The notes beneath the pieces were generated by a model. That model did no database searches. It had not been told where the DNA came from and saw only the letters and a list, made by a program, of their open reading frames with translations. DNA of 64,000 nucleotides from Dehalococcoidia bacterium (GTDB taxonomy: Bacteria; Chloroflexota; Dehalococcoidia; Bin125). Numbering within the stretch: the stretch's first letter is position 1; the number at the start of each line of letters is the position of its first letter. The position numbers and the translations under genes are program-made. Where the stretch lies: the NCBI GenBank assembly GCA_963663235.2, contig CAXXNO010000006.1:279129-343128 (forward strand), in the 5' to 3' direction. This document shows, one piece after another, positions 1 to 64,000 of this stretch.

Positions 1-689
1 ACATCGTCCGCGCGCGGCGGGCGGCCGCTCTCCAGGCGAGCGACCAGCGCCCGGGAGGCCCGGCCGCCAGCGAAATTGGTGGGGCGCAGCGCATGGAACA
101 TCGTGGCGGTTTTGGCTTGCGGTAGCGGCAGCTCCGGACTCCAGACGGCGGCGGCCCAATCGTCGGCGGCTGGAGCCTCGGGCAGCGACCGCACCTTCTC
201 ACCGCGCCCCTCCATGACCACCGTGCCGCCGTTGAGGAAGAGGGTCACGTCCGAGCCGATCTCGGCGGCGAGGGCGGCCAGCTCGGCGTCATCGAGCGCG
301 AGGTTCCACCAGCGCCGCGCCAGGCGGAGGAAGGCGGCGGCATCGCTCGAACCGCCACCGAGCCCGGCGGCGACAGGGATGCGCTTCTCCACACGCACCG
401 CGGCACGATCGTCCACGCCGTAGCGATCGATCAGCAGGTCCCAGGCGCGGGCGATCAGCTCCGGTTGCGAGGGGCCCACTCCCGGAACGGCCAGCGGACG
501 GCCGCCCTCTCCGACGAAGCGCACGCTGCGCCCAGGCGCCGCCTCGATCGTGACGGCGTCCAGCAAGTCCACGGTCTGGACCACAGAGACGAGATCGTGA
601 AAGCCGTCCGAGCGACGGCCGAGCACTTCAAGGGTGAGGTTGATCTTGGCCGGCGCCGCGAGGCGCAGGGCGCCGGCCGAGCGGCTCAC
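1..689 (-). CDS. ispE: 4-diphosphocytidyl-2-C-methyl-D-erythritol kinase (runs off the window's left edge)
   Basis: Not in the ORF track. Manual translation from GTG at 689 gives MSRSAGALRLAAPAKINLTLEVLGRRSDGFHDLVSVVQTVDL...KRIPVAAGLGGGSSDAAA...LGSDV, the GHMP kinase/IspE motifs. GTGA overlap with the rsmA stop. Confidence 0.93.
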   Translation of the reverse strand, partial: MSRSAGALRLAAPAKINLTLEVLGRRSDGFHDLVSVVQTVDLLDAVTIEAAPGRSVRFVGEGGRPLAVPGVGPSQPELIARAWDLLIDRYGVDDRAAVRVEKRIPVAAGLGGGSSDAAAFLRLARRWWNLALDDAELAALAAEIGSDVTLFLNGGTVVMEGRGEKVRSLPEAPAADDWAAAVWSPELPLPQAKTATMFHALRPTNFAGGRASRALVARLESGRPPRADD

Positions 690-1546
690 GACCGCGCCGT
701 ACCGACGAAGGGAGCGGGCGGCGCGGCGGATTCCTCGCGGGACCAGGCCAGCCGGGCCCACTCCTCCAACTCCAGCGTGCCCGCGCGGCGGCTGGGATCG
801 ATGTCGCAGCGCTCGAGCCAGCGCTTGGCCTCGCCCTCGGGCAGCCAGAGCGCCAACGAGAGGGAGTTGTGCAACTGCTTGCGGGGCGCGCGAAAGCCCG
901 CGCGCACCACCTCGAAGAAGCGGGGCTCGCTGGGCACCTCCACCGCGGGCCGGTCGCGCACGGCTAGGAACACGACCGCCGAGCGCACCTGCGGAGGCGG
1001 GCGGAAGGCGTCGCGCTCGACATTGAACAGGATCGTGGGCTGGGCGTAGAACTGCACGGAGACGCCGAGCAGCGATCGCCGGCGCGGCGGGGCGACGAGC
1101 TGGAGGGCCACCTCACGCTGCACCATCACCAGCAGCCAACGGGGCCGGGGCCGGGTCTCGCCTAGGAAGCGGCGGAAGATCGGCGCCGTAATCGCGTAGG
1201 GGAGATTGCCCACCACCCCGTAGGGCGCCGCCGCCGCGACCGTCGCCAGCAGATCCTCGGCCGGCAGGTCAAGGATGTCGCCGTGCACGAGGCGGCAATC
1301 GTCGCGCTCGGGGAGACGACCGCGCGTCAGCATCGCCCAGCCCTCGTCGAACTCGACGGCGACCAACGGCCGCCCGAGCCGGGCGAGCGGCAGGGTGAGG
1401 ACACCGTCGCCGGCGCCGATCTCGATGAGGGGCAATCCGTCGTCGGGCACGGCGGCGATGATGCTGTCGCACACGGCAGAGTCGCGAAGAAAGTGCTGCC
1501 CGAGGCGCGGCCGCCGCCGAGCGCCGCCGCGACGGTTTGCGCTCAT
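686..1546 (-). CDS. rsmA: 16S rRNA m6,6A dimethyltransferase (KsgA)
   Basis: LGQHFL, IEIGAGDG, VGNLPYAIT, MVQREVA, FRPPPQVRSAV. Start set at ATG 1546 because the longer ORF runs into the SRP RNA. Confidence 0.95.
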   Translation of the reverse strand: MSANRRGGARRRPRLGQHFLRDSAVCDSIIAAVPDDGLPLIEIGAGDGVLTLPLARLGRPLVAVEFDEGWAMLTRGRLPERDDCRLVHGDILDLPAEDLLATVAAAAPYGVVGNLPYAITAPIFRRFLGETRPRPRWLLVMVQREVALQLVAPPRRRSLLGVSVQFYAQPTILFNVERDAFRPPPQVRSAVVFLAVRDRPAVEVPSEPRFFEVVRAGFRAPRKQLHNSLSLALWLPEGEAKRWLERCDIDPSRRAGTLELEEWARLAWSREESAAPPAPFVGTARS

Positions 1547-1653
1547 GCCCGGCTCCCGCCGATGGAACGGGAACCGCGGCCAGCGCGAGAAAAGGAAAGG
1601 AGAGGAGGGGGACTCACCGAACCGAATCGCAGCAGTGGGACGGCGAAGGGAGT

Positions 1654-1920
1654 GATCGTGCACCCGCCGTCGAACGCCGCCACAAGCTTATCGCCGTCAG
1701 CCAGCTCCGCCCAGGCACCCCTGTGGCACCCGAAGCCTTCTACTTACCGCTGCTTCCTCTCGGATCTGACGGAGTTCGCAGCGCTTCGCCGCACAGGACC
1801 CAGGCATCAACACCGCTTGGCGCCGACAGTTCTCATCGCGGACGCCCTCGGGCGGGAATTCGACCCCGCTGAAGCGGATTGCGGGTACAGGGCACCGCTG
1901 GCTCCCCGTCTAGCACGACC
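1654..1920 (-). ncRNA. ffs: Large bacterial SRP RNA with Alu domain (Bacillus scRNA type)
   Basis: Minus strand reads GGTCGTGCTAGACGGGGAGCCAGCGGTGCCCTGTACCCGCAATCCGCT (Alu domain) ... GTCAGATCCGAGAGGAAGCAGC (helix 8 with GNRA loop) ... GTGCACGATC, and the 5' and 3' ends pair. Confidence 0.93.
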
Positions 1921-1926
1921 ACCCGC

Positions 1927-1956
1927 ACTGTATCGCCGGCTAGCAGAATTGGTCAA
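1927..1956 (-). promoter_or_regulatory. sigma70-type promoter of the SRP RNA, TTGACC-N18-TACAGT
   Basis: The -10 box ends 6 nt before the predicted RNA 5' end at 1920. Confidence 0.7.
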
Positions 1957-2071
1957 ACAGGCATCAGCCTAACCGAAGCGCAAAAGAGCGTCCCGCCGAG
2001 GAGAGCCGTTTGCCGCTCCTCAAGAGCCGAGGATAGACTGAATGTTCAGCGGATCAGACGGAGAGAGGCCG

Positions 2072-3541
2072 ATGCGCGTCGTTTCATTGGGCTTCGCGCT
2101 GCCGAACCAGAGCGTCGATAACCACTCGATCGCGAACGCGCCTTCGCTCTTCGAGTACGACGCATGCTTCATCGATCCGCGGGCGGTGTCGCGGCAGATC
2201 GAAGAGATCGTCGCGGGGACCAGCGAGCACCGCACCGCGGACGCCGCGCCCGTGCTGGCCGGCGCCAGCGGCGCGTTCCACTACGGCCTGGCGGAGTTGC
2301 TCCAGCAGCGCCGGCAGGAGTTGGTGCGGCTGCTCGATCGCGGTGGGCTGGTGGTGCTTCTCGGCTACCCCAACGTGCCGCATCCATCGGTGAGCGCGCT
2401 GCCCGGCGCGGACCGTTACACCATCCTGCCCGGCGCGCCCGGCGTGCTCTACCGCCCACCGCAGTTGCTGGCCGGGGCGGGGTCCGGGGTGCGGCCGGTG
2501 GACCCGACCCACCCGTTCAGCGTGTACATCGACGATCTTGCGGGGAAGCTGCGCTACCAGGCGCATTGGGATGTGGCCCAGGTCCCCGAGTTCGACAGCG
2601 TTGGCACGGTGATCGCACGCAGCCACGGGGGCGCGGCGGTCGCGGTGGAGTTCCGGGTGGGGCCCGGGCGGGTGGTGTTCGTGCCGCCGCCGGCCACGGA
2701 GCCACGGGGGGAAACGCGGCGCGCCTTGACCGCCGCGGTGCTGGAGAGCATTACCCGCAGCCTGGAGGGCAGCGACGGCGAGGAAGCGCCGGCTTGGAGC
2801 CAGAGCTACGGCCTGCCGGGGCTGGCGGAGGCGCGCGAACGGGTCGAGGCGGCCGAGAGCGCGTTCGCCGAAACGGAAAGCCGGTTGGTGGAGGCGCGGG
2901 CGGCGCTGGCGGACGTGGCGCGGTTTCAGGGGCTGCTCTGGCGTCAGGGGCCATACGGCTTCGCGCCGCTGGTGCGCGACGCCTTCCGGGCGCTGGGCTT
3001 CAGCGTGACCCCAGACTTGCAGCAGCCCGCGGAGCTGAAGGACGGCGACGAGATCGCGCTGCTGGAGGTGGACGCGTCCGCGCACACGGTCAAGGAGCAG
3101 AGCTACCTCAAGCTGCAGCGACGGATTGAGGAGGAGTTCCTGCGCAGCGGCGTGCGGCGCAAGGGCGTGATCGCGGTCAACGGCAAGCGGCGAGTCGATC
3201 CCAAGAACCGCGCGGAGCCGTACTCCAAGACGCTGACCAATGCCTGCGAGAGCTTCGGCTACGCGCTGATCACGGGCGACTCGCTGTTCACGCTGACGAC
3301 GTACGCGCTGGAAGACGCCGAGGCCGAGACGCTGGCGGAGATCCGGCAGACGATCCTCAACGCCGAGGGCGTGCTGGTGGTGGAGGAGCGCGACGAGGCC
3401 GTCGCGGATGCGGACGACGAGGCGGAGCCCGAGGCGGCGGAGGAAGAGCCCGCGGCGGTCCCGACCGACGAGCCTCCGGCGCCGGTGGAAGCGGCGGTGG
3501 CGGGGGCGTCGGAGGACGGGGGGTCGGGGGAGGGGGGCTAG
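2072..3541 (+). CDS. Hypothetical protein: coiled coil, degenerate PD-(D/E)XK/Mrr-like C-terminal domain, acidic tail
   Basis: Long ORF with SD-like GAGAGAGG before ATG 2072. C-terminal pattern LVRDAFRALGF...LLEVD...KGVIAVNG...YALITGDSLF. Confidence 0.75.
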   Translation: MRVVSLGFALPNQSVDNHSIANAPSLFEYDACFIDPRAVSRQIEEIVAGTSEHRTADAAPVLAGASGAFHYGLAELLQQRRQELVRLLDRGGLVVLLGYPNVPHPSVSALPGADRYTILPGAPGVLYRPPQLLAGAGSGVRPVDPTHPFSVYIDDLAGKLRYQAHWDVAQVPEFDSVGTVIARSHGGAAVAVEFRVGPGRVVFVPPPATEPRGETRRALTAAVLESITRSLEGSDGEEAPAWSQSYGLPGLAEARERVEAAESAFAETESRLVEARAALADVARFQGLLWRQGPYGFAPLVRDAFRALGFSVTPDLQQPAELKDGDEIALLEVDASAHTVKEQSYLKLQRRIEEEFLRSGVRRKGVIAVNGKRRVDPKNRAEPYSKTLTNACESFGYALITGDSLFTLTTYALEDAEAETLAEIRQTILNAEGVLVVEERDEAVADADDEAEPEAAEEEPAAVPTDEPPAPVEAAVAGASEDGGSGEGG

Positions 3542-3631
3542 CGCGTGACGGCGCAGCCGCGGTCATCACCTCAGCCTCTCATCGTGCGGCGGTGGACGTG
3601 GGAGCACGGCCTCTCCGCGCCGCGCTGATCC

Positions 3632-5482
3632 CTAACGCTCGTCGAGGCGGAGGACGGCGAGGAAGGCCTCCTGGGGGATCTCGACGTTGCCGACGCGCTT
3701 CATGCGCTTCTTGCCCGCGGCCTGCCTGGCCAGGAGCTTGCGCTTGCGGGAGACGTCGCCGCCGTAGCACTTGGCCAGCACGTTCTTGCGGGAGGCCTTG
3801 ACCGTCTCGCGGGCGACGATGCGGCCACCGATGGCCGCCTGGATAGGGACGTCGAAGAGTTGCCGCGGGATCAGTGAGCGCAGCCGCTGGACCAAGAGGC
3901 GCCCGTGGGCGGCGGCGCGGTCCGCGTGGACGATGCTGGAGAGGGCATCGACGGGCTCGCCGTTGACCAGCACCTCCAGCTTCACGAGTTTGGCGGCGCG
4001 GTAGTCGATGGGGGTGTAGTCGAGGCTGGCGTAGCCCTGGGTACGGGACTTCAGCTCGTCGTAGAAGTCGACCAGGATATCCGAGAGCGGCGCCTCGTAC
4101 TCCAGCAGCACGCGCTGGCGCCCGGCCTCCGCCGCCTGCGCCGCCTCCGCCCCGCGCTCCAGGTACTCCATCTTGTCGAAGCGGCCGCGCCGCCCGGTGA
4201 CCATCTCCATCACGGCCCCCACGTGGCGGTCCGGGGTGATCACGCTGATGCGCACCCAGGGCTCGCGCACCTCGGCGATGCGGCTGGGGTCCGGCAGATC
4301 GGCCGGGTTATCGATGCGGCGCACGTCGCCGGCGGTGGTTTGCACCTCATACTCGACGGAGGGGGCCGTGAAGACGAGCTCGACGTCGTACTCGCGCTCC
4401 AAACGCTCCTGGACGATCTCCATGTGCAGCAGGCCGAGGAAGCCCATGCGAAAGCCGAAGCCGAGGGCAGGCGAGCTCTCCGGCTGGTAGTGGAGGGAAG
4501 CGTCGCTGAGGCGGAGCTTCTGCAGCGCGGCCTGGAGCGTGGGGTAGTCGCTGGACTGGGCAGGGTAGAGGCCGGCGAAGACCATGGGCTTGGCCTCGGC
4601 ATAGCCGGGCAGGGGGGTGGAGGCGGGGCGCGTCCGCTCGGTGATGGTGTCGCCGACGCGCACCTCGCCGACGTCCTTGAGGCCGGTGGCGACGTAGCCC
4701 ACCTCCCCCGCCTGGAGCCGGGGAAGCGCCGTGAGTTGCGGGCGGAAGGTCCCGACTTCCAGGGGCTCCAAGCGTCGCTGCGAGGCGAAGAGGCGCAGGG
4801 GCACACCGGCCGCGATGGAGCCGTCCACCACGCGCACGTAGGCCACCACACCTTTGTAGGAGTCGTATTCGGAATCGAAGATGAGCGCGCGGAGCGGGGC
4901 GCTTGGATCGCCGCGGGGCGGCGGGACGCGCTCGACGATCGCATCGAGCAACGCGGGCACGCCCTCCCCGGTCTTGGCGGAGACGTACAGCACGTCGCGG
5001 GCATCGAAGCCCATCACATCCACCAGCTCGCGCGTGACCTGTTCGGGCTGCGCCACCGGAAGGTCGATCTTGTTCACGACGGGGATGATGGTGAGATTTT
5101 GCTCGAGAGCGAGGTAGACATTGGCCAGCGTCTGGGCCTGGATGCCCGCGGCGGCGTCCACCACCAGCAGCGCGCCCTCGACGGCGGCCAAGGTGCGCGA
5201 CACCTCGTAGGTGAAGTCGACGTGGCCGGGCGTGTCCACCAGGTTCAGCTGCAGCGGTGCGCCGTCGGGAGGGGCGTAGGTCATGCGCACCGCCCGGGCC
5301 TTGATGGTGATGCCCTTCTCCCGCTCCAAGTCCATGAAGTCGAGCACCTGGTCGGCCATGTCGCGCGGGCCGACGGTGCCGGTGATCTCCAGCATGCGGT
5401 CCGCCAGGGTCGATTTCCCGTGGTCGATGTGGGCGATGATGCAGAAGTTGCGGACGCGGTTGCGAGAGGGATCGCGCTCCAT
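3632..5482 (-). CDS. lepA: Translation elongation factor 4 (GTPase)
   Basis: [43 protein letters not shown]. Confidence 0.98.
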
Positions 5483-5546
5483 GCGGACGTGATCGTATCA
5501 CCTTCGCGCGGCAGGGAGAGGCGGCGCAGGCCACCAGCGCGCAGGC

Positions 5547-6656
5547 TCAGACGATGCTCTCCTCAGCGCGATGGCAGGTCACGCCGTGGCCGGGGCGCAG
5601 CTCCCGCCACTCGGGCTCGACCGTGCGGCAGATATCGATGGCGAGCGGACAGCGGGTGTGGAAGGTGCAGCCAGGCGGGGGGTGGAGGGGGCTGGGGATG
5701 TCGCCGGAGAGCACGATGCGCTCGCGGCGGCGCTCCAGGCCCGGGTCAGGGATGGGCACGGCGGACAGCAGCGCCTGCGTGTAGGGATGCAGCGGGTTGC
5801 GGTAAAGCGCTTCGCTGTCCGCCAGCTCCACGATCTTGCCCAGGTACATCACCGCCACCCGGTGGCTGATATGGCGGACCACCGCCAAGTCGTGGGAGAT
5901 GAAGAGGAAGGTGAGATGGAAGCGATCCTGCAAATCCTGCAGGAGGTTGATGATCTGCGCCTGGATCGAGACATCGAGTGCGGAGAGAGGTTCGTCCGCC
6001 ACCACGAACCAAGGCTCCACCGCCAAGGCGCGCGCGATCCCCACCCGCTGGCGCTGCCCGCCGGAGAACTCGTGGGGGAAGCGCCCCGCGAGGTGCGGGT
6101 TGAGGCCCACCGTCTCCAGCAGCTGCGCGACGCGCTCCTTGCGCCTGCCCTTGTGGAGCCCGTGGATGGCGAGCGGCTCCCCGACGATCCCGCCCACCGT
6201 CATGCGCGGGTTCAGGGAGGCGTAAGGGTCCTGGAAGATCATCTGCATGCGGCGGCGGTAGGCACGGAGCCGCCGGCCTTTGAGCGTCGTGAGGTCCACG
6301 CGGCCGTCCGGCGCGGCGGCGGTGGCGTCGCGGCGCTGGTGCAACCAGACGTGTCCCGCGGTGGGCCGGTAGAGCTGCAGAATCGCCCGGCCGGCGGTGG
6401 TCTTGCCGCAGCCGGACTCGCCGACGAGGCCGAGCGTCTCGCCGTCGCGGATGGTGAACGAGATCCCGTCGACGGCCTTGCTGTCGGCCACCTTGCGCTG
6501 AAACAAGATGCCGGACCTGACCGGGAAGTAGAGTTTCAGATCCTCGACCTGGATTAGCGGCTGATTGCTGGGTCCCGTGCGAGGGGCAGGCGGAGCGGAA
6601 GCCCTAGCGTCCGCGGTCACAGGCGCCGCAGCGTCGGCGGATGCATCGGCGGTCAT
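5547..6656 (-). CDS. Oligopeptide/dipeptide ABC transporter ATP-binding protein (OppF/DppF-like)
   Basis: [17 protein letters not shown]-terminal GCTFHTRCP oligo_HPY motif. Confidence 0.93.
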
Positions 6657-7690
6657 GGAGCGGGGCTGCCGGGTGAGGCGACGGCCGCCCCAGGGGCGCG
6701 CTGCTCCATGGCGGCCGCCAGCACCTGGTCCGCGTGGTGGCAGGCGGCGAAGTGGCCTTGGGCCTGCTCACGGAGATCGGGCCGCTCGTCGCGGCAGACG
6801 TCGGTCGCGAAGCGGCAGCGGGGGGCGAACTCACAGCCGGGCGGCAGGTTGATGGGGTCGGGTGGCACGCCTTCGATGGGGACCAGCCGAGCCAGGCCCG
6901 CGTCGAGGCGGGGCACCGACTCCAGCAGCCCGAGGGTGTAGGCGTGCCGCGGGCGGGCGAAGATCTCGGCGGCCGGCGCGCTCTCGATGATGCGCCCCGC
7001 GTACATCACGTGCACGCGGTCGGCGTAGCGGGCGACGACGCCAAGGTTGTGGGTGATGAGGATCACCGCGGCCCCGAGCTCGTGGGTCAAACGGGCCAGG
7101 AGCTCCAACACCTGCGCTTGGATGGTGACGTCCAGGGCGGTGGTGGGCTCGTCGGCGAGGAGGATCTTGGGATCGCAGGAGAGGGCCATGGCGATCATGA
7201 CTCGCTGGCGCATGCCGCCCGAAAACTGATGCGGGTAATCGTTGAGACGTTCCTCGGCGGAGGGGATCCCCACCATCTCGAGCAGCTCGGCGGCGCGTCT
7301 CCTGGCCGCCGCGCCCTTCATGCCCTTGTGCAGCTCCAGCGCCTCCGTGATCTGCCGGCCGACGGTCATCACCGGGTTCAAGGAGGTCATGGGCTCCTGG
7401 AAGATCATGGCGATCTCGTTGCCGCGGATCTGACGCAGACGGGCATCGTCCACGCGCAGGATGTCCTCGTCTTGGAATCGCACCTCGCCGCCCACAATGC
7501 GGCCGGGCGGGCTGGGGATGAGGCGCAGGAGCGAGAGGGCGGCCACGCTCTTGCCGCTTCCGCTCTCGCCGACGAGTCCGACGGTCTCGCCCTCCAGCAG
7601 GTCAAAGAAGAGGCCGTTCACCGCCTTGACCTCGCCCGCGGCGGTGAAGAAGGAGGTGCGCAGGTCCATGATCTCAAGGAGTTTCGTCAT
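6653..7690 (-). CDS. Oligopeptide/dipeptide ABC transporter ATP-binding protein (OppD/DppD-like)
   Basis: [34 protein letters not shown]. Start moved to ATG 7690 because the longer ORF overlaps tRNA-Leu. Confidence 0.93.
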
Positions 7691-7732
7691 GGGTCCCGGC
7701 CTTGCAGAGGCATCGCCGTGCGGGCGGCTGGG

Positions 7733-7817
7733 TGGTGGGGAAGGGGAGATTCGAACTCCCACGCCTTGCGGCACATGATCCTAAATCATGCTCGTCTGCC
7801 AGTTCCGACACTTCCCC
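7733..7817 (-). tRNA. tRNA-Leu(TAG)
   Basis: GGGGAAG acceptor stem, anticodon arm CATGA-TTTAGGA-TCATG, long variable arm, GTTCGAATC, encoded CCA. Confidence 0.96.
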
Positions 7818-7852
7818 AGGTCCGGGCGCGGAGCGCCGGCCCGGGAGGGATG

Positions 7853-7928
<76 letters not shown>

Positions 7929-8025
7929 ACGCCGACCGGCCTCCCGCCGATCCTAGCATCGCGCGGGCCATCGAGCGGGCGCCGGGGCGGCCGTGGCGTT
8001 TCATCCGGGCCCGGGGGCGGGCAAA

Positions 8026-8055
8026 TTGACCCCTTCGCCGAGCCGTTGTTAGCAT
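8026..8055 (+). promoter_or_regulatory. sigma70-type promoter TTGACC-N18-TAGCAT for tRNA-Val/thrS
   Basis: Near-consensus boxes 16 nt upstream of tRNA-Val. Confidence 0.65.
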
Positions 8056-8071
8056 CGAGCGGACGATGCGC

Positions 8072-8148
8072 GGGCGGTTAGCTCAGTCGGCTAGAGCGCT
8101 GCGTTGACATCGCAGAGGTCACTGGTTCGAGTCCAGTATCGCCCACCA
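8072..8148 (+). tRNA. tRNA-Val(GAC)
   Basis: GGGCGGTTAGCTCAG, anticodon arm CTGCG-TTGACAT-CGCAG, GGTTCGAGTCC, CCA. Confidence 0.97.
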
Positions 8149-8219
8149 CCGGCCGTTTCCCTCGCCCCGGAGACGCGACGCCAGCGGTCCCTTCTCAGGA
8201 AGGGCGTGAAGGGTTGACG

Positions 8220-9971
8220 ATGGCGCAAGCGACCCCCGACACGGCCCCAGCGGACCGCGACGAGCGGCTGCGACGGATGCGCCACTCAGCGGCGCACGTG
8301 CTGGCGCAGGTGGTCCTGGAGATGTTTCCGGACGGCAAGCTGGCGATCGGGCCGCCCATCGACACGGGCTTCTACTACGATTTTCTGCTCCCGCGGTCGC
8401 TCACGCCGGACGACCTGGCGATCATCGAGCGGCGGATGCGCGAAGAGATGGCGAAGGCGCATGCGTTCGTGTGGCGGCTGGTGCCGACGGCGGAAGCGCG
8501 GGCGCGGTACGCGGAGCAGCCGTTCAAACTGGAACTGATCGACGAATTCGGCGAGGACCAGGTGGGGCTGTGCACGCACGCGGATTTCACCGATCTCTGT
8601 CGCGGCGGGCACGTGGGCGATACGTCCGAGATCGGGCCGTTCAAGATCATGCACGTGGCCGGCGCGTACTGGCGGGGCGACGAGAAGCGGCCGCAACTCC
8701 AGCGCGTGTACGGCGCGCTCTTCGAGACGCAGGAGGAGATTGAGGCCTACCTGCGGCATCTGGAGGAAGCGGAGCGGCGCGACCATCGACGGCTGGGGCG
8801 CGAGTTGGATCTCTTCTCGCTGCAGGACGACGTCGGTCCGGGGCTGGTTCTGTGGCACCCCAAGGGGGCGCGCCTGCGGATGGAGGTAGAGGACTACTGG
8901 CGGCGGGCGCACCTGGAGGGTGGCTACGAGTTGGTGTACACGCCGCACTTCGGCAAGGCGCGGTTGTGGGAGACCAGCGGGCATCTGGACTTCTTCAAAG
9001 AGAGCATGTACGCGCCGATGGAGATGGACGGGGAGGACTACTACGCGAAGCCGATGAACTGTCCTTTCCACATCATGATCTACCGCAGCCGGCTGCGATC
9101 GTACCGGGAGCTGCCGTTACGCCTGGGTGAGCTGGGCACGGTCTACCGCTACGAGCGTTCGGGCGTCCTGCACGGTCTGCTGCGCGTGCGCGGCTTCACG
9201 CAGGACGATGCGCATATCTTCTGCACCCCCGAGCAGGTGGAGGACGAGATCATTGAGGTGGTGCGCTTCTCCGTGGAGATGTTGCGCACGTTCGGGTTCG
9301 CGGAGTTCACCGCGTTCGTATCGACGCGGCCGGAGAAGGCGGTAGGGGAGCCCCAGGAGTGGGAGACCGCGCAGGCCGCGCTGCACCGCGCCCTGGATGC
9401 CGCGGGGGTGGGTTACTCCGTGGACGAAGGGGGCGGTGCGTTCTACGGCCCCAAGATCGACCTCAAGGTGGTGGATGCGCTCGACCGCGAGTGGCAGCTC
9501 ACCACCGTGCAGTTCGACTTCAACATGGGCCGGCGCTTCGGCATCACCTATATCGGCGAGGACGGGCAGGAGCACAACCCGTACATGGTGCATCGCGCGC
9601 TGCTGGGGAGCATGGAGCGCTTTTTCGCGGTGTTGATCGAGCATTACGGCGGGGCCTTTCCGCTGTGGCTGGCACCCGTGCAAGCGCGGCTCATCCCGAT
9701 CGCCGACCGGCACATGGCGTACGCCGAGGAGGTGGCGAGCCGCCTTCGGGCCGCCGGGCTACGCGCCGAGGTCGACAGGCGCAAGGAGCGAATGAACGCG
9801 AAGATCCGCGATGCGCAGTTGGAGAAGGTGCCCTACATGCTGGTGGTGGGCGATCGCGAGCAGGAGGCGGAGGCGGTGGCGGTGCGGCGTCGCGACGGGG
9901 AGGACCTGGGCGCGCTCCCCGTAGGCGAGGTGCAAACGCGGCTGCTGGAGGAAGTGCAACGGCGCCAGTAG
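8220..9971 (+). CDS. thrS: Threonine--tRNA ligase (short form without the N-terminal TGS domain)
   Basis: RHSAAHVLA, DLCRGGH, RDHRRLG, KPMNCPFH, RVRGFTQDDAH, FYGPKID. Confidence 0.98.
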   Translation: MAQATPDTAPADRDERLRRMRHSAAHVLAQVVLEMFPDGKLAIGPPIDTGFYYDFLLPRSLTPDDLAIIERRMREEMAKAHAFVWRLVPTAEARARYAEQPFKLELIDEFGEDQVGLCTHADFTDLCRGGHVGDTSEIGPFKIMHVAGAYWRGDEKRPQLQRVYGALFETQEEIEAYLRHLEEAERRDHRRLGRELDLFSLQDDVGPGLVLWHPKGARLRMEVEDYWRRAHLEGGYELVYTPHFGKARLWETSGHLDFFKESMYAPMEMDGEDYYAKPMNCPFHIMIYRSRLRSYRELPLRLGELGTVYRYERSGVLHGLLRVRGFTQDDAHIFCTPEQVEDEIIEVVRFSVEMLRTFGFAEFTAFVSTRPEKAVGEPQEWETAQAALHRALDAAGVGYSVDEGGGAFYGPKIDLKVVDALDREWQLTTVQFDFNMGRRFGITYIGEDGQEHNPYMVHRALLGSMERFFAVLIEHYGGAFPLWLAPVQARLIPIADRHMAYAEEVASRLRAAGLRAEVDRRKERMNAKIRDAQLEKVPYMLVVGDREQEAEAVAVRRRDGEDLGALPVGEVQTRLLEEVQRRQ

Positions 9972-10047
9972 CGCAGCCCACACTCGGCCCAATGCCCCCT
10001 CGCCTATCCGACCGCTATCATGGCGCCTGCAACGAAGCTGGAGGCCT

Positions 10048-11598
10048 GTGAGCGCATCTGACTCGAAGCCGCCGCTTAAGAAGGTTCTCATCGCCAACCG
10101 CGGTGAGATTGCGCTGCGGGTGGTCCGTGCCTGCCGAGACCTCGGCATCCAGTCGGTCGCCGTGTACTCGGAGGTGGATCGAGCGGCGCCGCACGTGCGC
10201 TACGCGGACGAGGCGTACGCGATCGGGCCGGCCGAGGCGGCGCAGAGCTACCTCAACGTCGAGCGCCTGCTGGACGTTGCGCGTCGCGCCGGGGCCGAGG
10301 CGATCCACCCCGGCTACGGCTTCCTGTCCGAGAACGCCGCATTCGCCCGCGCCTGCCGGGACCAGGGGCTCACGTTCGTGGGGCCATCGCCGGAAACGAT
10401 GGACAAGATGGGGACGAAGCTGGATTCGCGCCGCGCGCTGGCGGGGACGGAGGTCCCGCTGATCCCCGGGACGACCGAGCCAGTCCACAACGCGGAGGAG
10501 GCGGCGCGGGTCGCCGACGAGATCGGCTATCCCGTGTTGATCAAGGCCTCCGCCGGGGGTGGCGGCAAAGGGATCCGCGAGGTGGGCTGCGCCGAGGAGT
10601 TGGCCCGCGCGATCATCAACGCCCAGCAAGAGTCGCTCTCGGCCTTCGGCGACGACGCGTTCTACGTGGAAAAGCTCCTGCGGCCCGTGCGGCACGTGGA
10701 GATCCAGGTGATCGCCGACGAGCACGGCAACGTCGCCACGGTCGGCGAGCGGGAGTGCTCGATCCAACGCCGGCGGCAGAAGTTAATCGAAGAGTGTCCG
10801 TCACCGATCGTGACGCCGGAACTGCGGGCGCGGATGCGCGCGGCGGCGCGCAAGGTGGTTGAGGTGAGCGGCTACACGAACGCGGGCACGGTGGAGTGTC
10901 TGGTCTACGACAACGATCAGTTCGCGTTCCTGGAGATGAACGCGCGGTTGCAGGTGGAGCATCCGGTCACGGAGCTGGTGTGGGACGTGGACCTGGCCGT
11001 GGACCAGTTGCGCATCGCCGGAGGGGAACCTCTGGGGTATGGGGACGACGATCTACAGATGCGCGGCTGGGCGATGGAGTGCCGGGTGGCGGCCGAAGAT
11101 CCCTACAACCAGTTCCTGCCCAGCACGGGGATGGTGCACCACTACCGGGAGCCCGCCGGCCCGGGGATCCGCATTGAGAGCGGTCTGTACAACGGGATGC
11201 CGGTGAGCGTGCACTACGATCCGCTGCTGACGAAAATTGTGGTCTGGGGGCACAATCGCGAGGAGGCCCGCCGACGGATGCTACGGGCGTTGGCGGAGTT
11301 CCGCCTGGTGGGGCTGCAGACGAACGTGCCGTTCCACACGGGGATGCTGCAAGATGCCCGGTTCATCGCCGGTGATTTCCATACGGATTATGTGGAGCAG
11401 GAGTTCTCCCTCAGCCCTCCGGACGGGCCCGACCGCGCCGACATCGCCGCGCTGGCCGCGGCGGCATATCTTCACGATTCCGGGACATGGGCCCAGCGCG
11501 AGCCGTCTCGGGAGCGCGACGGGCAGCGGCTCAGCGCCTGGGCGCGGCGGCCGCGCGGGCAGCGCGGCGTTATGGAGCAGGGATGGCGAAGAAGCTAA
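10048..11598 (+). CDS. accC: Acyl-CoA carboxylase, biotin carboxylase subunit
   Basis: KVLIANRGEIA, HPGYGFLSEN, GGGGKG, RECSIQRRRQK, EMNARLQVEHPVTE. Confidence 0.93.
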   Translation: MSASDSKPPLKKVLIANRGEIALRVVRACRDLGIQSVAVYSEVDRAAPHVRYADEAYAIGPAEAAQSYLNVERLLDVARRAGAEAIHPGYGFLSENAAFARACRDQGLTFVGPSPETMDKMGTKLDSRRALAGTEVPLIPGTTEPVHNAEEAARVADEIGYPVLIKASAGGGGKGIREVGCAEELARAIINAQQESLSAFGDDAFYVEKLLRPVRHVEIQVIADEHGNVATVGERECSIQRRRQKLIEECPSPIVTPELRARMRAAARKVVEVSGYTNAGTVECLVYDNDQFAFLEMNARLQVEHPVTELVWDVDLAVDQLRIAGGEPLGYGDDDLQMRGWAMECRVAAEDPYNQFLPSTGMVHHYREPAGPGIRIESGLYNGMPVSVHYDPLLTKIVVWGHNREEARRRMLRALAEFRLVGLQTNVPFHTGMLQDARFIAGDFHTDYVEQEFSLSPPDGPDRADIAALAAAAYLHDSGTWAQREPSRERDGQRLSAWARRPRGQRGVMEQGWRRS

Positions 11599-12116
11599 CG
11601 CTCCAGGTAGGGGAGCGGCTGCGCGAAGTCGAGTTCACGGAGGTGGAGGGCGATTCGCTGTCACTGCGGCTCGATGGCGTGGAGCACGCCGTGGAACTGC
11701 AGCAGGTGGGGGAGGGGCCGCTGTACGAGCTGGTGCTGGACCACCATGCGACCGAGGTGCTGATCAAGCGGGAGGGGCCGGCGCTGCGGCTCATTATCGG
11801 GGCGGACAGCTGGGTGGTGACACGGCGGCGTCCGGGGGCGGGGGAGCTTGCCGCGGACGCGCTGGAGGCAGGCGAGCTGGTGGTGCGCGCGCCCATGACG
11901 GGCGTGGTGCTGGAGGTTCTGGTGCGGCCGGGCGATCAGGTGGCCCAGCGCGACAGCCTCTTGGTGATCCAGGCCATGAAGATGAATAACGAGATCCGCG
12001 CCCCGGCGGAGGGCACGGTGACCGAGGTCTCCGTGAGCGTGGAGCAGACGGTCAACCAGGGCGATCCGCTGCTGACAATCCACCTGGGTGCTGAGGAGAC
12101 GAACGGCGCGGCCTAG
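11583..12116 (+). CDS. Biotin carboxyl carrier protein
   Basis: APMTGVV...IQAMKMNNEIRAP biotinylation motif. ATG 11583 overlaps the end of accC. Confidence 0.9.
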   Translation: MAKKLTLQVGERLREVEFTEVEGDSLSLRLDGVEHAVELQQVGEGPLYELVLDHHATEVLIKREGPALRLIIGADSWVVTRRRPGAGELAADALEAGELVVRAPMTGVVLEVLVRPGDQVAQRDSLLVIQAMKMNNEIRAPAEGTVTEVSVSVEQTVNQGDPLLTIHLGAEETNGAA

Positions 12117-12120
12117 CCGG

Positions 12121-12150
12121 TTGACCGCCGATTTTGCCGGTTGCTAGCAT
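12121..12150 (+). promoter_or_regulatory. sigma70-type promoter TTGACC-N18-TAGCAT for infC-rpmI-rplT
   Basis: Same boxes and spacing as the tRNA-Val promoter. Confidence 0.65.
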
Positions 12151-12221
12151 GAGACGCCGAGGCCGAGTGGCGCACTCGGCTCTCGCTGACGGTCGAAGCG
12201 CCGCGCCGATGGAGAATGCCC

Positions 12222-12836
12222 CTGGCCGCTCGCGACCACCGCGTCAACGAACAGATCCGTGTCCGCGAGGTCCGCGTCATCGGCGTGGACGGCGAGCAAC
12301 TAGGCGTCCTGCCGACCGAGCAAGCGCTGACGATGGCGCGCGAGCAGGGCGTGGACCTGGTCGAGGTGGCGCCCAGCGCGAGCCCGCCGGTGACACGGTT
12401 CCTGGACTACGGAAAGTTCAAGTACGAGCAGGCGAAGCGGAAGAGCGAGGGCCGCAAGAAGCAGAAGGGCGTCGTGCTGCGCGAAGTGACGATGAAGCCG
12501 AAGATCGGCAAGCACGACATCGACTTCAAGTTGCGCACGGCGCACAAGCTCTTGGCGGACGGGGACAAGCTCAAGATCACGGTGATGTTCCGGGGCCGCG
12601 AGATCACACACCCGGAGATCGGGCGGGCGTTGATCGAGCAGGTGATGCAGCGTCTGGACGAGGCCGGGATCCCGCTGGTGATCGAGAAGCCGATCGGCAT
12701 GGAGGGGCGCTTCATGAGCGTGATCGTGGCGGAGGACAAGGTCAAATCCGCGGCGCTCGCGCGAGAGCGCGAACGCGCCGACGACGGCAGCGAGGCCGAC
12801 ACCGAAGCGGTGACCAGCGGCCAGCAGGAGGGGTAG
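12222..12836 (+). CDS. infC: Translation initiation factor IF-3 (probable CTG start)
   Basis: RVNEQIRVREVRVIG, DLVEVAP, DYGKFKYEQ, MFRGRE. SD GGAG (12211-12214) is 7 nt from CTG 12222 but only 1 nt from ATG 12216. Confidence 0.95.
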   Translation: MAARDHRVNEQIRVREVRVIGVDGEQLGVLPTEQALTMAREQGVDLVEVAPSASPPVTRFLDYGKFKYEQAKRKSEGRKKQKGVVLREVTMKPKIGKHDIDFKLRTAHKLLADGDKLKITVMFRGREITHPEIGRALIEQVMQRLDEAGIPLVIEKPIGMEGRFMSVIVAEDKVKSAALARERERADDGSEADTEAVTSGQQEG

Positions 12837-12846
12837 CGGAGCGCGC

Positions 12847-13056
12847 ATGCCGAAAATGAAGACGCACCGCGGGACGAAGAAGCGGATGGCGCTCACCGGG
12901 TCGGGCAAGGTGATGCGGATGAAGGGCCACCGCGGTCACAACAAGATGAAGAAGAACAAGCGCCAACTCTTCGCCATGGGCGACATGCACCCCGTGGCCA
13001 GCCGGGGGTACCGCAAGATGGTGCGCAAGCTGCTGCCGTACGGCACGGGCCGCTAG
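12847..13056 (+). CDS. rpmI: 50S ribosomal protein L35
   Basis: MPKMKTHRGTKKR...LLPY, between infC and rplT. Confidence 0.96.
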   Translation: MPKMKTHRGTKKRMALTGSGKVMRMKGHRGHNKMKKNKRQLFAMGDMHPVASRGYRKMVRKLLPYGTGR

Positions 13057-13075
13057 CGCCTGAGGAGCCAGACCG

Positions 13076-13435
13076 ATGCCGAGAGTCAAGGGCGGACCGC
13101 AGAGCCGCCGCCGACACAAGAAACTGATCGCCGAGACCAAGGGGCACCACGGCGTCCGCCACCGGCTCTTTCGTCGGGCCAGTGAGTCCCGCCTGCACTC
13201 CCTGACCTACGCGTACCGAGACCGGCGCGATCGCAAGGGCGACTTCCGACGCCTCTGGATCCAGCGGATCAACGCGGGCGCGCGCCTGCACGGGCTGAGC
13301 TACAGCACCCTGATCCACGGTCTGCGGCGAGCCGAGATTGAGATCGACCGGAAGATACTGGCGGACCTGGCTGTGCGTGAGCCGGAGACGTTCGCCCAAA
13401 TTGTGGCGCAGGCGAAGGCCGCGCTGCCCTCCTAG
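13076..13435 (+). CDS. rplT: 50S ribosomal protein L20
   Basis: [38 protein letters not shown]. Confidence 0.98.
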
Positions 13436-13439
13436 CGCC

Positions 13440-15845
13440 TCACTGGTCCCGAATCGACGCGCCCAGTTCTTTTTGCAGCAGCCGCACGATGCCGGTGCGG
13501 GCGCGCGCCACTTCCGCCTCGGTCAAGGTCCGGTCCGGGGCACGGTAGTTAATGGCGAAGGCCAGGGACTTCTTGCCCTCGGGGATCGGTGCGCCGGCGT
13601 ACACGTCGAAGAGAGCGGCGGACTCCACCAACTTCTGTCGCAGCAGCACGCGCTCCACGGCCGCCGCCGGCGTGGCTTCATCGACCACCACGGCCAGGTC
13701 TTCGGCCACCGCGGGGAAGCGGCTGGGCTCCACGAACCGAGGAGCGGGCCGCGGGCGTGAGGCGAGCGCGTCCAAATCCAGCTCGAACAGGTAGACCTCG
13801 TCGTCGATTTCGAAGCGCGCGCAGACGTCTGGATGCACCTGCCCCAACAGGCCCACCGAGTCCCCATCGAGCCGCAGCGCGGCGGCGTGCCCCGGCACCA
13901 GGGCCGGGTCCTCCGAAGGCTCGTAGTCGAGGTCGAGGCGCATCGCAGCCGCCAGCGCTTGGACGATCGCTTTGGCATCGAAGAAGTCGAGCAGCCGCGG
14001 CTCAGCGCCCGGTGCGGCTGGGGCGAGCGGCCCGCCGTAGAGCGCCGCCGCGAGCGTCCGCTCCAGGGGCAGATCGCCGTCGCGTGGCAGGAAGAGCCGC
14101 CCGACCTCGAAGAGGCCGATGGGGCCGCGCTGGTGTCGACGATTGGCCGCGTAGGTGTCCAACAACCCGGGTCGCAGCGTAGTGCGCAACAGCGTGCGCT
14201 CCGCGCTCATGGGATTGGCCACCCCGAGGGGCGGCGTCTCCGAGATTGAAGTGAGCGGCTGGACGCGCTCGATGGCGTCGGCGCTGGAGAGCGCGTAGTT
14301 GATCACCTCGACGAGGCCCGCGGCGGCCAGGGCATCGCGGGCCTCGGCCATCACCCGGCGCAGGGGCTGCGGCTGCGGCTCGGGGATGGTCCCGGTGAGC
14401 GGCGCGCTGGGCAGCACGTCGTAGCCGACGATGCGGGCGACCTCCTCCGCGACGTCGTCCGCGATGGTCACGTCGGAGCGCCAGAACGGCGCCGTGACCG
14501 CGTAGCCGTCGGGCGAATCCGTGACCGCGAAGCCGAGCCGCGCGAGCGTGCCCACGATGCGCTCGCGCGGGAGGTCGACGCCGAGGACTTGGTGGAGGCG
14601 CTTGGCCGGTACGTCGATCACAACTGGGTCGCGGCGGCCGGGGTAGGCATCGAGGAAGCCCGCGTGCGCTTCGCCCCCGCCGATCTCGACCAGCAGCTGG
14701 GTCGCCCGTCGCGCGGCTTCCAGCGCCAGATCGGGGTTCAGCCCCTTCTCGAAGCGGGTCGAGGCTTCGGTGCGCAGCTTCAGCGCCGCCGCCGTGCGGC
14801 GCACACTGGGGCCGTGGAAGTTCGCCGATTCCAGCAGCACCGTCGTCGTGCCGCGCGACACCTCCGAATCGCCACCGCCCATCACCCCCGCCACCGCGAG
14901 CGCGCGCTCCGCGTCCGCGATCACCAGCTGGTCAGCGGCCAGGCGGCGCTCGGTCCCGTCCAGGAGGTGCAGCGACTCCTCGGCTCGCGCGCGGCGCACG
15001 ACGATGCGAGCCCCGGCGAGCTTGTCGAAGTCGAAGGCGTGGAGCGGCTGGCCCGTTTCCAGCATCACGAAGTTCGAGACATCGACGATGTTGGAGATCG
15101 GCCGCATCCCGGCCGACTGGAGGCGCTGCTGAAGCCAGTCAGGCGAAGGCGCCACCTTCACGTTGCGGACCAGCGCGGCCACGTATCGCAGGCAGAGGTC
15201 GGGGGCCTCGATTGATAGTCCGGCGCTCTCCTCGATCGGCGGAGCGGCGGCAGGATAGTCGGCCGAGGGCGAGCGCACGGGGCGATCCGTCAGCGCCGCC
15301 ACCTCGCGGGCCACGCCGAGCACCGCAAAGAGGTCGGGGCGGTTGGGCGTGAGGCTGAGGTCGAGCACCGTCTGCCCCAAAGCCTCGGTCAGCGGCGTAC
15401 CGACGGTGAGGTCGTCCGGCAGGACCCGGATCCCATCGTGCTCGTCGGAGATGCCCAGCTCGCGGTTGGAGCAGACCATGCCTGCCGACTCCACGCCGCG
15501 GATGGTGGAGCGCTTGAGCTTGCGGCGCTCGCCGGAGTGGGCGTCGATGAGGGTGGCGCCCTCGACGGCGAAGGCGACCTTCTGGCCCTCAGCCACGTTG
15601 GGCGCGCCGCAGACAACGATCTGCGGCTCCCCACGGCCGGTGTCGATCGTGGCCAGCCGCAGGCGGTCCGCGTTGGGATGGGGCGTCACCGCCGTAACGA
15701 GGCCGACGTAGACGTTGTCCCAATCGCCGCCGCTGCGCTCGATCCGCTCCACCTCCACACCCGCCATCGTGAGACGGTGGGCGAGGTCCTCCACGGGGAG
15801 GGTGAGGTCCACGTATTCGGCGAGCCAGCGGAGGGGGACTTTCAT
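13440..15845 (-). CDS. pheT: Phenylalanine--tRNA ligase beta subunit
   Basis: MKVPLRWLAEYV, HPNADRL, VCGAPNV, TPNRPD, RFEKG, C-terminal FDX-ACB (FDVYAG...KKSLAF). Confidence 0.98.
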   Translation of the reverse strand: MKVPLRWLAEYVDLTLPVEDLAHRLTMAGVEVERIERSGGDWDNVYVGLVTAVTPHPNADRLRLATIDTGRGEPQIVVCGAPNVAEGQKVAFAVEGATLIDAHSGERRKLKRSTIRGVESAGMVCSNRELGISDEHDGIRVLPDDLTVGTPLTEALGQTVLDLSLTPNRPDLFAVLGVAREVAALTDRPVRSPSADYPAAAPPIEESAGLSIEAPDLCLRYVAALVRNVKVAPSPDWLQQRLQSAGMRPISNIVDVSNFVMLETGQPLHAFDFDKLAGARIVVRRARAEESLHLLDGTERRLAADQLVIADAERALAVAGVMGGGDSEVSRGTTTVLLESANFHGPSVRRTAAALKLRTEASTRFEKGLNPDLALEAARRATQLLVEIGGGEAHAGFLDAYPGRRDPVVIDVPAKRLHQVLGVDLPRERIVGTLARLGFAVTDSPDGYAVTAPFWRSDVTIADDVAEEVARIVGYDVLPSAPLTGTIPEPQPQPLRRVMAEARDALAAAGLVEVINYALSSADAIERVQPLTSISETPPLGVANPMSAERTLLRTTLRPGLLDTYAANRRHQRGPIGLFEVGRLFLPRDGDLPLERTLAAALYGGPLAPAAPGAEPRLLDFFDAKAIVQALAAAMRLDLDYEPSEDPALVPGHAAALRLDGDSVGLLGQVHPDVCARFEIDDEVYLFELDLDALASRPRPAPRFVEPSRFPAVAEDLAVVVDEATPAAAVERVLLRQKLVESAALFDVYAGAPIPEGKKSLAFAINYRAPDRTLTEAEVARARTGIVRLLQKELGASIRDQ

Positions 15846-15860
15846 GACGGCAGCCGCGTC

Positions 15861-16865
15861 CTAGAACTGCTCCAAGAAGCGCAGGTCGTTTTGGTAGAAG
15901 TAGCGGATGTCGTGGATGCCATAGCGCAGCATGGCGGTGCGCTCCACGCCGATGCCGAAGGCGAAGCCGGTGTAGCGATCGGCGTCGTAGCCGGCGGCGG
16001 CCAGGATCTCCGGGTGCACCATGCCGGCGCCGAGGAGCTCGATCCAGCGGCCGTCGCGCCAGCGGATGGCGACCTCCGCGCCGGGCTCGACGAAGGGGAA
16101 GTAGTCGCAGCGGAAGCGGGCCTCGACATCGGGACCGAAGAGGCGGTGCACGAACGCCTCCAGAGTGCCCTTGAGGTTGGCGAAGCTCACGCCTTCATCG
16201 ACCACCAGGCCCTCGACCTGGGTGAGCATCCACTCGTGCGTGGCGTCGGTGGCCTCGTAGCGGTAGCAAGTGCCGGGGAAGATCGCCCGGATGGGCGGTT
16301 GACGCCGCTCCATCACGCGGATCTGCATGGGCGAGGTGTGCGTGCGCAGCAGCATGGGCCGCGCGCCGTCGCGTTCGTAGTCGATCCAGAGGGTGTCCCA
16401 CATGTCGCGCGCGGGATGGTCCTGGGGGATGCGCAGGCGCTCGAAGTTGTAGCGGTCCCACTCGACCTGCGGGCCCTCCATCACGTCGAAGCCCATGTCG
16501 CGGAAGGCGCGCTCGATCTCCCGCAAGGTGAGGGTGATGGGATGGAGATGGCCCTGGGGCAGGGGGCGGGGGGGCAGGGTGACGTCGATGCCCAGCGCGT
16601 CGCCGGCGGCGCCCTGGGGCGGCTGCAGCTGCCCGCGACGCTGCTTCAGCGCCGCTTCCAGCCGGGTCTTGAGGCTGTTGGCCTGCAGGCCGGCGCGCCG
16701 GCGCTCCTCCGCGGGCAGGCCGCCGAGGCCACGCAGGACGGCTGTGACGTCCCCCCTGCGGCCCAAGAAGCGGAGGCGCCAGGCATCGACCGCGGCGAGG
16801 TCAGCGGCGGCGGCCAGCGCGGTGAGCGCCTCGCGCTCAAGAGTGGTGAGGTCTGTGTCGCTCAT
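15861..16865 (-). CDS. pheS: Phenylalanine--tRNA ligase alpha subunit
   Basis: HPARDMWDT, LLRTHTSPMQ, YFPFVEPG, FAFGIGVER. Start at ATG 16865. Confidence 0.98.
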   Translation of the reverse strand: MSDTDLTTLEREALTALAAAADLAAVDAWRLRFLGRRGDVTAVLRGLGGLPAEERRRAGLQANSLKTRLEAALKQRRGQLQPPQGAAGDALGIDVTLPPRPLPQGHLHPITLTLREIERAFRDMGFDVMEGPQVEWDRYNFERLRIPQDHPARDMWDTLWIDYERDGARPMLLRTHTSPMQIRVMERRQPPIRAIFPGTCYRYEATDATHEWMLTQVEGLVVDEGVSFANLKGTLEAFVHRLFGPDVEARFRCDYFPFVEPGAEVAIRWRDGRWIELLGAGMVHPEILAAAGYDADRYTGFAFGIGVERTAMLRYGIHDIRYFYQNDLRFLEQF

Positions 16866-16873
16866 CCCGGGCC

Positions 16874-16903
16874 ACCGTACAAACGGCTTTCGCGGCCGGT
16901 CAA
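16874..16903 (-). promoter_or_regulatory. Promoter TTGACC-N18-TACGGT for pheS, probably leaderless
   Basis: The -10 box lies 8 nt upstream of the pheS ATG, leaving no room for an SD. Confidence 0.6.
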
Positions 16904-16973
16904 TCGACCCGCGCGCCGGGGCGCGGCTGGTACGATGCCGGACAGGGCAGGCAGCGAGCGGAGGGAATAGAGC

Positions 16974-17225
16974 ATGTCGCTCAAGAGCTACGTCCTGATC
17001 GAAGCGGAGGTGGGCGCCGCCAAGAGCGTGAGCGAGGCGCTGCGCGCCCTCAAACACCCCGAAGCCGCCGTGGTCGGCGTCGACACGGTGACCGGTCCCT
17101 ACGACGTGATCTGCCTCCTGGAGGCCGACGACCTGAACAAATTGGGACGCTGCATCACCGAGGGGATCCAGAGCGTGGCCGGCGTCAAGCGCACCACGAC
17201 CTGCCTCACCGTGCAGCTGAGCTGA
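16974..17225 (+). CDS. Lrp/AsnC ligand-binding-domain-only protein
   Basis: YVLIEAEVG, VTGPYDVI, GVKRTTTC. SD GGAGG upstream. Confidence 0.88.
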   Translation: MSLKSYVLIEAEVGAAKSVSEALRALKHPEAAVVGVDTVTGPYDVICLLEADDLNKLGRCITEGIQSVAGVKRTTTCLTVQLS

Positions 17226-17241
17226 CGCCGAGAGCGCGACG

Positions 17242-18543
17242 ATGACCCAGAAAGCAGCGCCCGCCGCAGACATGCTGCCGGTTGAGGAGGCGCTGGCGCG
17301 CATCCTGGCCCTCTGCGAGGTGATGCCCCCCGAGCGCCGGCCGATCGACGAGGCGGGCGGCCAGGTGCTGGCGGAGGACGTGGTCGCGCCGTTCGACATC
17401 CCTCCGCTCGACAACACGGCCATGGACGGCTACGCCGTGCAGGCGGCCAGCACGTCCGGCGCGGGCGCGGCGCGTCCGCTGCGCCTGCGGGTCCGTGGAG
17501 AGCTGGCGGCGGGCTATCTCTTCGAGGGGAGCGTGGGGGCAGGGGAGGCCGTGCGGATCATGACCGGGGCGCCCGTTCCCGCCGGCGCGGACAGCATTGT
17601 GCCGTTCGAAGAGACGGACGAAGAGGGGCTGCGCGCGCCGGGGCAGGCGCAGGCCGCGCCCGCCGAGGTGGGCGTGCTGAAGGAGGCGAAGCCGGGCGCC
17701 AACATCCGCCGTCGCGGGGAGGACGTGCGCCGGGGCGCGCGGATCCTGGAGGCAGGGGCGGTGCTGCGGGCGGCGCAGATCGGCGTGCTGGCGTCGATGG
17801 GGATCGCGGATGCGGTAGTGATCCGGCGACCGCGTGTGGCGATCCTGTCGACGGGGGACGAGTTGCTGGAGGCGGGGCAGCCGCCCGCGCCGGGCAAGAT
17901 CTACGACAGCAACGCGGCCGGGCTGGCGGCGCTGGTGCACGAGCACGGCGGCGTTCCCGTGCGCCTGGGGATCGCCCGGGACACGGTGGAGGCGCTGCGG
18001 GACAAGATCCGCGAGGCGCTGGCGGCGGACATGGTGGTGACGTCGGCGGGCGTGTCGCGGGGCGACTACGACGTGGTCAAAGAGGTGCTGGCCTCCGAGG
18101 GGCAGGTGGACTTCTGGACCGTGCGGATGAAGCCGGGCAAGCCGCTGGCGTTCGGGACGTTCGAGGCGGCGGACGGGCGCTCGGTGCCGCACATCGGCCT
18201 GCCCGGAAACCCGGTGTCATCGCTGCTGGCGTTCGAGCTGTTCGGCCGCCCGGCGATCTTCAAAATGCTGGGGCGGAAGGTGACGCCGCGCCCGATGATT
18301 CGGGCGGTGGCGGACGAGGCGATCGTGAACACGGACGGGCGTCGGGTGTACGCCCGGGTGATTGTGCGACAGGGCGACGACGGGCGCTGGCACGCGCGGC
18401 TGACGGGGCCGCAGGGGTCGGGGGTGCTGACGTCGTTGGCGCTGGCCAACGGGCTGGCGATTTGCCCGGAGGAGCGCGAGCAGGTGAACCCGGGCGAGGA
18501 GGTGGACGTGATCATGCTGGCGTGGGAGCATCCCGTCGATTAG
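17242..18543 (+). CDS. moeA: Molybdopterin molybdotransferase
   Basis: PPLDNTAMDGYA, RIMTGAPVP, STGDEL, SAGVSRGDYD, MKPGKP, GLPGNPVS. Confidence 0.96.
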   Translation: MTQKAAPAADMLPVEEALARILALCEVMPPERRPIDEAGGQVLAEDVVAPFDIPPLDNTAMDGYAVQAASTSGAGAARPLRLRVRGELAAGYLFEGSVGAGEAVRIMTGAPVPAGADSIVPFEETDEEGLRAPGQAQAAPAEVGVLKEAKPGANIRRRGEDVRRGARILEAGAVLRAAQIGVLASMGIADAVVIRRPRVAILSTGDELLEAGQPPAPGKIYDSNAAGLAALVHEHGGVPVRLGIARDTVEALRDKIREALAADMVVTSAGVSRGDYDVVKEVLASEGQVDFWTVRMKPGKPLAFGTFEAADGRSVPHIGLPGNPVSSLLAFELFGRPAIFKMLGRKVTPRPMIRAVADEAIVNTDGRRVYARVIVRQGDDGRWHARLTGPQGSGVLTSLALANGLAICPEEREQVNPGEEVDVIMLAWEHPVD

Positions 18544-18593
18544 AGGGCCGAGCGGTGCGGAATCGCCGCGCAAGAGAGGGAGGTTACAGTCCA

Positions 18594-18899
18594 ATGGAGT
18601 TCCTGTTGAAGACAATGATGCGGGATCCGATGCCGCCGGAGATGGTGGCGCCGATGTTCGAGGCCCTGCTGGGGTGGGCCCAGAAGTACCGGGCCAGCGG
18701 GAAGCTGGAGCGGATGTGGAACTTCGCCGGGCTGCAAGGCGGGGGCGGGATCTTGAACGTGGACTCGCACGAGGAGCTGGAAGCGATCATGAACGAGTTC
18801 CCGCTGGGGCCGTTCATGGAGATCGAGATCACCCCGCTGTCCGACCTGGACAAGGCGCTGCAGGGGATCATCGAGGCGGCGAAGGCGATGCAGGGGTAG
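18594..18899 (+). CDS. Muconolactone delta-isomerase-like small protein
   Basis: GKLERMW...GILNVDSHEELEAIMNEFPLGPFMEIEITPL. SD GGGAGG upstream. Confidence 0.75.
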   Translation: MEFLLKTMMRDPMPPEMVAPMFEALLGWAQKYRASGKLERMWNFAGLQGGGGILNVDSHEELEAIMNEFPLGPFMEIEITPLSDLDKALQGIIEAAKAMQG

Positions 18900-18903
18900 G
18901 CGC

Positions 18904-19224
18904 CTAGCGCATGGTGAAGCGCTCGAACTCGCGGGAGGCGGGGCCCCAGCGGGGCTCGACCTTGACCACGTGGGCCCCACCGGGGCCTGTCCTTAGTTCG
19001 GTCAGCAGTTGCCGCAGCAGGTCGCGCGGGCCCTCCGCCACCACCTCCAGCGTGCGGCCGTCGTCCAAGTTGGCGGCGTAGCCGGTGAGGCGCCCGCCCG
19101 GGCGGCCGAGGTCGCGGGCGATGCGGACGCAGAAGTCGCGGTAGCCCACGCCCTGCACGCGACCCTGCACGTGCACCCTGAGACGCACGACACCCAGCGT
19201 CACATCATCGTCGGCCACGGCCAC
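18904..19224 (-). CDS. Acylphosphatase
   Basis: GRVQGVGYR, GYAANLDDG, VEVVAEG-like motif. Confidence 0.93.
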   Translation of the reverse strand: MAVADDDVTLGVVRLRVHVQGRVQGVGYRDFCVRIARDLGRPGGRLTGYAANLDDGRTLEVVAEGPRDLLRQLLTELRTGPGGAHVVKVEPRWGPASREFERFTMR

Positions 19225-19243
19225 CCTACCCTACCCATCCGCA

Positions 19244-20986
19244 TCACGGGCGATCGGCGTCAGCCGTCAAATCCGCTAGGACCTCCCGCATCAACTCGGC
19301 GGGCACGTCGGCGCGGATCACGGGGCGGCCGGGCTCCTCCAGCAGCACCCACTGGACTACGCCGCCGCGCACCTTCTTATCGCTGAAGATCGCGCTCTCG
19401 ACCGCGTCGGGGTCGACTCCAGAGGCGGATGAAGGCAAACCGAAGCGATTAAGGAGCGTGCGGTGGCGACTAACGATCGCACTATCCAGCAGGCCGAGGC
19501 GTCCGGCGATCATCGCCGCGCCGAGCAGCCCCACGCCGACCGCCTCGCCGTGGAGGAGGCGCTCATAGCCGGTGGCCACCTCCAGAGCGTGGGCGATGGT
19601 GTGGCCGTAGTTGAGGATCATGCGGAGCTGCGCCTCCCGCTCGTCGGCGGAGACGATCGCCGCCTTGATCGCGGCGTTGCGGGCAACGAGGTCGACGAGG
19701 CGATCGCGGTCAGCGCCGTCATCGCCGAGAGCAAGGAATGAGGCGGCGTCGCGCTCGAGGTCGTCGAGCATGGCGGGGTCGCGGATCCAGGCGTGCTTGA
19801 TCACCTCGGCGAAGCCCGCGCGGCGCTCCCGATCCGGCAAGGAGGTCAGCGTGGCGACGTCCGCGACCACGGCGCGGGGCGGATGAAAGGCGCCGACCAA
19901 GTTCTTGCCCGCAGGCAGGTCGATCGCCACCTTGCCGCCGATGGAGGCATCGACCATGGCGAGGAGCGTGGTCGGGAGGTGGACGAGCGCCATGCCGCGC
20001 AGGTAGGTCGCGGCGGCGGTCCCGGCCAGATCGCCCACCACGCCACCGCCCAGCGCCAGCACCGCGTCGCCGCGCTCGGCGCGCTCCCGCGCCAGCCAGT
20101 CGTAGATGCGGGCCAGTTGATCGAGGCTCTTGCTCGCTTCGCCGGGCGGGACGGCGAGAACGCGCACCTCGCGTCCGGCGGAGCGAAGCGTCGCCAGGAC
20201 GGGCTCTCCCAAGGTGTCGAGCACCGAAGCGTCCGCGACCAGGAAGAGACTAGCCCCCCCATCGCCGCTGAGGCCGACGGCGTCGAGTTTCTCCGGCAGG
20301 CGCTCCAGCAGTCCCCAACCCACGAAGACGGGGTAGAAGCCGTCACGCGCCCGCACAGTGCAGGCCACGTGGCCACCGAAATCGGGCGGAGCCGTGCTGA
20401 GAAGGCCGGGGCCGGCGGCGATGGCATCGAGGCGGGCTTGGGAGCGCAGCGCCCGCGGGTCATGGCGGTTGAGCGCGGAGACGATCTCGTCGACCACGGC
20501 GTCCACGTCGAGCGCATCGGTGCGCACGGTGAGGTCGGCCAAGGCGTAGAAGGGTTGTCGTGCCGCCTTGAGGTCGCGGATGCGTGCGAGCGAGTCGGGG
20601 GCGGCCAGCAGGGGCCGGACGTCGGGCGCCCCGGTCGTGCCGGTGCGCACGGCGATCGTGTCGACGCGAGCCTCCAGCGCCACGACCAGTCCGTCGTCGG
20701 CGAGCAGCCGCCGGCTCCCGGCGTCCATGAAAGCGCCGCCGCCCGTGGCGACAACGACGTCGCGTTCGGCGGCGGCGCGGCGGACCGCATCGCGCTCGCG
20801 GGAGCGGAAGGCAGCCTCGCCCTCGCGCGCGAAGATCTCGGTGATGGGGCGACCCGCCGCCTCCTCGATGAGAGCGTCGGTATCGAGCGCGCGCCGGTTC
20901 AAGCGGGACGCCAGGCCTTGCGCCACGGCGGACTTGCCCGTGCCGCTGAAGCCGATAAGCACGATGCGCCGCAGGTCGGGCGCCAT
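19244..20986 (-). CDS. aroB: Bifunctional shikimate kinase / 3-dehydroquinate synthase (AroK-AroB fusion)
   Basis: N-terminal GFSGTGKS, GEAAFR, ATGGG. C-terminal GGGVVGD, PTTLLAMVDASIGGK, LNYGHT, LLHGEAV. Start ATG 20986 overlaps the aroC stop. Confidence 0.95.
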   Translation of the reverse strand: MAPDLRRIVLIGFSGTGKSAVAQGLASRLNRRALDTDALIEEAAGRPITEIFAREGEAAFRSRERDAVRRAAAERDVVVATGGGAFMDAGSRRLLADDGLVVALEARVDTIAVRTGTTGAPDVRPLLAAPDSLARIRDLKAARQPFYALADLTVRTDALDVDAVVDEIVSALNRHDPRALRSQARLDAIAAGPGLLSTAPPDFGGHVACTVRARDGFYPVFVGWGLLERLPEKLDAVGLSGDGGASLFLVADASVLDTLGEPVLATLRSAGREVRVLAVPPGEASKSLDQLARIYDWLARERAERGDAVLALGGGVVGDLAGTAAATYLRGMALVHLPTTLLAMVDASIGGKVAIDLPAGKNLVGAFHPPRAVVADVATLTSLPDRERRAGFAEVIKHAWIRDPAMLDDLERDAASFLALGDDGADRDRLVDLVARNAAIKAAIVSADEREAQLRMILNYGHTIAHALEVATGYERLLHGEAVGVGLLGAAMIAGRLGLLDSAIVSRHRTLLNRFGLPSSASGVDPDAVESAIFSDKKVRGGVVQWVLLEEPGRPVIRADVPAELMREVLADLTADADRP

Positions 20987-22203
20987 CAGTCGTCCGTCTG
21001 CGGGCCGCCCGACTGAGCGCGCGGGCCGAGCGTGGCCTGGAAGGCCTCGAAGTTTCGGCGCGTCTCGGCAAGGCTGTCCCCGCCGTGCTTCTCCAGGAAG
21101 GCGTCGGCCAAGACCAGCGCCAGCATCGCCTCCACGATCACCCCAGCCGCGGGGACCACGCACACATCGGAGCGCTCGTAGTGCGCCTCCACCGCCTCGC
21201 CGGTGTCGAGGTCCACCGAGGGGAGCGGCTTGGCGAGCGTGGCGATGGGCTTCACGGCCACGCGCACGATCAGGTCTTCACCCGTGGTCGTGCCGCCCTC
21301 GATGCCGCCGTGGTTGTTGGTCAGATGTGGCCAAGGGCGGTCGCTCCACTGCTCGCGGGGCGCGATCACATCGTGCACCTGGGAGCCGCGCCGGCCGGCG
21401 CTGCGAAAGCCCGCGCCAATCTCCACACCCTTGAACGCGTTCATGCTCATGAGCGCTTGCGCCAAGCGCCCGTCCAGTTTGCGGTCCCAGTGCACGTGGC
21501 TGCCCAGGCCAATCGGCACACCAGTCACGCGCCCCTCCACCACGCCGCCGATGGAGTCACCATCGGCCTTGGCGGCGTCGATGGCGGCGACCATGCGGGC
21601 AGCCGCATCTGGGTCGGCACAGCGCACGGGCGACTCTTCGGCCGCAGCCCAGTCGACTGAGTCGCCGGGCTCCGCCGTGGTCTCGCCGATCTGGACCACA
21701 TGACTGAAAAAGCGAAGCCCAAACTCCTCCAGGAAGCGGCGGGCCACGGCCCCGGCGGCGACGCGTGCGGCGCTCTCTCGCGCGCTGGCACGCTCCAGCG
21801 CGTCGCGGACGTCGTCGAAGCCGTACTTGAGCGAGGCGGGCAGGTCGGCGTGACCGGGGCGCAAGCGGGTGACGCGGCCGACCTCCACGTCGACGGGCGA
21901 GCGGCTCATCGTCTCCGTCCAGGGGCGGCCGTCCGGGCCCTTGCCGGCGGCGTGGTCGCGGTTCTCGATCCAGAGCGCGACGGGGCTGCCGAGCGTGCGG
22001 CCGTGGCGGACCCCCGCGCGGATCTGGGCATGGTCAGACTCGATCTTCATGCGCCCGCCACGGCCGTGGCCCTTCTGCCGCCGCGCCAGTTGCGCGCGGA
22101 TGAACTCCTCGTCGAGAGGCACGCGGGCCGGCAGCCCCTCGATGATCACCGTGAGTCCGGGACCGTGCGACTCCCCAGCGGTGAACCAGCGGAAGCGTCC
22201 CAT
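20986..22203 (-). CDS. aroC: Chorismate synthase
   Basis: TAGESHG, RPGHAD, ERASARE, GGIEGG, ERSDVC. Confidence 0.97.
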   Translation of the reverse strand: MGRFRWFTAGESHGPGLTVIIEGLPARVPLDEEFIRAQLARRQKGHGRGGRMKIESDHAQIRAGVRHGRTLGSPVALWIENRDHAAGKGPDGRPWTETMSRSPVDVEVGRVTRLRPGHADLPASLKYGFDDVRDALERASARESAARVAAGAVARRFLEEFGLRFFSHVVQIGETTAEPGDSVDWAAAEESPVRCADPDAAARMVAAIDAAKADGDSIGGVVEGRVTGVPIGLGSHVHWDRKLDGRLAQALMSMNAFKGVEIGAGFRSAGRRGSQVHDVIAPREQWSDRPWPHLTNNHGGIEGGTTTGEDLIVRVAVKPIATLAKPLPSVDLDTGEAVEAHYERSDVCVVPAAGVIVEAMLALVLADAFLEKHGGDSLAETRRNFEAFQATLGPRAQSGGPQTDD

Positions 22204-22213
22204 CGATCCCTCC

Positions 22214-22909
22214 TCAGCGCGGCCGCGCGGAGCGACCAGCATCGGCGCCCGCGGCCACGTCCGCCTCGAGATCCTCGCGCTCCTCCTCGACAGGCTGCGG
22301 AGGCGGCGGTAGCTCGATGGCCAGCGGCTCACCCGAGTCGCTGAGACGGTAGAGCGGGGAAAAGGTCTGCATGATCTCGTCGGGCGACGCCCAGTCCCAG
22401 TCGAGCGGGGCGGCAGTCTCACGGTCGGCAGTCAGCGAAAGGATGGGCCGGGGCACAGCAACGCCGCTTTCGTCGCGGAAGGTGGTGTAGACATCGACGC
22501 GGACATGCGTCGGCCGCAGGTTGGGAACGTCGTAGAGGATCATCTCGATCAAAAGGGCGGCCGTGGCGAAGGCGGTGTCGAGCGCGGTCGCCACCTGCAT
22601 CCGCTTGCCCTCGACCAGCCGGAACTCCGCTTCGGCAGTGCTGCTGACGTACACGAGCCGTCTGGTCCCGTAGATCAGCTCCATGCCCTGCACGCCAGCC
22701 CAGATAGCAGCGCTCACCCTTTTCGGCGGGCGCTGCGCCTGCCAGCGATCGATCTCGCCGGCGAGAATCTGGCCGATGGCGTCCAGGTCGCCCTCGTCCA
22801 CGAGCCGGCGCCAGAAGAGATGCGTCCGCACCTCCTTGAAGATGACGATGCCAACGAGCACGAAGAGCACGAAGAGCACGATGGCGGCGATGAAGGGTGC
22901 GTTGCTCAC
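22214..22909 (-). CDS. Hypothetical N-terminally membrane-anchored protein
   Basis: GTG start overlaps the aroE stop (GTGA) with SD GGAGAGG. Hydrophobic helix PFIAAIVLFVLFVLVGIVIF. Confidence 0.75.
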   Translation of the reverse strand: MSNAPFIAAIVLFVLFVLVGIVIFKEVRTHLFWRRLVDEGDLDAIGQILAGEIDRWQAQRPPKRVSAAIWAGVQGMELIYGTRRLVYVSSTAEAEFRLVEGKRMQVATALDTAFATAALLIEMILYDVPNLRPTHVRVDVYTTFRDESGVAVPRPILSLTADRETAAPLDWDWASPDEIMQTFSPLYRLSDSGEPLAIELPPPPQPVEEEREDLEADVAAGADAGRSARPR

Positions 22910-23784
22910 GTCGCCTCTCCCAAGGGAGCGGAGGTTTGCCCCATCGCCGCCTCCGCAGCGGCGAACATCGTGGCTAGGGGAGCGGGCCGCCCCGTCCACA
23001 ACTCGAACGAGGCGGCGCCCTGATGGACCAGCATCGGCAAGCCGCCGAGCGCCGGATGGCCGGCGCCGCGCGCGGCGGCGACCAGCGACGTCTCGGAGGG
23101 GTTCGCGACCAGGTCCACCACGGCCGCGCCCGGCGGCAGGGCGCTCACGTCGAACGGCATCACGCCCGCATTATCGCTCCCCAGTATCCCAACCGGCGTG
23201 CAATTCACCGCCAGGTCACAATCGCGCAGGGCGGCGGCCGTCTCCGGGTCATCGCCGGCGTAAGCGCGCAGGCGCAGGTCGCCGGGGTGACCGGCGAGGT
23301 GGTGTCGCAAGCGCCCGGCGCGCGCGGGCGTGCGGTTGACGATGGTGATGGCTCTAACGCCGCGCCCGATGAGTGCCCAGGCCACCGCGCGGGCCGAGCC
23401 GCCCGCACCCCAGAGCAGCGCGTGCGCGCCCCGCGGTTCGATCCCCGCCTCACGAAGGGCCGTTTGGAATCCGCTCACGTCCGTGTTGTAGCCCTCCAAC
23501 GATCCGTCGCTGTTGACGATGGTATTGACCGCGCCCACGGAGCGGGCGGTCTCATGCAGCCGGTCGACGTGCCGAGCGGCGGCCTCCTTATAGGGAATGG
23601 TGACGTTGGCGCCGAGGGCGTCGGCGTCGCGCAGGGTGGCGATGGTCGCCGCCAGGTCGTCGGCCTGGACGTCCCAGGCCTCGTAGCGGGCGTCGAACCC
23701 GATCGCGTCCAAGGCGGCCTGCTGGAAGGTGGGCGACACACTGTGCCCCACGGGATGGCCGATCACGCCGAGGCGGGCCGTCAT
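22906..23784 (-). CDS. aroE: Shikimate dehydrogenase
   Basis: HSVSP, GANVTIPYK, GAVNT, NTDVSGF, GAGGSARA, MLVHQGA. Confidence 0.96.
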   Translation of the reverse strand: MTARLGVIGHPVGHSVSPTFQQAALDAIGFDARYEAWDVQADDLAATIATLRDADALGANVTIPYKEAAARHVDRLHETARSVGAVNTIVNSDGSLEGYNTDVSGFQTALREAGIEPRGAHALLWGAGGSARAVAWALIGRGVRAITIVNRTPARAGRLRHHLAGHPGDLRLRAYAGDDPETAAALRDCDLAVNCTPVGILGSDNAGVMPFDVSALPPGAAVVDLVANPSETSLVAAARGAGHPALGGLPMLVHQGAASFELWTGRPAPLATMFAAAEAAMGQTSAPLGEAT

Positions 23785-24890
23785 TCGGCCTCCTCGCTCT
23801 CACCCTCGTCCGCCGGCTCCAGGATCACCCCCTGGAACACCTCCACGTTGCGCAGATGCTCCTCGAAGGTCGTGGCGAAGACGTGGGAGCCGTCGCCGCG
23901 CGCGACGAAGAAGAGGAAGGTGGTCGCCGCCGGCTGGATGGCCGCGTCGATGGCGGCGGCGCCAGGGTTGGCGATGGGGCCCAGCGGCAGTCCGACGCGG
24001 AAATAGGTGTTGTAGGCCGATGGGACCCGCAAGTCGTCGAGCGTCAGGGCCTCTTTCCAGTAGCCGAAGCGCTCTACGTTGCCGGGGATTTGGGCGAGCG
24101 CGTACTGCACGGTGGGGTCCGCTTGCAGCCTCATGTTCTGGGCCAGCCGGTTGACGAAGACCGAGGCGATTACGCCGCGTTCCGTCTTTTCGACCGCCTC
24201 GCGTTCCACGATCGACGCCAAGGTCAGGACTCCGTGCACGGTGGCGCCCGACCGCACGAGATCCTGTCGCCGCTCCAAGGGGAACTCTTGATCCAAGCGC
24301 TCCAGGAACTGCCGCACCACATCGTCGGCGGTGGCTCGCAGGGAGAAGGCATAGGTGGCGGGGAAAAGATAGCCATCGAGGGATGTGCCGAGCGGCCGTT
24401 CGGCCGCCAAAGTCCCGCGCCAGTTGTCGGGATTGCGGGCCGCCGCCAGGAAGTCGGCGCGAGAAACGACATTGTGCTCCGCCAGGATGTCCGCGACCTC
24501 CTCCAGCCGCTTCCCTTCTGGAACGGTCACGACCAAGGGGGAGGTGACGCCGTCACGCAAGCGTCGCAGCACCTCCATGGTGTTGATGCCCGGCTCGAAG
24601 TCGTAGGCGCCAGCCTTCAGCAGGTCCTGGAAGCCGAGCAGGGCGGCCAAAACCTCGAACTGGCGCGATGAGCGGATCACGCCCTGCTCCTCCAGGGCGT
24701 CCGCGATGCCGGCCGCGCTGTCGCCGGGCTGGATCACCACCGTGACCACGTCACGCGGGGGCAAGGGCTCGCTCTCCGACGCCGGGGTCTCGTCGCCGAA
24801 AGCGCTGCCGGGCACGCCCATCGAGAGCAAGATGGCGACGCCGGTGAGGGCCGAGGCGACGAAGACGCTGAGGAGCCAGATGTAGCGCAT
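23781..24890 (-). CDS. mltG: Endolytic transglycosylase (YceG family)
   Basis: N-terminal TM, TVPEG, GYLFPATY, LASIVEREA, LQADPTVQY, YNTY, GPIANPG. Confidence 0.96.
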   Translation of the reverse strand: MRYIWLLSVFVASALTGVAILLSMGVPGSAFGDETPASESEPLPPRDVVTVVIQPGDSAAGIADALEEQGVIRSSRQFEVLAALLGFQDLLKAGAYDFEPGINTMEVLRRLRDGVTSPLVVTVPEGKRLEEVADILAEHNVVSRADFLAAARNPDNWRGTLAAERPLGTSLDGYLFPATYAFSLRATADDVVRQFLERLDQEFPLERRQDLVRSGATVHGVLTLASIVEREAVEKTERGVIASVFVNRLAQNMRLQADPTVQYALAQIPGNVERFGYWKEALTLDDLRVPSAYNTYFRVGLPLGPIANPGAAAIDAAIQPAATTFLFFVARGDGSHVFATTFEEHLRNVEVFQGVILEPADEGESEEAE

Positions 24891-24904
24891 GGATCGCCGC
24901 CGCT

Positions 24905-25399
24905 CTACCGCTGCCCCTGCGGGGGCTCCACGACGGCGTCGGCAGCGGGCGTGAGCGTGGGCCGGTCGGCGTCCAGCCAGCGCTGCAGGATGGCCGCGGC
25001 GGCCGTGGCGTGGTGAACTTGACGCCGCTTGCGGTGCTCAGCCGGACGGAGGCGACGCCGCCGGCTTCGCGGCGCGTGTGTCTCCGGCGGCGGCGTTATC
25101 GGATTCGAGTAGCGCTCATCGACCGCGATGGCCGGCAGAGCGAGGGCCTCGGCCAACCGCTCGCCGTAGCGACGAAAGCGCGCGGCCTGCGCGTTCTCGA
25201 CGCCATCGGGGTCGACGGGCACACCCAGCAGCACCAAGCCGGCGCCCTCCGGGCCGAGGAGCCCGCGGATGGTGGCCGCGCCCCCATCCGGCTCGTCGCG
25301 CCGATCGAGAGTGGTGAGCGGGAGCGCCAGGCGTCCGTCGTCATCGCAGATCGCGACGCCAACCCAGCGCTCGCCGGGATCGATTGCCAGCACTCGCAC
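24905..25399 (-). CDS. ruvX: Holliday junction resolvase-like / pre-16S rRNA nuclease YqgF
   Basis: VLAIDPGERWVGVAI, VDERYS, AAAAILQRWLD, in alaS-mltG context. Confidence 0.9.
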   Translation of the reverse strand: MRVLAIDPGERWVGVAICDDDGRLALPLTTLDRRDEPDGGAATIRGLLGPEGAGLVLLGVPVDPDGVENAQAARFRRYGERLAEALALPAIAVDERYSNPITPPPETHAPRSRRRRLRPAEHRKRRQVHHATAAAAILQRWLDADRPTLTPAADAVVEPPQGQR

Positions 25400-25418
25400 G
25401 CCGTGGATCCTCCGTTCG

Positions 25419-27170
25419 TTAGCCGGGTTCCGCCGGCTGGGGCTCCACCGTCAGGATCTCCACCTTGATGCGGAATCCAAAGGGCGGAAGGAGCGGCATC
25501 CAGCCCGGCGTCTGCTCAAGCTGCACCGGCCGCCGCAAAGTCAGGCTACGATTGAGCAACTCCTCGGCCGCCCCCGGCCGCTCCCATCGCACCGCGCGCT
25601 CGACCGCCTGGGGCACGATCGTCGCTGCCACGACGCCCTGCACCATCATATCGAACGTGATCTGGTCGAGGGCTTCATCGTAGGTCGCCTCGCCGAGCGC
25701 GCTTGCCGTCAGCGACTCGCGCACCACCTCGAAGCCGGAGCCCCGCTCGCGCCGGATCCGGCGGGCGGCCAGTTCGCGGATCTCATCGAGATCCACGCCC
25801 ACCACCGATACCAACCCGACCGTGGTGAGCTCCACCACGTCGGCAGGCTCGGTCAGCGGCGGATCGAACTCCTCGCGGAGCACCTCGAGGCGCGCGCTTG
25901 CCGGGTGGAACGTGAAGCGCCCTTGCGCCTGCGCCTCCAAGGCCCGGAGGCCGTGGTTGAGGAGGATTCGCTCACTCGTATCGCGCAGGCGATCGATCTG
26001 GGCAGGGCCCGCGCCCCGATCCCGCCGCACGGTGCCGCCCGTGAGCGAGACGGGAAGCGTGACGCTGACGCGGTCGATGAACTCGGCGCTCGGTACGAGC
26101 GGCGTCCCGGCCGCCAGGTTTGCCTCGGGCCCCGGCGTCTCCGCCTCCACCAGGACCAGAACCGCGGCGCCCTCCCCCGCCGGCAGCGTGGCGGGCGCGA
26201 GCGTGCCGAACGACGGACCGCTGCCTGCCGAGACCAGCGTCCCGGCGGGCAGATCGACCTGGGAGGCCGTAAGGTTCGCGAAGCGCACGGAGCCGCCGGC
26301 TGGGGCGTCAGGGACGGAGACGAAGCCCGTGCTGACGAGCGCGTCCCTGGCGTCGACTTCGACCGTGATGCGGCGCGCGGGGAGGACGCCTTCCTCAGGC
26401 GCCTCGCCCTCGGGCACCACGCGGGCCACCACGGACAAGGGGATGTCCACCGGCGTCAGCTCGGGCGCAAGGCGGATCGTGGCCGAGGGCGCGACCAGGC
26501 CCGCCGCCACGATCGCCCCGAGCAAGAGGGCCGTCAGGGACAGCGAGCGGATCACGAAGCCGAAGGCGGGGAGCGGCACCCGCACTACGCCGAGCCGGAG
26601 GTAGCGTGGGAGCAAGCGGCCGTCGCGGACCTCGCGGCCGCGCATCGAGCCGACGACGAGGAGCCCCTGCTTGCGCGCCAGGCGGCGCAGCTTGCTGCTG
26701 CGCGTCTCCAAGATCAGTCCGATCCGCGTCGCATCCACGTGGCGGCGGAGCAGGCGCATGCCCAGTTCCGAGCCCAGCGACGGATTGCGGCGGTGTATGC
26801 GCGCCACCACCGTACCGCCCGGCCGGGCGCTGAGCTTGGCGCGGATCGCGGCGATGTCATCGTTGCGACCGATCTGGACCGTGCGCACGTCGGCGCTTTC
26901 GTCCACCTCCGCTTCGGGCGCAGCAGGCAGAGCGGGCGCGACGCGTCGGGTCCGCCTGGGCACGCGAGCGCGCACCCGCGCAAACGCGGCGAGGACGCGG
27001 CGCCCGGTGTGCCGCGATCGATCAAACAGCGACCACAGGACACGTACGAGCCGGGCCAGCGCCGAGCGGGAGCGCGCGGCGCCGTGTCGGGCGGCGCGCA
27101 GCCACGAGCGCAGACGGCGCCAGGCGCGGAGCAGCTTGTCTCGAACGGTGTCGGCGAGATCAGCGGCCAT
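25419..27170 (-). CDS. Membrane protein with putative Baseplate-J-like extracellular region
   Basis: Basic N-terminus, then TM (LSLTALLLGAIVAAGLVAP), then SATIRL...AGGSVRFAN...LPAGTLV...VEAETPGPEANL...LTGG, a pattern recalled from Baseplate_J-annotated Chloroflexi/CPR proteins. Confidence 0.65.
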   Translation of the reverse strand: MAADLADTVRDKLLRAWRRLRSWLRAARHGAARSRSALARLVRVLWSLFDRSRHTGRRVLAAFARVRARVPRRTRRVAPALPAAPEAEVDESADVRTVQIGRNDDIAAIRAKLSARPGGTVVARIHRRNPSLGSELGMRLLRRHVDATRIGLILETRSSKLRRLARKQGLLVVGSMRGREVRDGRLLPRYLRLGVVRVPLPAFGFVIRSLSLTALLLGAIVAAGLVAPSATIRLAPELTPVDIPLSVVARVVPEGEAPEEGVLPARRITVEVDARDALVSTGFVSVPDAPAGGSVRFANLTASQVDLPAGTLVSAGSGPSFGTLAPATLPAGEGAAVLVLVEAETPGPEANLAAGTPLVPSAEFIDRVSVTLPVSLTGGTVRRDRGAGPAQIDRLRDTSERILLNHGLRALEAQAQGRFTFHPASARLEVLREEFDPPLTEPADVVELTTVGLVSVVGVDLDEIRELAARRIRRERGSGFEVVRESLTASALGEATYDEALDQITFDMMVQGVVAATIVPQAVERAVRWERPGAAEELLNRSLTLRRPVQLEQTPGWMPLLPPFGFRIKVEILTVEPQPAEPG

Positions 27171-27175
27171 GATCG

Positions 27176-30055
27176 TCAGCCGGCGCGCTGGGCCCTCACG
27201 ATCTCGGGCGTCGCGGCGAGCGCCTCATCGAGCCGCGAGGCATCTTTGCCGCCCGCCTGCGCCATCTCGGGCCGCCCTCCGCCACCGCCGCCGGTGCGGG
27301 CCGCGACCTCTTTAATCAACCGTCCCGCGTGCAATCCCGCCTGCACGAGATCATCGGAGACCATAGCCACGAACGTGGGGCGCTCCTTGGCGACTGCGCC
27401 CAAGACGATCACCCCGCTGCCGAGCCGGCGGCGGACCTCGTCGCCGGTCCGGCGCAGCGCATCGACCGAGGCGACATCGACGCGGCCCGCGACCACCTTG
27501 ACGCCATCGACGTCCTGCGCCTGCGCGAGCAATGTCTCGGCGGAGCCGACGCCAGCGCTGCGGTCGGCGGCGGCCAAACGGCGACGAGCGCCCTCCAACT
27601 CCTCCTGCAACGCCCGCAGACGTGCGGGGACATCCATCGCCGGGCTGCGCAACATCTCCGCCGCCTCGTTCAGAAGCTGCAAGCGATCGGCCTGCCAGGT
27701 CTCCGCGGCGGCGCCGGTGAGCGCTTCGATCCGCCGGACCCCCGCGCCCACGCCGCCCTCCGAGACGATCTGGAAGCTGCCGATAAAGCCGGTGGTGGGC
27801 GTGTGCGTCCCGCCGCAGAGCTCCTTGCTAAAGCAATCGTGGGTGGCGGGATCGGGATCGCAGATATGCACCACGCGCACGTCGGCGCCGTACTTCTCGC
27901 CGAAGATGGCGACCGCTCCCTCATCGATGGCGCGGTCATAGGGCATGAGGTCCACGCCGACAGGAACGACATCGCGGATGCGGGCGTTGACCAGGCGCTG
28001 CACGGCGCGGAGTTGTTCGGCGGCTGGTGGCTCCGACTGCGTGTAGTCGAAGCGGAGGTGATCCGGTGCGACGAGCGATCCAGCCTGGCGCACGTGTTCG
28101 CCCAAAACCTGACGCAGCGCCGCGTGCAGCAGATGCGTCGCGGTGTGGTTGCGCATGACGTCGTGACGGCGGTCGCGGTCGACTACGGCCTCGACGCTCT
28201 CGCCAACGGCCAGCGCACCGCGGATCACGCCGCCGACGTGCACGATCAGGTCACCGCGCGCTTGCGTATCGCGGATCTCCACTTCGCCGTTGGGGGCCAG
28301 CAAGCGGCCCGCATCGCCCACCTGGCCGCCGCCTTCCGGATAGAAGGGCGTGCGCTCCAGGATCACTTCCACGAGGTCGCCGCTCTGCGCCTGCGACGCC
28401 GCGCGGCCGTCCACGATCAGCGCCCGCACGACGTCGGCGTCGCGCGTGCGCTCATAGCCGAGAAACTCCGTGCGGCCGCCAATGGAAGTGTAGAGAGCGT
28501 CATCCGCCTGCATGCGGAACTCAGCAGCGGCACGGCCGCGCTGCTGCTGGCGGGCCATCTCCGCCTCGAAGCCGTCTTGGTCAAAGCCGAGGTTCGCTCG
28601 GGCGGCCACCTCACGAGTGAGCTCAGAAGGGAAACCGTACGTGTCGTAGAGCAGGAATGCTTCAGCGCCGGTGATCTCGCGCACGTGCAGGGACGCTCTG
28701 CCTAATTGATCCGAGGTGGGCTGCGGATCCGACTGCTTACCGATCTCGTGGAGGACCGCATCGATTGTTGTCCGCAGCAGCCGGATAGTCGCCGAGTCGG
28801 TCGTACCCGCGCGTGACGCGATGCCGTCGATATTCGCTCGCACCTCCCGGATCAGCGGGTCCACCGGAGCTTCGACGTGATCGGGGCGCCCAACGCCCTG
28901 GCGCGCCCGCTGGAGTTGCTGCGCGATGCTTCCCTTCAAGTCAATGGCGGCCTCCAGCATCCGGTGGCCGGTCTCCAGCGTGCGGCGGAAGCGCTCTTCT
29001 TCTTGAGCCAGGACGCCGTCTACGAGCGCCGCCTGCTCGCGCAGCTCGGGGTACGCGGGGGCCATATGCGCGCGCACCTTGCCGGCGACGTCGGCGAGGA
29101 GTGGCTCATCGATGCCGAGCGTGTGCGCCATGTACAGAGCCCGACGGATGAGCCGCCGCAGGACGTAGCCGCGGCCCTCATTGCCGGGCAGGACGCCATC
29201 GGCGATGAGGAAGGTGACGGCGCGGCCGTGCTCCGTAATGACGCGCAGGGCGCGCCGCTCCTCGGCGGCCGCGGCTTCGTAGTGGCGATCGCAGCGGCCG
29301 GCGACGTAGGCCAGGATGGGGGTAAAGAGATCCGTCTCGTAGAGGCTGCGCTTTTCCTGGAGGACCATGGCCCAGCGCTCCAGGCCGGCCCCGGTATCGA
29401 TGTTCTTCGCGGGCAGCGGGGTCTTGGTCCCATCCCGGCCGCGCAGGAATTGCATGAAGACCAGGTTCCAGATCTCCAGGTAGCGGCCGGTCTCGTCGCT
29501 GGGCTGCGACTCGCGGCCGTCATCGACCTCTGATCCGTAGTCGAAGTAGATCTCGGAGCAAGGGCCGCAGGGCCCGTCCTCGCCGGCGAACCAGTAGTTG
29601 CCCTCGGCTTCGCCGTAGCGGAAGATCTTGCTCTCGGGCACGCCGATCTTGCGCCAGATGTCGAAGGCCTCGTCGTCGTCGAGGTAAACGGTGGTCACCA
29701 GTCGCTCCGGCGGCAGGCCCAGCTCGCGGGTCACCAGCTCCCAGGCGAATGCCTGGGCATCCGCCTTGAAGTAATCGCCGAACGAAAAGTTGCCCATCAT
29801 CTCGAAGAACGTGAGATGGGAATCATCGCCGACCTCGTCCATGTCGGTGGTGCGAAAGCACTTTTGGATGGAGGTCAAGCGGCGGCTGGGCGGCTCCGCC
29901 TGTTCGAGGAAATACGGCTTGAACGGCACCATGCCCGCGCTGGTGAACAGTAACGTGGGATCGCCGGGGGCAACCAATGGGGCGCTGGCGACCCGGAGAT
30001 GATTCTTGTGGACGAAAAAGTCAGTGAAGCGTCGGCGGATTTCGCTGGCATCCAT
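27176..30055 (-). CDS. alaS: Alanine--tRNA ligase
   Basis: DPTLLFTSAGM, HLTFFEMMGNFS, LYDTYGFP, NHTATHLL, ELCGGTH, GGGGGR. Confidence 0.98.
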   Translation of the reverse strand: MDASEIRRRFTDFFVHKNHLRVASAPLVAPGDPTLLFTSAGMVPFKPYFLEQAEPPSRRLTSIQKCFRTTDMDEVGDDSHLTFFEMMGNFSFGDYFKADAQAFAWELVTRELGLPPERLVTTVYLDDDEAFDIWRKIGVPESKIFRYGEAEGNYWFAGEDGPCGPCSEIYFDYGSEVDDGRESQPSDETGRYLEIWNLVFMQFLRGRDGTKTPLPAKNIDTGAGLERWAMVLQEKRSLYETDLFTPILAYVAGRCDRHYEAAAAEERRALRVITEHGRAVTFLIADGVLPGNEGRGYVLRRLIRRALYMAHTLGIDEPLLADVAGKVRAHMAPAYPELREQAALVDGVLAQEEERFRRTLETGHRMLEAAIDLKGSIAQQLQRARQGVGRPDHVEAPVDPLIREVRANIDGIASRAGTTDSATIRLLRTTIDAVLHEIGKQSDPQPTSDQLGRASLHVREITGAEAFLLYDTYGFPSELTREVAARANLGFDQDGFEAEMARQQQRGRAAAEFRMQADDALYTSIGGRTEFLGYERTRDADVVRALIVDGRAASQAQSGDLVEVILERTPFYPEGGGQVGDAGRLLAPNGEVEIRDTQARGDLIVHVGGVIRGALAVGESVEAVVDRDRRHDVMRNHTATHLLHAALRQVLGEHVRQAGSLVAPDHLRFDYTQSEPPAAEQLRAVQRLVNARIRDVVPVGVDLMPYDRAIDEGAVAIFGEKYGADVRVVHICDPDPATHDCFSKELCGGTHTPTTGFIGSFQIVSEGGVGAGVRRIEALTGAAAETWQADRLQLLNEAAEMLRSPAMDVPARLRALQEELEGARRRLAAADRSAGVGSAETLLAQAQDVDGVKVVAGRVDVASVDALRRTGDEVRRRLGSGVIVLGAVAKERPTFVAMVSDDLVQAGLHAGRLIKEVAARTGGGGGGRPEMAQAGGKDASRLDEALAATPEIVRAQRAG

Positions 30056-30087
30056 TGAACAGAGCCAGTATAGGACGACGATCGAGG

Positions 30088-30117
30088 TTGACAGCGCGCG
30101 GGCGGAGTTCCTAGCGT
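30088..30117 (+). promoter_or_regulatory. Promoter TTGACA-N18-TAGCGT upstream of glmU
   Basis: Perfect -35 box in the alaS/glmU divergent gap. Confidence 0.55.
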
Positions 30118-30264
30118 GGAGAGGTCAAGACACGGCCCCCGGGATGGGCCGTCACCACAGGCGTTTGGACACTTCCGACCCTCCCAGTCCGTTCCCTTCT
30201 TCAGGCCCTGAAGCGTCGGCCGGCGGCAGGCCGCGCTGGGCGAGCCGCCTCTCGTCTGCAACGC

Positions 30265-31653
30265 ATGACAACTGACGCCCCCACACTCCGGGCGACCACC
30301 GCGGTGGTCCTGGCGGCAGGGGCGGGCACACGCATGCGCTCGTCCCACCCGAAGGTGCTGCACCCGATCTGCGGCCGACCGATGCTGCTGCACGTCCTGC
30401 ACGCCGTTCGCGAGGCGGGCGTGGAGCAGATCGTCGTGGTGACGGGACACGAGGAGGCGGCGGTCCGCGAACGCGTGGATGGATTCGTGTCCAACGGCGC
30501 CTCCGTGCGCTTTTCCTCGCAAGTAGAGCAGCGCGGTACGGGCCACGCCACGCTCCAGGCGCAGCGCGCCGTTCGCACGCCCAGGGCGCTGGTGGTCAAC
30601 GGAGACTTGGCCTTAATCACCGCCGAGCAGATCCGCGCCGTCCTGGCCGCGCCACCGGCGCGCGCCGTAGTCGCCACGGCCGAGGTGCCCGATCCCGCGG
30701 GGTTGGGCCGCATTGTCCGCGACGACGGAGGCGGGATCGCCACCATCGTGGAGGAGGCCGACGCCGACAGCGAGGCCGCGGCGATTCGCGAGGTGAACTT
30801 GGGCATCTATCGCTTCGACGCACCCTGGCTGTGGGCCACCCTGGAGTCCCTGCAAGCGAGCCCCAGCGGCGAGTTCTACCTGACCGACGCGGTCGCCATT
30901 GCGGCGCGGGGGGCGCGCGGGGCGCTGCCGGTGCGGACGTCCGCGCCCGAGGGACGGATCAACGTCGAGGACCGGCGCGATCTGGCGCGGGCGGAAGCGT
31001 GCATGCGGGATCGGATCCGGACACGCTGGCTGGAGGCCGGCGTCACCATGCGCGACCCCGCCAGTACCTACATCGACGCCGACGTAGAGATCGGCTGCGA
31101 CACGGTGCTGGAACCAGGCACCCACCTCCGGGGCGCGACCAAGCTGGGAGGGGACTGTCTCGCCGGGCCCAACAGCGTGATCCAGGACACGCAGACCGGT
31201 GACGGCTGCACGCTGGTCGGCTGCTCGATCGAGGAAGCCCGTCTCGGCGACCGGGTTCGCGTCGGACCGTACAGCACGATCCGCAGCGGCACAGTCCTAG
31301 ACGACGACGTCCACGTGGGCACGCACGCCGAGACCAAGAACGCGCACTTGCACCGAGGCGTGCAGATGGCCCATTTCGCGTACGTCGGTGACGCGGACGT
31401 GGGGGTGGAGACGAACATCGGCGCGGGGGCGATTACCTGCAACTTCGACGGGGTCGCGAAGCATCGCACGGTGATCGGAGAGCGGGTGTTCATCGGCAGC
31501 GACTCGTTGCTCATCGCACCGATCGAGATCGGAGACGGCGCCGTCACGGGCGCCGGCGCCGTGGTGAACCGCTCCGTGCCCGCGGGCGCACGAGTGCTGG
31601 GGCATCCGGCGAGGCAGGCGCGCGAGCGCGAGCGGGAGCGGGAGCAGCGATGA
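30265..31653 (+). CDS. glmU: Bifunctional UDP-GlcNAc pyrophosphorylase / glucosamine-1-P acetyltransferase
   Basis: LAAGAGTRMRS..PKVLH, GTGHA, EFYLTD, hexapeptide repeats, ITCNFDG. Confidence 0.96.
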   Translation: MTTDAPTLRATTAVVLAAGAGTRMRSSHPKVLHPICGRPMLLHVLHAVREAGVEQIVVVTGHEEAAVRERVDGFVSNGASVRFSSQVEQRGTGHATLQAQRAVRTPRALVVNGDLALITAEQIRAVLAAPPARAVVATAEVPDPAGLGRIVRDDGGGIATIVEEADADSEAAAIREVNLGIYRFDAPWLWATLESLQASPSGEFYLTDAVAIAARGARGALPVRTSAPEGRINVEDRRDLARAEACMRDRIRTRWLEAGVTMRDPASTYIDADVEIGCDTVLEPGTHLRGATKLGGDCLAGPNSVIQDTQTGDGCTLVGCSIEEARLGDRVRVGPYSTIRSGTVLDDDVHVGTHAETKNAHLHRGVQMAHFAYVGDADVGVETNIGAGAITCNFDGVAKHRTVIGERVFIGSDSLLIAPIEIGDGAVTGAGAVVNRSVPAGARVLGHPARQAREREREREQR

Positions 31654-32933
31654 GTGGTCCCTCGATCGCCGCGCTGGTGATCGTGATCGTCGCGTTCGTG
31701 CTGCTCATCTTGCAGGCGAGCGCCGAAGTCGGCGTGATCAGTGTCAGCCGCAGCCGCGCCCGCCTGCTCCTGGACCGCGATCCGGAGAACCCGCGGGCCC
31801 AGGGGCTGCAACGGGTGATTCAGAATCGCGAGCGGGCGCTGGGCTCGTTCGCGCTGGGGCGCAGCCTAGCGGTGGTGACCGGGCTGGCGGCGGCGCTGTA
31901 CCTAATCGTGCGGGAGTGGGGCTTCGACTGGGAGGCGGTGGTCGGCACCGCCGCGGTCGGGTTCGTCATCATCGCCCTCGCCCAAGGAGTGCCGCGGCGG
32001 CTGGCCGAAAGAAACCCGGAAGCGTTCGGCCTGCAGCTCGCTCCGACAATGCGGCGGCTGGAGGCGGTGTTCCGCATCCCCGCCGCGCTGTTCGAGGCGC
32101 CCGCTCTGCTGCTGCCGCGGCCTGAGCGGGCCAGCGGATCGGAGCCGGAGCCGCTCGAGATTCTGCTGGAGCGTGAAGAGGCCGGGGAGGGGATCGAGGC
32201 GGATGAGCGCCAGATGATCCGCGGCGTGATCGAAATCGGCGAGACAGCGGTGCGCGAGGAGATGGTGCCGCGGGCGGACATTGTGGCCGTCGACGTGGAA
32301 TCGGCGTTGTCGGCGGCGGCGCGGACGGCGGTGCAGAGCGGCGTCTCCCGGCTGCCCGTGATTGAGGGCGGCATCGACAACGTCGTGGGCATCCTGTACG
32401 CGAAGGACATCCTGGCCAAGCTCGTGGCGGAAGAGGACTGTCAGGTGCGTGAGTTGATGCGATCACCGCTGCTCGTGCCCGAGTCCAAACAGATTGACGA
32501 GATGCTGGCCGAGTTCCGACGCAGCCGCGTGCACATGGCGATCGTCCTGGATGAGTACGGCGGTACGGCGGGACTGATCACGATCGAGGATCTGCTGGAG
32601 GAGATCGTGGGTGAGATTGAGGACGAGTACGACCGGGGCGGCGACAGCGTCGTGGTGGTCTCAGAGCACGAAGCGATCCTGGATGGGGGCGTCTCCACGG
32701 ACCGACTGGACGAGCTATTCCACGTCAAAGTCGAGCCAGGCGACTTCGACACCGTGGCGGGCTTCGTTTTCGATCAGTTGGGGAAGATTCCGGTGATCGG
32801 CGACTGCGTTCGGGTGAACGGCCTGGACCTCTCCGTGGTGAGCATGAGCGGCCGGCGGATCACCAAGCTGCGGGCGCGTCAAGAGCCCGAGGGGGCCGAC
32901 GCATCCGATGGCAGCGATCGCTCGGGCGCATGA
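31650..32933 (+). CDS. Hemolysin-family CNNM/CBS/CorC protein
   Basis: TM region, MVPRADI, SRLPV, DEYGGTAGLITIEDLLEEIVGEIEDEYD, CorC_HlyC tail. Confidence 0.93.
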   Translation: MSGPSIAALVIVIVAFVLLILQASAEVGVISVSRSRARLLLDRDPENPRAQGLQRVIQNRERALGSFALGRSLAVVTGLAAALYLIVREWGFDWEAVVGTAAVGFVIIALAQGVPRRLAERNPEAFGLQLAPTMRRLEAVFRIPAALFEAPALLLPRPERASGSEPEPLEILLEREEAGEGIEADERQMIRGVIEIGETAVREEMVPRADIVAVDVESALSAAARTAVQSGVSRLPVIEGGIDNVVGILYAKDILAKLVAEEDCQVRELMRSPLLVPESKQIDEMLAEFRRSRVHMAIVLDEYGGTAGLITIEDLLEEIVGEIEDEYDRGGDSVVVVSEHEAILDGGVSTDRLDELFHVKVEPGDFDTVAGFVFDQLGKIPVIGDCVRVNGLDLSVVSMSGRRITKLRARQEPEGADASDGSDRSGA

Positions 32934-32952
32934 TATACGCTGCCCGCCAACG

Positions 32953-34041
32953 ATGACCGCGCCAGACCTCGCCTACCGCTTGGCCTTCGCCCGGGTACCC
33001 CGCATCGGCAGCCGCCGCGCGGAGCTGCTGGAGCGGCACTTTCCCAACTTGGCGGACGCCTGGAGCGCCGGCCGTGCGGACTTGCAAGCGGCGGGGCTCG
33101 ATGCGGCCACCATTCGATCGCTGCAACAGGTACGCGCCTCCGTCGAGCCGGAGACGGAATTGGAGCGCATGCACCAAGCGGGCGTCCAGGCGCTCAGCCG
33201 GCATGACCCCGCCTACCCGGCGCGGCTCCGCGAGATCGACGATCCGCCGCCCGTGCTGTTCATGCGGGGGACGATTGAGCCACGAGATGAGTGGTCCGTA
33301 GCCGTGGTCGGCACACGCCGCGTGACGCCGTACGGGCGGCAGATCACGGAGCAGTTCAGCCGCGATCTGGCCCATAATGGCATCACCGTCGTCAGCGGGC
33401 TGGCGCGCGGCGTCGACGGAATCGCGCACCAATCGGCCCTGGCCGCCGACGGCCGCAGCATCGGTGTCCTGCCCTGCGGGCTGGACACCGTGTACCCGCC
33501 GGAACACGCGGCGCTGGCGCGCCAACTGGCGGAGAACGGCGCGCTGGTTTCGGAGCAGCCGTTGGGCGTGCCGCCACGCGCCGACTATTTTCCGCGGCGC
33601 AACCGCATCCTCAGCGGACTGACGCTGGGCACGTTGGTGATCGAAGCGGGTGAAGGGTCGGGCGCGCTGCATACTGCCAACTGGGCGAATGCGCAGAACC
33701 GGGAAGTGTTCGCGTTGCCCGGCCGGATTACGTCACCGAGCAGCCACGGCACCAACGCGCTGATCCAACAAGGGATGGCGAAACTCGTCACCAACACGCG
33801 TGACATCCTGGAAGAGTTGAACCTCCAGATGGTGGAGCATCAGATCGAGCTGGCCAGCGTGCTGCCCGACGACCCCACGCAGGCCACGATCCTCCGGCAC
33901 CTGAGCGACGATCCCACACACATCGACGAGACGGTGCGTGCTGTGGGGCTGCCGACTTCGACCGTTACGAGCACGATGGCTATGCTCGAACTTAAGGGAT
34001 TGGTCCGACAAGTGGGACCGATGACGTATGTCCGCAAGTAA
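32953..34041 (+). CDS. dprA: DNA-processing protein DprA
   Basis: AVVGTR, VSGLARGVDG, FPRRNRILSGL, SGAL.TA, C-terminal winged helix. Confidence 0.96.
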   Translation: MTAPDLAYRLAFARVPRIGSRRAELLERHFPNLADAWSAGRADLQAAGLDAATIRSLQQVRASVEPETELERMHQAGVQALSRHDPAYPARLREIDDPPPVLFMRGTIEPRDEWSVAVVGTRRVTPYGRQITEQFSRDLAHNGITVVSGLARGVDGIAHQSALAADGRSIGVLPCGLDTVYPPEHAALARQLAENGALVSEQPLGVPPRADYFPRRNRILSGLTLGTLVIEAGEGSGALHTANWANAQNREVFALPGRITSPSSHGTNALIQQGMAKLVTNTRDILEELNLQMVEHQIELASVLPDDPTQATILRHLSDDPTHIDETVRAVGLPTSTVTSTMAMLELKGLVRQVGPMTYVRK

Positions 34042-36832
34042 ACGGAAATCCTCTCCAAGGCAGACGACGGCCCAGAAGAAGCGCCCGCGCAAACGGGCGA
34101 CACGCATGAAGCAAGGCCGCCGCCTGGTGATCGTGGAATCCCCAGCGAAGGCGGAGACGATCGGCCGGTTCCTGGGCGACGAATACTACGTCGACTCGTC
34201 CTACGGGCACGTGCGCGATCTGCCCCGCAGCGCCGATGAGCGACCCGACTCGCTCCGGGGGAAGTCGTGGGCGGATCTGGCGGTGGACGTGGAGCAGGAC
34301 TTCGAGCCCGTCTACATTGTGCCGGCCGAGAAGCAGCAGCATGTCGACCGGCTGAAGAAAGCGCTCCGTCAGGCGGACAAGCTTCTCTTGGCCACGGACG
34401 AAGACCGTGAGGGCGAGAGCATCAGCTGGCACCTGCTGGAGCTCCTGCGGCCAAACGTGCCGGTGGAGCGGATCGTCTTTCACGAAGTCACACCCGAGGC
34501 GATCAGCGAAGCGCTCGAATCGCCGCGGGAGGTCGACCGAAACCTTGTGGCGGCACAGGAGTCACGGCGCATCCTCGATCGGCTGTTCGGCTATAGCCTT
34601 TCTCCGGTGCTGTGGCGCAAAGTGCAGGCCGGCCTGTCAGCGGGGCGGGTGCAGAGCGTCGCCGTGCGTCTCCTGGTCCAGCGCGAACGTGAGCGCGCCG
34701 CCTTCCACCGCGCCCAATACTGGGACCTGGATGCGAGCGTCGAGGCGGCCGAGGGCCGCTGCGCCGCGACGCTGCGCCGCCTCGGTGACGCGCGCATACC
34801 GACGGGCCGTGACTTCGACTCGACCACCGGCGCACTCCAGAGCGATGGCGTCCGCGTGCTCAGCGAGGCGGAGTGCCGCGGCCTGATCCCGGCGCTGCGC
34901 ACGCAAGCGTGGACCGTGAGCCGAGTGGAAGCGTCGCCAGCGACGAAACGGCCGGCGGCTCCGTTTACCACCTCCACGCTGCAACAGGAGGCGAACCGGA
35001 AGTTGGGGTACGGCGCCAGCCGCACGATGCAGATCGCCCAGCGGCTTTACGAAGGCATTGACATGGGCGCCGAGCGTGAGGGGCTGATCACCTACATGCG
35101 CACCGACTCGGTGACGCTCTCCGAGCGGGCGATGGCGGAGGCGCAAACGGTGCTCCGCGAGCGCTTCGGCGCCGAGTTCGCCACCGGGTCCCGACGTTAC
35201 ACCACGAAGACGCGCAACGCGCAGGAGGCGCACGAGGCGATCCGGCCGACCCAACTGCAACGCGCGCCCTCGAGCCTGCGCAGCGCGCTCCCCCGCGACG
35301 CTCTGCGCCTCTACGAACTGATCTGGCAGCGCACGCTCGCCAGCCAGATGCCGGACGCGAAGCTGGAGCGCACGGTCATCGAGATCACGGCGCCGCTGGA
35401 CGAGGGGCCGGCCGTCTTCGAAGCCCGCGGCCGGCGCATCCTGTTCCCCGGCTACCTGCGAGCGTACGTCGAGGGCAGCGATGAACCGGGCGCCGAGAGC
35501 GACGACAGCGAGCAGCCCCTGCCAGCGCTCCAGGTTGGTGAAAGCGTGCGCCCGCTGACGCTGGACGCCAAACGGCACGAGACCCAGCCCCCCGCCCGCT
35601 ATACCGAAGCCAGCCTGGTCAAGAAGTTGGAGGAGGAAGGGCTGGGACGCCCCAGCACCTACGCCGCCATCATCGGAACGATCCAGGACCGAGGCTACGT
35701 GTTCCGTCTGGGCAACGCTCTGGCGCCCACGTTCCTCGCGTACGCGGTCACTCAACTACTGGAACGCCATTTCGGCGACTTGGTCGAGCCGCGCTTCACG
35801 GCCCAGATGGAAGACACGCTGGACGCCATCGCGCGGGGGGAGACGGACACGGTCACGCACCTGCGCCGCTTCTACCACGGCGACGACGGGGAGCCGGGCC
35901 TCGTGCCCCGGATCGACGCCGAGATCCCGACGATCGCCTTCCCGCTGCTGCCGGTGGGCGACGACCCCGAGAGCGGTCAGCCGATCGTGGTGCGGATCGG
36001 TCGCTTCGGGCCGTACCTCCAGCGCGGCAGCGGCGAGGACGCCGCCACGGCATCGCTCCCGCCGGAGCTGCCGCCGGCGGAGCTCACCCTAGACAAGGCG
36101 GCCGAGATGCTGGCGGCCAAGCTGGAAGGGCCGCGCGTGCTGGGCCATGACCCGGAGACAGGGCTCGAGGTGCTGCTGCAGACGGGGCGTTACGGTCCCT
36201 ATGTGCAGCTGGGCCCGATCCCGCCCGCAGCCAAGAAGGGCAAGGGCGCCAAGGGCAAGAGTCAGGAGCAGCCGCGTCGCGCGGCGGTGCCGTCGGGCAC
36301 GGAGATCGACACGGTGACCATCGAAGACGCGCTGATCTGGCTCTCGTTGCCGCGGACCTTGGGCGTCCACCCCGACAGCGGCGACGACGTGATCGCCGCG
36401 AGCGGACGGTATGGGCCCTATGTGCAGAGCGGCAAGGAGAGCCGATCGCTCGGGGACGAAGACGACGTCTACAGCATTGGGCTCGAGCGCGCCGTGGAAG
36501 TGCTAGCGCAGCCGAAGAGCGCCTCCTTCCGCCGGCGGGCCAGCAAGGTGCTGCGGGATCTGGGTCGACACCCGGAGAGCGCCGCTCCGCTCCGTGTCCT
36601 CGATGGCCCGTACGGACCGTACGTGAGCGACGGGAAGATCAACGCCAAGATCCCGCCGGGTCTCGATCCAGCCAGTCTGACCGTCGAGCAGGCGGTGGAG
36701 TTGATCGCGGAGAGGGCCGCCGCACCTCCGCGCCCCCGCCGCGGGTCCACTGGGAAGCGCGCCGCCGCGAAGCGGGGCGGGGCCCGCACGGGCCGCGCGC
36801 GCAAGACGAAGGCGAAGACGAAGAGCGCCTGA
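34028..36832 (+). CDS. topA: DNA topoisomerase I with C-terminal Topo_C repeats
   Basis: LVIVESPAKA, ATDEDREGE, SAGRVQS, ITYMRTDS, AQEAHEAIRPT, repeated GRYGPYV. The start could be the later ATG (MKQGRR). Confidence 0.97.
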   Translation: MSASKRKSSPRQTTAQKKRPRKRATRMKQGRRLVIVESPAKAETIGRFLGDEYYVDSSYGHVRDLPRSADERPDSLRGKSWADLAVDVEQDFEPVYIVPAEKQQHVDRLKKALRQADKLLLATDEDREGESISWHLLELLRPNVPVERIVFHEVTPEAISEALESPREVDRNLVAAQESRRILDRLFGYSLSPVLWRKVQAGLSAGRVQSVAVRLLVQRERERAAFHRAQYWDLDASVEAAEGRCAATLRRLGDARIPTGRDFDSTTGALQSDGVRVLSEAECRGLIPALRTQAWTVSRVEASPATKRPAAPFTTSTLQQEANRKLGYGASRTMQIAQRLYEGIDMGAEREGLITYMRTDSVTLSERAMAEAQTVLRERFGAEFATGSRRYTTKTRNAQEAHEAIRPTQLQRAPSSLRSALPRDALRLYELIWQRTLASQMPDAKLERTVIEITAPLDEGPAVFEARGRRILFPGYLRAYVEGSDEPGAESDDSEQPLPALQVGESVRPLTLDAKRHETQPPARYTEASLVKKLEEEGLGRPSTYAAIIGTIQDRGYVFRLGNALAPTFLAYAVTQLLERHFGDLVEPRFTAQMEDTLDAIARGETDTVTHLRRFYHGDDGEPGLVPRIDAEIPTIAFPLLPVGDDPESGQPIVVRIGRFGPYLQRGSGEDAATASLPPELPPAELTLDKAAEMLAAKLEGPRVLGHDPETGLEVLLQTGRYGPYVQLGPIPPAAKKGKGAKGKSQEQPRRAAVPSGTEIDTVTIEDALIWLSLPRTLGVHPDSGDDVIAASGRYGPYVQSGKESRSLGDEDDVYSIGLERAVEVLAQPKSASFRRRASKVLRDLGRHPESAAPLRVLDGPYGPYVSDGKINAKIPPGLDPASLTVEQAVELIAERAAAPPRPRRGSTGKRAAAKRGGARTGRARKTKAKTKSA

Positions 36833-36910
36833 CGCCGGCTTGCGCGCAGGCGGCAGCCCCCTACAGTGTTCGCGCCGTGGCGGTAGCGGGTGGTCCTTTA
36901 AGGGGCACAG

Positions 36911-37909
36911 GTGTCGGAGGAGCCCAGCCTCCTGCTGGAGCGCTATCTGGATGGCCTCAGCGGGCAGCGCAACCTTTCGCGCTACACACTGCGGAACTAC
37001 CGCTCCGATCTCTCGCAGTTCTTGCAGTACCTGCAGGCGCAAGGCATCGCGGTCGATGAGGTCACGCGGTTCACGTATCGCACCTACCTCGCCGAACTTG
37101 GGGCCAAGGGCGCGGCGCCGGCGAGCCTGCGACGGCGGGGCAGCACCATCAAAGCGTTCTTCAAGCACCTCTTCGCCAGCGGCGCCTTGCCGACCAACTC
37201 ACTGAAGCTCGCCGGATCGCCAAAGATCCCCTCACGACTGCCTACCTTCCTCAGCGCCGCGGAGGTCGAGGCCCTGCTGGCCGCCCCCGACATCGGTACC
37301 CCGGCCGGCCTCCGTGACCGCGCGATTCTGGAAGTGCTCTACGGGGCGGGGCTGCGCGTCAGCGAACTCGCGCGCCTCCAGTTGGGAGCGGTGGACCGAG
37401 AGAACCAACTCCTGCGCGTGCGAGGCAAGGGCAATCGCGAGCGAGCCGGGTTTCTCGGTGGACCGGCGTTGGACGCCATCGATGATTATGTACAGTACGG
37501 CCGACCGGCCCTCGTGAGTGACAAGAGCAGCGATTGGCTCTGGCTCAACCGGTTCGGCGGGCCGCTGTCCGCGCGCGCCGTGCAACTGGCGGTGCATCGC
37601 TACGCGGTGCAGGCGGCGCTGCCCAAGAGCGTGCACCCTCATCTGTTGCGACATTCATTCGCCACGCATATGCTGGAGCGCGGCGCTGACGTGCGAATCG
37701 TGCAGGAGTTGCTGGGGCACGCCAGCGTCGGTACCACCCAGATCTACACGCACATTACCGAAGCGTCGAAGCGGGCCGCAGTGGAGGACGCGCTGGACGG
37801 CATCAGCGCTCAATTGCGAAACCGGCTCGCGCGCAACCCCGGCGGCCCCGGGCGCCCTGAGGGAGATCGGCGCCGTCGGGCGGCCGTCAAGGAGCCCACG
37901 ACGCCATGA
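36911..37909 (+). CDS. xerC: Tyrosine recombinase XerC-like
   Basis: RDRAILEVLYGAGLRVSEL, GKG, HPHLLRHSFATH, LLGHASVGTTQIYTH, in dprA-topA-xerC synteny. Confidence 0.88.
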   Translation: MSEEPSLLLERYLDGLSGQRNLSRYTLRNYRSDLSQFLQYLQAQGIAVDEVTRFTYRTYLAELGAKGAAPASLRRRGSTIKAFFKHLFASGALPTNSLKLAGSPKIPSRLPTFLSAAEVEALLAAPDIGTPAGLRDRAILEVLYGAGLRVSELARLQLGAVDRENQLLRVRGKGNRERAGFLGGPALDAIDDYVQYGRPALVSDKSSDWLWLNRFGGPLSARAVQLAVHRYAVQAALPKSVHPHLLRHSFATHMLERGADVRIVQELLGHASVGTTQIYTHITEASKRAAVEDALDGISAQLRNRLARNPGGPGRPEGDRRRRAAVKEPTTP

Positions 37910-38352
37910 GGATCCTGTTGATCTCGGGCCCCAACCTGAACTTGTTGGGCCAACGCACGTCGGAAATCTACGGCACCCACTCTCTGTCCGAGATCGAGGC
38001 GCTGGTGCGCAAACGGGCCGACGAGTGGAGCGTGGACGTGCGCCCGTATCAATCCAACAACGAAGGCGCGATCATCGACTTCATCCAGCAGGAGAGCAGC
38101 GCCGATGGCCTCATCATCAACCCCGGCGCTCTGGCCCACTATGGCTACGCCCTCCGTGACGCCCTGGAAGCGTTCCCGGGCGCCAAGGTGGAGGTGCACA
38201 TCTCCAACGTCTACGCGCGCGAGAGCTTTCGCCACACCTCGGTGACCGCGCCGGTGATGAACGGGGTGGTTATTGGGCTAGGCTGGCGCGGCTACCTGGC
38301 GGCGCTGGACGCGCTGGTCGGTCTGCTCCAGGAGGGACAGGGCTCCTCCTAG
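37906..38352 (+). CDS. aroQ: Type II 3-dehydroquinate dehydratase
   Basis: GPNLNLLG.R, QSNNEG, INPGA, EVHISN..ARESFRH.S. Confidence 0.96.
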   Translation: MRILLISGPNLNLLGQRTSEIYGTHSLSEIEALVRKRADEWSVDVRPYQSNNEGAIIDFIQQESSADGLIINPGALAHYGYALRDALEAFPGAKVEVHISNVYARESFRHTSVTAPVMNGVVIGLGWRGYLAALDALVGLLQEGQGSS

Positions 38353-38416
38353 CGCCGCGGGACAGTCGACACGCCATCGGTCGAGCCGCCACACTGGAAG
38401 ACGAAGGATCCTGCCG

Positions 38417-39505
38417 ATGAGCGAACGCCTGGCACGCCTGCGGGCCCGCCTCGCGGAAGACGGGCTGAACGCCCTCCTCGTGACCGATCCCCACAACCGG
38501 CGCTACTTGACCGGCTTCAGCGGCTCGGCCGGGAGCGCCCTGGTCACCGCCGAGCGCGCCGTCCTAGCAACCGACTTCCGCTACTGGGAGCAGGCGGAGA
38601 TGCAGGCGCCGAGCTTCGCGCTGTACAAGCAGGAAGGCCGGCTGGGAGAGTGGCTGCCCGGCTTTGTTTCGGGGCTGGGGGGCAAGAAGATCGGATACGA
38701 GGCGGGGCACGTCACCGTCGCCGCGCACAAGGAGATCCGCGACGCTATCGCGTCGATGCCCGCGGGGGACCGCCCTGGCTTGCTGCAAACAGAGGGGTTG
38801 GTGGAGGAGCTGCGCGCGATCAAAGACGAAGATGAGCGAGCGGCGCTGGAACGGGCCGTGAAGCTGGGGGACGAGGCGTTTCAGAGCGCGACCGCGGTGA
38901 TGGAGCCAGAGTGGACAGAGCAGCGCCTGGCTTGGGAGATTGAGCTTTACGTCCGTGAGCACGGCGCCGAGGGGCTCTCCTTCCCGACCATCGTGGGTAG
39001 CGGCGCATGGGGCGCCATGCCACACGCCTATCCGCGGGACGTCGCGATCGGAGAAGGGCAGCCGATCGTGATCGACATGGGAGTGCTGCTGGACGGGTAC
39101 TGCTCGGATATGACGCGGACGGTGATTCTGGGGCGGCCGGGCGATCAGTTCAAGCGCATCTATGACGTGGTGCTCACGGCGCAGGAGACCGCCGAGGCGA
39201 CGATTGAGGCGGGCATGACGGGCCACGATGCCCACATGATCGCGCAGGCGATCATCGCCGAGGCCGGCTACGGCGACTACTTCGGCCACGGGTTGGGCCA
39301 CGGAGTGGGTCTAGAGATCCACGAGCGGCCGCGGGTCGGTCAGACGGCGGAGGACCGCATCGAAGAGGGCATGGTGATCACGGTGGAGCCGGGGATCTAC
39401 CTGCCGGGCTGGGGCGGCGTGCGCATCGAGGACATGGGCGTCATCGAAAACGGCAGGCTCCGCGTCTTCACCACAGCGCCCAAACTCCGCCTAGTCGGCG
39501 TCTAG
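38417..39505 (+). CDS. Xaa-Pro aminopeptidase (M24 family)
   Basis: YLTGFSGS, DMG...GYCSDMTRT, GHGLGHGVGLEIHE, TVEPGIY, GVRIED. Confidence 0.94.
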   Translation: MSERLARLRARLAEDGLNALLVTDPHNRRYLTGFSGSAGSALVTAERAVLATDFRYWEQAEMQAPSFALYKQEGRLGEWLPGFVSGLGGKKIGYEAGHVTVAAHKEIRDAIASMPAGDRPGLLQTEGLVEELRAIKDEDERAALERAVKLGDEAFQSATAVMEPEWTEQRLAWEIELYVREHGAEGLSFPTIVGSGAWGAMPHAYPRDVAIGEGQPIVIDMGVLLDGYCSDMTRTVILGRPGDQFKRIYDVVLTAQETAEATIEAGMTGHDAHMIAQAIIAEAGYGDYFGHGLGHGVGLEIHERPRVGQTAEDRIEEGMVITVEPGIYLPGWGGVRIEDMGVIENGRLRVFTTAPKLRLVGV

Positions 39506-39521
39506 GGGCGGGAAGCCGACG

Positions 39522-40091
39522 ATGATTACCACCAGCGATCTGCGAAAGGGCGTCGTCATCGAGATGGACGACACGCTCATGCAGGTGGTCGATTGGGAGC
39601 ACATCAAGATAGGACGCGGCAGCGCCCAGGTGCGGCTGAAGCTGCGGGACCTGCGCGGCGGTCATACGATCGAGAAGACGTTCCAGTCCGGCAGCAAGTT
39701 TCGCCGCGCGCGCATCGATCGCCACGGGATGCAGTACCTCTACGCGGAAGGCGACCTGCACCATTTCATGAACACCGAGAGCTATGAGCAGGTCCCCATC
39801 TCAGGTGCGCTGGTGAGCGAGACGCTACCGTTCCTGCGAGAGAACAGCCTGGTAGAGGTGCTCTTCTCCGGTGATGAGCCGATCGGCATCGAGCTGCCGG
39901 CGGCCGTCGAGCTGGAGATCGCCGAGAGCGAGCCGGGCGTCAAGGGTGATAGCGCCGGCGCGACTCTCAAGCCAGCCAAACTCGAGACCGGGCTCACGGT
40001 CAACGTGCCCTTGTTCGTCGGTCCGGGCGACGTCATCAAGGTGGACACCCGGTCCGGCGAGTACTTGGAGCGGGTCTCGACTGCCTCCTGA
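39522..40091 (+). CDS. efp: Elongation factor P
   Basis: HIKIGRGSA, PGVKGDS, KPAKLETG, VPLFV..GD.IKVDTRSGEY. Confidence 0.97.
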   Translation: MITTSDLRKGVVIEMDDTLMQVVDWEHIKIGRGSAQVRLKLRDLRGGHTIEKTFQSGSKFRRARIDRHGMQYLYAEGDLHHFMNTESYEQVPISGALVSETLPFLRENSLVEVLFSGDEPIGIELPAAVELEIAESEPGVKGDSAGATLKPAKLETGLTVNVPLFVGPGDVIKVDTRSGEYLERVSTAS

Positions 40092-40111
40092 TCCGCGAGG
40101 CGGGAGTGAGC

Positions 40112-41410
40112 ATGCCCGACGGGTCCGACCCCCCACTGCCACCTCCGCCGGGGACGAGCGCTATCGCAGAACGAGCGCATCCCTACGACAGTGGCGCGCC
40201 GCCGGTGCGTGAGTACAGCGTTAGTCAGATCGCGGCGTACCTGCGGGAGCTCCTGGATACCGATCCCGTGGTCGCCAATGTCTGGATCGCAGGCGAGGTC
40301 ACAAGCCTGTCCCGCTCGCAGGCGGGCCATCTCTACTTCACCCTCATCGATGAGGCGGGCGCCCTTCGCTGCGTCTTCTTCCGGGGCGACAACCTCGGCG
40401 TGACGGTGGAGCAGGGTGCGCAGGTGATCGCCCACGGCCGCGTGTCCTTCTACTTGGAGCGGGGTGACCTGCAGTTCTACGTCGATGCGCTCCAACCGGA
40501 GGGCATCGGTGTGTTGCAAGCGGAGTTCCAGCGCCTGCTTGCGCGCCTGGAGGGGGAGGGACTGTTTGAGCCGAGCCGCAAGCGACCGCTTCCCCGCTAC
40601 CCACGCGCCATCGGGGTCGCCACGTCGCCCGCGGGCGCCGTCTGGCACGACATCCAGACGGTCCTGGCGCGCCGCTGGCCGCTCACAGAATTGGTGCTCG
40701 CCCCTTGTCGGGTTCAGGGGGAGGGCGCGGGTCCGACGATCGTTCGCGCCATTGAGCGGCTCAACCGACCGGCCGCCGCGAGCGAGGCCGCCCTGGACCT
40801 GATTATCGTGGCGCGCGGCGGTGGGTCGATCGAGGACCTGTGGCCGTTCAACGATGAAGGCGTAGCGCGCGCCATCTTCGCCAGCGGCGTGCCCGTGGTG
40901 AGCGCCGTCGGGCATGAGACGGACTACACGATCGCGGACTATGTCGCGGACGTGCGCGCTCCCACCCCGTCCGCGGCGGCGGAGATCGTGGCACCAGAGA
41001 GGGGCGCGGAGCGCGATCGAGTCGTAACGGCGCGCGTCGCGCTGGCACGCGGGCTGGAGGCGACGGTGGAGCGGGCACGCGACCAGGTCGACGGGCTAGC
41101 CGCCCGCCTGGACAAGCAGGAGCCGGACATCACGCCGCTGCGGCTGCGCCTGGACGAGCTGGGCCGTCGCTCGGGCGAACGCCTGGCCAGCGAGACCACC
41201 ACGCGGCGGGCCAGCCTTGGGGCGCTAGTGGGCCGGCTCGGTGCGCTCGATCCCGGCGCCACCCTGGCGCGCGGCTATGCGATAGTCCTGGATGAGCGAG
41301 GGCGGCCCGTCACACGCGCCGCCACACTGGAGCGCGGCGACCGCTTGCGTATCCGCTTCCAGGACGGCGCCGCCAGCGCCGCAGTGACAGCAATCGAGAC
41401 AACGCAATGA
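40112..41410 (+). CDS. xseA: Exodeoxyribonuclease VII large subunit
   Basis: GHLYFTL, ARGGGSIEDLWPFN, SAVGHETD, RAPTPSAAAE, TLARGYA. Confidence 0.96.
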   Translation: MPDGSDPPLPPPPGTSAIAERAHPYDSGAPPVREYSVSQIAAYLRELLDTDPVVANVWIAGEVTSLSRSQAGHLYFTLIDEAGALRCVFFRGDNLGVTVEQGAQVIAHGRVSFYLERGDLQFYVDALQPEGIGVLQAEFQRLLARLEGEGLFEPSRKRPLPRYPRAIGVATSPAGAVWHDIQTVLARRWPLTELVLAPCRVQGEGAGPTIVRAIERLNRPAAASEAALDLIIVARGGGSIEDLWPFNDEGVARAIFASGVPVVSAVGHETDYTIADYVADVRAPTPSAAAEIVAPERGAERDRVVTARVALARGLEATVERARDQVDGLAARLDKQEPDITPLRLRLDELGRRSGERLASETTTRRASLGALVGRLGALDPGATLARGYAIVLDERGRPVTRAATLERGDRLRIRFQDGAASAAVTAIETTQ

Positions 41411-41628
41411 CCAAGCGCAGCGCCAAGAAAACCGAACGGCCACCAGCCTACGAGGAGCTCGTGGCGAAGCTGGAAGCCAGCGTCGAGCGGCTGGAGAGCG
41501 GCGGCCTGACCCTAGACGAGGCGATCGCCGCGTACGAGGAGGGCACGGCGCTCGCCGCGCAGTGCCAGCGGCTGCTGGACACCGCCGAGCAACGCATCCG
41601 TGAACTGCAGGATTCGGCCGAGGACTGA
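41407..41628 (+). CDS. xseB: Exodeoxyribonuclease VII small subunit
   Basis: YEE...LE..V.RLESG.LTLDEAI..YEEG..L...CQ..L..AEQRI. Confidence 0.95.
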   Translation: MTKRSAKKTERPPAYEELVAKLEASVERLESGGLTLDEAIAAYEEGTALAAQCQRLLDTAEQRIRELQDSAED

Positions 41629-41631
41629 GGC

Positions 41632-42318
41632 GTGGCGCGAGCCGATTTCCACACGCACACCGCGTTCTCGCCCGACGCGCTGACGAGTCCTGCGGCATTC
41701 GTGCGCCGCTGCTGCGACCGCGGGCTGACGCACGTGGCCATCACCGACCACACGGGGATCGAGGGCGCGCTGGCCGTGGCCGAGATCGCGCCTTTCACCG
41801 TGATCGTGGGGCAAGAGGTGAAAACGGCCGAAGGCGAGTTGATCGGCCTCTTCTTGGTGGAGTCCGTGCCATCCGGACTCCCAGCTCGAGAGACGGCCGA
41901 ACGCATCCACCGTCAGGGGGCGGTGGTGGTCGCGCCGCATCCGTTCGACCCGTTCCGGCCCAACATCGGACGCCGAGGGCTGGCCGAGATCGGTGACGCC
42001 GTGGACATCATCGAGGGCTACAACGGGCGCTCGATGCTGCGCCGGATCGACCGAGCCGCGCGGCGCTACGCCGCCGAGCACGACCTCCCTGTGGGGCTGG
42101 GCTCCGACGCCCACTGTCGCCGAGAGTTGGGACGTTCGTTCGTCGAGTTGCCGGATTTCGACGGCCCGGAGGCGTTGCTCGTGGCGCTACGGCAAGCGTC
42201 TTACCACCTCGCACGGCCGGCGCCCTGGCTCGTTCCGTCGAGCGGGATCGCGCGCGCGCGTCGCTGGATCGGCGGCGGCCCGGCCGCCTCGCCGCGTCCT
42301 GAAGGGCCGCGCGCATGA
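41632..42318 (+). CDS. PHP-domain metal-dependent phosphoesterase
   Basis: DFHTHT..SPD, AITDH, GQE, PHPF, GSDAH. Confidence 0.9.
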   Translation: MARADFHTHTAFSPDALTSPAAFVRRCCDRGLTHVAITDHTGIEGALAVAEIAPFTVIVGQEVKTAEGELIGLFLVESVPSGLPARETAERIHRQGAVVVAPHPFDPFRPNIGRRGLAEIGDAVDIIEGYNGRSMLRRIDRAARRYAAEHDLPVGLGSDAHCRRELGRSFVELPDFDGPEALLVALRQASYHLARPAPWLVPSSGIARARRWIGGGPAASPRPEGPRA

Positions 42319-43100
42319 CCCTACGCCTTGCCTGGTTCGCCACCGCCCGAGGCACCAGCTCCCGACGGCTCCTTGAACGCGCGGCGCAGGCGATCGCCGC
42401 CGGCGCGCTGGACGCGCGGATCGTGGTGGCGTTCTGCAACCGTGAACGCGGCCAGTCGGCCAATACAGACGCTTACCTGGACGCGGTCGAGCAGGCCGGC
42501 GTGCCGCTGGAGACGCTCTCGTCCGCCGCCTGGCGCGAGCGCGTCGGCGGCGCGGTGCGGCAGGCGGGCGGATCGATCCCGCAGTGGCGCCACGACTTCG
42601 ACGCCGCCGTGTACGAGCGCATCGCGGCCTACGAGCCCGACAGCGCCGTCCTGGCCGGGTACATGTTGGTGGCGACGGAGAAGCTCTGCGACCGCTTGCC
42701 CCTGCTCAACCTGCATCCCGCCGAACCGGGCGGGCCGGTCGGGACCTGGCAAGAGGTGATCGGGCGGCTCATCGAGGGCGGCGCCGCGACCAGCGGAATG
42801 ATGATCCAGCGCGCCACCACGGCCTTGGACCGAGGCCCAATCGTCACATCCTGCCGCTACTCCATCCGCGGGCCTGGACTCGACGCGCTGTGGGCAGGCC
42901 GCAGCGGCGCGGTGACCGAGGACGAGCCACTCTTCGGCGCCATTCGCGAACTCGGAGTCCAACGAGAGCCAGCCTTTCTCATCGCCTCGCTCCAAGCGGT
43001 GGCCGGCGGTCGTGCGGCACTCCCCCCGGCCGAGGGGCCCGGTCCCCAAATCGACCTCAGCGCGGAGGTGGAGGCGGCCACCCGGCGCGACGGCTCGTAG
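42315..43100 (+). CDS. Formyltransferase family protein (divergent PurN-like)
   Basis: LAGYM, LNLHP, LDRGP match the N-H-D catalytic motifs of GAR transformylase. Confidence 0.8.
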   Translation: MTLRLAWFATARGTSSRRLLERAAQAIAAGALDARIVVAFCNRERGQSANTDAYLDAVEQAGVPLETLSSAAWRERVGGAVRQAGGSIPQWRHDFDAAVYERIAAYEPDSAVLAGYMLVATEKLCDRLPLLNLHPAEPGGPVGTWQEVIGRLIEGGAATSGMMIQRATTALDRGPIVTSCRYSIRGPGLDALWAGRSGAVTEDEPLFGAIRELGVQREPAFLIASLQAVAGGRAALPPAEGPGPQIDLSAEVEAATRRDGS

Positions 43101-43189
43101 TCAAGCTCCGCCACCGGGCGCGTTCGACGATTCAGGCGATCTTCTGGAATCCCCCTGACGCCGTGCAGGTCTCTGCCTATACTGCCCCC

Positions 43190-43576
43190 ATGAACGCTGC
43201 CTGTCCGGCCTGCGTGACGGCCATCGACCCCGCCGACAGATTCTGTCGCTGGTGCGGTGTGGCTCTGAGACCGGACGCAGAACTGACAGAGGCGGGCCGC
43301 GCCGTTGCTGTGCCGCCGACGGACGTGCGCCCCGCAGTGCGCCCGGACCTTGCGCCTCTGGTACCGACCGCTGTGCGGGCACTGACAGTGCTGGCAGCAG
43401 CCGGCGCGCTGGAGTGGGCGGTGCGCCGGGGGACAAGGCGGCTCCTCCACAACGGTCTGCCGCTCATGAACGGCGTGCGCGAGCGGCGGGCCCCACGGCG
43501 GACGCCGAAGTCGGGCAACGGCACAACGCGGATCGACTCCGTAGTGATCGAGCGTCGCATCTCCATCCGTCACTAG
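43190..43576 (+). CDS. Zinc-ribbon domain protein
   Basis: CPAC-x10-FCRWCG. TATACT box 6 nt before ATG 43190. Confidence 0.65.
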   Translation: MNAACPACVTAIDPADRFCRWCGVALRPDAELTEAGRAVAVPPTDVRPAVRPDLAPLVPTAVRALTVLAAAGALEWAVRRGTRRLLHNGLPLMNGVRERRAPRRTPKSGNGTTRIDSVVIERRISIRH

Positions 43577-43629
43577 CCCTTCGTTCCAACCGGTAGCGCC
43601 GACCGGCGCATCCAGACGGCCACCTCATT

Positions 43630-44859
43630 ATGCTAGGCCGCCGGATGCTCAACGATTGCGTCAGCGCAGTGGTGGCGATTGGCGGGCCGTCGCTCCTTGG
43701 AGCCGCGCTCATCGCTCTGACCGGCGCCGCCAGCGCGACGCCCACTCTGGCGCAGACCGACGAGAGCCCCCTAGTGATCTCGGAAGTCCTCGTCAACAGC
43801 GGACAGGGATCAGAGGAGGCCGCTCACGAGTGGCTGGAGCTCTGGAACCGCTCGGAGAACCCGGTTTCGTTGGAGGGGTGGCGGATCGAAGACAACCACA
43901 GCGGGGACTCGCTGCCAGCCATCGACGTCGAGGCGGGTGCGTTTGTTGTCGTGGCGGCGTCGGATCGGGCGTTCGAGCCGGACGAGGCGAGGGCGCTCGC
44001 GGCCTCGCTGGCGGTGACGGCGGACGGACGGATTGGCAACGGCCTGGCAAACACCGGCGACCGTCTGATTCTCCGGGAGCCCGGTGGGGCGGCCGTCGAC
44101 GGGCTATCGTGGGGAGTCGATCGTTCGATCAGCGATCTGCCGGCACCGGCGGTGGGGCAGTCGCTAAGTCGGAGCGACCCCGATGGTCCCTTCCAGACTG
44201 GCACGCCCAGCCCCGGCGCCGCGACTCCGGCCGGCGCCGACCTTGGCGTCGAGCCGCCGCCTTTGCGCATCACCGAGATCTTCGGCAACAGCGGGCAGGG
44301 AACCGCGGAGGCCGCATTCGAATGGATCGAGGTCCACAATCCCACGGGGGAAGCCGTGAACCTGCAAGGCTGGCGCGTGAGCGACAACGGTGGCACCGAT
44401 GTCCTTCCCGAAGGTGAGATCCCAGCGGGCGGCTATGCGATCATCGCCGGCAGCTTCGATGGGGTCAGCACCGTCGCGACGGTGATCGTGATCCCGGACG
44501 GGCGGATCGGGAACGGCTTGGCGAACGGTGGCGATATCGTCACGCTGCTCGATCCCGCCGGCCGCGTGGTGGACAGCGTGGACTACCGTGCTCCCCCGCT
44601 GCCGCTGCCGGAGCCGGATCGATCGATCGCCCTCACCGACGACGGCTGGGTGCTCAACGTGGCGCCCTCACCGGGGAGCCGAGCGGCGGAGCCTTTGCTC
44701 GCCACGTCGCTCATCGACGAACGGGCGGGCGAGCGTTCCGCACCGACTAGAGAGGAAGGGGGAGACTCGGGCGTGCCGGCCTGGGCCTTGGTCGCCTTGG
44801 CGCTGGGCATTCCCCTGGCGATTGTCGGTGGGCGGGCGCTGTGGCTGCGTCGCAGATGA
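43630..44859 (+). CDS. Secreted, membrane-anchored protein with two lamin-tail domains
   Basis: Signal-like N-terminus; two repeats of ISE/ITE...EW.E..N....V.L.GW...DN...GNGLAN.GD...L.DP.G..VD; C-terminal TM followed by RRR. Confidence 0.85.
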   Translation: MLGRRMLNDCVSAVVAIGGPSLLGAALIALTGAASATPTLAQTDESPLVISEVLVNSGQGSEEAAHEWLELWNRSENPVSLEGWRIEDNHSGDSLPAIDVEAGAFVVVAASDRAFEPDEARALAASLAVTADGRIGNGLANTGDRLILREPGGAAVDGLSWGVDRSISDLPAPAVGQSLSRSDPDGPFQTGTPSPGAATPAGADLGVEPPPLRITEIFGNSGQGTAEAAFEWIEVHNPTGEAVNLQGWRVSDNGGTDVLPEGEIPAGGYAIIAGSFDGVSTVATVIVIPDGRIGNGLANGGDIVTLLDPAGRVVDSVDYRAPPLPLPEPDRSIALTDDGWVLNVAPSPGSRAAEPLLATSLIDERAGERSAPTREEGGDSGVPAWALVALALGIPLAIVGGRALWLRRR

Positions 44860-45677
44860 GGGGCGAGGCGCCAGAGCCGGAAACGGTAACCGAGGCGGAG
44901 CCCGCAGCGCTGCGCCTCCAGGTCGCGCTGGCGCGGGCGGGGATCGCGTCACGGCGGGCGGCGGCACAACTGATCGAGTCGGGGCGGGTGACGGTCAACG
45001 GCCAGGCGATCCGTCTCCCAGGATGCAAGGTGGACCCGAGCCGCGATGAGGTGGCGCTGGACGGCGAACGGCTGATCATCGGTGAGCGGCACCAGTACTA
45101 CGCGCTGCACAAGCCGCGGGGTGTACTCTCGAGCGTCGGAGACAGCCGCGGACGGCGCACGGTGGTCGACTTTCTGCCGCCGGATGCGGGCCGCTGTGTA
45201 CCGGTCGGGCGCTTGGACCTGGACAGCGAAGGGCTCCTGCTGCTGACCAACGATGGGCCGCTGGTCACGGCGCTTCTCCACCCCCGCAGCCGCCTGCCGC
45301 GGGAGTACCTCGTGGAGGTCGAGGGGCGCGTCAGCAACGACACGCTGGATCAGATCCACGCTGGTGTCCCTCTTCCCGACGGCACCATGGCCAGCGCCAA
45401 GCCCAAGCGTTCGCGCCGTCCAGGCCGAGCGCCGCACAGAGACCGACCCGGCACGAGTTGGCTGATCGTCACGCTGCACCAGGGTCGGAAGCGAGAGGTG
45501 CGGCAACTCTGCGCCGCAGTCGACCATCCAGTGCGGCGGTTGATCCGCGTGCGCTTCGGCCCTATTCGCCTACGCGACATGCGGCCGAGCGAGATCCGGA
45601 CGCTGAGTGACCGCGAGGTGCGGCTCCTGCAGCAGCAGGCGGCAGCGGCCCCGGCGCAACCGAAGCCACCCGTATAA
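44856..45677 (+). CDS. Ribosomal large subunit pseudouridine synthase (RluB/RsuA family)
   Basis: S4 domain RLQ..LARAG.ASRR, HKPRG, VGRLDLDSEGLLLLTNDG, GRKREVR. Confidence 0.94.
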   Translation: MRGEAPEPETVTEAEPAALRLQVALARAGIASRRAAAQLIESGRVTVNGQAIRLPGCKVDPSRDEVALDGERLIIGERHQYYALHKPRGVLSSVGDSRGRRTVVDFLPPDAGRCVPVGRLDLDSEGLLLLTNDGPLVTALLHPRSRLPREYLVEVEGRVSNDTLDQIHAGVPLPDGTMASAKPKRSRRPGRAPHRDRPGTSWLIVTLHQGRKREVRQLCAAVDHPVRRLIRVRFGPIRLRDMRPSEIRTLSDREVRLLQQQAAAAPAQPKPPV

Positions 45678-45686
45678 TCGTCCGGG

Positions 45687-46409
45687 ATGGGCACTATCGA
45701 CGACGACGCGTTGGGTGGATTGCTCGTGATTGCGATCGACGGCCCGGTCGCCTCCGGGAAGAGCGAACTAGGCCGCCGCCTGGCGGAGCGGTTGGGCTGG
45801 CGCATGCTCGACACCGGCGTGATGTACCGGGCGCTGACCTGGCTGGCGCTGGAGCGCAGCGTCGACCTCCAGGACGAGACGGCGCTCACCCGCCTAGCGG
45901 AAGCGGTGCAGATGGAGGTGGGCCCACCGCTGTCCGGAAGCGACGAGAGCGCCACTATCATCGTGGACGGGCTCGACGCGACTGCACACCTGCGCGAGAA
46001 GCACGTCGAATCGAGCGTGTCCACGGTGGCGGCGGTTGCGGGGGCGCGCCAGCAGCTGGTGGCGCGCCAGCGTGAGGAGGCGGAGCGCGAGCACTTGGTT
46101 ATCGTGGGGCGGGACATCGGCACGGTGGTGGCCCCGGACGCCGCCGTGAAGATCTACTTGGTCGCGACACCGACCGAGCGGGCTCGCCGACGCGCCGCGG
46201 AGATCCGGGCCACCGGCCGCTCAGTGGCGGAGCGCCAGGTGCTGGAGGATCTGCTACGTCGCGACGAGCGCGACGCCGGCCGGATCGATTCACCACTGCG
46301 CGCGGCGGAGAATGCGCAGGAAATGGACACGAGCGCCCTCAGCATCGACAAGATGGTGGAAGCGGCGCTGCAGATCGTGGCGAAGCGGCTGCCGGAGGCG
46401 ATGGGCTGA
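45687..46409 (+). CDS. cmk: Cytidylate kinase
   Basis: IAIDGPVASGKS, LDTG.MYRA, GRDIGTVV.PDA, RD.RD..R..SPL. Confidence 0.96.
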   Translation: MGTIDDDALGGLLVIAIDGPVASGKSELGRRLAERLGWRMLDTGVMYRALTWLALERSVDLQDETALTRLAEAVQMEVGPPLSGSDESATIIVDGLDATAHLREKHVESSVSTVAAVAGARQQLVARQREEAEREHLVIVGRDIGTVVAPDAAVKIYLVATPTERARRRAAEIRATGRSVAERQVLEDLLRRDERDAGRIDSPLRAAENAQEMDTSALSIDKMVEAALQIVAKRLPEAMG

Positions 46410-47215
46410 TGAGTGCACGCGGCTGGCCTCAGGTGCGGCGCGCGCTGGTGCGCCCGACGTTCGGAGAGTCGCCCCAGTTGCTGCGGGTGGGCATAGCGGG
46501 CATGCCACAGCCGTTCTGGCCCTTCTACCGAGCCTGCGTCTGGATGTCGGGACTCTATTTCAGGATCGCGTCGCGCGGCGAGGTGGTGGGACGGGAAAAC
46601 ATCCCGCAGGGTGGTGGCTGGATGTACGCCTCCAACCATCTGTCGTCCGCCGACCCGCCGTTGATCGCCGCAATCTTGTTGCCCCGCTGGGTCAAGCACA
46701 TGGCGAAGATCGAATTGTTCCAGAGGCCCGTGCTGGGCTTCCTCTTCGCGCTCGGGGGGACGTTCCCCGTACGGCGATTTAAAAGTGACCTGGGTGCGCT
46801 GCGCGAGGCGCAGAACCTGCTCGCCGCGGGCGAGATCATCGGCATGTTTCCGGAGGGACACCGCTCTGAGACGAGGGCGCTGGTAGAGGCGCACCCCGGC
46901 ACGGCGCTGCTGGCGCTGCGCTCCAATGCGCCCGTTTTGCCTGTGGCGATTACCGGCAGCGAGGCGTTCCGACGTGGGCCCCTGATCGGGATTCAGCAGC
47001 CCCGGGTCCGTGTGGTGATCGGCAAGCCGTTCCGCTTCAACCACCAAGGGCGGATCACGCGGGTCGACGTGGAAGCCGCCCAAGGCCGTATCATGCGAGA
47101 AATTGCCGCGCTGCTACCAGCCCGCTATCGTGGCGTGTATCGGGAGCGGTTTGCCGATCTGCCGGAAAAAGCGGCCGTGGACCTGGCCGGGAGCGCGCGG
47201 GCTCGGTCGGCATGA
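46409..47215 (+). CDS. 1-acyl-sn-glycerol-3-phosphate acyltransferase (PlsC family)
   Basis: NHLSSAD (HX4D), AKIELF, FPEGHRS. The start may be ATG 46502. Confidence 0.92.
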   Translation: MSARGWPQVRRALVRPTFGESPQLLRVGIAGMPQPFWPFYRACVWMSGLYFRIASRGEVVGRENIPQGGGWMYASNHLSSADPPLIAAILLPRWVKHMAKIELFQRPVLGFLFALGGTFPVRRFKSDLGALREAQNLLAAGEIIGMFPEGHRSETRALVEAHPGTALLALRSNAPVLPVAITGSEAFRRGPLIGIQQPRVRVVIGKPFRFNHQGRITRVDVEAAQGRIMREIAALLPARYRGVYRERFADLPEKAAVDLAGSARARSA

Positions 47216-47250
47216 GCTGGCCGCGGCGCTCCGGGCGAAATGAGGGCAAC

Positions 47251-47457
47251 ATGAAGATCGTGCGATCGCAGGATATGGCCTTTCGCTTCGGCGTGCGCCG
47301 GGCCGTGCACATGATGATCGTGGTTGGGGGGCACAACAGCGCCAGCATCCGGCACTTGGCCGATCTCATCCGGGACAAGACCGCCAGAGCCTCGACGCCC
47401 GACTTCTCTATCGACCAAGTGGTCAGGCGCATCGAAGCGATCGGCGCGTTCACGTAG
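47251..47457 (+). pseudogene. ispH: Internally deleted IspH (LytB) remnant, 68-aa mini-IspH
   Basis: MKIVRSQDMAFRFGVRRAV + MMIVVGGHNSASIRHLADL + TARASTPDFSIDQVVRRI are IspH's N-terminal, domain-3 and C-terminal motifs in one frame. Canonical cmk-plsC-ispH position; SD GAGGG. Confidence 0.8.
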
Positions 47458-47468
47458 CCTCCTCCCAG

Positions 47469-48872
47469 ATGCCCACTTCACAGGCGCGGAAGAGCGGGCT
47501 GATTGCGACGGTCTCGCCGGGCAGTCTTGCCGCCGAGGCCGGCCTGCGGCCCGGCGACCAAGTGCTGGAGATCAACGGCCAGCCCATTCGGGACCAGATC
47601 GACTACCGCTTTGAGACGACCGAATCTGTCGTGGAGCTCACCGTGGTCCACGCGGGGGAACGCGGCTACGTTGAGTTCACTAAGGAGCCGGACGAGGCAC
47701 TGGGCATCGAATTCACGGACGACGCCTTCGACGCCACGTTGCTCTGCAACAACAACTGCTTCTTCTGCTTTCTCAAGGGATTGCCGAAAGGGCTGCGCAA
47801 GACCCTCTACGTCAAGGACGATGACTACCGCCTCTCCTTCCTGCACGGGAACTTTGTCACGCTCACCAACCTGACCGAGGCCGACTGGCAGCGGATGGCA
47901 AGCCAGCGGCTCAGCCCGCTCAACGTCTCCGTCCACGCCACGGACCTGGAACTGCGCCGGGCGCTGTTGAGCAACCCGGCGGCGCCGGACATCATGGCGC
48001 AGATGCGCCGCTTGGCCGCGATCGGCGTGGACGTCCAGACACAGGTGGTCCTTTGCCCCGGCGTCAACGACGGCGCGGCGCTCGATCGCACGGTCGAAGA
48101 TCTGCTGTCGTGCGAGGCGGTACAGAATATCGCAGTGGTGCCGGTCGGCTCCAGCCTGGATGGGGAGGCGCGCAGCCGGCATCCAGGGATGCGGGCGCAT
48201 ACGCCTGCCGAAGCCCGCGCCGTCCTGCGACAATTGCGCCGCTGGCAGCGCCACGCTCGCCGCACATGCGGCCGAACGGTCGTCTACCCCGCAGACGAGT
48301 TCTATCTGGCGGCCGAGGCCCGGATTCCCGCGGCGCGGACGTATGACGGTTTCCCTCAGTGGGAGAACGGCATCGGCATGGTCCGGACCCTCCTGGACGA
48401 CTGGAGCCGGACGCGGCGGCGGCTGCGCGCGCGCAATCATGCGGCGGCGCCCGCGCGGCGACTGACGATTGCCTGCGGCGCACTGATTGCGCCGACCCTG
48501 GATCGCATCGCGGTGGAGACCTCGACGCTGCTGGCGTCACAGATCGAGGTGGTGCCGATCGTGAACACACTCTTCGGGCCGCGGGTCAACGTCTCCGGCC
48601 TACTCCCAGGGCAAGCCTTCATCGACCAGCTCCGCGGGCGGGACCTAGGCGAGCGGGTGCTGCTACCGCGCGCCAGCCTGGACCACTTCGGGCGCCACTT
48701 CCTGGACGATCTCACGCCCACCGACGTCAGCGAGGCGCTGGGCTGCCCCGTGGCCTTTGCCTATACGTGGAGCGAGAGCATAGAGTGGATGGCGGCGCGG
48801 TCCGTGCGTGAGCCGCCCGTAGCTCGCGCGGTGAGTTCTCACGGTCGCGCGTGGAGCGTGGCGGGGTATTAA
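47469..48872 (+). CDS. DUF512-family protein (PDZ + radical-SAM-like Fe-S domain)
   Basis: N-terminal PDZ, CNNNCFFC, LRKTLYVKDDDYRLSFLHGNFVTLTN, ENGIG. Confidence 0.92.
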   Translation: MPTSQARKSGLIATVSPGSLAAEAGLRPGDQVLEINGQPIRDQIDYRFETTESVVELTVVHAGERGYVEFTKEPDEALGIEFTDDAFDATLLCNNNCFFCFLKGLPKGLRKTLYVKDDDYRLSFLHGNFVTLTNLTEADWQRMASQRLSPLNVSVHATDLELRRALLSNPAAPDIMAQMRRLAAIGVDVQTQVVLCPGVNDGAALDRTVEDLLSCEAVQNIAVVPVGSSLDGEARSRHPGMRAHTPAEARAVLRQLRRWQRHARRTCGRTVVYPADEFYLAAEARIPAARTYDGFPQWENGIGMVRTLLDDWSRTRRRLRARNHAAAPARRLTIACGALIAPTLDRIAVETSTLLASQIEVVPIVNTLFGPRVNVSGLLPGQAFIDQLRGRDLGERVLLPRASLDHFGRHFLDDLTPTDVSEALGCPVAFAYTWSESIEWMAARSVREPPVARAVSSHGRAWSVAGY

Positions 48873-48884
48873 GAGCGAGCGCCC

Positions 48885-50732
48885 GTGTGCGGCATCATCG
48901 GATACGTCGGCGGGCAAGCAGCGGGGCCGATCCTTCTAGAAGGCCTCCAGCGGCTGGAATACCGCGGGTACGATAGCAGCGGCATCGCCGTTTTGGACCG
49001 CGACGGCGCCCTGGCCGTGTTGAAGCGAGCGGGCAAACTGTCGCAGCTGGCGGCGACGATTCACGCCCCGCCGCCAGGGCAGACGGGCATCGGGCATACC
49101 CGCTGGGCCACCCACGGCGAGGTCAGCGATCGCAACGCGCATCCGCACGTGTCGACCTGCGGCGACGTGGTAGTAGTGCACAACGGCATCGTGGAGAACT
49201 ATCGCGAAGTGCGGCAGCGCCTCACCGCCGCAGGCCTCGGCACCACCGGCCAAACGGATACCGAGGTGATCCCTCAGTTGATCAGCCTGCATCTTCGAGA
49301 CAGCGGGGACTTCCGCAGCGCGCTTCGGCGCGCGCTGCGTGAACTCAAGGGCGGGAATGCGATCGTCGCGCTCAACCGGCGGCAACCAGACCGGATGTAC
49401 GCCGCGCGATTGGGCAACGCCGGGGGCATCGTGCTGGGGTTCGGAGAGGGCGAGTCGTTTATCGCCAGCGACCTGCCGGCGCTGCTCCCACACACGACAC
49501 GAGTGCAATACCTGGAGGACGGCGACATCGCGGAGGTGCGCTCGGACGGCGCGCGGATCTGGAACGCAGCCGGCGAGGATGCGCCGGCCGCGCCGCAGGA
49601 GGTGGGGCTGGATCCGGTGGCGGTGATGAGAGGCCCGTACCGCCATTTCATGCTCAAAGAGATCATGGAGCAGCCACGAGCCCTCTCGGACACCATCCGC
49701 GGCCGCGCCCGGCTAGAGCCCCCGGGCGTCGACCTCGCGGACCTGTCGCTGGATGACGCGACGCTACGCGCGCTCAGCCGCGTGCTCATCATCGGGATGG
49801 GGAGCTCCCTCCACGCAGCGATGATCGGACGGGCGTACATGGAGCGATTGGCGGGCATCCCGGCCGATTACGACAATGCGTCGGAGTTTCGTTATCGCGA
49901 GCCGCTGCTGGGGCCCGAAACGCTGGTGGTCTCCGTGAGCCAGTCCGGCGAGACAGTGGACACGCTCGCCGCGATGGCGCAGGCCACGCAGGCGTGGAGT
50001 GCTCCGCAAGTCACGATCTGCAACGTGGTGGGCGCGGCCTCGACGCGCATGGCGGGCGGGTCGGTGGTCTATCTGCGCTGCGGCCCGGAGGTGGGCGTGG
50101 CCTCCACGAAATGCTTTACGGCGTCGATAGCGGCGCTGTACCTGCTTGCCTGCCGGATCGGGATTGCGCGGAGGCACCTCCGGGGCGCGGCGTTGGAGGC
50201 GGCGCTGGAGGCGCTGCTCACGGTGCCGCGGCTGGTAGACGGCATGTTGCAGCAAGCGCCGACTTACCAAGCCATCGCCGAGCGGTACGTGGATGTGGAG
50301 CACCTTCTCTACATCGGGCGGGGTCTACAGTGCGCCATTGCGATGGAAGGTGCGCTCAAGTGCAAGGAGATCTCCTACATCCACGCCGAAGGCTACCCCG
50401 CGGGCGAGATGAAGCACGGCCCGATCGCGCTGATCGACCGGCGGGTGCCGGTGGTCGCGATTGCGCTACAAGACGGGCTCTACGAGAAGATGTGGAGCAC
50501 TATCCAGCAGGTCGAAGCGCGGGACGGCAGAGTGATCGCAATCGGAACGGACGACGATGAGCAGCTCAAGACACGCGCCGACGCTTTTGTCGGCACGCCG
50601 TCCGTGGACCCGCTGATCGCCCCCTTTGTCACGGCGATCCCGATCCAACTCCTCGCCTACTACCTCGCGCTGGCGCGGGGCGCCGATATTGATCAGCCGC
50701 GCAATCTGGCCAAGACCGTGACCGTTGAATAG
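48885..50732 (+). CDS. glmS: Glutamine--fructose-6-phosphate transaminase
   Basis: MCGIIG, LEYRGYDSSG, GHTRWATHG, SQSGET.DT, KHGPIAL, PRNLAKTVTVE. Confidence 0.98.
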   Translation: MCGIIGYVGGQAAGPILLEGLQRLEYRGYDSSGIAVLDRDGALAVLKRAGKLSQLAATIHAPPPGQTGIGHTRWATHGEVSDRNAHPHVSTCGDVVVVHNGIVENYREVRQRLTAAGLGTTGQTDTEVIPQLISLHLRDSGDFRSALRRALRELKGGNAIVALNRRQPDRMYAARLGNAGGIVLGFGEGESFIASDLPALLPHTTRVQYLEDGDIAEVRSDGARIWNAAGEDAPAAPQEVGLDPVAVMRGPYRHFMLKEIMEQPRALSDTIRGRARLEPPGVDLADLSLDDATLRALSRVLIIGMGSSLHAAMIGRAYMERLAGIPADYDNASEFRYREPLLGPETLVVSVSQSGETVDTLAAMAQATQAWSAPQVTICNVVGAASTRMAGGSVVYLRCGPEVGVASTKCFTASIAALYLLACRIGIARRHLRGAALEAALEALLTVPRLVDGMLQQAPTYQAIAERYVDVEHLLYIGRGLQCAIAMEGALKCKEISYIHAEGYPAGEMKHGPIALIDRRVPVVAIALQDGLYEKMWSTIQQVEARDGRVIAIGTDDDEQLKTRADAFVGTPSVDPLIAPFVTAIPIQLLAYYLALARGADIDQPRNLAKTVTVE

Positions 50733-50768
50733 CGCGCCGCCGAGGAGGACCGGCCCGGTGCGATCGTT

Positions 50769-52448
50769 ATGACGAGTCGCGTCGGATCTATCGTCGTCGC
50801 CGGCTTGCTCGTCGTGCTGGCCGTCATCGCGATCGTCCTGATCCTCACCTTGGTGGATGATGACGGCGGCACCGACGACTCTCTCGTCTCGCTTTCCTTG
50901 CGCGAGGGGGACACCGTGGGACTCGGGCTGCGCACCGAGATCCAGGTGACGGCTCGCGACTCCGAGCCGATCACGGAGGTGCGGCTGCTGGTCGATGGCG
51001 TTCTGCAGACGCGCGCGCAACCGATCTTCGACCCCGCAAGCGGCGATTTCAGCGCCAGCCTGCTCTGGGACAGCCCGGAGAGTCTGGGGGAGGCGACGAT
51101 TACCGTCATCGCGCTGAACGAGAGTGGAGAGAAGATTGAGTCGGAGATCGTGGTGACGGTCGTCGACCCGTCCGAGCTTGCCGAAGAGCAGCGCAGCCGA
51201 CCGCCGCTCACCATCCTGAGCCCGCAGCAGAACGATCGGGTCGCGTTGGACCAACCGTTGGCTGTCTTGGTACGCGGGCCGGGCGACGCGGAGATCACCA
51301 GCTTCGTGCTGGAGGTGGATGGGGTGATCGTGGACGAGGTGGAAGCTACGACTGCCACCGGGGGCGAGGCTCAGGGCGTCCTGGTCTGGCAGCCGACCCG
51401 CGCAGGGCTGGCGACCCTACGGATCCGAGCCCGCAGCGATCTGCAAGAGATCAGCGCCACCGAAGTGATCATCGAAGTGGTCAGCGGCCCGATCCGCGGA
51501 AGCGAGGATGAGACCGACGACGAGGGTCTGCTGCAGATCCTGACGCCGGACAACAACAGCGAATTCGAGTTCAGTGAAGGCCTTGTGATTCCGTTGAGCG
51601 TCGCAGTGGAGGACGCCGGGATCCTCACCGCGCTGGAGTTCTATGTGAACGCCGAATTGGTGAGCACGATCACGCCCGAGCCACTGGCCGATGACCTCTA
51701 CCGGGTGGAGATCCCGTTTGAACCGGACGAGCCCGGGAACTATGTGCTGCAGATCGTCGCGATTACGGAGGACGATCGCCGGCTCGACGACACGATCGTG
51801 ATCAACGTTGGGGGCGAGGAGGATGAAGAAGAGGCGCTGCCGGACCTCGCACCCACAGCGGTCACGGTGGGTGACGGTAACGCTATCCTCCTGACGCTGG
51901 CGAATAATGGCGGCGCCTCCCTGCAATCCGAGGCCGTGCTCGTGAGCGTGGTCCGCGCCGCCGACGGCATCCTGCTGGACGAGACGACGCTGGACGTCAC
52001 GCTTGCCGGGGGCGGGTCGCGCAACTTCACTTTGCCTGTGCGGCTGACTGAGGCGCTCGAAATCACCATCATCGTGGACACGTTGAACGCGATCGCCGAG
52101 TCCAATGAAGAGAACAATGCGATCACCACGCTCTTCGAACCGATCGCCCGGCCCGATTTGGTGACGCAGGCCTTGGAGTTGAACCAGAACGGCGTGGCTA
52201 TCGTGCGAGTGGGGAACGCGGGGGCAGCGGACATGGTCGGCACCATCAGTGTGCTGTTGCTGTTCAACGGAGAGGTCGTCGAGCAACTGAGTTTCAGCGG
52301 TGTGCTCGCTCAACAGGGATCGCTGACTCTGACCGGCAACGTGCCGATCAGCGGCGCGGGCCAACTCTCCGCTATCGTGGACCCTGACAACCTCGTGGCG
52401 GAAACGAACGAGGGGAACAACAGCCTAACTATCGATGTCGCACGCTGA
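50769..52448 (+). CDS. Membrane-anchored acidic surface protein with Ig-like and CARDB domains
   Basis: N-terminal TM, three Ig-like repeats, two CARDB-like units (LPDL...VD..N.IAESNEENN and PDL...VDPDN.VAETNEGNN). Confidence 0.82.
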   Translation: MTSRVGSIVVAGLLVVLAVIAIVLILTLVDDDGGTDDSLVSLSLREGDTVGLGLRTEIQVTARDSEPITEVRLLVDGVLQTRAQPIFDPASGDFSASLLWDSPESLGEATITVIALNESGEKIESEIVVTVVDPSELAEEQRSRPPLTILSPQQNDRVALDQPLAVLVRGPGDAEITSFVLEVDGVIVDEVEATTATGGEAQGVLVWQPTRAGLATLRIRARSDLQEISATEVIIEVVSGPIRGSEDETDDEGLLQILTPDNNSEFEFSEGLVIPLSVAVEDAGILTALEFYVNAELVSTITPEPLADDLYRVEIPFEPDEPGNYVLQIVAITEDDRRLDDTIVINVGGEEDEEEALPDLAPTAVTVGDGNAILLTLANNGGASLQSEAVLVSVVRAADGILLDETTLDVTLAGGGSRNFTLPVRLTEALEITIIVDTLNAIAESNEENNAITTLFEPIARPDLVTQALELNQNGVAIVRVGNAGAADMVGTISVLLLFNGEVVEQLSFSGVLAQQGSLTLTGNVPISGAGQLSAIVDPDNLVAETNEGNNSLTIDVAR

Positions 52449-52474
52449 AGGGCTGGAGCGGCGGTACGCGAGTG

Positions 52475-52506
52475 AGTCAAATCGGCGATTTGACTTGTGC
52501 TAGACT
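52475..52506 (+). promoter_or_regulatory. Perfect palindrome AGTCAAATCG-G-CGATTTGACT next to extended -10 TG-C-TAGACT of dnaG-rpoD
   Basis: 10-bp perfect inverted repeat at 52475-52495; TAGACT at 52501-52506. Confidence 0.55.
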
Positions 52507-52542
52507 TCCCCCACCTGGAACGACGAGCGGATCTGCGGCTTC

Positions 52543-54375
52543 TTGAGCCAAGTTGACGACATCAAGTCCCGGACCGACATCGTCGACCTAATCGGCGAGG
52601 CGGTGCCGCTGCGCCGCACCGGGCGCACCTACAAGGCGCTCTGTCCCTTCCACGCAGAGAAGACGCCGTCGTTCACGGTGGATCCGGCGCGGCAGAGCTG
52701 GCGCTGCTTCGGAGCCTGCTCCGAGGGAGGCGACATCTTCGCCTGGGTGATGCGGCGGGAGCAAGTGGACTTCCGCGACGCCCTGCATTTGCTCGCGGAG
52801 CGATCCGGCGTGCCTCTGGAAGCGCCCAGCCGCGCGACGACCGAACGCGAGGAGATTCGCCGCCGGCTGGCGGGCGTCAACGAAGCCGCCGCGACGTTCT
52901 ACCGACGGCGCTTGCTCGATAGCACCGACGCCACCGAGGCACGCACCTACCTGGAAGGGCGTGGTCTGAACGTCGAGACCGGCGAGGCCTTCAGCGTGGG
53001 CTACGCGCCGGACCTTCCCGACGCCCTCCAGGCGTACCTGACGGCACGCGGTCACCCGCAGGCCGATATCGTCGCCGCCGGCCTGGCAATGGAGGACGAG
53101 CGGGGCACGGTGGACCGCTTTCGCGGCCGGCTGATCTTCGCCATCCGTGACGGACGCGGCCAGTGCGTCGGCTTCGGTGCACGTGCATTGAGCGCTGACG
53201 GCCCCAAGTATCTCAACACGCCCCAGACGGAGTTGTTTGACAAAAGCCGCCTGCTATTCGGCCTGAACCGCGCGCGCGACGCCTGCCGGGCGACGGACCG
53301 CGTGGTAATCGTCGAGGGGTACATGGACGTGATCGCCGCGCACCAGCACAGCCAGTTAAACGTGGTGGCCTCGATGGGAACGGCGCTGACGGAGGAGCAG
53401 GTGCGCCTGATCAAGCCTCTGACGCGCAACGTTGTGCTGGCGTTGGACGCGGATGCCGCCGGGGCGGCCGCCACCCTGCGGGGCATCGAAGTCGCCCGCC
53501 GCGCACTGGGCCGCGAGGCTGACATCCGTATCGTCGAGTTGCCGGCGAACCGCGACCCCGACAACCTCATCCGCCTGGACCCGGACCTCTGGGCCGACCT
53601 GCTGGCGCAAGCGCCGACGTACCTGGACTATCGCTTCGCCCGCGCCGCGGCCGCCCGCGACCTCGGCGATCCTCGAGAGCGCGCGGGGCTCGTCGACGAG
53701 TTGCTGCCCCTCCTCGTCGATCATCCGGCCGTGCAAGAGCATTATCTGCGACGGCTGGCAGCCCTGGGGCGCGTGCAGACGTCTCAACTGTGGGCCGAGC
53801 TGACACACGCCGGCCGGGGCGGACGATCGACGCCGCGAGCCGGCGCAGCGGAGGCAGCCACGCGCCGCTCGATCATCTTCGATGCCCAGACCGACTTTCT
53901 GCTGGAGCTCCTGATCGCGCGCCCGGAACTCGGCGCCGAGTTCGGGGAAGAGGCGCTCAAATGCATCTCTGATCCCGTCGCGGGCGAATTGCTCGGCGCC
54001 GTGCTGACCGCCTCAGTTACAGCCGATCTGGCCGAACCAGTGCGGCAGTACCTGGAGCGCCTCACCCAACAGACACCGGCGACGTTGCCGACCTACTCGG
54101 ATACTGAAGCGCGCGCGGCTGCACGCGACACCCTCCAGCGGCTGCGCCGGCAGCGCGGGACGGAGGAGTTGCGCGCCAAGTTGGAGACCATCGCCGAATA
54201 CGAGCGGGAGCACCGGTCGGAGACATTGGCTGCAGTCGCCGCCTCTCTAGATCAAGGCGAACCGGCGCTGCACGACCCCGAGATCACTGAAGCCGCGCGC
54301 ACCGTCCTGGAGCATATGGCGGCGGGTCGCGAACTCCACGTCCCAAGCACAGACGAAGGAGGCACGCCCCAGTGA
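52543..54375 (+). CDS. dnaG: DNA primase
   Basis: [43 protein letters not shown]. Confidence 0.97.
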
Positions 54376-56141
54376 CGACAGCAAGAACCAAGCGCGAGTC
54401 AAGGGCGCGCCCGCGCACGCGGCCGGCACGAGGTACGTCGCCGAACGGCGTCCGATCGAAGCGGCCGGCGCGTCGCTCGCGCGGGGTCGCCGGAGCGGTC
54501 GAGCGGCAGGACAAGAAGGTCCGGGCCCTAACCGCGCCGCTGGACGAGTTCTCCATGCCGACCGGCAAGCGGGCGATCGACCCTCGCCAGCCACCAAAGA
54601 CCACCACGAAGAAATCCACCAAGAGGGCTCCTACCCCTGCCAGAGCGGCGGCGCGGCGCACGGTGGCCAAGACGCGCGAGCGGCAACGCCACGAGGAGGC
54701 TGCACTGACGGCCTTCGACATCGTGGAGCCGAGCGCCAAGGAACTCAAAGACCTGGACGACCTAGGCGATTCCGAGCTTGGAACGGACGGCCGCGCAGCC
54801 GCAGCCGCTCCCGCCCGACCCCGGCCCCGGACCAGTAGCGCGGGGCGGCTCGCGGTCGATGAGGGGGAAGGAATCGACGACCCGGTCCGCATGTACCTGC
54901 GAGAGATCGGGAAGGTGTTCCTCCTCTCCGCGGCGGACGAAAAGTTCCTCGCGCGGCAAATAGAGGAAGGCAACTGGATTCACGACATCGAGGAGGATTT
55001 CGGCGAGGAACAGGGACGGATGCCGACCGCCCTGGAGACGTTCCTGATCCTCCTCCAGCAACTGGAGGCTCTGCGGCCGACGACCGAGATCATCCAAACG
55101 ACCCTGAAACTTCGGAAGCTCGACATCCTGGCGTTGATCCAGGACGAAACGTTCCGCGCTCGGATCGACGGCGAGATGGACGAAGAGCTGCGCAACAAGG
55201 TCCAACGACGGCTGCGTCTCGAGGAGGCGGAAGCTGAGGATCAGCTGGTGCGGGTCTCCGTTGTGACGAACATGCTGACGCTGGATCTGATGATGCGCTC
55301 GGCCGACGTGGCAGGCACAGTAAAGCGGATCTATCCGCCGTCGCGCGTGCTGCCCAAGAAGCTCGGGCAGTTGGAGCGTCGTTACGAGCGCCACTTCGAC
55401 CGGCTCAAGGAAGGCGCATACCAGGCGGAGAAGCAGCTGACTGAGGCGAACCTCCGCCTGGTGGTCTCCGTGGCGAAGAAGTACATCGGCCGGGGGCTGT
55501 CACTCCTGGACTTGATCCAGGAAGGCAACATTGGCTTGATCCGCGCGGTGGAGAAGTTCGACTACCGCAAGGGCTACAAGTTCTCCACCTACGCGACCTG
55601 GTGGATCCGTCAGGCGATCACCCGCGCGATCGCCGACCAGGCCCGGACCATCCGAATCCCGGTGCACATGGTGGAAACGATCAACAAGCTCGTGCGCGTC
55701 TCCCGGCGGCTGGTGCAAGAGTACGGCCGGGAGCCGACATCGGAGGAGATCGGGCAGGGGATGGACATCCCCTCCGACCGGGTGCGGGAGATCATCAAGA
55801 TCAGCCAGGAGCCGGTCTCGCTGGAGACACCGATCGGCGAGGAGGAGGACTCGCACCTGGGCGACTTCCTGGAAGACGCCACCGCGGTGGCCCCGGCCGA
55901 CGCCGCCAGCCATCAACTCCTCAAGGAAGCAGTGGAGGACGTCTTGTCATCGCTCACGATGCGGGAGCGGCGCGTGCTCCAGCTCCGCTTCGGCCTGGAG
56001 GACGGCCGCAGCCGTACGCTGGAGGAAGTGGGCCGCGAGTTCGGCGTCACCCGCGAACGGATCCGCCAGATCGAGGCGAAAGCGCTGCGCAAGCTCCGCC
56101 ATCCTTCGCGATCCCGCGAGCTCAAGGACTACCTGGAGTAG
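54372..56141 (+). CDS. rpoD: Primary RNA polymerase sigma factor
   Basis: [72 protein letters not shown]. Start uncertain. Confidence 0.97.
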
Positions 56142-57528
56142 CCGCGCCTCCACGCCAGAGCCCGTCGAGATCGCCGTCCGCAAGCGGGTAGCGGACCGTG
56201 GCGGAGTACTCCCAGCCCGTCAGCGCGGCGTCGCGCACGAGCACCCAGGCAGTGTGCTGGGGGACCGCGCCCTGCGTGTAGACAGCCATCGCGTAGGCGA
56301 GCGTGTGTTCGCCGCGCTGAAACTCGACGATGCCTAGGTCATTCACCGAGCTGAAATCGGACTCGGGCAGCCAGCCCACCTTGTAGTAGACGTGCCCTTC
56401 GCCGTCGGGCACCGCCCCTTCGATCCCGAACCAACGAGGCGCCTGCGTGAACTGTTCCAGCATCGTCCGGCTGGTCTCGGGAGCGGCCAGCTTGGCGTGG
56501 TACAGCAAGGCCAGGCCGGACACCGCGTCCGCCGCGGTGGTCAGGTTGGCGTTGAGCGCATAGAGCGGATCGTTCTCGTAGGGAAAGCCGGAGGGATGCG
56601 TGATGATCGTGTTGGCGATGCCCCAGTCGCGGAGGCGCTCGTTGACCGTGCGGAGCCCGGTGCGCAGGGTCAGGTTGCGCGCGTTGTTGTTGTCCTGGGG
56701 CACCATCACGCCCCAGATATCGGGTTGCACATCCGCGAACGTGTAGCGTCCCAATTCGAGATCGTGGAGCACGGAGAGGATGACGTAGAACTTGATAGTG
56801 CTGGCGGCCTGCATCTGGAGATCGCCGTTGATGGCAATGCGCTCACCCGTCTGCAAGTCCAGCACCGCGATGCCACCGCTAGCCGGGAACGCCTGGAAGA
56901 GCGGCTCCAAATTGCTGCGGAGGGGGCGCAGGGCGCCCGCGCCGGTATCCGGCGGGACGGTCACGGCGGACGCAGCGGACACGAGCGAGGCAGAGGTCGA
57001 CAGCAGCGGCGGGGCAGCGGGCGGGCGGAGCGGAGAGGCCGCAGCCCGTGCGGGCGGCGGGCCCGCGTCCGGGCTGAGCGCGACGGCAGGCTCCTCCGAC
57101 AGGCCGCGCGCGACGTCCAGATCGCTGCTGTCGGGGATCGTGGCCGCCAAGGGGCGGGCGTCGACGGCCAGCAAGGGCGCGTCCGGCGTGGAGGGAGGTG
57201 GAGCCGCGACGCGTTCGATCGGCGGCGGCGCGTCGGGCAGCCACGCCAGCAGCGCCCCTAGGCCCCCGACGCCAAGGGCCGCCAGGCCAAGGGACAGCGC
57301 CACGAGACCGACTGGAGACCAACCGATGCGGCCTCTGCGATTCAGCGGTGGTGGGGGGAGTCGAGCGTCGACCAGGCGCAGGGCCGGCACCACGCGGGGC
57401 GGCAGCGCGGACGGTGGACCGTCGGCTGCCGGGGCCGTCCGCGGCGAGCGGCGGGCACTACGCGCCGACGCGATCGCGACCAGCGCAAGAAACGCGAGGG
57501 CCCAAGCGCCCAGCCGAAGTCGATTCAT
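56122..57528 (-). CDS. Membrane-anchored serine hydrolase, class A beta-lactamase/PBP-like
   Basis: AASTIK (SxxK), QDN at the SDN position, YKVG at the KTG position, NDLGIV; hydrophobic segments and a Pro-rich linker at the N-terminus. Confidence 0.8.
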
Positions 57529-57695
57529 CTCCCCGCCGCTCTCCGAGTACGCAGTTTAGCAATGATCCCGGCTTGAACGATCCCGGCTTGCTTGACCAGC
57601 CCCCACGTCGCTCCATATCCTCGTGACCGGCTCTCGGGCCGCGCAAGGCGACCAGGAAGCCGGAGCCCCAAATACCACGGACGGAGCCGCGCTCG

Positions 57696-57920
57696 ATGCC
57701 CCTCTACGAGTACCACTGCCGGACCTGCAACGAGACGTTCACCCGACTGCGGCCGATGGGCACGGCCGGGATCGACAGCGAGTGCTCCCGGGGGCACCAA
57801 GCGAACCAGACGATCACCATCGCGGTGCAGGCGCGGGGTGGAGCCGACGAAGAGCCGGAACTCGGTCTGAGTGGCTGCGCCTGCGGACAAGGCGTCTGCG
57901 GCTGCAGTTCGCTCAACTAG
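57696..57920 (+). CDS. FmdB-family zinc-ribbon protein
   Basis: MPLYEYHCRTC...F...C..GH, Cys-rich tail GCACGQGVCGC. Confidence 0.88.
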   Translation: MPLYEYHCRTCNETFTRLRPMGTAGIDSECSRGHQANQTITIAVQARGGADEEPELGLSGCACGQGVCGCSSLN

Positions 57921-57934
57921 CCGGGACTCGCTCA

Positions 57935-58702
57935 CTACGACCCGTCTCGACTTTCCTCGGCGAGCGGAGCGGCGTCCGCCGACTCCACGACAGCAGTCAA
58001 GCCCCCGTTGCGCCGCCGCGCGAGCCAACCGGCCAGCGCCAGAGCGAGCGCCGTGCCCACCGTGGCGACGCCGATCAGCATGGTGCTCTCGAAGAAGAAG
58101 TCCTGCGGGAACAGTTGGATCAGCCGGTCGCGGAGGGTGAGCTGCCAGAGATCGTTGGTGAAGAGGAGCAGATGGAACTGGCGGAACGCACCATCGAAGC
58201 CGCTGAGGACGATGATCGCCAGCACGCCGATTACCCCGATCACCGCGCCGCCAGCCGCGAACGCGGCTGCGGCCAAGACGCGGGCGGCCGCGGCCCGACG
58301 CCACGCGATGGTGGCCGCGACGAAAGCGACGATGAAGCCGAGAGCGGCCGAGCCGGCGTCGTAGGTTCGATCCAAGAGGCGCTTGACGTCGCGGAGGTGC
58401 AGGATCTCACGCTGGCTGAAGAGCGGCTCCGGCTCGCCGGCGCGGTTGACCACGGCGACGTCGACGAACTCCTCGTCGGAGCCGAAATAGGCACGGAGCT
58501 CGGCTGCGCCGCGGTCGACCTCGGCGCGGGGGAGGCCGGTGCGCGCCTCGGCGTCGAACTGGTCGAAGCCGCGCTCCCACCACCAGCCGGAGGTCGCGAC
58601 GAAGCGGACCGCGAGCGCAAGCGGAAGCACCAGCACGGCCACCGCGAATAGCGCCACAGCGCTCCGCCAAAGCCAGCGCTCAGCGTCCACCGTCGGCCCC
58701 AT
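57935..58702 (-). CDS. DUF1461/TIGR01906 membrane protein (lipoprotein intramolecular transacylase Lit-like)
   Basis: FSQREILHLRDVK, F...F..FHLLLF.ND.W......LI.LFP..FF, four TM segments. Confidence 0.85.
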   Translation of the reverse strand: MGPTVDAERWLWRSAVALFAVAVLVLPLALAVRFVATSGWWWERGFDQFDAEARTGLPRAEVDRGAAELRAYFGSDEEFVDVAVVNRAGEPEPLFSQREILHLRDVKRLLDRTYDAGSAALGFIVAFVAATIAWRRAAAARVLAAAAFAAGGAVIGVIGVLAIIVLSGFDGAFRQFHLLLFTNDLWQLTLRDRLIQLFPQDFFFESTMLIGVATVGTALALALAGWLARRRNGGLTAVVESADAAPLAEESRDGS

Positions 58703-58817
58703 CGCGCGCACCCCTGCGATACCCTGGCCCCGATTCGATGCGACGCAGCAGCATCGTTGTGGGGCGTGCATTGATTGTACGGCGCGCCCGGTGGCTCGCA
58801 GAGGGGAGCGGAGCGGC

Positions 58818-59846
58818 GTGAGCGACGATCCGCGCATCGACCTGGACGCGCTGGCCGCCGCCTGTGGCCTCGACGTTGAGCGCGGCTTTCAGGTGGCCGG
58901 CGGGGAAGCCGCCGCCCGCTTGGACCCCACGCGCCCCGCGCTGCTGCTCCTGGACCCGGCGGGGCGTGTGCCCGCGGAGGCGCTGCGCGGCTACCCCGCG
59001 GAGACCGAAGCGCGGCCCGTGATCCGGCGCGACGGGGCCTTCCACTGTGAGCGCACCACCATCGGGCGGCTCGAGATTCCGGCCGACGCGGTCGCGCTTG
59101 CGCTGCCGGCCGTCCCGGCCGAGCAGGTGCGACTCGACTTCCGCGGGCTGCGCGGGGTAATCGCCCGCGTGCGCGCCCCCGACGGCGGCTGTCCCTGGGA
59201 CCTGGAGCAGGATCATCGATCACTGAGGCCGCACCTCCTGGAAGAGGCGTACGAAACGCTGCTGGCGCTGGACGGCGACGATGCCGCGGCGCTGCAGGAA
59301 GAGTTGGGCGACCTGTTGATGCAGATCGTGCTGCACGCGCAGATCGCGGAGGACCGAGGCGCGTTCGACATCGACGACGTGTGCGAAGGGATCCGGGCCA
59401 AGTTGGTCCGGCGGCACCCGCACGTGTTCGGCGACGTGACGGCCGAGAGCGCCGAGGCCGTGGTCGCGAACTGGGACCGGCTGAAGGCGGAAGAGCGCGA
59501 GGCGGAAGCATCGGCGCTGGAGGGAGTGCCGGTGGCGCTGGCGGCGCTGGCGCGGGCGAACAGCCTGGCGGGACGAGCGGCGCGGCGCGGCTTCGATCCA
59601 GGGAAGGGCGACACCGCGCCGGAGGGGGTGGGCGACGCCGCCGAGTTGGGCGACCTGCTATTCGGGATCGTCGACGCCGCGCGGCGGCAGGGGATCGAGG
59701 CGGAGGACGCGCTGCGGGAGGCGTGCACGCGGTTCGAGCGTCGGTTCCGGGCGCTGGAGGCGTCGCTGAGGGAGGGCGGGCTGGAGATGCGCGACCTGGA
59801 CGCGGCGGATCTGCGGCGGCGGTGGGAGGCGGTGGAGGAGGGGTAA
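58818..59846 (+). CDS. mazG: Nucleoside triphosphate pyrophosphohydrolase MazG (YabN-like N-terminal remnant)
   Basis: RAPDGGCPWD..Q...SL...LLEEAYE, EELGDLL.Q, RRHPHVFG, ELGDLLF. Confidence 0.92.
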   Translation: MSDDPRIDLDALAAACGLDVERGFQVAGGEAAARLDPTRPALLLLDPAGRVPAEALRGYPAETEARPVIRRDGAFHCERTTIGRLEIPADAVALALPAVPAEQVRLDFRGLRGVIARVRAPDGGCPWDLEQDHRSLRPHLLEEAYETLLALDGDDAAALQEELGDLLMQIVLHAQIAEDRGAFDIDDVCEGIRAKLVRRHPHVFGDVTAESAEAVVANWDRLKAEEREAEASALEGVPVALAALARANSLAGRAARRGFDPGKGDTAPEGVGDAAELGDLLFGIVDAARRQGIEAEDALREACTRFERRFRALEASLREGGLEMRDLDAADLRRRWEAVEEG

Positions 59847-59853
59847 TGGGAAA

Positions 59854-60081
59854 CCTCACCCTTCCGCTGCGCGAAGGGCGCAAGCGCCCCCTGACCTTTT
59901 CTCCATCGGCAAGCGATGGAGAGGGGGAGGTGATGGCAAGGGAAGGGAGGGATAGAGGCACCTCACCCTTCCGCTGCGCGAAGGGCGCAAGCGCCCCCTG
60001 GCCTTTTCTCCGTCGGCGAGGGATGGGAAACCTCACCCTCCTTCCCCCTCTCCATCGGCAAGCGATGGAGAGGGGGAAGGA
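59854..60081 (+). repeat. REP-like cluster 1: two 43-nt units plus GC-rich hairpins
   Basis: CCTCACCCTTCCGCTGCGCGAAGGGCGCAAGCGCCCCCTGRCC at 59854 and 59961. CTCCATCG-GCAAG-CGATGGAG hairpin twice, the second with a perfect 19-bp stem (60039-60081). Confidence 0.85.
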
Positions 60082-60113
60082 AAGGAAGAAGAGGAAGAAG
60101 AGAAGGAACACGC

Positions 60114-60686
60114 CTAGCCATCGGCGGCGGCCGGGCGTTGCTCGGCGGCGGCCGGGGAGTCTTGCCGTTCGGCGGCCGGGGAGTCTTGCCGTTCGGCGGC
60201 CGGGGAGTCTTGCCGACCGGCGGCTGGGGGATCCGGGGTGGCAGCGTCGAGCTCCTCGTCGGTGAACTCGGCGAAGAGGTCGCGGACGCCGAAGGGCTCC
60301 TCTTGCGGCGGTGGGGGATCGGGCGGCGGCTCAGCGGCCGCGAGGAGGCGGCGGGCCTCGCGCTGGCCGTTGAGGAAGACGCGGAGGAGGCGGGTCAAGT
60401 TCGTCGGGTTCTCATCCGCCTTGTGCGCGTCGAGCTTGGTCCAGAGGAGACGGTCGATCTCGCGGAGGCTGCCCAGGCAGCGGAGGCGCTCGCGGTCGAG
60501 GAAGTCGCGGCGCTGCTCCTGCCAGAGGGTGTGGAGGCGGTCGAGGTCGCGGGCGACGGTGCGCTCGGAGACGCGGAGGAGGGCGGCGATGACGGCGTGG
60601 GTGAGGCCGCGAACGTGGAGGCCATAGACGCGGAGCAAGCGCTCGCGGGTCTCAGAGTTATGTCGCCAAGAGTTCGAGCGGGGCAC
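60114..60686 (-). CDS. Orphan helix-turn-helix protein with C-terminal 8-aa repeats
   Basis: GLTHAVIAALLRVSERTVARDL HTH. GTG start at 60686 with SD GGAAAGG. Confidence 0.65.
   Translation of the reverse strand: MPRSNSWRHNSETRERLLRVYGLHVRGLTHAVIAALLRVSERTVARDLDRLHTLWQEQRRDFLDRERLRCLGSLREIDRLLWTKLDAHKADENPTNLTRLLRVFLNGQREARRLLAAAEPPPDPPPPQEEPFGVRDLFAEFTDEELDAATPDPPAAGRQDSPAAERQDSPAAERQDSPAAAEQRPAAADG
60147..60215. repeat. 24-bp tandem repeat (~3 copies) encoding PAA(G/E)RQDS
   Basis: GGCGGCCGGGGAGTCTTGCCGTTC at 60147, 60171 and 60195 (partial). Confidence 0.9.
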
Positions 60687-60949
60687 AGGCCGACCTTTCC
60701 AGGGAGCGCCGGCGGGAAAAAATCTCCAGGGCGGGCGCACCAGATGGTGGGTCGGTCCCGAGGGGGCTCAAGGTGACAGAAACCGGCAGGATTCAGACAG
60801 GATCTTGCCAGGTTTCCGGCGGGGATCCGGCGGGATTGGGGTCAGGATCTCGGGCGCTGAGCCGACGGTCTGGTGGACCAGCGGATCGAGAACTCACGTC
60901 CCATTATAGCGGTTATGAGCGTTCGCCAGGGAAGTGCAAAACACCCACG

Positions 60950-60983
60950 AAAAGAAGGAGCCCGCCGGATGACGGGCCCCTTC
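60950..60983 (-). terminator. Intrinsic terminator after the 61015-61761 gene
   Basis: GAAGGGGCCCGTC-ATCC-GGCGGGCTCCTTC-TTTT on the minus strand. Confidence 0.7.
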
Positions 60984-61014
60984 GTCTGGACCGCTGAAGC
61001 GAGCGCCCTACGGA

Positions 61015-61761
61015 TTAATCGTCGTCGTCAGGTTCGATCAAGTTCAGGAGGATACCAGCATTGACCAACTCATGGGGCTCTCGCGTGTTGTAGGTGTAGA
61101 CCAGGACGCCATCGCCGGTGGAGCCAGCGAGCTCGCCAGTGCCGCCGGTGATTACGAAGACGAGGGTCACAGTGTTTTCGGTCTCGATGTGAGCACTGTC
61201 GTATGGGGGCCCGACCGGGGTCCCGCCGATGGTGTCACAGTCAGGAACATGGCCGGGACTGCCGGGACCGGGGCGCTCCGTGTTGGAGCCGCCGACGACA
61301 TCCGCAGTAACCGTATCGCCGTCCTCGGTCGTGATCGTCACGGTCGCGGTAAAGGTGTGCGATCCACCCCCAACTACCGTGCAACCGGCGTGTTTGTGGT
61401 CGTCCGGCATCGTAATAGGCGCGTTGTAGACGAGTGCCGAGGGGTGACTGGCCGTGTACGTGCCCTAGTCCCAGGCGGCGCTGCTCTCAACCGTGACGTC
61501 GCCGAGGTCGTCAATCTCTCCGAACAGAAGGGTATCGGCGCCATCATCGAAGGTGCCACTCGAGTCGGGGTCGAACACACCAAATCTCTGGTCGTAATGG
61601 TCGGGGAGGAACGTCGATGGGTCGCCTGTCAGGACGGACCCCTCCGGACCCTCCGGAGAGTCAGCGGCAACGGAGTCGGCGGCCGGCTGGAGACCAAAGA
61701 CCAAAACAAGGATGAGCGCGACCACGGCTGCAATCGCGCTCAGCGCAACGATACGAGGCAT
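61015..61761 (-). pseudogene. Secreted beta-rich protein split by one in-frame TAG (61465-61467)
   Basis: ORFs 61465-61761 (signal peptide) and 61015-61410 share a frame: SSAAWD*GTYTASHPSALVYNAPITMPDD... C-terminal FVITGGTGELAGSTGDG motif. Confidence 0.75.
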
Positions 61762-62097
61762 GATTCTGATCCTTCCGATCTATCGTTCTGGTGGATGCGC
61801 CGGGTACCGATCGGGAACTTCTTCATCAACTTGTCAGGCAACGCGCAGGGCACAGACGCGGACGTTGTCGCCCTGATGGGCCTGCGCGATGGCCCTCGCC
61901 CGAGGCGTGAGCGCCACCACGCTGGTGTGCGGCCGTACCTTGCGCAGCCCCCGACGGCAATGCACTGCAATCAACCGTACCTTCATGCGTCCTCGCCACC
62001 ATTCGGCCGTCCGGCCGTCTAGGTCGCGCCCGTCTCGCTGGAAGTTAGAGGTCGGCGCGAGGATGTCAAGGCTGAGTCGGTCGGCGGGGTGCTGAGA

Positions 62098-62294
62098 CCT
62101 CACCCTTCCGCTGTGCGAAGGGCGCGAGCGGCCTCTGGCCTTTTCTCCAATGGAGAGGGATGGGGGAACCTCACCCTTCCGCTATGCGAAGGGCGCAAGC
62201 GCCCCCTGGCCCTCCTTCGACCCTTCGACAAGCTCAGGGCAGGCAAGCTCAGGACAGGCCTCTCCATCCTTCCCTCCCGGGAAGGATGGAGAGG
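62098..62294 (+). repeat. REP-like cluster 2: two more 43-nt units, nested CCTTCGACAAGCTCAGG repeats and a 16-bp hairpin
   Basis: Units at 62098 and 62169. CCCTTCGACAAGCTCAGGGCAGG (62221-62243) sits inside CCTTCGA|CAAGCTCAGGACAGG. Perfect stem 62259-62274/62279-62294. Confidence 0.85.
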
Positions 62295-62364
62295 AGGCGG
62301 TGATGGGCGGGAGTGAGGTGAAGTGAACGCCGAGGCGATCGCCGACCGCGAGTAGCCCGCGCTC

Positions 62365-62958
62365 TTATCGACGCCGCCTGACCACGACCCGACCACCCAC
62401 AACGCCTAAGAGCACGAGCGCCGCCAGCCCACTCGCCAAACTCAGCGCAAACCACGCACCGCCGCTCTTGTCGGCTGCTAGCCCTCCGCTGCCCGTGTCC
62501 GGCAACGCCTCCGGCCCGGCCGGCGGTGGTCCCGCCGGGGGTCCCCCACCGCCTGGCGCCTGCGCCTCTTGGAAACGTGCGGTCTCCGGGTCCGAGGTGT
62601 CGGGCATCTGGGCCAGGGAGACGATCTTGCCGTCGCGCAACTCGAATGTCGCTATCCGAATGATCCGCTCAATCCCGAAGGCCTCAATCCGTGGCGTTCT
62701 GATCTCCTGAATGGCCGTCACGCTGCTTCCGGAAACCTCGACGCTGACATTCGTAATGTTGAGCCCGTTATCGACCTCCCTTTGAAGATCGTCCCGGATC
62801 TCCGCGAGCCCGACGAACGTTCGGCGTGGGTTATCGATTACGGCGTCCTCAGCGAAGAGGGCCACCGCCGCATCCACGTCGCCACTGTTTATCGCCTCGG
62901 CGAATGCCTCGACAACGGTCGCGGGGTCCGCCTGCGCCGCGACGCGTCCGGGCAACAG
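62365..62958 (-). pseudogene. SnoaL/NTF2-like protein with LPXTG-type anchor, 5' end cut by an IS3 insertion
   Basis: LLPGRVAAQ (end of a signal peptide), DPATVVEAFAEAINSGDVDAAVALFAEDAVI, Pro-rich linker, LPDTG, TM helix, RRRR. Confidence 0.8.
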
Positions 62959-64000
62959 TGACCTGCCCCCGATCGTTGTACCAGTCGTTAAGTGAGTCCG
63001 ATCGCCGGGACGAGCGTCATGGGACGTTCCCGGGGTTGCTGCGTTTCCGGGGCGGGGGGGCGGTAGCCGAGGGCACGGTGGGGGCGGATCTGGTTGTCCT
63101 CCCGCCGCCGGCCCTCGATGAGGATCTGGGCTTCCAGCAGGGTGTCGAAGCGCTCGCGATTGAGGCACGCGTCGCGCAGCTTGCCGTTGAACGATTCCCC
63201 AGAGCCGTTCGCCCAAGGCCTGCCCGGTTCGATGAAGCGGGTCGTGCCCCCGACCCGGTGCAGCCAGTCCCGCACCGCGGTGGCGGTGCACGCCGGGCCG
63301 TTGGCGGACCGCAGAAACGTCGGCGGCCCGCGCTCGACGAACAGCTGGGCCAACCGCGCCAGGCCGTCGTCGCTGCGCCGTCGGCGGGCGACGTCGAGAC
63401 GCAGGCCCTCGCGGGTGGTCCTCATCCACGATGGCGAGGATCCGCACCGGGCGCCCCTCGGCGGTGCGGTCGAAGCCGAAGGCGTCGGACCAGCCGTGGG
63501 ACGGCCGCTCGGCCCGCCGCCGCACCAGCGCGCCGGCCGCGAGCCAGAGGCGGCCCCGTTGGGGGTGCTTCCCGGGGACCCGCCAGCCTTCCTGACGCCA
63601 GAGCCGCTCGACCCGCTTGGGGTTCACCCGCCAGCCCGCCTGGCGCAGCCGGGCCGGGATGCGACGGGAGCCGTAGCGGCCGCAGCGGGTGGCCAGCGCG
63701 ACGCTGCGCGCGATCAGCGCCGGCTCATCCGGGGACGGCCGGGGCACGTAGCGCGGTGTCGCCCGCGCCTGGCCGGTGACCTGGCCGGCCCGCCGCTCCG
63801 ACACCGCGTACGGGTCCGTGCGGTAGGATGTCGCCCGGCGCCGCTGGGCCGGGCGCAGAAGTTTCCCGCTGCGACGTCCCCCAACATCGCGTTGGCCAGC
63901 GCCTGATCGGCCACCACCCGCTTCAGCCGACTGTTCTCGCGCTCCCGTTCTTTCAGCCGCTTGGCCCCTGGTCGACCCGCAGCCCCCCGTACTCCCGCCG
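62959..64000 (-). mobile_element. IS3-family (IS407-group-like) insertion sequence, degenerate, continues past the window edge
   Basis: Terminal IR TGACCTGCCCCC at 62959. orfA end EYGGLRVDQ...ENSRLKRVVAD, slippery site GGGAAAC (~63861-63867), orfB motifs GRYG.RR, VN.KRVER, ESFNGKLRD, RPH..LGY. Frameshifts near 63965 and 63417; both catalytic Asp are Ala. Confidence 0.93.

Follow-up and report, generated by a model that had tools for sequence, protein, structure and literature searches.

How does a single insertion sequence (IS) come to carry one class of transversion and little else, in a genome that otherwise mutates normally? A GC-to-AT bias is nearly universal in bacterial mutation, and mutation is assumed to run much the same in mobile elements as in host DNA. 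The question arises at the end of the window, by which we mean the whole 64,000-nucleotide stretch analyzed here (G000:C6:279129-343128), from the genome of a sponge-associated Chloroflexota (G000) with a G+C content of 68%. A first-pass annotation had described an IS3 element altered almost only by A>C and T>G changes beside a clean-looking, interrupted gene. It proposed either mutagenesis aimed at repeats or transposons, or a copy that decayed under a mutT-like bias and was then moved in trans.

The IS3-family element and its copies

The element lies where it had been placed: it occupies the minus strand, and 62959 is the last position of its right inverted repeat. Because the contig ends at 343128, the first ~202 nt of this copy are missing. 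At full length the element measures 1242-1244 bp and is present in G000 in ~17 copies of 96-100% identity; a self-search of the genome returned 12 full-length copies of 1241-1252 bp and partial copies besides. The following features were assigned:

62365..62958, minus strand: SnoaL_2-domain gene, outside the element (SnoaL_2 52.6 bits, profile positions 1-101 of 102)
62959..64000, minus strand: IS3-family element copy, element positions about 203-1244 (1042 of 1244 bp in the window; 100% self match)
62959..62994, minus strand: right terminal inverted repeat region, from the alignment of copies; the plus strand begins TGACCTGCCCCC
62988..63425, minus strand: C-terminal part of orfB (integrase core), a 145-aa ORF with SANGPAC for SDNGPEF and WANGSGESF for WENGYVESF
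63418, minus strand: one extra base splitting orfB at ILAIVDE/DH, from a comparison of frames with relatives
63426..63854, minus strand: N-terminal part of orfB, comprising the HTH_21 region (41.6 bits) and the start of the catalytic core (HGWSDAFG)
63855..63857, minus strand: former orfA stop codon, TGA>TGC, a change polymorphic among copies
63858..64000, minus strand: 3' portion of orfA, truncated where the contig stops, with a 2-bp insertion near 63965

As in the IS3 family at large, HTH_21, rve and rve_3 domains are encoded and the ends are of the TG...CA type. In G003b and the relatives, orfB comes after orfA (element positions 68-346) in the -1 frame, a layout that may reflect the programmed frameshift of the family. 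TGACCTG...CAGGTCA is conserved in every aligned copy, and every full-length copy carries the termini TGACCTGCCCCCC...GGGGGCAGGTCA. An intact relative (L050:404-1318) scores 58.5 bits for HTH_21, 77.5 for rve, 103.4 for rve_3 and 248.7 for NF033516 (cut-off 160). In a profile search the C-terminal part of orfB in the window reaches 72.1 bits for rve_3 and 18.6 bits for rve, under the cut-off of 32.6. Judged by its predicted domains, an HTH and a DDE core of the rve type, the element encodes an IS3-family transposase. The closest annotated plasmid matches are named only 'IS3 family transposase' and share 62-66% protein identity.

The element departs from the family in Asp>Ala replacements, in the splitting of orfB by an extra base and in the lack of target-site duplications at the 97% copies. 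WSYDF>WSDAF and SDNGP>SANGP replace Asp by Ala in the window copy, C9:135170-136413, C11:27805-29046 and C10:3697-4938, the four 97%-family copies compared. Since these Asp residues are presumably the catalytic ones of the IS3 transposase, the window copy appears to be a dead member of the family and not an active one. The extra base at 63418 is common to the G003 95% copies and both 86% copies, is not found in C10:3697-4938 and is left out in a minority of Logan contigs (X9, X10, X1). The 2-bp insertion near 63965 is shared with C9:135170-136413 and C11:110963-112206, the alignment reading GACCAGGGGCC against GACCA--GGCC, and is left out in part of the Logan contigs. With 92 codons, orfA terminates as GNF* in G003b and reads GNFC in the window and C9 copies; the N-terminal part of orfB is in the frame of ORF 62365..63999. 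Inspection by eye of the 10-12 nt flanking the 12 full-length 97% copies and the G003 copies revealed no target-site duplications, an absence that could result from exchange of flanks by recombination. One 86% copy is flanked on both sides by GACTC.

The insertion cut the 5' end of the SnoaL_2-domain gene (signal-peptide region), whose product ends in an LPDTG motif, a hydrophobic stretch and RRRR. Logan contig X8 record 24 matches 62608-62985 with 0 differences. Homologues of the gene occur in only 3 of 65 genomes of the family, including G000, at 43-52% identity, too distant to polarize changes in the flank.

Spectrum and distribution of the substitutions

As references for polarizing the differences we took five near-ancestral copies (95-96% identity) from G003, a related genome, together with relatives at 84-86% and 73-76%. 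Of 42 derived bases in the window copy, 37 are A:T>C:G (A>C or T>G, hereafter A>C-type), three C>A-type, one C>G and one T>C, the last being the W>R change. The impression that nearly all differences are A>C or T>G, with one clear transition, thus holds against real references. So does most of the accompanying list of changes, namely ITALL>IPARL, NHKR>NPKR, EGL>EGW, HVWSYDFV>HGWSDAFG, REC>REG, RSDNGPEF>RSANGPAC, GSPWENGY>GRPWANGS, RDE>RDA, EYN>EDN, HSALG>HRALG and the loss of the orfA stop; GYRR>GSRR and DEY>DED are older, being present already in the G003 copies.

Across the whole family, A:T>C:G accounts for 69 of 93 derived variants (binomial P = 5e-31 against the 18.7% of other repeats, a baseline that is an unpolarized A/C plus G/T class). 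The share is 21/23 for changes fixed in all copies, 42/49 for shared changes and 6/21 for private ones, and on the stem of the G000 clade it is 19/20. Private changes are transition-rich and differ from the shared and fixed changes taken together (6/21 versus 63/72, Fisher P = 4.5e-7). On the sense strand, 35 of 191 A sites and 34 of 167 T sites are changed, while other changes at A/T amount to one A>T and five A>G-type. Codon positions 1, 2 and 3 are changed at 0.22, 0.22 and 0.14. Strand-coordinated clusters, as expected of single synthesis events, were not found by runs tests in six lineages (P = 0.06-1.0). To judge from these patterns, the changes look replication-error-like and unselected.

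This balance between strands separates the pattern from two known forms of targeted hypermutation. APOBEC enzymes produce G>A on one cDNA strand through a dedicated deaminase. The IS copies resemble APOBEC3 hypermutation in that heavily affected copies lie patchily beside untouched relatives, one class dominates and the changes are consistent with damage during copying of the element; here, however, the changes fall equally on the two strands of a DNA transposon, and no enzyme was identified. In diversity-generating retroelements, a reverse transcriptase copies the target repeat from a template repeat and turns A into any base on one strand. Mutagenesis is centered on adenines there as well, but here A>C (35) nearly equals T>G (34) and the result is only C/G; no TR/VR pair was noticed, though not in a systematic search.

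A closer likeness is found in the mutT/Pol IV signature. With A or T as the +1 neighbor the rate of change is 0.11 and 0.08, compared with 0.22 and 0.26 for C and G. The rate stays flat as the 5' G run lengthens (0.21, 0.30, 0.10, 0.22, 0.33), and T>G hotspots at G runs, as in Cherry (2022, preprint 10.1101/2022.10.28.514265), were therefore rejected; that preprint reports the mutT-type T>G to be independent of such runs. Castell et al. (2025, PMC12318082; E. coli and P. aeruginosa) give AT>CG as 97% of substitutions in mutT strains and describe Pol IV as hot at 5'G/3'C, cold beside A/T and yielding Ala/Gly substitutions. The element shares the nearly pure A:T>C:G spectrum on both strands, the coldness beside A/T, the independence from G runs and the resulting Ala, Gly, Arg and Pro substitutions. 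It differs in that the signature is described there as genome-wide (mutT) or regional (Pol IV) and here affects one IS lineage, and in that GAA and AAC, both hot in Castell et al. (2025), are not hot in the element. By spectrum, the stem, fixed and shared changes match a mutT signature and the private ones (6/21) do not; the context, without 5' G-run drive and cold beside A/T, also matches that of mutT.

The changes spare the ends of the element. All 69 A>C-type changes lie between the first 106 nt and the last 35 nt, terminal stretches that together contain ~51 A/T sites (P about 2e-5). The 80% copy in G005 has other types of substitution at positions 13, 53 and 57 and no A>C-type there, and because of this the spared ends seem to fit a process limited to a region better than selection on the ends.

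Other DNA of the same genome lacks the spectrum. In 474 pairs of non-family repeats in G000, 7650 of 40965 mismatches (18.7%) are in the A/C plus G/T class; the highest share is 0.45, in pairs with few differences, and a 955-bp repeat family with at least 8 copies has 0-6 such differences per pair. Two frameshifted sister copies at 86% have decayed in the usual GC>AT direction, with one A>C among 15 polarized changes. Large near-identical duplicates differ by 48 transitions, 19 A/C plus G/T, six C/G and four A/T. In intact-looking relatives, one or two A>C-type changes occur among 34-58 private ones, and the strain differences listed for single-copy DNA of the window at 56-58 kb consist of G>A or C>T. 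Two dead fragments (C4:694301-694564, 1/12 A>C-type; C12:40633-40939, 1/18) are weak controls because their changes may predate death or reflect divergence under selection. On this comparison of sequences, the mutT-like spectrum is confined to one element lineage, as had been suspected, with no genome-wide mutator at present and without the whole-genome reach of a mutT signature.

The proposed RIP-like targeting of repeats finds no support in these data. Fungal RIP makes C:G>T:A transitions in whatever DNA is duplicated and depends on the sexual cycle. It is like the present case in that a single class of substitution pervades mobile DNA of many copies and destroys the genes there; the difference is that here the class is A:T>C:G, the copies are still spreading and other repeats appear untouched, with a maximum share of 0.45 in the 474 pairs and a clean 955-bp family.

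Recurrence in other genomes and exchange among copies

The pattern is not limited to G000. In G003, 24 of 35 polymorphisms among copies are A>C-type, and copies L028 and L044 differ by 12 such changes out of 13; the G005 80% copy has 46/82 and a partial copy in G000 (C14:1-529) 18/34. In public assemblies, the 145 aa of at least 25 protein clusters include 8-29 codon changes of A>C-type, in graded degrees of damage, compared with 0-4 in ordinary homologues, bar three outlying clusters. The same variants recur in short-read-style contigs from runs of two studies; this check was made on Logan contigs placed on the window, not on raw reads. Their summed depth over the IS is ~40-380x the single-copy depth, a figure that includes related organisms in the sample and is therefore not taken as copy number. 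A survey for the left-end motif in species-representative genomes matched more than 105 stretches. Among the 45 elements of at least 900 bp analyzed from it, no flood of A>C changes was seen outside the family, a comparison of little power given poor alignment and 183 conserved columns.

Copies within G000 are mosaic. More than one event on the tree is needed for 29 of 69 variable columns and 41% of site pairs are incompatible under the four-gamete test, while linkage disequilibrium decays weakly with distance (Spearman -0.08, P = 0.10). All copies, at different loci, have the 21 fixed A>C-type changes. A further 42 are polymorphic among copies and six are private, so the process continued during expansion. 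The notion of a pre-mutated copy moved in trans accordingly survives in part: the 21 identical changes, the Asp>Ala replacements and the spared ends agree with it, but the polymorphic and private changes arose during the expansion itself.

One pair of copies, on C10 and C12, was considered as an allelic test. Over 3540 bp of flanking DNA the identity is 99.6%, none of the 11 substitutions being A/C or G/T, and the IS parts differ at 8 of 461 sites, seven of them in the A/C plus G/T class. The test is undone by the positions of the IS, which are 156 bp apart, and by the variant sites, which on comparison of positions look like known polymorphisms of the family. Independent insertion or gene conversion may explain the difference.

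Origin of the changes

The gene content of G000 was searched for repair and polymerase functions. Six Nudix proteins give weak matches to the MutT model (25.7-34.6 bits against a cut-off of 97.9), a model passed in only 3 of 14 control genomes. A MutY-like protein (adenine glycosylase) of 248 aa covers only the catalytic part of the models, and dinB and an imuB-like gene are candidate polymerase genes. Contig C14, with the sole intact-looking relative, encodes ParB_N, an integrase fragment, sulfatases and transporters; it was rejected as a mutator replicon for want of a polymerase.

A mutT-like mutator state of the whole genome, permanent or episodic in this symbiont family, with the dead IS as the main block of neutral DNA to display it, is unlikely. 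It would suit a genome with no MutT above the cut-off, a MutY-like protein reduced to its catalytic part and 68% G+C, the changes look unselected and the control repeats may be under purifying selection. Yet private changes in the very same dead copies are A>C-type in 6/21 cases versus 63/72, the frameshifted 86% copies decay by GC>AT with one A>C in 15, the near-identical large duplicates are transition-rich (48 versus 19), the strain differences listed at 56-58 kb belong to the G>A or C>T classes, and separate episodes would be required in at least three genera. The normal look of decay in situ would instead be expected if master copies evolved elsewhere (plasmid, phage or a co-resident host with a mutT-like defect) and progressively mutated copies were imported repeatedly. 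The 95-96% copies with shared polymorphic sites in another genus and the Logan depth of ~40-380x over the IS could be read in the same way. We consider such import quite unlikely: the G000 copies group in a single clade that has 19-21 changes of its own, so that most diversification took place inside the G000 lineage, the depth sum counts copies of related organisms, and C14, with its ParB_N and integrase fragment, has no polymerase.

Very unlikely, too, is a dedicated host system that recognizes the transposon or its intermediates and mutagenizes A:T to C:G as a bacterial counterpart of RIP or APOBEC. One mobile-element lineage only is affected, in several genomes, with its transposase ruined and the changes confined to its interior, as such a system would have it; but other repeat families are untouched, including the one with at least 8 copies, the sequence context matches polymerase misincorporation, and we know of no enzyme that converts A:T directly to C:G. 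No candidate gene was found, in a search that was not systematic, and self-searches returned no short sequence matching the IS beyond IS copies and remnants. Biased gene conversion of the MutY type, spreading rare A>C changes as A.G heteroduplex mismatches resolve to C:G, would draw on the encoded glycosylase and agree with the mosaic pattern, the homoplasy among copies and the excess in shared rather than private variants. It is highly improbable, as conversion spreads variants and creates none: 69 new A>C-type sites versus five A>G-type would demand an extreme drive, the clade stem is A>C-type in 19/20 changes, and other repeat families should be affected too. Barely credible, finally, is an artefact, either a lost color channel or mis-polished repeats. 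A>C and T>G are just what loss of the green signal yields in two-color chemistry, nothing in an assembly is harder than its repeats, and the variants were checked on contigs, not raw reads. Nevertheless, the variants lie a few bases apart in haplotypes with clade structure, 21 are fixed in all copies, the ends are spared, other repeats of the same assembly are clean, the same positions vary in contigs from two studies, and graded versions occur in many ENA and NCBI assemblies.

The explanation that we favor, at about an even chance, is misincorporation of oxidized dGTP, of the mutT or Pol IV type, in the DNA synthesis that would accompany the spread or ectopic recombination of these non-autonomous copies. 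A link to transposition or recombination is suggested by which copies are affected. A low-fidelity polymerase would put 8-oxo-dGTP in opposite template A, giving A:T>C:G, the signature of cells that lack MutT or whose Pol IV draws on oxidized dGTP. Such synthesis would be frequent only in these copies, through the copy-out replication step of IS3 elements, through repair synthesis in ectopic recombination or gene conversion among near-identical copies, or through both. Copies with a ruined transposase would keep their ends, multiply through transposase supplied in trans and carry their accumulated changes to new sites. Plain copy-out is strained because there are about 0.35 private A>C-type changes per copy versus 63 on internal branches; it needs many unsampled rounds of transposition or a very high error rate, and it would not by its mechanism spare the ends. 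In mutagenic break repair, as in stress-induced mutagenesis of E. coli or break-induced replication of yeast, mutations arise where repair synthesis occurs. This would account for the restriction to many-copy DNA, the spared ends and the mosaic copies; it differs in that the link here is suggested by the distribution of changes, and we know of no report of it as a signature found in nature throughout the lineage of a single IS family.

We suggest more tentatively, as a possibility short of an even chance, that the mutation process is physically coupled to the life cycle of the transposon, either by error-prone copy-out or recombination synthesis that would place A:T>C:G changes on each copy newly made or converted, or by a dedicated system that marks its intermediates. 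This would be the first bacterial hypermutation restricted to an element, and a functional counterpart of RIP and APOBEC with a transversion chemistry; a literature search, which was not exhaustive, found no published description of such an IS-restricted A:T>C:G pattern.

One IS lineage thus bears a transversion signature otherwise known from mutT mutants, and its neighbors do not. The pattern is testable in existing long-read metagenomes of sponge symbionts, and it warns annotators that such 'transposase' ORFs are dead. If tied to transposition or recombination, it would be a natural read-out of the polymerase and nucleotide pool that serve those steps and a way to inactivate bacterial transposons without deletion. 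It would also explain long open but meaningless frames in GC-rich genomes, since A:T>C:G changes never make stop codons.

The insertion sequence and its surroundings

The window spans G000:C6:279129-343128, and at its right end lies one copy of an insertion sequence (IS), an ordinary IS3 family element that is dead. The copy and the neighbouring features are as follows:

62959-64000, minus strand: insertion sequence copy, 1042 bp present; the contig ends inside the element
62365-62958, minus strand: gene cut by the IS, with a complete SnoaL_2 domain and a signal-peptide region cut by the insertion
61465-61761 and 61015-61410, minus strand: two ORFs divided by a TAG at 61465-61467

A self-search of the host genome (G000; 2.75 Mb, 14 contigs, 68% G+C) found 12 full-length copies of 96-100% identity as well as partial ones, several at contig ends (together the 97% family), and, at lower identity, a pair of 86% copies and a single 75% copy. 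Full-length copies have the ends TGACCTGCCCCCC...GGGGGCAGGTCA and a length of 1241-1252 bp, mostly 1242-1244 bp. Intact relatives contain a 92-codon orfA and orfB in the -1 frame, in which HTH_21, rve and rve_3 were detected using Pfam; NCBIfam model NF033516 ('IS3 family transposase') gave 248.7 bits for an intact relative. Among annotated plasmid genes, the nearest share 62-66% identity. The translated copies of the 97% family show Ala in place of the Asp of WSYDF and SDNGP, and one extra base splits orfB in most copies, C10:3697-4938 being without it, so further spread needs a transposase in trans. The sole intact-looking relative within the assembly, the 75% copy on contig C14 (9712-10955), would be a candidate source. 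This 37-kb contig (loci L176 and L177) encodes a ParB_N protein, an integrase fragment, a peptide ABC transporter and three sulfatases with an FGE-sulfatase, begins with an A>C-mutated partial copy (1-529) and may be an island or plasmid.

The SnoaL_2 gene ends in LPDTG, a hydrophobic stretch and RRRR, a tail resembling a sortase sorting signal. The frame stays free of stop codons through the IS, and a chimeric ORF of 544 codons (62365-63999) therefore extends from the IS into the gene. The two ORFs further left have no Pfam match; 61015-61761 is possibly the broken gene mentioned in the first-pass annotation, and 61243 A>G is its sole change among the differences listed for the sequencing runs. 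Short repeated units (translated ...GNLTLPLREGRKRPL...) recur several times at 59900-60120 and 62089-62320 and also flank the IS copies C6:147809-149050 and C6:130338-131580. Their summed Logan contig depth is 350-476 vs 3-20 nearby, and the units resemble a repeat family of the REP/MITE type.

Runs with parts of the window include sponge metagenomes. Summed contig depth over 62677-64000 is about 40-380x that of adjacent single-copy DNA (runs X8, X9 and X10), far above the roughly 17 copies of the assembly, a sum to which related organisms in the sample contribute. The IS group's 26-nt left end was found in MAGs of Nitrospinota, Planctomycetota, Acidobacteriota, Armatimonadota, Desulfobacterota-type and Chloroflexota, indicating a widespread group; no flood of A>C changes was seen in the copies analysed in this survey (L068-L147).

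Spectrum and position of the substitutions

Changes were polarized against copies from G003, a genome of the same family and a different genus, which are 95-96% identical and lack most of the changes; relatives at 84-86% and 73-76% backed the polarity. Against these real references the near-pure A>C/T>G spectrum, first proposed from comparison with a consensus, holds: 37 of the 42 derived bases in the window copy are A:T>C:G (A>C-type below), with 3 C>A-type, 1 C>G and 1 T>C. Nearly all amino-acid changes named at that stage are present; GYRR>GSRR and DEY>DED are older, being already found in G003. On a maximum-likelihood tree, 19/20 changes on the branch leading to the G000 clade are A>C-type. 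If the 75% copy serves as outgroup, A>C-type accounts for 20/70 fixed changes on the family lineage and 0/56 on the 86% lineage.

Derived variants in the 97% family (4 columns without possible polarity left out)
Distribution; A:T>C:G / all
Fixed in all copies; 21/23
Common to some copies; 42/49
Private to one copy; 6/21
All; 69/93

Overall 69 of 358 A/T sites were changed in this way, evenly on the sense strand (A 35/191, T 34/167) and with no strand-coordinated runs. Codon positions changed at 0.22, 0.22 and 0.14, proportional to their A/T content, showing that coding selection plays no part. That A:T>C:G cannot make stop codons explains the long open frames, including the chimeric one. A>C-type changes are rarer beside an A or T, and 5' G runs have no effect. 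The outer parts of the element, its first 106 and its last 35 nt, contain ~51 A/T sites and none of the 69 changes (P about 2e-5). An independently changed copy in a further genome, G005, is restricted in the same manner: its A>C-type changes lie between positions 83 and 1207, with other types at 13, 53 and 57.

Controls, recurrence and possible exchange among copies

Other repeats in G000 behave normally. Across 474 non-family repeat pairs, unpolarized A/C+G/T mismatches amount to 7650/40965 (18.7%; maximum per pair 0.45), and five large near-identical duplicates (about 32 kb) differ by 48 transitions, 19 A/C+G/T, 6 C/G and 4 A/T. The two 86% copies, which share flanks and an orfB frameshift, show 15 polarized differences (C>T 5, C>A 5, C>G 3, A>G 1, A>C 1), five of them at the left end, where the alignment is poor. 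In intact-looking relatives, A>C-type accounts for 1-2 of 34-58 private changes. Private changes of the 97% family, located in the same dead DNA, are transition-rich and provide an internal control (63/72 A>C-type among fixed and shared vs 6/21 among private; Fisher P = 4.5e-7). Together these data reject a constant genome-wide A:T>C:G bias; a genome-wide mutator bias or a past episode of it is unlikely.

Several blocks of 3-10 kb, often beside IS copies or contig ends, occur twice in G000 at 99.4-99.9% identity. They are probably strain variants or recent segmental duplications within the assembly. Examples are:

C8:221676-231960 and C12:1-10285
C9:139293-148579 and C12:54196-63477
C10:2-3540 and C12:467335-470873

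The same bias recurs elsewhere. The partial copy at the start of C14 has 18/34 A>C-type changes. Among G003's own copies 24/35 polymorphisms are A>C-type, and when its two full copies are compared the share is 12/13. G003 also has a 2061-bp composite duplicate with three differences, all in the 820-bp family part and none in the inserted 76% element; one, a T>G absent from the other G003 copies, lies in a truncated copy unable to move alone. In G005, an 80% and an 86% copy lie head to tail (L054, G005:C1:578432-581116; 101-1332 and 1337-2585, separated by the 4 bp CACG), and the second, 80% copy is heavily mutated (46/82 private changes). Reactive tandem dimers are known in some IS families, and this arrangement is similar. 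A search among 5.8 billion proteins with a 145-aa orfB fragment returned 1708 relatives; among the 120 listed, at least 25 clusters, on ENA or NCBI contigs of at most 3.4 Mb, depart from the ancestral form chiefly through single A>C/T>G changes (for example 29/32, 22/26 and 27/34), a class making up 13% of possible nonsynonymous single changes. Three outlying clusters excepted, ordinary homologues among those listed have 0-4 per about 30 changes. One codon was changed differently between clusters (WENGY to S, D or A).

Logan contigs from runs of two studies differ from the window by 0-3 positions over 5-7 kb of single-copy DNA and carry alternative A or T at 63289, 63292, 63304, 63364 and 63379, all of them C or G in the window copy, a comparison that rests on contigs instead of raw reads and in which one run may be the assembly source. 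Given these alternatives, the recurrence in G003 and G005 and the graded damage in many public protein clusters, a sequencing or assembly artefact is very unlikely.

G000 copies group in a single clade that splits into two subclades. On the tree a single event does not suffice for 29/69 variable columns, the four-gamete test fails in 41% of site pairs vs 59% under independence, and some derived states are polymorphic in both G000 and G003. The pattern suggests gene conversion between copies or recurrent hits, or the two together. Linkage falls weakly with distance (P = 0.10). Inspection of flanks revealed no target-site duplications at the 12 full-length 97% copies or at the G003 copies; GACTC stands on both sides of an 86% copy, and AGAAGA(C) ends three left flanks among the 97% and G003 copies. 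The missing duplications fit flank exchange by recombination. Shared changes now found at new loci show that mutated copies kept moving.

Possible origin of the hypermutation

The family signature matches misincorporation of oxidised dGTP. In a Pseudomonas aeruginosa study, AT>CG makes up 97% of substitutions in mutT strains, and Pol IV with oxidised dGTP favours A/T with 5'G or 3'C, avoids A/T-flanked sites and gives Ala and Gly (PMC12318082). T>G of the mutT type is independent of G runs, according to a preprint (10.1101/2022.10.28.514265), and a Chloroflexota paper contributes general mutT background (PMC13212565). G000 encodes dinB, imuB-like, MutS1 and Fpg genes; a low-power profile search found no clear MutT. 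The sole MutY-like gene (G000:C12:439751-440377; L062:1429-2175, minus strand) encodes 248 aa without the C-terminal part, covering positions 3-212 of 277 in TIGR01084 and 12-218 of 351 in PRK10880. In E. coli MutY the C-terminal domain recognizes 8-oxoG, and this domain seems to be missing in G000. MutY-biased conversion as the main cause is highly improbable.

Because only the propagating, many-copy lineage is changed and its ends are spared, we infer, at about even confidence, that the errors stem from DNA synthesis specific to these copies. Oxidised dGTP would be misincorporated during the copy-out replication of IS3-type transposition, during repair synthesis when copies recombine ectopically, or in both settings, each sub-mechanism being less probable than the general reading. 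Interior restriction, mosaic copies and missing target duplications make us lean towards recombination. The bolder reading, a transposon-coupled or targeted hypermutation process, is a tentative possibility, and a dedicated targeting system is improbable. That master copies evolve on another replicon or in another host is somewhat less improbable, and still doubtful. A full-text literature search found no description of element-restricted A:T>C:G hypermutation. The oxidised-dGTP (mutT) signature itself is known; here it is confined to one mobile-element lineage.
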